From Macrostomum lignano (lineage: Eukaryota): a stretch of 24,980 nucleotides of DNA. Where the stretch lies: contig NIVC01002887.1 in assembly GCA_002269645.1 (NCBI GenBank), positions 1-24,980 on the forward strand, given 5' to 3'. Position numbers and translations under genes: made by a program. The notes under the pieces were generated by a model that was not told where the DNA came from, did no database searches, and saw only the letters and a program-made list of their open reading frames with translations. This document shows, in pieces, positions 1 through 24,980 of the stretch; the first letter of the stretch is position 1; each line of letters opens with the position of its first letter.

Positions 1-286
1 GGTATCTTCTTTGCACAGTGAAAATTCGAAAATAAGAATCACGCGCAAAGCTCGAAAAAGCAGTTCTAAAAGGACTTTCCGGGACAGCAATTCCTTCTGT
101 CACTTTTTGAGGCACTTGAGAGCAAGCATCAACTACTTGAGTCCCAGCTTGACGGATCCTCGTGAACTTCAACAAGACAGAATCAAGAAATAAGAAATTT
201 TCGCGTTTTCAAAAAATACGAACTAAAGCAGTTGCTATGGCTCCTGCTTGTACATAGAAAAAGTTTAATTTTGCTCGTAACGCCAG

Positions 287-453
287 ATCTTCGCGTGTTG
301 TCACTGGCGACGGTCGGGTTGGCAACGGAGCCTGCGAACTGCTTAACCTGCTGGGCTGGAGCGCCTGGCGCCGCAGGACTTTCTGGCCCGCGAGTGGCAG
401 CCGGGCACGCGGGCACGTATACCCAGCTGCCTGCGGACTGGCTGTTCCGCAAG
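287..453 (+). CDS. Internal exon of a stand-alone LKR/saccharopine dehydrogenase-like oxidoreductase (AlaDh/PNT superfamily); frameshifted, and the 5' part of the gene was not identified
   Basis: Stitching frames gives LRV-VVTGDGRVGNGACELLNLLG-LERLAPQDFLAREWQPG-TYTQLPADWLFRK. This has the Rossmann-type TGxGRVxxGA motif and the YTQL segment of SDH-like enzymes. Candidate acceptor cgccag| ends at 286; donor aag|gtctgt starts at 454. About three single-base frame changes are needed. Confidence 0.7.
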
Positions 454-567
454 GTCTGTTTGCTCACAGGTAGCGGCTGCGGATTCCGCCAGTCTCTAGA
501 GCTGATTCCATGCCTCCTGCTAATTCACCTTTATTTAGCTTACTGATTCAGTTTAGGGATTCTACCC

Positions 568-624
<57 letters not shown>

Positions 625-637
625 TTGTCTGTCTGTC

Positions 638-692
<55 letters not shown>

Positions 693-1108
693 TTGTCTGT
701 CTGTCTTTGTCTGTCTGTCTGTCTGTCTGCCTTCGTGTATGTGTGCCTGTCTGTCTTTCTGTCTTACTCTATGCCTGTGTCTGTCTGTCTTAGTGTATGT
801 CTGTCTGCCTTTGCCTGTCTGTTTCTATGTCTGTCTGTCTGTAAGTATATATATCTCTCTCTATCTTCTATTATCCATAATTCTGTCTGTCTACAAAAGC
901 CTCGCATTAAATCAACATATTCTTGTAAATCCGGACATTTAGCCAGCGCACAATTGGCTGATTGCGTGACTACTCAAATCGTCCTGGATATTGTTTCTCT
1001 GAGTCACTGTCAACCCCGGCTCCGGGCTATAGCGGAGGAAAACTGGAAACAATCGTAAAAATGCACGAATTTCAGTACATCGAAATCTGCCCTGCACCCA
1101 TCCGCAAG
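454..1108 (+). other. Predicted GT-AG intron containing a (TCTG)n microsatellite
   Basis: GT at 454-455 and AG at 1107-1108 (ccgcaag|ggc) join LFRK to GPEAGWSVEFFSDPTGY in phase 0. The acceptor is AAG rather than YAG, so the exact 3' boundary is uncertain. Confidence 0.55.
567..893. repeat. (TCTG)n microsatellite, near-perfect to ~730 and degenerate afterwards
   Basis: Directly visible tetranucleotide run; it explains ORFs 510..1058 and 625..942. Confidence 0.97.
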
Positions 1109-1649
1109 GGCCCCGAGGCCGGCTGGAGCGTGGAGTTTTTCTCCGACCCAACCGGCTACCACAGCGTCATTTGGCCGTTCGCCACCAGGGCCAACGTGCT
1201 GATCAACGGCATCTTTTGGGACCACCGCTGCGCCCCGCTGCTCACGCTGAGGACATGCGCCGCCGACTTCGGCATCCAACTTGTCGGCGACATCACCTGC
1301 GACATCGCCCCGGTGGCCTCGCTGCCGTCACTTTACGAGCCACCACGTGGACGACCCATCTTCACCTTCGACCAGCAGCGGTTGCGAGCTGCCCTCCGAC
1401 AATCGAAATATCGACAAAGCCTACGTCGACGTGATGTCGGTTGACAATCTGCCGATCGAACTGCCGCGCGATTCGTCCAGCACCTTCGGCGAGCTCCTCC
1501 TGCCTGCGCCGGGTGGTGCCCGAGATGCTGCTGCCGCACGTGGCCCCGGCGGCTGGCAGCCGCGTGCTTCAAGATGCCACCATCGCCGAAACGGCAAGCT
1601 GACCTCCGCCTATGCCTATCTGCAGGACTATGCCGACGGCGAATGCTGA
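1109..1649 (+). CDS. Last exon of the LKR/saccharopine dehydrogenase-like gene; multiply frameshifted (assembly indels or pseudogene)
   Basis: Stitched translation: EFFSDPTGYHSVIWPFATRANVLINGIFWDHRCAPLLT...IQLVGDITCDIA-PGG..TLRATT-VDDP-IFTFD...VDVMSVDNLPIELPRDSSSTFGELLL..VVPEMLL...SRVLQDATIAE-NGKLTSAYAYLQDYADGEC*. Contains the GIxW, DIxCD, VDNLP.ELP.D and NGKLT..Y.YL motifs of the LKR/SDH-like fold. Stop TGA at 1647-1649. Confidence 0.8.
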
Positions 1650-1816
1650 TTGGGCGGGGTCAGCCGTTTGTGCGAGCCTGGTTTGAGCATGGTTGGGGAA
1701 CTCAATTCAAAATCAATAGGACTTTGCCATTGATGGCTTGTTAATTAATTATGAAAAAATAGTTATCTGAATCTTTGCGTGGGGAGCCTTTAAGTATTTT
1801 AGGGGGGGGTTTAGTG

Positions 1817-1965
1817 TCTCATGGTGAGATTACATTATCTCAGAGGGAGAGTTAAGTATCTCAAGGTGAGATTACATTATCCAGAGGGAGATTTCAACAG
1901 TATCGCATAGTGAGATTACATTATCTTGAGAGAGATTCAAGCATCTCAATGAGATTTTCATGTCC
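1817..1965. repeat. Degenerate 42-44 bp tandem repeat, about 3.5 copies
   Basis: gtgagattacattatc at 1824, 1866 and 1910, and a decayed copy at ~1950. Confidence 0.8.
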
Positions 1966-2430
1966 TAGAGTCAGATTGTAGTATTTCGAAGTCTCACCTT
2001 GCAGTGCAGATCATTTTTGCTTCTCTATATCTGGCGGGTGTTGCGCCCCAGTCTCAGGTTGCCCAATCGATTGTTTCGTGTTTCCCTTGCATGCCTTTTG
2101 ATTTTTCCGAAGTGCAGTGTTAGCTTTTTGCCCCTCGTCAATATGGACGTAGCAGGTTTAGGTTCGGTTTTTGATTGAGCCATGACTAGCACTATATATA
2201 TTCAGCTGTTTTGATTAAGGTGTTTCTTCTTGGGTGTCTCTTTAATCTGAGTAGTCTTGTTTGTTTGCTAAGTATTTTCAAAGTATTCACTTTTTAACAA
2301 ACTGACTGTTCGTTTTTTGCGCAAGTCTTTGTTCGTGTTGTCTTTAGTTCGATCCACACAGTATAAGCGCTTAGCAACGTTCGATTTGCTTCTGTTTACT
2401 GCCCGATTCTCTGACTGCACTGTGACTTAC

Positions 2431-2776
2431 CTTTTCTTAGAAATATAAGAATCGAATAGACTTCCTAGAAACTACCAGAATCGAGCTGGTTTTCCTAGAA
2501 CCTACCAAAAAGTGAACTGGTTTTCCTAGAAACTACCAGAAGTAAACTGGGTTTCCTAGAAGCTACCAGAATTAAACAGGTTTTCCTAGAAACTACCAGA
2601 AATGAATTAGTTTTCCTAGAAACTACCAGAGTTAAACTTGTTTTCCTAGAAACTACCAAAAATTGAGCGCTTTTCCTAGAAACTACCAGAAGGGAACTAC
2701 TTGTTCTAAAAACTACCAGGATTTAACTTGTTTTTCTAGAAACTAACAATCGAGCTGTTTTTCATAAGAAACTACC
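2431..2776. repeat. 30-bp minisatellite, ~12 units, with conserved core TTTTCCTAGAAACTACCAGA and a variable 10-nt linker
   Basis: TTCCTAGAA at 2462, 2492, 2523, 2553, 2583, 2613, 2643 and 2673, with degenerate units at both edges. Confidence 0.95.
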
Positions 2777-3339
2777 GTCGTTTTTTAATCGCGTTATCGA
2801 CAACAAAACAAATAACAATCCATGCAATTTGCTAATAGAAATATTTTTAACTGCTTTCTATGACAACACGGCACTAGGTCGGCCTGCTCTTTTTTTTCTC
2901 CTAGCAATAACCCTGCAGCTTTCGCATTGATCTGCCCTTCTGTTAACACGATTAGCACCTCTTGCTTAATTTTAATCCCCCAAAGTTACAAAAAATCTTT
3001 TCTTTATTCGGTTGAATTCAGTTTTCTGGGCCACTTCACTTCATTTCGCAGTGCACAGGTTGTTCAAGTGTTCTCCAGCTTGTGCCTGCTGGCAATTATT
3101 GAAATGCCCATTTATTTCAGTGGAATAATTTTATTTGTCGGTATTCGACATCAATAATAATTATATATTATTGCGATTCTAATTTTCGCCATCTGCTGTC
3201 TGGGTGCATTGCGCTGCACCTGCACTGCATCTCGGAAACTGCTTGGTTTCTCTTTAAATTTCTACTCATTCTCTGTGGGCACTGCTCTGTTATTTCTCAT
3301 TGTGGTGGGCAGATATTTTGTCTCATTGCAGTCTCTATA

Positions 3340-4050
3340 TCCACTCCCTTCTCATGTGATCTCTGCTCTCTCCATTTCCATTGTGATCTCTGCTCTCTCC
3401 ACTTCCATCTCATCTCTTCTCTGCTCTCTCCACTTCCATCTCATCTCTCTCTCTCTCATCTCATCTCTGCTCTCTCCACTTCCATCTCATCTCTTCTCTG
3501 CTCTCTCCACTCCCATCTCTTCTCTGCTCTCTCCACTCCCATCTCATCTCTGCTCTCTCCACTCCCATCTCATCTCATCTCTGCTCTCTCCACTCCATCT
3601 CATCTTCTCTGCTCTCTCCACTTCCATCTCATCTCTTCTCTGCTCTCTCCACTTCCATCTCATCTCTTCTCTGCTCTCTCCACTCCCATCTCATCTCATC
3701 TCTGCTCTCTCCACTTCCATCTCATCTCTTCTCTGCTCTCTCCACTCCCATCTCATCTTTGCTTAGCTCTCTCCACTCATCTCATCTCATCTCTGCTCTC
3801 TCCACTTCCATCATCTCTTCTCTGCTCTCTCCACTCCCATCTCATCTTTGCTCAGCTCTCTCCACTTCCATCTCATCTCTTCTCTGCTCTCTCCACTCCC
3901 ATCTCTTCTCTGCTCAGCTCTCTTCACTCCCATCTCTTCTCTGCTCTCTCCACTCCCATCTTATCTCTGCTCTCTCCACTCCCATCTCATCTCTGGTCTC
4001 TCCACTGGTCTCATCATCTATGCTATCCACCCGCATTAAATCTTCTCTCA
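3340..4050. repeat. Pyrimidine-rich (CT-rich) degenerate minisatellite, unit ~25-29 bp (ctctgctctctccacttccatctcat)
   Basis: Directly visible; it explains the S/L/H-rich ORFs 3209..3766, 3759..4094 and 3848..4039. Confidence 0.95.
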
Positions 4051-5032
4051 TCTACTCTGTTTTCACACATGTCCCTTTTCATCCCTTCATTTAATCTTAT
4101 CAACTTTATCTTTGTTATTTTCCTGAAACTTCTGAAACTTATATACCTGATTTCTTTTTCTGTAAAGCCCAAGCCGTGACTCAGCCAGTCGGAAATATTT
4201 TTGTCTTGCACTGTCGAGTGTCAGTGCAAGGTTGAACTTTAGCCTCACTGCATGGGCTGGCTGGCTGGCTTTGGCATTTACGTAGTAGGTACGAACTTTA
4301 TTCTAATTGCACGAAGGCCTGCGGGACAGAAATATATTTTTAGCACTGCTGCACGCTTTGCTTGCGCGCGCGCGCAACACTTTGACCTTCACGCGTCTGC
4401 TTCGGAAACGTAATTCAAAACACGGTGCTGCTGGAGGTGCACATATGTAAGCTACATGAAGTTATACAGTACATGCAAACCTTAATTTTGACGCACTAAA
4501 TGTGCGATTATGCAGTTTTTATTGCATAGTAAGTTGGAAAGTTGTAAATGTGTTTATGATGTGGGTTGTCAGAAACAGGTGACGACACTCATTTACAGTG
4601 CGAACTACACTCCTACAGTATGACAAAAGTTACCCAACAGATTTCAGGTTGGAAAATTAACATTTTACAGTGCGTGTAAGATCAAAGTTTCAGAAACAGA
4701 CTGCATGGTCTCTTACTCTCTACATGTAGCTCGAAGTGTACGCCAGCTGAGGCTTGGAAACAATTTTGCCTCTACTGCTAGAAAAAATCCAGCTCAATGG
4801 CTAGGTCTGCTGAGAGTGGAAAGGAGGGATCATGATCATAGATATGAGAGATTGGAATCGGCATTAGAGAAAAGAAAAGATGACAACGCAATTTGTTATA
4901 TTGCGCGTTGGGGTTATTTAGCGCTGGGGCAAACGAGGTAGTACGGAAATGTCTATGGGTGAACTAAAGCGATTGGAATGTAGAATAAGAAAGAATTAGA
5001 ATAAATGAATGCTTTGGTGCTGCTACAATTAG

Positions 5033-5338
5033 CATTAACTGCCCGCTAATTTTGTCCCTCTTTGTCAAGGACAAATGTCTATGGCACAATATAGTAATAC
5101 CCATGCCTTAAGGGCGTTAAAGGGAAAATCAGAGGGCGCCGTTAATGTACTATTAAAGAAGCTTAAAGTATTAAAGTCCTGCAAGCGGGCTTAAATGTAG
5201 TGGGCACGCTAAGTGCCCACACATACATATGTAAGTGCCCAGCGGCACCCGCTGGGCACTTATTCTTGCCTTAATGCCATAGACTACAATTAAGCCCGCT
5301 TGCAGGAAAGAAATATCAAAATTAGCGGGCAGTTAATG
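5033..5338. mobile_element. Nested-palindrome element (non-autonomous, MITE- or Crypton-like)
   Basis: Perfect 22-bp inverted repeat at 5033-5054/5317-5338, inner 18-bp inverted repeat at 5177-5194/5290-5307, and hairpins at 5200-5220 (8-bp stem) and 5232-5262 (14-bp perfect stem). A ~35-bp direct repeat lies at ~5053 and ~5413. Confidence 0.6.
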
Positions 5339-5449
5339 ACATTTTAACGCCCGATTGTCTATGTCAAACTTACTTTAGTGCAAATTTACATTTAACGCCC
5401 GATCGATTATTCTGTCCCACTTTGTCAAGGACACAAATGTCTATGGCAC

Positions 5450-6568
5450 CACATTTTTTCACCACCACACCTTTTCACCTTCAATTTTGATCAAAGTCCA
5501 GTTCTAAAAAACTAGCGGAAATTCATGAATTCAGACAATTTAGACTGGGGCCCAGTCTAACCCCAGTTCAAAACATTCTAACCGAAGTAAGGTTTAGCCA
5601 TAGACAAAATTATCCTCAGTCTGAATTGAAGTTCCGCTAGTCTTTAGAACTGGACTTTGATCAAAATTGAACGTGAAAAGGTGTATTACCGCCCCATATA
5701 ACGGGTGTCCCAAAAAAGGGTAACACTTTGTGCGCTCACTGTGAGTGAGCGTTAGGCAGCTATAGCACAGTAATTTAACAGGTCCACAGTAAACATTTGT
5801 AAGTTTTTCCCACAAACACATTGCTGAGTTAAGCTTGAAAAAGCTTTGCATCACAGAGGCGAGTTTCAAATGTTTATTTGCATTTTTTGAGCTTGTAAGT
5901 GTACGCTAGCTTTTCTGCCAAGCTTTGCCATACACAGCTGCCATAGACAATATTTTGCTTTAAAAAATCTTAAGGAGCATAGACTCAGACGGTGTGGTCA
6001 AATACCAGTTTATTTGAAAAATCGTTATTGATTTTTTGAGCTTGTAAGTGTACGCTAGCTTTTCTGCCAAGCTTTGCCATACACAGCTGCCATAGACAAT
6101 ATTTTGCTTTAAAAAATCTTAAGGAGCATAGACTCAGACGGTGTGGTCAAATACCAGTTTATTTGAAAAATCGTTATTGATTTTTTGAGCTTGTAAGTGT
6201 ACGCTAGCTTCTCTGCTAAGCTTTGCCATAGACGGAGGCATGGACAATCTTTTGCGTAAGAAAAATGACAGAGCATGCATAGACTCTGAGACTGATCTAA
6301 CGTTAAAATTTCTTAAACGTTAAGATTGCAGTCTATGGCAGCTGTGTATGGCAAAGCTTGGCAGAAAAGCTAGCGTACACTTCTGTGCTCAATAACTCGC
6401 CTCTGGAGCAATTTTTCGCAACCAAATGTTTGTGGGAAAAACTTACAAATGTTTACTGTGGACCTGTTAAATTACTGTGCTATAGGCCTAGCTGCTCACT
6501 CACAGTGAGCGCACAAAGTGTTACCCTTTTTTGGGACACCCGTATAGCTAGTGGTGATTGGTGAAAAA
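5450..6568. mobile_element. Older palindromic element interrupted by the 5702-6542 MITE
   Basis: Inverted arms at 5468-5520 and 5632-5683 (caccttttcac.ttcaattttgatcaaagtccagttctaaa...). The outermost left-arm sequence acattttttcaccaccac (~5450-5468) finds its partner only after the insertion, at ~6550-6568 (gtggtgattggtgaaaaatgt). There is a central hairpin at 5541-5559. Confidence 0.6.
5702..6542. mobile_element. TA-flanked MITE with long terminal inverted repeats (Tc1/mariner-like termini)
   Basis: Termini cgggtgtcccaaaaaagggtaacactttgtgcgctcactgtgagtgagc and its exact reverse complement; arms pair for ~120 bp. The ends are flanked by tata(a) and tata. Internal inverted pair at 5892-5948/6331-6382, and an internal ~149-bp tandem unit present ~2.4 times (5880-6235). 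Confidence 0.8.
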
Positions 6569-7390
6569 TGTATTTCGTCTTCTATTTGGCCGTATACAAT
6601 ACAGAAGCTGGCTAACTTTCTATGGTATACAGTATGGACTGCACTTTGGAAAGCAAGCCCAGACTTTGGATTTATTATGCAGAAAGGCGAACCCAGCTAG
6701 CAGTCTACGTAGCTATAGACAATTACATGTATTAACTGCATTTGGGCGCATGTACAGAAGTATGTAGCTGTTTTAGGCTCGCGCGTCTTAGTTTGGTATG
6801 CATTTAAGTTTTATTTCAGCGAGACCGATCGTAAACAACGCATGCATATTCCGTGATCGACTGGATCAATATTTTTGGAAGTTGAGATCAAAAAACTTTT
6901 TGCTCGCATACCGCGGCCCTATGGTCGTTGCATTTGACAATTAGAAACTATAATTTTAACCATACATTTTGAGAAGAACCGCGAAGCATTTGTTCTGCAT
7001 AGTTATTTTATAGCCCTTGAAATGACAAATTATACTGGAGCTACATGTAACTTCCTGCTATAAACATGTACTACATTTTACATCTGACATACTATACAAT
7101 AGCTCCTAATCCCAATTTTTTCTTGATGTCTACGTCACAACGTAATGTATATAAAATAAGTAAAATAATTGCTGTACTTCACAAAGCTACAATTGTGTAC
7201 GACTAGAGTAAATTGGCAAACTAATCTTTAATCGAGTTTATTACGATATCCACATGCTTCTTGGAAGATCTAAAAAATAAAGCCTCGTATTACGTACAGC
7301 ATAGTGTAGCGAGCAACTCTAGCTGGTTGTTGCGAGTGTTAGTTAGCCACTCAAAAAGGTGAAGAAATAGAATGTGGCTGTGCCTGTATG

Positions 7391-7396
7391 TTTATT
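7391..7396 (-). terminator. Candidate AATAAA polyadenylation signal of the SID-1-like gene
   Basis: tttatt on the plus strand, ~240 nt downstream of the stop codon; supported by position only. Confidence 0.35.
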
Positions 7397-7635
7397 GTCT
7401 GGTAGAACACAGATTTCCGGTTCATTGAGTGCGCGTTGGGATGTGCTCGAGCAGAGGGAAGTGGATAGGCTGGGTGGGGGTCACGGAGTGCAAACTAGGT
7501 GCCCGAACTGCCTGCCTGCGCATGCTACATATAGTAGCTATTGTCAAGGAAGTGAAAACCGGTCCTTGCTTTATACTGACACTGACAGTACATGCTTGGG
7601 AGAACGCCATATATGCACTTCACATTATCAGCGAG

Positions 7636-9006
7636 TCAGAAAACCTCCAGCCTATAGCGCGGCACATCGGCCACATCATCGTCCAGGGTGAGCAGGAACA
7701 GGAAGCTGAAGAAGATGGCCGCGGAGCTGGCAAAGTGCCATAGATCGTGCGCGTCAAAGAAGCCCAGAGCCGCGCAGGGCCGGTTGCGCGCCGAGCGGGA
7801 CTGCGCGGGCGACAGCTTCCAGTCTGTCGGCGACAGCGAGAACTGCCACAGCGCCACGCCCCAGGCCGCCAGCGCCACCGTCAGGCAGAAAGTCGACGCC
7901 GACGCTGCGGCGATGGTTGATCCCACCGAGCGGTGCACCTCGCAACGCGGAGTTCGAGCCCAGGACTGCAGCTTCTTAGCCAGGTAGTAGGCCAAGTAGC
8001 AGGCGGTGTTGGTGAGCAGGCAGGCCAGCAGCAGCAGGCTGTAGGAGGCCGACATCACCGGGGCGGAGCCTCGACCAGCAAAGTAGGCGGCGGCGAAGAC
8101 GGCTGCCGACTCGGAGAGCCAGATGCAGCCGTAGGCGACTTCAGCTGGGCTGACGCTGCCGCGGCAGCTGCGCAGCCGGGCGCACCGGACGGCCACAACG
8201 GCAACTGGCGGCGTCAGCAGCAGCAGGCCGGTGGCGGCGAAGACCGCGGCTCGAATCGCGGGCTCAGAATTGACGGACGAGCCGAGCGAGTTCAGCAGCA
8301 GCAGGCCGGCGATGGCCAAGCAGCCCCAGTGCGCCGGCGGCCGCAGTCCGGGACGCCGTTTCGCCAGCACCAGCAGCGCCAGCAGCGACGCCAGCACCAG
8401 CATGAAGGCGGTGTCGAATTGGAAGCTGGCGGCGCTGGGGCACAGGTGGTAGCCAGCCGACAGCAAGCCCTCAACGCACATGCACAGTCCGGAGGCAAAG
8501 TGCAGGCCGTGGCTGTGCGGTACGCCGAACTTGCCGCCGCTGTCAACCGCTAATTGTCGCCGTCTCGCTAACCGGCGCGCCTTCATTGAGCGCCGGTGCA
8601 CCAGAGTGCAAATTAGAAAAGTGACACCAAGAATTGCGTAGCCAATGTTGGAGAACACGCTGTTGGAGGCGTAGATCACGTGGCCCAGCACCGTGACAGG
8701 CAGCAGGCAGGCGAAGTTGTAGTAGCAGAGGTCCTGGTCGCCGGACTCGTGCAGCAGCCGTTGGCTGGACATCACCAGCTGCAGAGCCGGCAGGCAGAAG
8801 AAGACCGCTGCCACCGCGGCGTGGACGCAGTACCGAGTCTGCCGACGGCCGTCTGCCGCGTCCACCGCGTCGCTGATGACGTCTTCGAGGCTGACAACGC
8901 CATCCGGCAGTGGCCGACAGGTGCAGAGCTGGCTCTGGTCGACTGTGTCCACTGGCGTGTCGCGTACTGGTGATCCGAGTTCGTAGTTGGCTTCTGGTGA
9001 TGTTCT
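7636..9006 (-). CDS. sid-1: SID-1/SIDT family transmembrane protein, exon 2 (multi-pass membrane domain)
   Basis: Uninterrupted ORF with SIDT signatures: FFCLPALQLV, GDQDLCYYNFAC, NSVFSNIGYAILG, GLCMCVEGLLSAGYHLCPSAASFQFDTAFM, W..SPAQSR..NRPC..LGFFDAHDLWHFASS, and the C-terminal LLTLDDDV...R..L.VF*. Phase-0 acceptor ccttcaag|aga at 9007/9006. Confidence 0.93.
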   Translation of the reverse strand, partial: RTSPEANYELGSPVRDTPVDTVDQSQLCTCRPLPDGVVSLEDVISDAVDAADGRRQTRYCVHAAVAAVFFCLPALQLVMSSQRLLHESGDQDLCYYNFACLLPVTVLGHVIYASNSVFSNIGYAILGVTFLICTLVHRRSMKARRLARRRQLAVDSGGKFGVPHSHGLHFASGLCMCVEGLLSAGYHLCPSAASFQFDTAFMLVLASLLALLVLAKRRPGLRPPAHWGCLAIAGLLLLNSLGSSVNSEPAIRAAVFAATGLLLLTPPVAVVAVRCARLRSCRGSVSPAEVAYGCIWLSESAAVFAAAYFAGRGSAPVMSASYSLLLLACLLTNTACYLAYYLAKKLQSWARTPRCEVHRSVGSTIAAASASTFCLTVALAAWGVALWQFSLSPTDWKLSPAQSRSARNRPCAALGFFDAHDLWHFASSAAIFFSFLFLLTLDDDVADVPRYRLEVF

Positions 9007-10900
9007 CTTGAAGGTATGATTTTTATAGTGCAGGCATGCATTTGAATTCAAGCTGGGGTGAGATTTCAGGGCTGAGAGTGAGCTTGCAGAGCTGGGAGTG
9101 AGATTGCAGAGCTGAGAGTGAGATTGTAGAGCTGGGAGTGAGTTTGCAGAGCTGAGAGTGAGATTGTAGAGCTGGGAGTGAGATTGCAGAGCTGAGAGTG
9201 AGATTGTAGAGCTGGGAGTGAGATTGCAGAGCTGAGAGTGAGATTGTAGAGCTGGGAGTGAGATTGCAGAGCTGAGAGTGAGATTGTAGAGCTGGGAGTG
9301 AGATTGCAGAGCTGAGAGTGAGATTGTAGAGCTGGGAGTGAGATTGCAGAGATGAGAGTGAGATTGCAGAGCTGAGAGTGAGATTGCAGAGCTGAGAGTG
9401 AGATTGCAGAGCTGAGAGTGAGATTGTAGAGCTGAGAGTGAGATTGCAGAGCTGAGAGTGAGATTGCAGAGCTGAGAGTGAGATTGCAGAGCTGAGAGTG
9501 AGATTGCAGAGCTGAGAGTGAGATTGCAGAGATGAGAGTGAGATTGCAGAGCTGGGAGTGAGATTGCAGAGCTGAGAGTGAGATTGCATCTCTGAGTGAG
9601 ATTGCAGAGATGAGAGTGAGATTGCAGAGCTGAGAGTGAGATTGCAGAGCTGAGAGTGAGATTGCAGAGCTGAGAGTGAGATTGTAGAGCTGGGAGCGAG
9701 ATTGCAGAGCTGAGAGTGAGATTGTAGAGCTGGGAGCGAGATTGCAGAGCTGAGAGTGAGATTGTAGAGTTGGGAGTGAGATCGCAGAGCTGAGAGTGAG
9801 ATTGCAGATCTGGGAGTGAGATTGCAGAGCTGGGAGTGATATTGCAGATCTAAGAGTGAGATTGCAGATCTGGGAGTGATATTGCAGATCTAAGAGTGAG
9901 ATTGCAGATCTGAGAGTGAGATTGCAGAGCTGGGAGTGATATTGCAGATCTAAGAGTGAGATTGCAGATCTGGGAGTGATATTGCAGATCTAAGAGTGAG
10001 ATTGCAGATCTGAGAGTGAGATTGCAAAGCTGGGAGTGAGATAATTGCAGATCTGGGAGTGAGATTGCAGATCTAAGAGTGAGATTGCAGATCTGGGAGT
10101 GAGATTGCAGATCTGGGAGTGAGATTGCAGATCTGGGAGTGAGATTGCAGATCTGGGAGTGAGATTGCAGATCTGGGAGTGAGATTGCAGATCTGGGAGT
10201 GAGATTGCAGATCTGGGAGTGAGATTGCAGATCTGAGAGTGAGATTGCAAAGCTGGGAGTGAGATTGCAGATCTGGGAGTGAGATTGCAGATCTAAGAGT
10301 GAGATTGCAGATCTGGGAGTGAGATTGCAGATCTGGGAGTGAGATTGCAGATCTGGGAGTGAGATTGCAGAGCTGGGAGTGATATTGCAGATCTAAGAGT
10401 GAGATTGCAGATCTGGGAGTGATATTGCAGATCTGGGAGTGAGATTGCAGATCTGAGAGTGAGATTGCAAAGCTGGGAGTGAGATTGCAGATCTGGGAGT
10501 GAGATTGCAGATCTGGGAGTGAGATTGCAGATCTGGGAGTGAGATTGCAGATCTGGGAGTGAGATTGTAGAGCTGGGAGCGAGATTGCAGAGCTGAGAGT
10601 GAGATTGCAGATCTGGGAGTGAGATTGTAGAGCTGGGAGCGAGATTGCAGAGCTGAGAGTGAGATTGTAGAGCTGGGAGTGAGATTGCAGAGCTGAGAGT
10701 GAGATTGTAGAGCTGGGAGCGAGATCGCAGAGCTGAGAGTGAGATTGTAGAGCTGGGAGTGAGATCGCAGAGCTGAGAGTGAGATTGCAGATCTGGGAGT
10801 GAGATTGCAGAGCTGGGAGTGAGATTGCAGATGAAGGCCATGAAAAAGATGACACACTGTCCTTTCTGTATCTACTTTAGTATTGAAGCCGCGAATTTAC
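9007..10900 (-). other. Predicted intron of the SID-1-like gene
   Basis: Donor gcg|gtaaat at 10901/10900 and acceptor AG at 9008-9007 keep phase 0 between the two ORFs. The acceptor is AAG, so the boundary is approximate. Confidence 0.7.
9055..10830. repeat. 20-bp minisatellite, ~88 units, consensus GAGATTG(C/T)AGA(G/T)CTG(G/A)GAGT
   Basis: Directly visible; it explains all the LQSHSQLCNLT-type ORFs between 9023 and 10857. Confidence 0.99.
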
Positions 10901-11858
10901 CGCCTTATTCCGATCAGCAACCGCCGCAGGGCCTGGCGCCTTCCAGCAGATGCGCGCGCACACGGGCGCCAGCAGGAGCAGCAGGAGGAGGCAGCCGGCT
11001 GTCAGAGCCACGGGCAGGCTGGCCGCGTGAACTGGCAGCGACTGGACAGTCAGGCTGAAATTCGTCTGGCCGCCGCCGACATCGCTAATTCCGGTGTCCA
11101 AGATGCCGCACTGGCCGCCCCCGTCAGGAAAAGTCCGGACAGTCAGGAAAAATGTCGATAGCGTGGAATTTGCGCTTCGAATTGTGGCGGCGGCTGCACT
11201 GACTAGAAGGTAGCCGCTGCCTGTCAGGGTCTGCGCACTGATGACGCTGCTTCCCGAGTCGCTCAGCGGACATCGAGCCTGATGCAGCTGTACCAGAGCG
11301 CAGCGAATCGACGGCGCCGCTCTGAAGGCCAGCCGCCACGCTGTTTGGAGCGCCGCTGGACCTGACGGCACGCGAATCGCCAGCAGTTGCGGAGAATCCG
11401 CCGATTCCACCGTGAAACTGACGCTGGAGCCCGGAGTCACGGTGAAGTCCGACATCAGCTGGCCGGAGAACTCAACCAGCACCGGCCGGGCAGACTGGGT
11501 AGCGATGGTCAGCGTCAGCAGCTCCCAGTCTGTCGCCAGCTCAAATTCTCTGCTCAAACTCATTGGAGGGCAAAGCGTCCTAGCAACGGTTGCCAATGGC
11601 GCTGTAATTATCCAAGATTCGACAGACTCTCTGTGCTGCAGGCCAATCAGAACTGGCGCGACAGCTGAGGCATTCGGCGACATGACTCGGAGTCTGAAGG
11701 CCGCATCGAGAAGCTGCTCAGCCGGTATGGAGAACTCGGCCTGGTACGGCCTGAGTCGGGAGATAACAGCTGTGTGCGCTTCATCAATGGATGCAGACTC
11801 AGATGGAACCCAGCTGACTAATAGAAGTACTAGCCGCGATAAAACGAAAGGGACGCAT
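10901..11858 (-). CDS. sid-1: SID-1/SIDT family protein, exon 1 (signal peptide, extracellular beta domains, first TM helix); a 1-bp indel near the start is inferred
   Basis: The frame of ORF 10877..11683 stays open upstream (VLSRLVLLLVSWVPSESA, signal-peptide-like). An ATG at 11858 (MRPF) lies one base out of frame. Extracellular-domain pattern RLRV....A.APVL...HRESV.SW and C..VQL....CP..D......QTLT...V...FFLTV...D...CG, followed by the TM segment LPVALTAGCLLLLLLLAPVC. The joined protein is ~775 aa, a normal size for the family. Confidence 0.8.
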
Positions 11859-11927
11859 TTCCAACAAAGTAGAGGATATAATTAAAAGCCTCTATAATAT
11901 TCTGCACGGGCCAGCTCAACTTCGCCA

Positions 11928-11935
11928 TTTATATA
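11928..11935 (-). promoter_or_regulatory. Candidate TATA box (TATATAAA) of the SID-1-like gene
   Basis: tttatata on the plus strand, ~70 nt upstream of the inferred ATG; motif and position only. Confidence 0.3.
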
Positions 11936-12701
11936 CTCTTGATTCTCAGCATACGTGTATCCTCTAGCTATCTCTGTGCAACAGAGCCTTGAAATGGTCT
12001 ATTTTTAATTAATGAGCTGATATAGCTAATTAATTTTGCAAATAAATGGCCGCATAGTTCAATTTGGCCGGATGTGGTTTTTTTCAAACAAAAAATTTCG
12101 AATGTTTTTCAAGCAGTTTACTTATAGCCAGAAAGCTTTAATTCGCCTCGCGTGTACCTCATACACTACACTATCTTGCATTGCTCAGTGTTTTGAAAAA
12201 AAAACTTGATAAGTGACTCTCTTGACCTTTAAGTCTATATTCTTAACGTCATTTAAGACGCCTAACTTTTTCGGTGTGAAGGATTCACTTGAATTTTTAT
12301 TACTCTATTTCCGTACTGTAGATTGTGATGGGTTTCGGCCTTTCGGCCCCCTTGTGGGGAAGCCTTCGGGCCTCAGGTCTTAGAAATAAATCAATTAGAG
12401 TCCTGGCCCCCCACTCCTGTCAGATGGTCAGCCCCATGGTAGCTGTGATCTGTGGTGAGCAGTCTAGGTCCTATAGCTAAGAGAGGGACAGCGAGAGACA
12501 AACGGAGAATTTTGAAGGTAGAAATTAGTTAATCCGCAGATTAGCTAACTCGCTGCCACCAGCCCGTTCGTCCTGGCTCACCACACCGGGACTCTCAAAA
12601 TTGGGCTTCCGACTAGAAGGGGCTTTGCACTTACCTGCTGCCAACTAGTGTCTTTTTGCTGTCAATCTCGAAGTCATAGCCGATGATAAGGGACACTGGT
12701 T

Positions 12702-12799
12702 GGTTATTCGTAAGTGAGACTTTAGGATAATAGTCCTATGCTCACTCGTGCGCGCGCACTCATGAGGACTATTATCTAAAGTCTCACTTACGAATAACC
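12702..12799. repeat. ~36-bp-stem hairpin next to the Crypton-like element
   Basis: 12702-12737 pairs with 12765-12799 with a single 1-nt gap; the loop contains the palindrome gtgcgcgcgcac (12748-12759). Confidence 0.9.
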
Positions 12800-12818
12800 G
12801 CATTGTCGAATTTCAGTG

Positions 12819-13784
12819 GGGCCATAGACAAAAAGGGCATTGAAAGGAGAGAGGGGTTACCGAGGAGAGAGAGACATAAAGACTGAGGTGGTTTACTGGA
12901 GTTTGGGCCATAGACAACGAAGTTGCAAACAGGCTGGGGGTTAAGAGGGTGGAAAGGAAGGAGATGTGGAGAGAAAGAGAGAATAAAACGTAAATAGCTA
13001 CATTCGCTTGGCCATGGAGAACCAGACGTCATATCCGATCAACTGGGGCAATATGCCTGTCGAAAGTTTAGCCAACGTATCTAGCAGCGAACTCAATTGG
13101 ATCTCAAGACTTTCCACATCTCAGAAGGACATGAAGGATAACGAAGACTTTTTGAACTTCTTGCACTTTCTTGAGACCTGGAATCGGCTGGGCATTCGAT
13201 GAGCGAGATCATGGCTATCACGGGTCAAAAGTCCGAGAGCACGGTCCGGCGCTACCTGGCAGTTAAACGGGACAAGTCCCTGCAACAATGCAGCGATGCA
13301 GTGTCGCGTGCGTTGAACATGGGACAAAGCGCCGCGACCCACGGTCAAGTAACAATGCCTGCTGACATCAGCATCCAAAGTTCCATCGTGCAAGAAGCAG
13401 TGAGCGTGTCTGATGGTCGTCAGATGAACGATCGGAATATCTTTATTATGAACAACTGCACTTTCAACAATTGCAATCTGTAATGGTCTTCGGCACTATG
13501 ACAATTGCGCCATATTGATATTGCACAATTAACTTTCCATAGCGCTAATCTTTTGTTGTTGGTGTTTGCTGTTTTGTTCTAAAAATAGGCGTCCATTATC
13601 CCGAGTTTGAAATCATTATCCTGAAGTTTAAGTGAAAAAAATAAATAAATGTGCTCATGGTTTAACCATAGACGATTGCATTATCCTAAAGGCTGATTTT
13701 TGACAATGCTGGGACTCGATCGCATTGGCCATGCAGGTACAGAGGGGACTTGTGCAGGGGATTCTTGCGGTGGCGAGTCTATGG
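12819..13784 (+). mobile_element. Crypton-like (tyrosine recombinase) DNA transposon, internally deleted derivative; boundaries approximate
   Basis: A tyrosine recombinase remnant inside; CCATAGAC direct repeats at 12822, 12908 and 13666, plus an inverted copy at 13777; no long TIRs around the ORF; an A-rich aataaa at ~13640. Confidence 0.6.
13014..13483 (+). pseudogene. Truncated Crypton/DUF3504-type tyrosine recombinase
   Basis: The N-terminal part LANVSSSELN.ISR....KDNEDF resembles the ELxxxLSRF...KDGEDY start of Crypton recombinases. After a 1-base frameshift at ~13198, LGI.MSEIMAITGQKSESTVRRY matches the box II pattern G....IM..TGH(K/R)S..S...Y. The C-terminus MNNCTFNNCNL* is typical of the family. 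The central R/HxxR region is absent. Confidence 0.7.
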
Positions 13785-14898
13785 GGTAGCTATACATGTA
13801 CTATTACATTGCTAAATACGAAGAATTGTACTTTTGGCCTTCAACGCGCCAACTAGCCTCTCCTAGCGCTGATGATAGACTAACTCGAACTTCAGAGACC
13901 GCATGATTGATCACCCGAGCCACTTGGCTAACCTAGAGTGCACAGAGTACATCTCTGGAGCCGATTCTGCACTATTGGCAATTTCGCTAACGATTTGATA
14001 GCTCGTAGATTGATCGACTGAGAACTGCCTTGCCATTGGTCCACTGTGACCGGCGCCTACTAGCTTAGCTATTTATCTGAGCCATCGGCGAACAAAGAAA
14101 TAGAATTGATAAAAATAACTGTTAGATTTAACCTTCTCTTTAGATCACAATTCACACTTCAGATTGAATTGGGGTTTAGACTACTAGCAGTATTATTGAA
14201 TGACTTCTGCCTCGATTAACAGCACTACTGAATAAAATGAGCAAAATTTTGCGCCTAATCCAGCTACTGAAACAGGGGACAGATAAGGAATCATCCAATC
14301 AAGCAAGTCTAGGCAGCCTCTCACCCAACCAATCAGAAACTCAACAGCCGGAGACCAGGTAATCCACAGTGACCGAATCGGCTTAGTGCTTCGCAGCTGT
14401 AGGCCCGGGATGATGCTGATGTCGTAATCTTCGCTAATAGCTAGCAGGTGATGCACTTCACTTTGATGTTCACTGCTGATGACCGGGGGGACTCGCCCTT
14501 GATGATGATGGGGGGGGGGTCGCAATCCGTGGATCAAGAAACGACGGTCAATTCCTGGCCGGTCAATAGGCCCTGACCTCATAAATCTTGATGGCCTGTC
14601 AAAATGATGAGAAAAAAGCTTTCATTCGCATCCCCTCAGACCATCTGGCGCCCGCCTCAACACTGAGTGAGGCGCAGGTGGCTGTCAGAATAGCTTCGAA
14701 AGCGATGATTTATGACCCAAAAAGCTGCGCCTATGTTATTATGACTACTAGTATGACCAAACATTATATCTAGTATAGATTCCATGACAATTCGCAGAAA
14801 AAGGATAAAAATGCCCATTGTTGCCCACTGTTAGTAGGCTAGTAAGTTTAGAGCCTATGTGCTAGCGCGGGATTTGGAAAAAAAGTGCGTCCTCATCA

Positions 14899-15227
14899 AT
14901 TGTAGGGCTGACTTGAGATTGCAGAGCTGGGAGTGAGATTACAGCTTCTGGCGCCGCGCAGGCTTTTTTTGGCGCCACAGCAGGCATTTCCTTTGGCGCC
15001 GCAGGCTTTTTTTTGGCGCCGCAGGCATTCTTTATATTTTGGCGCCCTATTTTAGCGCCCTTCTCTATATTTTGGCGCCTTGAGGTGAAAAAAAAATAAT
15101 TTCACTATAGTCACAAGGTTTGGGGGAGGGGACAAAGCATTGACATGTCCCCCCATAGCTTTTACTGGGGAGGATAGCCCCCTGTCCCCCCCCCAGCGAT
15201 GCGCCTGGCTGAGTGAGGTTGCAGAGC
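14899..15227. repeat. Composite interspersed repeat: solo 20-bp satellite units flanking a GGCGCC array
   Basis: tgagattgcagagctgggagtgagatt at 14914-14940 and ctgagtgaggttgcagagc at 15209-15227. GGCGCC occurs at 14950, 14971, 14995, 15015, 15041 and 15073, usually preceded by a T run and often followed by gcaggc. Confidence 0.7.
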
Positions 15228-17471
15228 ATTTCAAAAATTTATACCTCCATAAGCCATTTTAGCACACAGAGCATTCTTAAAACGCTGTTGGTTGGTTGGA
15301 GCATGCATGGACCCAAACCCCGGATTCACATTTAGCCCCAAATTAATCATGTGACAGCACTTGGGCAGGTAATTGAGCAGTCAAAATATTTTATTGTATT
15401 GTATAGCTACGAGTACATAGTTCTTTAGCAAATGGTAAAAATAAGAAACTGCACTTGCATGTATTGATTGGGATCATTCAACTAGCAGTGCACACTCGAT
15501 CTGCCCTCTATTGCATGCACAGTTCCTCTCAGAATTGCCTCTCCTTATGATGGATGCATTTAAAATGCATTTAATTTGAGGTTGTTAAAATCTCAAATCA
15601 CAATTGACAAATTCAAAATAACCGCGCCCTGACCTTTGACCTTGGAGATTGAAGTTCTTTCGTCGTCTGTCTAGCTGTCTCACTGATCTCTGATTACATG
15701 TAGTTGTAGAATTAATAAAACAAAAAATCAAAGTTACATTGAACTTAAATTTACAAGGCCTTAAATAATTTTGGTTGCAACTTGGTAATTTTGAATCTGC
15801 ACGTTCTAGAATCCAGAAGCTACATGTATAATTACTAGAACTTTCTAGCAGTCGGTTGCTTTGCTTTAACTAGGCCTAGCTATAGGGCCGCGCCTATACG
15901 GTAGTAGGTGCGATAAAAGTAGGAGGTTCCAAGGGAGTTTCTGGTTTTCTAAAAATGCATTTATTTTTCCTCAAGTCTGATCTGGTCTGGTCGTGTCTCG
16001 TGTCGTGGTGTTATTTTAAGCTAGGCCTAGGCCTAGCAATGTAAAAGCTTTATTTTTGTGAAAATTCTATCGGGAACAGAATCTCAAACTCATATACATA
16101 TAGTCGTCATACATGTACAAACTACCTGATCGAGACATAACCATGCCCAGGTAAAATGAACCTTATAGCACACAAGTAGTACAGCTATAGGGCCTAATAC
16201 AGCAGTACTACATTTATGATGAGTTTAGAATTTTGGACAGGTAGATATTCTCTAGACTTGAGAAATGATATTAGTAGGCCTACATAATATCAATTATTTA
16301 AAATTGCAATTTGAAGCTCAAAAGTCTCTGTCTAAATCCTGCACTTTTTATATTAATAAATAATTTATGCCCTAGTAGGCCTACTTGTTTTTGTTTTGTT
16401 GTAGGTTGAATTAGGACAAATATTATAATCTAAGTCTAATAGAAAGTACAAATGATGAAGTGCGTAGCAGCCATCTGCTACGTACTTCATCCAGAATATC
16501 TGGTATTTCCAGAATACCGGAAAATGATTTCACACTGAACCCTGTTTGTTATTTTTGGCTTATTAATTCATGCTCACGATTCTTTAAGTCCATGATTATA
16601 ATATTAAAATATACTTGTAGGCCCGCAATAGTAGTCATGGATTTACGAATTTTGTTTAAGTGCATGAGTCTATAATTGTTAAATCAAATTAGAATAAAAA
16701 TTAATAGACAAAATGGAATTTTTTTAAATTATAACTCAACACATATCGGATTGCTATACTCGTATTGTGTTGTTCAGGGATGCATTTGGGAACAACAAAA
16801 AGTAGGCCCAGTTCATTTCAGTTTATGAATTACAAATGAATTTTTTAATAGAAACTTATTGGAATGCCAGTTTCAAAATATCTTGACAAAAGTCCGCAAA
16901 CATTCAAATTTGCACCAGGCTATAGACACTTACTTTTTGCACCATAGGCACTCATTTTGTGGCATTGCATGTGCTCATTTAAGTGTTTTAAACATTCATT
17001 TTGGCGCTAGTGGTGCTATATTTTGGCACTTTAAAACAAATCTATTGATTGGGGAAACAGTGCAAATTAGGCCTACCTATATAGCATCAATCTCATAGCT
17101 TTTTTAAAGAGAGGGTGGCCCACGTATAACACGCCAAATTTAAAGTAAAACATTAATAACTTTGTCATTTGCAACCTATACGAGGTATTGACAAAATTTT
17201 AACACTTAATGTTGCCACAAGTATAGCATACTAGCCATGTAGCCCCCCACTGGGGGGCCTTAAAAATGACACCAAATTGCCATAAATCAAAACTTTAATC
17301 AGCCAAAAAAGTTTCCTTCATCAACCCAAAACCCTTTCTCAATCAGCAAATAGTGCTTATCCTTTCAAGCACTAACTCTTAGTGCATATTGTCACTATGG
17401 CCGGGGCATATTCTGGTCTACAGCGGGAGCTCACAGCCTTAGGCCCCTCTTTATTAGCCTAACTCAAAGAA

Positions 17472-18028
17472 TCCCCCAGAAAGCAAGCATCCCCCAGACA
17501 GCAAGCATAAGCAAACATCCCCCAGACAGCAAGCAATCCCCTCAGACAGCAAGCATTCCTCAGACAGCAAGCATTCCTCAGACAGCAAGCATTCCTCAGA
17601 CAGCAAGCATTCCTCAGACAGCAAGCATTCCTCAAACAGCAAGCATTCCTCAGACAGCAATCATTACTCAGACAGCAAACATCCCCCAGACAGCAAGCAA
17701 TCCCCTCAGACAGCAAGCATTCCTCAGACAGCAAGCATTCCTCAGACAGCAAGCATTCCTCAAACAGCAAGCATTCCTCAGACAGCAATCATTACTCAGA
17801 CAGCAAACATCCCCCAGACAGCAAGCAATCCCCTCAGACAGCAAGCATTCCTCAGACAGCAAGCATCCCCCAGACAGCAAGCATTCCTTAGACAGCAAGC
17901 ATTCCCTAGACAGCAAGCATTCCTCAGACAGCAAGCATCCCCCAGATAGCAAGCATCCCCCAGACAGCAAGCATTCCTCAGACAGCAAGCATTACTCAGA
18001 CAGCAAGCATAAGCAAGCATTTCTCAGA
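17472..18028. repeat. 18-bp minisatellite (CAGACAGCAAGCATTCCT), ~30 units, with higher-order blocks
   Basis: Directly visible. The variant marker aaacatcccccag recurs at 17513, 17677 and 17805. It explains ORFs 17454-18020. Confidence 0.97.
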
Positions 18029-18107
18029 CCCAGGGCACACACAGATGGACAATTTTTAGCATCAGCCAATGAAATGCTTCAGCAATGCAGTCAAATACAT
18101 AGAAGCT

Positions 18108-18169
18108 GATATACACAGTGAGTGATATACACAGTGAGTGATATACACAGTGAGTGATATATAACAGTG
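18108..18169. repeat. 16-bp tandem repeat (GATATACACAGTGAGT), ~3.5 copies
   Basis: Directly visible. Confidence 0.9.
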
Positions 18170-18184
18170 AGGCCAAATCATGTT

Positions 18185-18482
18185 GGAAAGAATAGAATGG
18201 AGTGCTGATCTGAGCCAGTTGTTTTTATCTCACTCGATCTTAACTTTTAACATCCCTTTCCCCTGTTCTTTCCTATTGGCTCGTGACTACCATAGACAAA
18301 GTATTTTTTGTCTCATTTTCATTTTCATTCCCCTCTGAAAGGTCTGTCCCAGCATAGTATGAGCTCGCATCAAAATATGCTTTTAGCCAATAGGAAGGAA
18401 CGGGGGGAAAGGGATGTTAAAAGCAAAAATTGAGCGAGATAAAAATGACTGGCTCAGATTGGCACTCCATTCTATTCTTTCC
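18185..18482. mobile_element. Palindromic MITE-like element with ~97-bp imperfect arms
   Basis: 18185-18281 pairs with 18385-18482 (ggaaagaatagaatggagtgc... / ...gcactccattctattctttcc); CCATAGAC lies at 18290 in the spacer. No clear target-site duplication. Confidence 0.65.
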
Positions 18483-18842
18483 TCCATGGGCCTAATACAC
18501 AGTTGCATATAATACTTCAACGCTTTTAAAGTGCACTGGCTGATATCTCTCTTTTATACAAAAAAGCATGTTTTCGAATACACGTATTTAATTACTTATA
18601 GAGAGTAGCATTAGCTCAAGAAGTTGAAGTTTAGTCTATGGCCATAGTTATATTGAGCTCTCACTATGAGAAAAATACACTAATTAGATAGGGAAAATAT
18701 AGTTTTCCAAATATTTAACCATCTTCCCATTCGATTTTATCAATGCAATTACATCCACACAATCTCACAAGAATTTCCGAATGAATAAAGCAAGTTTGAA
18801 AAAAATTGGTTCAGGCTTCAGGCTATAGACTGAAATACCAGT

Positions 18843-18912
18843 CAGACAGACAGACAGACAGACAGACACACAGACAGAGAGACAGTCAATAGACAGACAG
18901 AACGACAGACAA

Positions 18913-18973
<61 letters not shown>
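18843..18973. repeat. (GACA)n microsatellite
   Basis: Directly visible. Confidence 0.97.
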
Positions 18974-21018
18974 TCTAAGAGATTTAGTATATTATGATGA
19001 TTTACAAAATTTATGCACACAAGCACTCACTCACACACAAAGCAAAGTGAATGTGGCATCCCCGCGGCTTGCTTTTTAACATTCAACTTCGGACCACCAC
19101 TTGCATGTGTATATGTGATTGCTTGCATGCGTAAATTCTGCAAATATAATGCTATATTTGTGACAACCTTGTGTTAAAATTATGTCAACATTGGTTGAAA
19201 TATCTTTCTTTTTTTAAATGAAGGATAAAAAATTATCCAATGTATTTTGAAAAGTGCAAAGTTACTAAGGGCAAATGCATTGCCCTCGGGTAATAAGGGC
19301 AAGGACAAAGAGACAGATCCCCTGTATTTCTCTGCAAATTGTCAAAACTCTGTTTTATTAAATACTACACAACTCTGTTTTGCTCTATAAAAAGGAATCA
19401 GAAAATATTCTGACAGACCAACTTGTTCTTGGTGTTGCAACTTGCAATTTTTGCTGATGCAAAACTTTTTGCTTTTGCTTTTGCTTTTGCCTATCCAAGT
19501 TTTAAAAATAGCATATTCATCAATGCCTTATTTCTTAGTCATTCTGCCCCTTGTCCCTAGGAAACATCCTGTCTAATAGGGGCATGTTGCCTCTTCCCTT
19601 CTCCTCAAGGCATATAGGCCTGAATAAGGCATCTTGCCTATCTTCCCCCCCCCCTCAGATGTGCTGTCTTCCTAGGTGTTTTGCTTATCCCCAGATATAC
19701 TGTCTCCCTAGGTGTCTTGCCTTATCCCCATAGATGTTCTGCTGTCTCCAAGGCTAGGCATCTTTCCTAACCTTAGACCTCTATCCATAAGGCATTTTGT
19801 CTCTTTCCCAATTCCCTATTGTTGTGACTGTGTTACTGTTTAGTGTACAAAGTGTATGAAGCATGCGTGATTGCTAAGTCATACAACCATTAGATTCGCT
19901 CTGTTAGGTCAGGTTGTACCTGCGTTTTCCCACTCTCTCATCAATGTACAGCTAGAACCTGCTAAGGCCAATGAGGATTGAGGAGGCCCTAAAGGCCAGG
20001 AAATAATACAGTAGGCCTATGCTTTGTTCCCAAATGGGGGCAAGTATTGTTTCTTTGGAGACATAGGTCAAAGAACCTGGCTCTCTTCCAAGTCTTAATT
20101 TTGTGCCCAGCACAGTTGGAATACCTATTAGACATTCTGCCCTTACTGCTAAAATTCCCCAAGAAAAGTGTCCCTTTGTAAGAGATTTTAGTGGCATGAT
20201 GGGCATCACAATTTGCTATTTGCTTATTGCCTATTAGTATCAATAAATATTTTTAAATTACTACACAACAGAAGTTTTAAAAGGGGATTGAAAAAGATAA
20301 AATGGTTCAATCTAAATAGTAAGGAATCGAATCATAAAAAGAAGACCTAGCCAAACCAACTTATTCCATAGAATTAAACAAACACAAAGGCTCTCTGCCA
20401 ACCCCCTCCATTTTATCGATTGGTTTGGGATAGAGGGAGGGGGTTGCATTCTGCTGCGTACACAATAACCCCTCTTTTTTGACTTGGGGCTATAGAGTTT
20501 TTTGTCCTACTCGTGTATAGGGTCATTAAACCTATTGATCACACTCATGGCCTATCCAATAGTGATTGACTTATTAGAGATAGAGGCAAGGAAAATGAAG
20601 GAAAGTCTAGAAAGATCAACCCTGCAGTCTACTAGACTTAGTGGTTTTGAAGAGTTGAAATGCCTTTGGCTTTCAGCTTAGGCCTAATTAAAATTAAGTG
20701 GACCTAGACTGCATGGGATACAGTGCATGATTTTGCTTTGATTTTAGCTCTTGCTCTTTAATTTCTTATTCTAAAAGTGATAAAAAAAACTGTCAGCAAC
20801 CAACTCTCAATGCATTTTGGTGAGTTTTTTTTTATAAAATAAATGTGATTTATATTAGTAGTTATAGCTTATTAAAATTAAATACCATTTCTCACCTAAT
20901 TTGGTCCTACAAATAGTCGATATAGTTCTAAATAAAGATACAAACTCTAGGAGTCTCAGGTTCTATACTATAGCTAAAATTTTCTTTGCATTCCAACTAG
21001 AGGAATAGAATAATAGAA

Positions 21019-21715
21019 CAGCATACATTGTGCAATATCTAGCCAAGCCGGACAATTGGGCCAGCTAATAAGGGGTCCACCAAATAAGTTGCAAAAATGC
21101 CCAGCTGAAAATCTGCATGTATTTCTAATTAGATGACGAGGCATTTAGTATTAATAATACATTTATAGTTACTCATGCTGCTTACCCAAAATTACGTAAA
21201 TTTTGCTTAGGTTTCTTTTATAAGTAGGCCTAAGTTGCATGGCCACTTGGTTGGTGAAATCAGGGGGTTGCATATGCAGAGGAGCCATTTTTCTAAATAG
21301 GGCCTAGTCAATTTCAAGTTACCAAACTTAAAGAATGTGACAATATAAATATGATAGTAGATAGTAGATAGTAGAAAGATACATCATATTTATATTATCA
21401 TATTCTTTAAGTTTGGTAACTTGAAATTGACTAGGCCCTATTTAGAAAAATGGCTCCTCTGCATATGCAACCCCCTGATTTCACCGACCAAGTGGCCATG
21501 CAACTTAGGCTGCCTACTTATAAAATTACATAAATTTACATAATTTTGGGTAAACAGCATGAGTAACTATAAATGTATTATTAATACTAAATGCCTCGTC
21601 ATCTAATTAGAAATACAAGCAGATTTTCAGCTGGGTATTTTTGCAACTTACTTGGTGGACCCTTATTAGCTGGCCCAATTGTCTAGCTTGGCTAGATATT
21701 GCGCAATGTATGCTG
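21019..21715. mobile_element. Foldback-type MITE with ~335-bp arms and CAG...CTG termini
   Basis: 21019-21355 pairs almost continuously with 21383-21715. The 27-nt spacer is mostly an (AGTAGAT) repeat. The right end is followed by TA and the left end is preceded by AA. Confidence 0.9.
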
Positions 21716-22854
21716 TATCTCTATATTAATAGAGATAGATGGCATATTTCTGTACAATGCCATCATTGTATTTTCATTTTTTTAAAGATCTAAAAGATAA
21801 AGCAATGTTTGTCAGTTTGTATGTATTCATCTTGCAACTTCTTATAATATCTGCTACCTTTTGTCATTGATATATAATCTAAGTATCTAGTCTAATTTAA
21901 TAAGCCTAGATAGGGCCTAGGCCTAGTTTAGATAAATATCTGTGGCTTTTTATTTTTAGAACTAGATTTATTTTTTTTGGACCAAATTAAGTAGTAGGCC
22001 TAAATACTATAATAAATAGCTTTAAATATTTTATGATATTAGATACTTCAAATCTAATATCTTATAATTAATGATAATTTAATAATTATTTGACAATAAT
22101 TTAATCAATATAAACATGAAATATTATAATCATTGTTTTGACTCATTTTATATTTTATCAGCTTATATTAAAGCCCATTAATGGCTATATTATAATAAAG
22201 TTCTCAAAAACAAAGTCTATCAACATGCTAAACATGATATATTATCTATAGTTAGGATCCTATATTAGTGTACCTCAGGTTTAATGCCAGAAAAAATGAC
22301 AAAAAATTGTCATTTGACATAATATATCTGCTGTATCATATATTCGGGGATATACCCTGATGTTAATGTATACTAAAAATGGTAAGACTTGTTTTATGCT
22401 GGGGAATCTTAGCATACATTTTGCCTTCCAAACTATGGTATACTATATATGCCAAAGGCACTAAGCTTTGTATACTTTGCAAGCCAAGCATACATGCACA
22501 ATCCCACTGATTTATACTGGCTATGCAACTTACTTTTTGACAAAAAATGCAATTTACCCATAAAAGAAACCATTAAGCAAAAATTAAATGTGAATTTTGG
22601 TAAATAGCAGGAGTAACTATGACTTGTAATGCTACTCTGGCCAGTGCTAGCTTGTACATTGTATTAGCAACTAGCAAGTACATGTCACTACCCAACTTAT
22701 GTATGTATGGCACGCGGCTCTTGTGCACATTGCAATCAGATTGCTTCCAAATATATAAATATTGTCTCACCCTACTTGGAGGGTTAAGACCTTTTTCTCG
22801 CATGCCACAAATACTGTCTGATTCCGGAGTCATTACATGACTGTCTTATTAAGG

Positions 22855-22985
22855 CTAAATGCATCATCATCTAGTTAGTATTATATCTATTCTTTTGGGT
22901 AGGCATTTTTGCAATTTACACCTAGTCTACCACTATTTATGGTGGCTAGATTGGCTAGGTTGGCTAGCAGTTGTGTATGTATGAG
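22855..22985. mobile_element. Degenerate right-arm relative of the 21019-21715 element
   Basis: aaatgcatcatcatctagttag resembles aaatgcctcgtcatctaattag (~21590), and gcatttttgcaatttac and ttggctag....tgtatg resemble the right terminus. Confidence 0.5.
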
Positions 22986-23229
22986 GCCAAGCACATTAAG
23001 TATCATTTATTATGCACTAAGGATACCAAGTAGCACTTGCTTTATATGCTAAGCATTATACACTTTATGTACCAAGTCTTTAAGAGTTTCATGACTGACT
23101 TTGAAATTGTTGAAACTTTAATCAAATTAATAATGTTAGGCTAATAACTTATAGTAATATTATAACTATATCATTCCTTTAAATTAAATGAGTACTGGCA
23201 TATGATCACTGGCATATGATCACTGGCAT

Positions 23230-23440
23230 AAGCCAAGGTAAGTAGTCACTAAAATGCCTATCCAAAATATACATAGTATTAATTAGATGACGAGGCATTT
23301 TCCCTAAAAATTAGTCATAGTTATACTCTTGCCGTCTACCCAAAATTACGTTTATTTTCTTCTTCTTTTATAGGTAAGTCACATGGTCAAAAGTATGTTG
23401 CATAGCTGATGTATAGGAGGGAGGGTTGCGCATGTATAAG
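23230..23440. mobile_element. Diverged left-arm relative of the 21019-21715 element; probable 3' terminal region of the adjacent transposase element
   Basis: Exact shared blocks taattagatgacgaggcattt and tacccaaaattacgt, plus tctttata.gt, gttgcat and gggttgc..atg in the same order as in 21127-21280. Confidence 0.7.
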
Positions 23441-23599
23441 TATCAAAATCCTAAAAGTATAATACTTTGCAAGATAGAGTAATATAATCCAAAATAGGAA
23501 ATAACACAGGAGTGCCAGAAAATAAGCATAGAAGTTGTCATAAAAAGGGTCTTCACTGCCATCAGTTTTTTCAATATGGTGCACCTCTTGTGCATAATA

Positions 23600-24900
23600 T
23601 GGCATCCTACTCTTGGTTAAAATCTGACCCCTCTTATTTTTTCTCCGAGATCTGCAAGTAGTTCTTAGGTGAAAAAGCTGCCATCATTTTTCATCTCAGA
23701 GAGAGGCCTTCCATTTTGGTAATGGTTAGGACCTGTATTAGAATCAAGATCATACTTCTCAATTCAATGCCATGTTTCTGAAGATTTCTGGGGAATTATC
23801 ATCAGTATACTAAGGTGATTTTCATAAGTTCTTAACAAAAGAAAGGCAACACAGTTTTTTATGAGCCTGCTTGTGTAGTAATTATTGCAACATTTGTCAA
23901 AATAGCTTTGAACAAGTGCAATAGGTGTGTCAATGATGTGCACAATGTCAGTTTCAGCATGGTATATTAGTCCTTTCAAGTCCATTTGTAGCAATTGTGA
24001 CAACGGTGCAATTGCACCATGGTGATGTTGATGACATTGGTGACTTGTCAGGTATATTGTGTCTTTAGACTCTACCAGTATTTGACGAGCACCAGTCACC
24101 TACAACTGGAAGCTGATATCTATAGTCGAGTCTGGGCAGCTGTCTGGCTTAAGGATCAAGCTGCATATCCTGCTCTGGCTACCTGGAAACTGGTCATATC
24201 GGTCGATGGACAGTTTGTTGGTGAAGACAGCAAGTGAGTTGTCATATGCACACCAAAAGTGCTGCCGCTTGATGCTTGGAACTTGAAATGAAGACAGAGA
24301 CTCAGTCATGAGTTCTGCCAGATCTCTTAACAAAAACACTCACCTCTGGCTGTGAACATCTTATCTACTCAATCGTTAAGCATAAGCAGTTCCAGAATCT
24401 TCTTTTTTGAGATGCAGTAGGTCTCACTCAATCTTACACACTCATCTGCACTATTAACTGCTGCATTCTGACAATCACTCTGCCTCACCTTAACTAGCTT
24501 CCAAACAAACCGTTTCAGTGTGCCTCCGGCTCCATCGATCGCGCCCTTACCGTGAGACGTGGCAAAAAAGAGTTCAATGCCAGCCTCTTCAGATTGAACT
24601 TGACACGAGTGACTGCGAGTTACCTTTGGCGAATCAGTTCTTGAATTGAGAAGCAGGCTCGTCACTCCTTGAAGTGAATCGTCATACCAGTCTTGTTAAA
24701 AGCAGCGCTGAATTTTTTAACATTCTATTGTCTAAATTGTCCGTGTCAATTAAATTTAGGAATAATATCCTTGCAAGTTTTTTCTTAAGAGTAAAATGAG
24801 TCAGTGCTCGGACTCAAATCTGTGATCGTGTTCACTCGCGGTTGTTTATTTACTTGTACAGTATCATTTTTAACTCTTTGTATCACTAGCTACTGCTACC
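23600..24900 (-). pseudogene. Degenerate DDE/D-type DNA transposase (HGKGxxDG family; superfamily not firmly assigned, possibly Sola-type)
   Basis: SD(E)PASQFKN* at 24666-24637 matches the SDGxxxQ(F/Y)KN motif. In another frame FFATSHGKGAIDGAGGTLKR lies at ~24570-24510, and VPSIKRQHF (like IPGT...HxF) lies further downstream. Stops and frameshifts occur throughout. Confidence 0.75.
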
Positions 24901-24980
24901 ATAAATATTGGTAGAATAACCGATCCAGCAATACTGCGCCAGCTAGGTTTGTTTAGGGCTAACTATTCTGTCTATTTGAA

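Follow-up and report, generated by a model that had tools for sequence, protein, structure and literature searches.

The lysine-2-oxoglutarate reductase of animals (LKR or LOR, EC 1.5.1.8) is part of the bifunctional protein AASS, in which it is fused to a saccharopine dehydrogenase (SDH), and in human AASS the residues Ser266 and Arg267 have been linked to NADPH binding (PMC9490328). The fungal counterpart Lys1 (EC 1.5.1.7; structures 2Q99 and 3UGK) is a biosynthetic and NAD-dependent enzyme. Bacteria, mostly Bacteroidota and some cyanobacteria, carry single-domain AlaDh_PNT-family proteins of ~400 aa, whose names in the source databases conflict: ‘NAD(P)-dependent oxidoreductase’, ‘alanine dehydrogenase’ and ‘saccharopine dehydrogenase (NAD+, L-lysine-forming)’ are all in use. 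Metabolic genes are known to have passed from bacteria to animals in bdelloid rotifers, plant-parasitic nematodes and insects. So far, few well-documented cases concern a transferred gene that is intact, carries introns, has been duplicated and is transcribed.

RNAi is in use in the flatworm Macrostomum lignano. Transgenesis also works in this animal (PMC5730564), so the function of a domesticated bacterial enzyme would be directly testable there. Here we describe a locus in a 24 980-nt stretch of M. lignano DNA (contig NIVC01002887.1, forward strand; hereafter the window) that is probably a functional nuclear gene for a 433-aa stand-alone LKR/LOR-like enzyme, horizontally acquired from bacteria and now domesticated and intact. 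Such an origin of this gene was not reported in the literature that we searched (the gene, its Mlig identifiers and horizontal transfer in Macrostomum).

Results

The window holds exons 2 and 3 of a three-exon gene on the forward strand and carries only its 3′ 55%, codons 196–433 (Table 1). Its first base corresponds to position 20159 of the same locus in the polished Mlig_3_7 assembly (L005, contig NIVC01002490.1), inside a 947-bp intron at 19497–20443 in the exact splice model of PAA57440.1. Exon 1 lies farther upstream, outside the window, and encodes both the Lys/His motif and the AlaDh_PNT_N domain. A first-pass annotation made from the window alone had placed a whole gene with one intron at 287–1649; exons 2 and 3 are indeed located there, but it is exon 2 that begins at 287, and the gene itself starts upstream and has two introns. 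The GT-AG intron filled with a microsatellite, which the same annotation had noticed, is intron 2, and the motifs, frame end and junction that it described are all present in the sequence: VVTGDGRVGNGA (297–332) with the dinucleotide-binding glycine motif TGDGRVGNGA (303–332, exon 2), YTQL, TLRATT/VDDP and VDVMSVDNLPIELPRDSS, several of them split across frames by indels, and a reading frame that terminates with ...NGKLTSAYAYLQDYADGEC. Exon 2 ends in AAG/GT and exon 3 starts at AAG/GG (slash, splice junction), the alignment to bacterial homologues crosses this 453/1109 junction without loss of a residue, and the same junction is found in the NCBI model PAA57440.1, which the exon coordinates reproduce exactly with two GT-AG introns in phases 1 and 0. 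The spliced model (433 aa) is 100% identical to UniProt A0A1I8I4M3. The protein was also proposed to stand alone, and tblastn with six bifunctional LKR/SDH proteins (880–1004 aa) matched through their LKR parts only and showed no downstream SDH exon and no SDH-domain homology in the window, in L005 or in a further copy of the locus (L004). Rfam and tRNA scans of the window gave no matches. The similarity of the gene product to its database homologues is far beyond chance, with E=1.5e-56 for the peptide stitched from the window and 8e-111 for the full protein.

Table 1. Features of the LKR-like gene and its SID-1 neighbour, in window coordinates
Feature	Position	Strand	Remarks
3′ end of intron 1	1..286	+	Phase 1; acceptor AG 285–286; AT-rich, no homology to protein
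Exon 2, codons 196–252	287..453	+	tblastn with P0001; L004/L005 comparison; splice model
Direct repeat TCCGCAAGG, upstream copy	446..454	+	Exon 2/intron 2 boundary; read from sequence
Intron 2	454..1108	+	Phase 0; GT 454–455, AG 1107–1108
(CTGT)n microsatellite, about 72 units	567..842	+	Tandem Repeats Finder; inside intron 2
Direct repeat, downstream copy	1101..1109	+	Intron 2/exon 3 boundary; TCCGCCAAGG in polished assemblies
Exon 3, codons 253–433 and stop codon	1109..1649	+	TGA 1647–1649; tblastn, L004/L005 comparison, splice model
SID-1 family dsRNA channel gene	7636..11848	−	Pfam PF13965, E=8e-80; two large exons matching P0121 at 11848–10892 and 9006–7741

By sequence and predicted fold, the gene product is a member of the LKR (LOR)/Lys1 branch of the AlaDH/PNT superfamily. 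Residues 18–150 of the protein (P0124), encoded by exon 1, match PF05222 (AlaDh_PNT_N) above the curated cut-off (E=6e-20); the stitched window-only peptide gave no Pfam or NCBIfam match, because this diagnostic N-terminal domain lies outside the window. A sequence search of the PDB returned the human AASS LKR domain 8DDA over residues 17–428 (E=2.5e-38), and the AlphaFold model (pLDDT 88.8) was matched by Foldseek to human AASS 8E8U with a TM score of 0.80 (E=6e-35), followed by weaker fold matches to yeast Lys1 (0.62–0.66), AlaDH (about 0.58) and transhydrogenase dI (about 0.5). Twenty-two bacterial homologues have 79 invariant columns, of which the flatworm protein keeps 70, and the TGDGRVGNGA pattern is invariant across 24 sequences. 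Also invariant are K87 and H105 of GVK...FSHTIK, a motif that aligns with its counterpart in human AASS; judged by motif and spacing, they would be the equivalents of yeast K77 and H96, as given in the yeast reference cited in PMC9490328.

The biochemical function would hence be that of a saccharopine-forming reductase or a related opine-type enzyme. A less probable but substantial alternative is that the bacterial-derived enzyme is not a lysine-2-oxoglutarate reductase, but an opine-type synthase that joins another amino acid with a keto acid, or some other amino-acid dehydrogenase, in which case the divergent paralogues described below may differ in substrate or form a hetero-oligomer. The members found of the bacterial ~400-aa clade carry no experimental annotation to set beside their discordant names, and they have no conserved operon partner: across 60 bacterial loci with 118 flanking ORFs we found no recurrent SDH or aldehyde dehydrogenase, and the most frequent neighbour was SAICAR synthetase (8 of the 118). 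Moreover, both flatworm paralogues have changed five columns that are otherwise invariant in bacteria, namely the position directly following the conserved Lys (E to P/A) and four others, which may have altered substrate specificity; at the positions that align with human Ser266/Arg267 the protein has Pro-Ala. On the other hand, the human LOR domain, and after it yeast Lys1, lead the other matches by far in sequence and structure, and both are lysine/saccharopine enzymes, while alanine dehydrogenases match only weakly in sequence (E about 1e-3) as in fold. We thus favour the LKR-like reading.

The ancestry of the gene was examined with neighbour-joining trees only. After the two M. lignano paralogues, the best matches are all bacterial or metagenomic (42–48% identity; named ones from Saprospiraceae, Lewinellaceae, Chitinophagales and Pleurocapsales), and overall the protein is 42–49% identical to stand-alone bacterial proteins of ~400 aa, mostly from Bacteroidota. 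In GTDB genomes 591 matching loci were found, nearly all in Bacteroidota with some in cyanobacteria, and the closest homologues lie in compact bacterial gene contexts. The main tree contained 126 sequences, including eukaryotic bifunctional AASS-type proteins, with bacteria sampled as 50%-identity representatives. In this tree the M. lignano pair was monophyletic in 200 of 200 bootstraps and was nested inside the ~400-aa bacterial type in all 200 as well. Further runs of 100 bootstraps recovered the nesting 99 times, 97 times with the metagenomic protein P0001 removed, and 100 and 99 times after Dayhoff-6 recoding. A sister relation of the pair to P0001 had 91% support with amino acids and 17% after Dayhoff recoding; we discarded P0001 as sister or donor because of this loss, the grouping may be a GC-composition artefact, and no donor is named.

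Vertical descent, in which an ancient eukaryotic stand-alone LKR-like gene was kept in Macrostomum and lost almost everywhere else, has two observations in its favour. One is an ORF of the ~400-aa type, with an 85-residue N-terminal extension, in the EukProt transcriptome of Rhizamoeba saxonica, so that the family is not exclusively bacterial. The other is a narrow tree of top-hit bacteria and human AASS, in which 71% of bootstraps placed the flatworm branch outside the bacteria sampled, between them and AASS; as this set of sequences seemed too narrow, the 50%-identity representatives were used in its place. With the broader sampling, however, the flatworm pair is nested in bacteria in 97–100% of bootstraps and the amoeba ORF is not its sister; that ORF could come from bacterial prey or from a separate transfer. 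Furthermore, neither the 120 top-scoring clusters nor the named members of 20 representative clusters included a homologue from any other animal, be it another Macrostomum species or a different flatworm, or from any other eukaryote. The first-pass annotation had likewise assigned the protein to the bacterial type and not to AASS. We consider vertical descent improbable, and on these sequence comparisons the M. lignano gene is a well-supported case of bacterium-to-animal transfer.

The coding sequence in the window is heavily frameshifted, with 14 or more indel events that break the frame within 708 bases, which could suggest a decaying pseudogene, a dead relic of the transfer with real frameshift mutations. 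The composition of these differences argues against this. Exon 2 is 167 nt long in the window and 170 nt in the polished locus (single bases missing after 296, 355 and 402), and exon 3 is 541 versus 546 nt (10 bases missing, 5 extra), so that the exons show no substitutions but 18 indel bases (13 missing, 5 extra), 15 of which are in homopolymer context. Over positions 1–5086 the window differs from L005 by two adjacent mismatches and 89 indel bases (67 missing, 22 extra), and these differences cease abruptly after about position 4000, whereas genuine copies of the locus differ by 0.3–5% substitutions. Both L004 and L005 contain an intact 1302-nt CDS, and the polished Mlig_3_7 locus, in which the frameshifts noted at first pass are absent, encodes the intact 433-aa protein identical to the annotated transcript-based models. 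One UniProt model, A0A1I8JJA4, has the same out-of-frame peptide GAPGAAGLSGPRVAAG as exon 2 of the window, and its remainder is identical to the intact protein. Errors of this type are documented for the PacBio-only ML2 assembly, in which base calls are less accurate and fewer ORFs are intact than in the Pilon-polished Mlig_3_7 (PMC5730564). The frameshifts in the window are therefore indel errors of an unpolished long-read assembly and require no biological explanation; the real gene is intact, and a pseudogene is very unlikely. The pseudogene-like appearance thus comes from the assembly, and intact genes of this type will be under-called when unpolished long-read assemblies are scanned.

The GC-rich exons of the gene (59–68% GC) lie in a background of roughly 40% GC, as would be seen if contamination or a chimeric join had put bacterial DNA beside an animal gene. 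We regard this as hardly credible, since the ORF is interrupted in frame by two GT-AG introns, and the neighbouring SID-1 exons are equally GC-rich (GC3 of 0.80 in the neighbouring SID-1 exon and 0.78 in the LKR-like gene). SID-1, which had been placed 6 kb away, is convergent with the LKR-like gene at about that distance; its homology spans 7741–11848 on the minus strand, its terminal ORF extends past 7741 to a stop at 7636, and the ORF shares 98% identity with M. lignano BOX15_Mlig005979g1. The same arrangement, with the 6-kb linkage, is found again on an independent contig of 353 kb (NIVC01000111.1), whose sequence is genuinely divergent, and the tandem pair of paralogues is present on three contigs (353, 103 and 701 kb). 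In addition, the nearest bacterial protein is just 48–49% identical. The gene is presumably transcribed, as the Mlig_3_7 gene models were derived from RNA-seq and transcriptome assembly (PMC5730564). Finally, an origin from the LKR domain of the animal's own bifunctional AASS, by truncation or duplication, can be dismissed, although the best solved-structure match is human AASS LKR: the protein stands apart from the AASS-type group in the tree, lacks the AASS-specific insertions as bacteria do, and is 31% identical to AASS, no closer than bacterial proteins are (mean 31%).

In addition to the second intron and the upstream exon, the earlier description is extended by a divergent tandem paralogue (430 versus 433 aa) that is 57% identical to the first. 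One intron, at codon 195/189, occupies the same aligned column in phase 1 in both paralogues, and the other three introns are paralogue-specific. Intron 2 is one of these; it is missing from the P0125-type paralogue, whose exon 3 covers the homologous position. It is 655 nt long in the window, 656 in L005 and 571 in L004, and the (CTGT)n array is found in all three with different lengths. A direct repeat flanks intron 2, reading TCCGCAAG/G at the donor and TCCGC(C)AAG/G at the acceptor, and among the five introns examined no other is flanked in this way; the probability of a chance match was estimated at about 1–2%, allowing for the splice consensus and the five introns. A search for signs of a transposon origin revealed neither terminal inverted repeats nor another copy of the intron in 74 kb of M. 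lignano sequence (window, L004 and L005). When L004 and L005 are compared, their 1302-nt CDS shows 4 substitutions (0.3%; 3 synonymous and 1 non-synonymous, small numbers) and no indels, as against 1–5% substitutions and 87 gap bases in the introns; coding sequence is thus conserved more strongly than introns.

Discussion

We infer the direction and donor of the transfer, as well as the substrate, cofactor and cellular role of the enzyme, from the comparisons above. In the model that we favour, the ancestor would be a bacterial stand-alone homologue of ~400 aa, most likely from a Bacteroidota-like donor, which entered the genome by horizontal transfer and then took on host-like codon composition. 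One intron would have been gained before the tandem duplication, and the further paralogue-specific introns, including the microsatellite-bearing intron 2, after it. The first-pass view of an old, domesticated bacterial gene is consistent with this order, being supported by the bacterial nesting, the intron shared by the paralogues and the host-like GC3. The enzyme would catalyse the NAD(P)H-dependent reductive condensation of the ε-amino group of L-lysine with 2-oxoglutarate to saccharopine, or the reverse; it would work without a fused saccharopine dehydrogenase and, from a reading of its N-terminus, may sit outside mitochondria.

A more far-reaching and rather unlikely version of this model is offered as speculation. 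In it the captured stand-alone gene gained at least four introns and was duplicated, intron 2 arose by an insertion or repair event that left the direct repeat, and the pair provides an AASS-independent route to saccharopine, pipecolate or opine-type products, for example in the osmotic or redox balance of an intertidal flatworm. Because the bacterial ancestor had no introns, each intron in the gene is a dated gain, and the locus, with one intron common to the paralogues and three specific to one of them, is a small natural experiment on intron origin.

Compared with known systems, the gene is closest to the bacterial ~400-aa proteins, with which it shares the single domain without SDH fusion, the 42–49% identity over the full length and the same pattern of indels relative to AASS. 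It differs from them in its location in an animal nucleus, its spliceosomal introns and tandem duplication, and its protein has about 14 extra residues at the N-terminus and four short lineage-specific insertions found in both paralogues, besides the five altered columns. With the animal AASS LKR/LOR domain it shares the two-lobe Rossmann fold, end-to-end alignability and the GVK...FSHTIK and DNLP motifs, but at 31% identity it lacks the SDH fusion and the AASS insertions, has Pro-Ala in place of Ser266/Arg267, the human residues in contact with the NADPH phosphate, and, by eye, appears to have no obvious mitochondrial presequence. Fungal Lys1 is likewise stand-alone and of the same superfamily; its sequence similarity is confined to the N-terminal half (E about 3e-13), however, and it is not the closest clade to the flatworm protein. 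Among other bacterium-to-animal transfers, the locus resembles earlier cases in that it has gained introns and host-like codon use, has been duplicated and is backed by transcript evidence, whereas the recipient here is a free-living flatworm.

Gene structure in the window and on polished contigs

All-frame translation of window positions 1–2400 matched a single protein family, in two blocks on the forward strand that fall in three frames and correspond to exons 2 and 3 of the studied gene. The 655-bp spacer between them begins with GT, ends with AG and carries ∼72 CTGT units at 567–842. The reading frame stops at TGA 1647–1649, preceded by ...NGKLTSAYAYLQDYADGEC, and the AT-rich sequence upstream of exon 2 has no homology and ends in AG. 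Exon 1 (codons 1–195), which encodes a Pfam-recognisable AlaDh_PNT_N domain and the conserved Lys/His motif, lies outside the window, and because of this Pfam and NCBIfam scans of the window-only peptide matched no model. The gene models of the polished assembly Mlig_3_7 are based on RNA-seq and a de novo transcriptome (PMC5730564), thus the 453/1109 junction has transcript-level support via the annotation models. The coordinates, motifs, splice junction and SID-1 neighbour given in the first-pass annotation were all correct, as judged by reading of the window, translation and homology.

Coordinates of the studied gene, of its model on NIVC01002490.1 (L005) and of the neighbouring SID-1 gene
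Feature	Location	Strand	Remarks
Intron 1 (3′ part)	window 1–286
Exon 2	window 287–453	+
Intron 2	window 454–1108
Exon 3	window 1109–1649	+
PAA57440.1 exons on L005	18911–19496, 20444–20613, 21270–21815		exact model, three exons
PAA57440.1 intron 1 on L005	after codon 195		947 bp, phase 1, GT–AG
PAA57440.1 intron 2 on L005	after codon 252		656 bp, phase 0, GT–AG
SID-1 gene	window 11848–10892 and 9006–7741, stop at 7636	−	match to SID-1 protein P0121; Pfam PF13965, E=8e-80

Origin of the frameshifts

On NIVC01000111.1 (353 kb, L004) the homology forms three blocks of one frame each, with frameshifts absent, and splicing these blocks at GT–AG gives a CDS of 1302 nt, whose 433-aa product shows 100% identity to A0A1I8I4M3, a separate UniProt entry (P0124, the intact protein of the studied gene). 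Comparison of L005 with window 1–5086 showed 2 adjacent mismatches, 67 bases absent from the window and 22 extra. All 91 differences (89 indel bases) lie within 1–4000 and none in 4001–5086, with a peak of 34 in 3001–3500 inside a 31-bp tandem repeat. This pattern suggests that the consensus is locally poor, as it might be close to the end of a contig or where coverage is low. The two exons show 0 substitutions, 13 missing bases and 5 extra ones, 15 of these 18 in homopolymer context, whereas the true copies L004 and L005 differ by substitutions at 0.3% in exons and 1–5% in introns. Therefore the window and L005 represent the same DNA, the window sequence containing indel errors, and the window is not a diverged or decayed copy. 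Both the UniProt model A0A1I8JJA4, which has the out-of-frame exon 2 peptide of the window and elsewhere agrees fully with the intact protein, and the fact that ML2, an earlier PacBio-only assembly, is less accurate at base level and contains fewer intact ORFs than its Pilon-polished reassembly Mlig_3_7 (PMC5730564) fit this reading. A decayed relic is rejected, because the CDS differs between copies by 4 substitutions (3 synonymous) and 0 indels, against dozens of changes in the introns.

Residence in the host genome

The SID-1 gene is convergent with the studied gene and lies ∼6 kb downstream of it; its terminal ORF extends to the stop codon at 7636. The SID-1 ORF shares 98% identity with a protein of Macrostomum lignano, and L004 is the contig of that protein. 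On L004 an AlaDh_PNT_N gene is located 6 kb past SID-1, convergent as in the window. GC3 is 0.78 for the studied gene and 0.80 for the adjoining SID-1 exon, and the SID-1 exons (7636–9051 and 10877–11683, reverse strand) have a GC content of 61–65% and GC3 up to 0.80 in surroundings of ∼40% GC; hence high exon GC is characteristic of the host and does not indicate foreign DNA. The gene and its tandem paralogue occur as a pair on three contigs (353, 103 and 701 kb, by cluster membership), in agreement with the redundancy known for the DV1 genome (PMC5730564). Contamination is thus rejected by the two in-frame spliceosomal introns, the GC3 equal to that of SID-1, the SID-1 linkage on an independent diverged contig and the tandem pair on three contigs, and these features together with the conservation of the CDS point to a resident gene, probably one under purifying selection.

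In SID-1, 89 copies of a 20-bp unit (AGCTGGGAGTGAGATTGCAG; 9051–10831) fill the intron that separates the two large exons, an array of ∼1.8 kb in the window and ∼1.0 kb in L004 that yields long spurious ORFs on the reverse strand. Mini- and microsatellites are dense in intergenic and intronic DNA (2462–2776, 3340–3994, 5882–6255, 17510–18010 and 18839–18973; units of 30/90, 31, 149 and 18/128 bp and (CAGA)n), consistent with the repeat-rich genome of M. lignano. No Pfam match was obtained for the short ORFs at 13199–13483 (+), 24369–24665 (−) and 23764–24099 (−), which may be mobile-element remnants or chance ORFs.

Tandem paralogue and intron history

The paralogue P0125 (BOX15_Mlig019856g3, M. 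lignano) has 430 aa and four exons, is 57% identical to P0124, and its gene lies in L005 10001–15289, in tandem and 3.6 kb upstream of the P0124-type gene. Its introns follow codons 70 (phase 0), 189 (phase 1) and 332 (phase 0). The codon-189 intron coincides in alignment column and phase with intron 1 of P0124 (R/G versus R/D), so this shared intron predates the duplication, and the other three introns, intron 2 of the window included, are each confined to one paralogue. Given a bacterial ancestor free of introns, the most parsimonious history is one intron gain, then duplication, then three further gains. P0124 and P0125 also have in common four small insertions that no bacterial sequence in the alignment shows.

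A direct repeat borders intron 2, with TCCGCAAGG on the donor side (446–454) and TCCGC(C)AAGG on the acceptor side (1101–1109); the splice boundaries are TCCGCAAG/G and TCCGC(C)AAG/G, and the ORF is restored when the intron is removed together with one copy of the repeat. Among the five introns of both paralogues only this one is so flanked. The repeat is a possible footprint of intron gain, of the kind that an insertion or the repair of a staggered break would leave; neither inverted termini nor a second copy of intron 2 was found in 74 kb of M. lignano sequence, so we offer this origin as a lead.

Probable bacterial ancestry

After the two flatworm paralogues, the best 120 clusters were all bacterial or metagenomic at 42–48% identity, the named ones being Saprospiraceae, Lewinellaceae, Chitinophagales and pleurocapsalean cyanobacteria, and the two closest homologues sit in compact bacterial gene contexts. 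In GTDB genomes 591 matching loci were found, nearly all in Bacteroidota. A tree of the top hits and AASS alone was ambiguous, the sampled bacteria grouping to the exclusion of the flatworm in 71% of bootstraps. A wider NJ tree of 126 sequences was built from an exhaustive search of 50%-identity representatives, which also included eukaryotic bifunctional AASS-type proteins of 880–1115 aa, one of them from MMETSP. In this tree the flatworm pair was monophyletic in 200/200 bootstraps and nested within the ∼400-aa bacterial type, also in 200/200; nesting recurred in further NJ runs (99/100, and 97/100 without the metagenomic homologue P0001) and with Dayhoff-6 recoding (100/100 and 99/100). This nesting, and an identity to the human AASS LKR of 31%, the same as that of the bacterial proteins, bear out the bacterial affinity proposed in the first-pass annotation. 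Support for P0001 as sister fell from 91% to 17% on recoding, and P0001 and the flatworm gene are both GC-rich (GC3 of 0.89 and 0.78); hence we would place the donor no closer than ‘Bacteroidota-like’.

In 20 representative clusters close to the flatworm branch, the named members were bacterial or metagenomic with one exception, P0216, a 490-aa ORF of the ∼400-aa bacterial type with an 85-residue N-terminal extension, from a transcriptome of the amoebozoan Rhizamoeba saxonica (EukProt). In the NJ tree it is not the sister of the flatworm pair, and it represents either a separate transfer or contamination by bacterial prey. Some marine Flavobacteriales-like bacteria encode P0275 (metagenomic, 1052 aa; some cluster members named Schleiferiaceae), a protein with an apparent fusion of the LKR-like domain, at residues 2–397, to a segment annotated in part of the cluster as M3 metallopeptidase (Dcp).

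Predicted function and comparison with known enzymes

The best match of P0124 among solved structures by sequence was the human AASS LKR/LOR domain (E=2.5e-38, residues 17–428). Much weaker were yeast Lys1, with an E of about 3e-13 and a match confined to the N-terminal half, and alanine dehydrogenases, with an E of about 1e-3. The AlphaFold model (pLDDT 88.8, pTM 0.89) gave TM scores of 0.80 to the AASS LOR structure 8E8U, 0.62–0.66 to Lys1 and about 0.58 to AlaDH. The glycine-rich dinucleotide motif and the Lys/His pair of GVK...FSHTIK are conserved, and of 79 columns invariant in 22 bacterial homologues, 70 are retained in P0124 and 69 in P0125. From this sequence and fold match and the kept motifs and columns, the enzyme would most likely carry out the NAD(P)H-linked condensation of lysine and 2-oxoglutarate to saccharopine, or the reverse. 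Human Ser266/Arg267 have been assigned to the NADPH phosphate (PMC9490328); the aligned positions are Pro-Ala in the flatworm protein and do not point to a cofactor preference. Bacterial gene neighbourhoods gave no functional clue.

The absence of an SDH domain after the stop codon also held, no SDH-domain exon being found in the window, L004 or L005, and the product is predicted to be a stand-alone enzyme. The proteins are already public, labelled ‘hypothetical’ or ‘AlaDh_PNT_N domain-containing’, and a literature search found no paper on the gene or on a horizontal origin for it. Transfer from bacteria to animals is a known phenomenon, of which this gene is an additional, well-supported case. 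The flatworm protein resembles LKR/LOR-type enzymes in predicted fold and putative function. However, animal AASS carries SDH fused to LKR, whereas the flatworm protein lacks this fusion and is placed outside AASS in the trees; membership of animal AASS is thus rejected on both counts, and by descent the gene belongs to an uncharacterised bacterial stand-alone clade.
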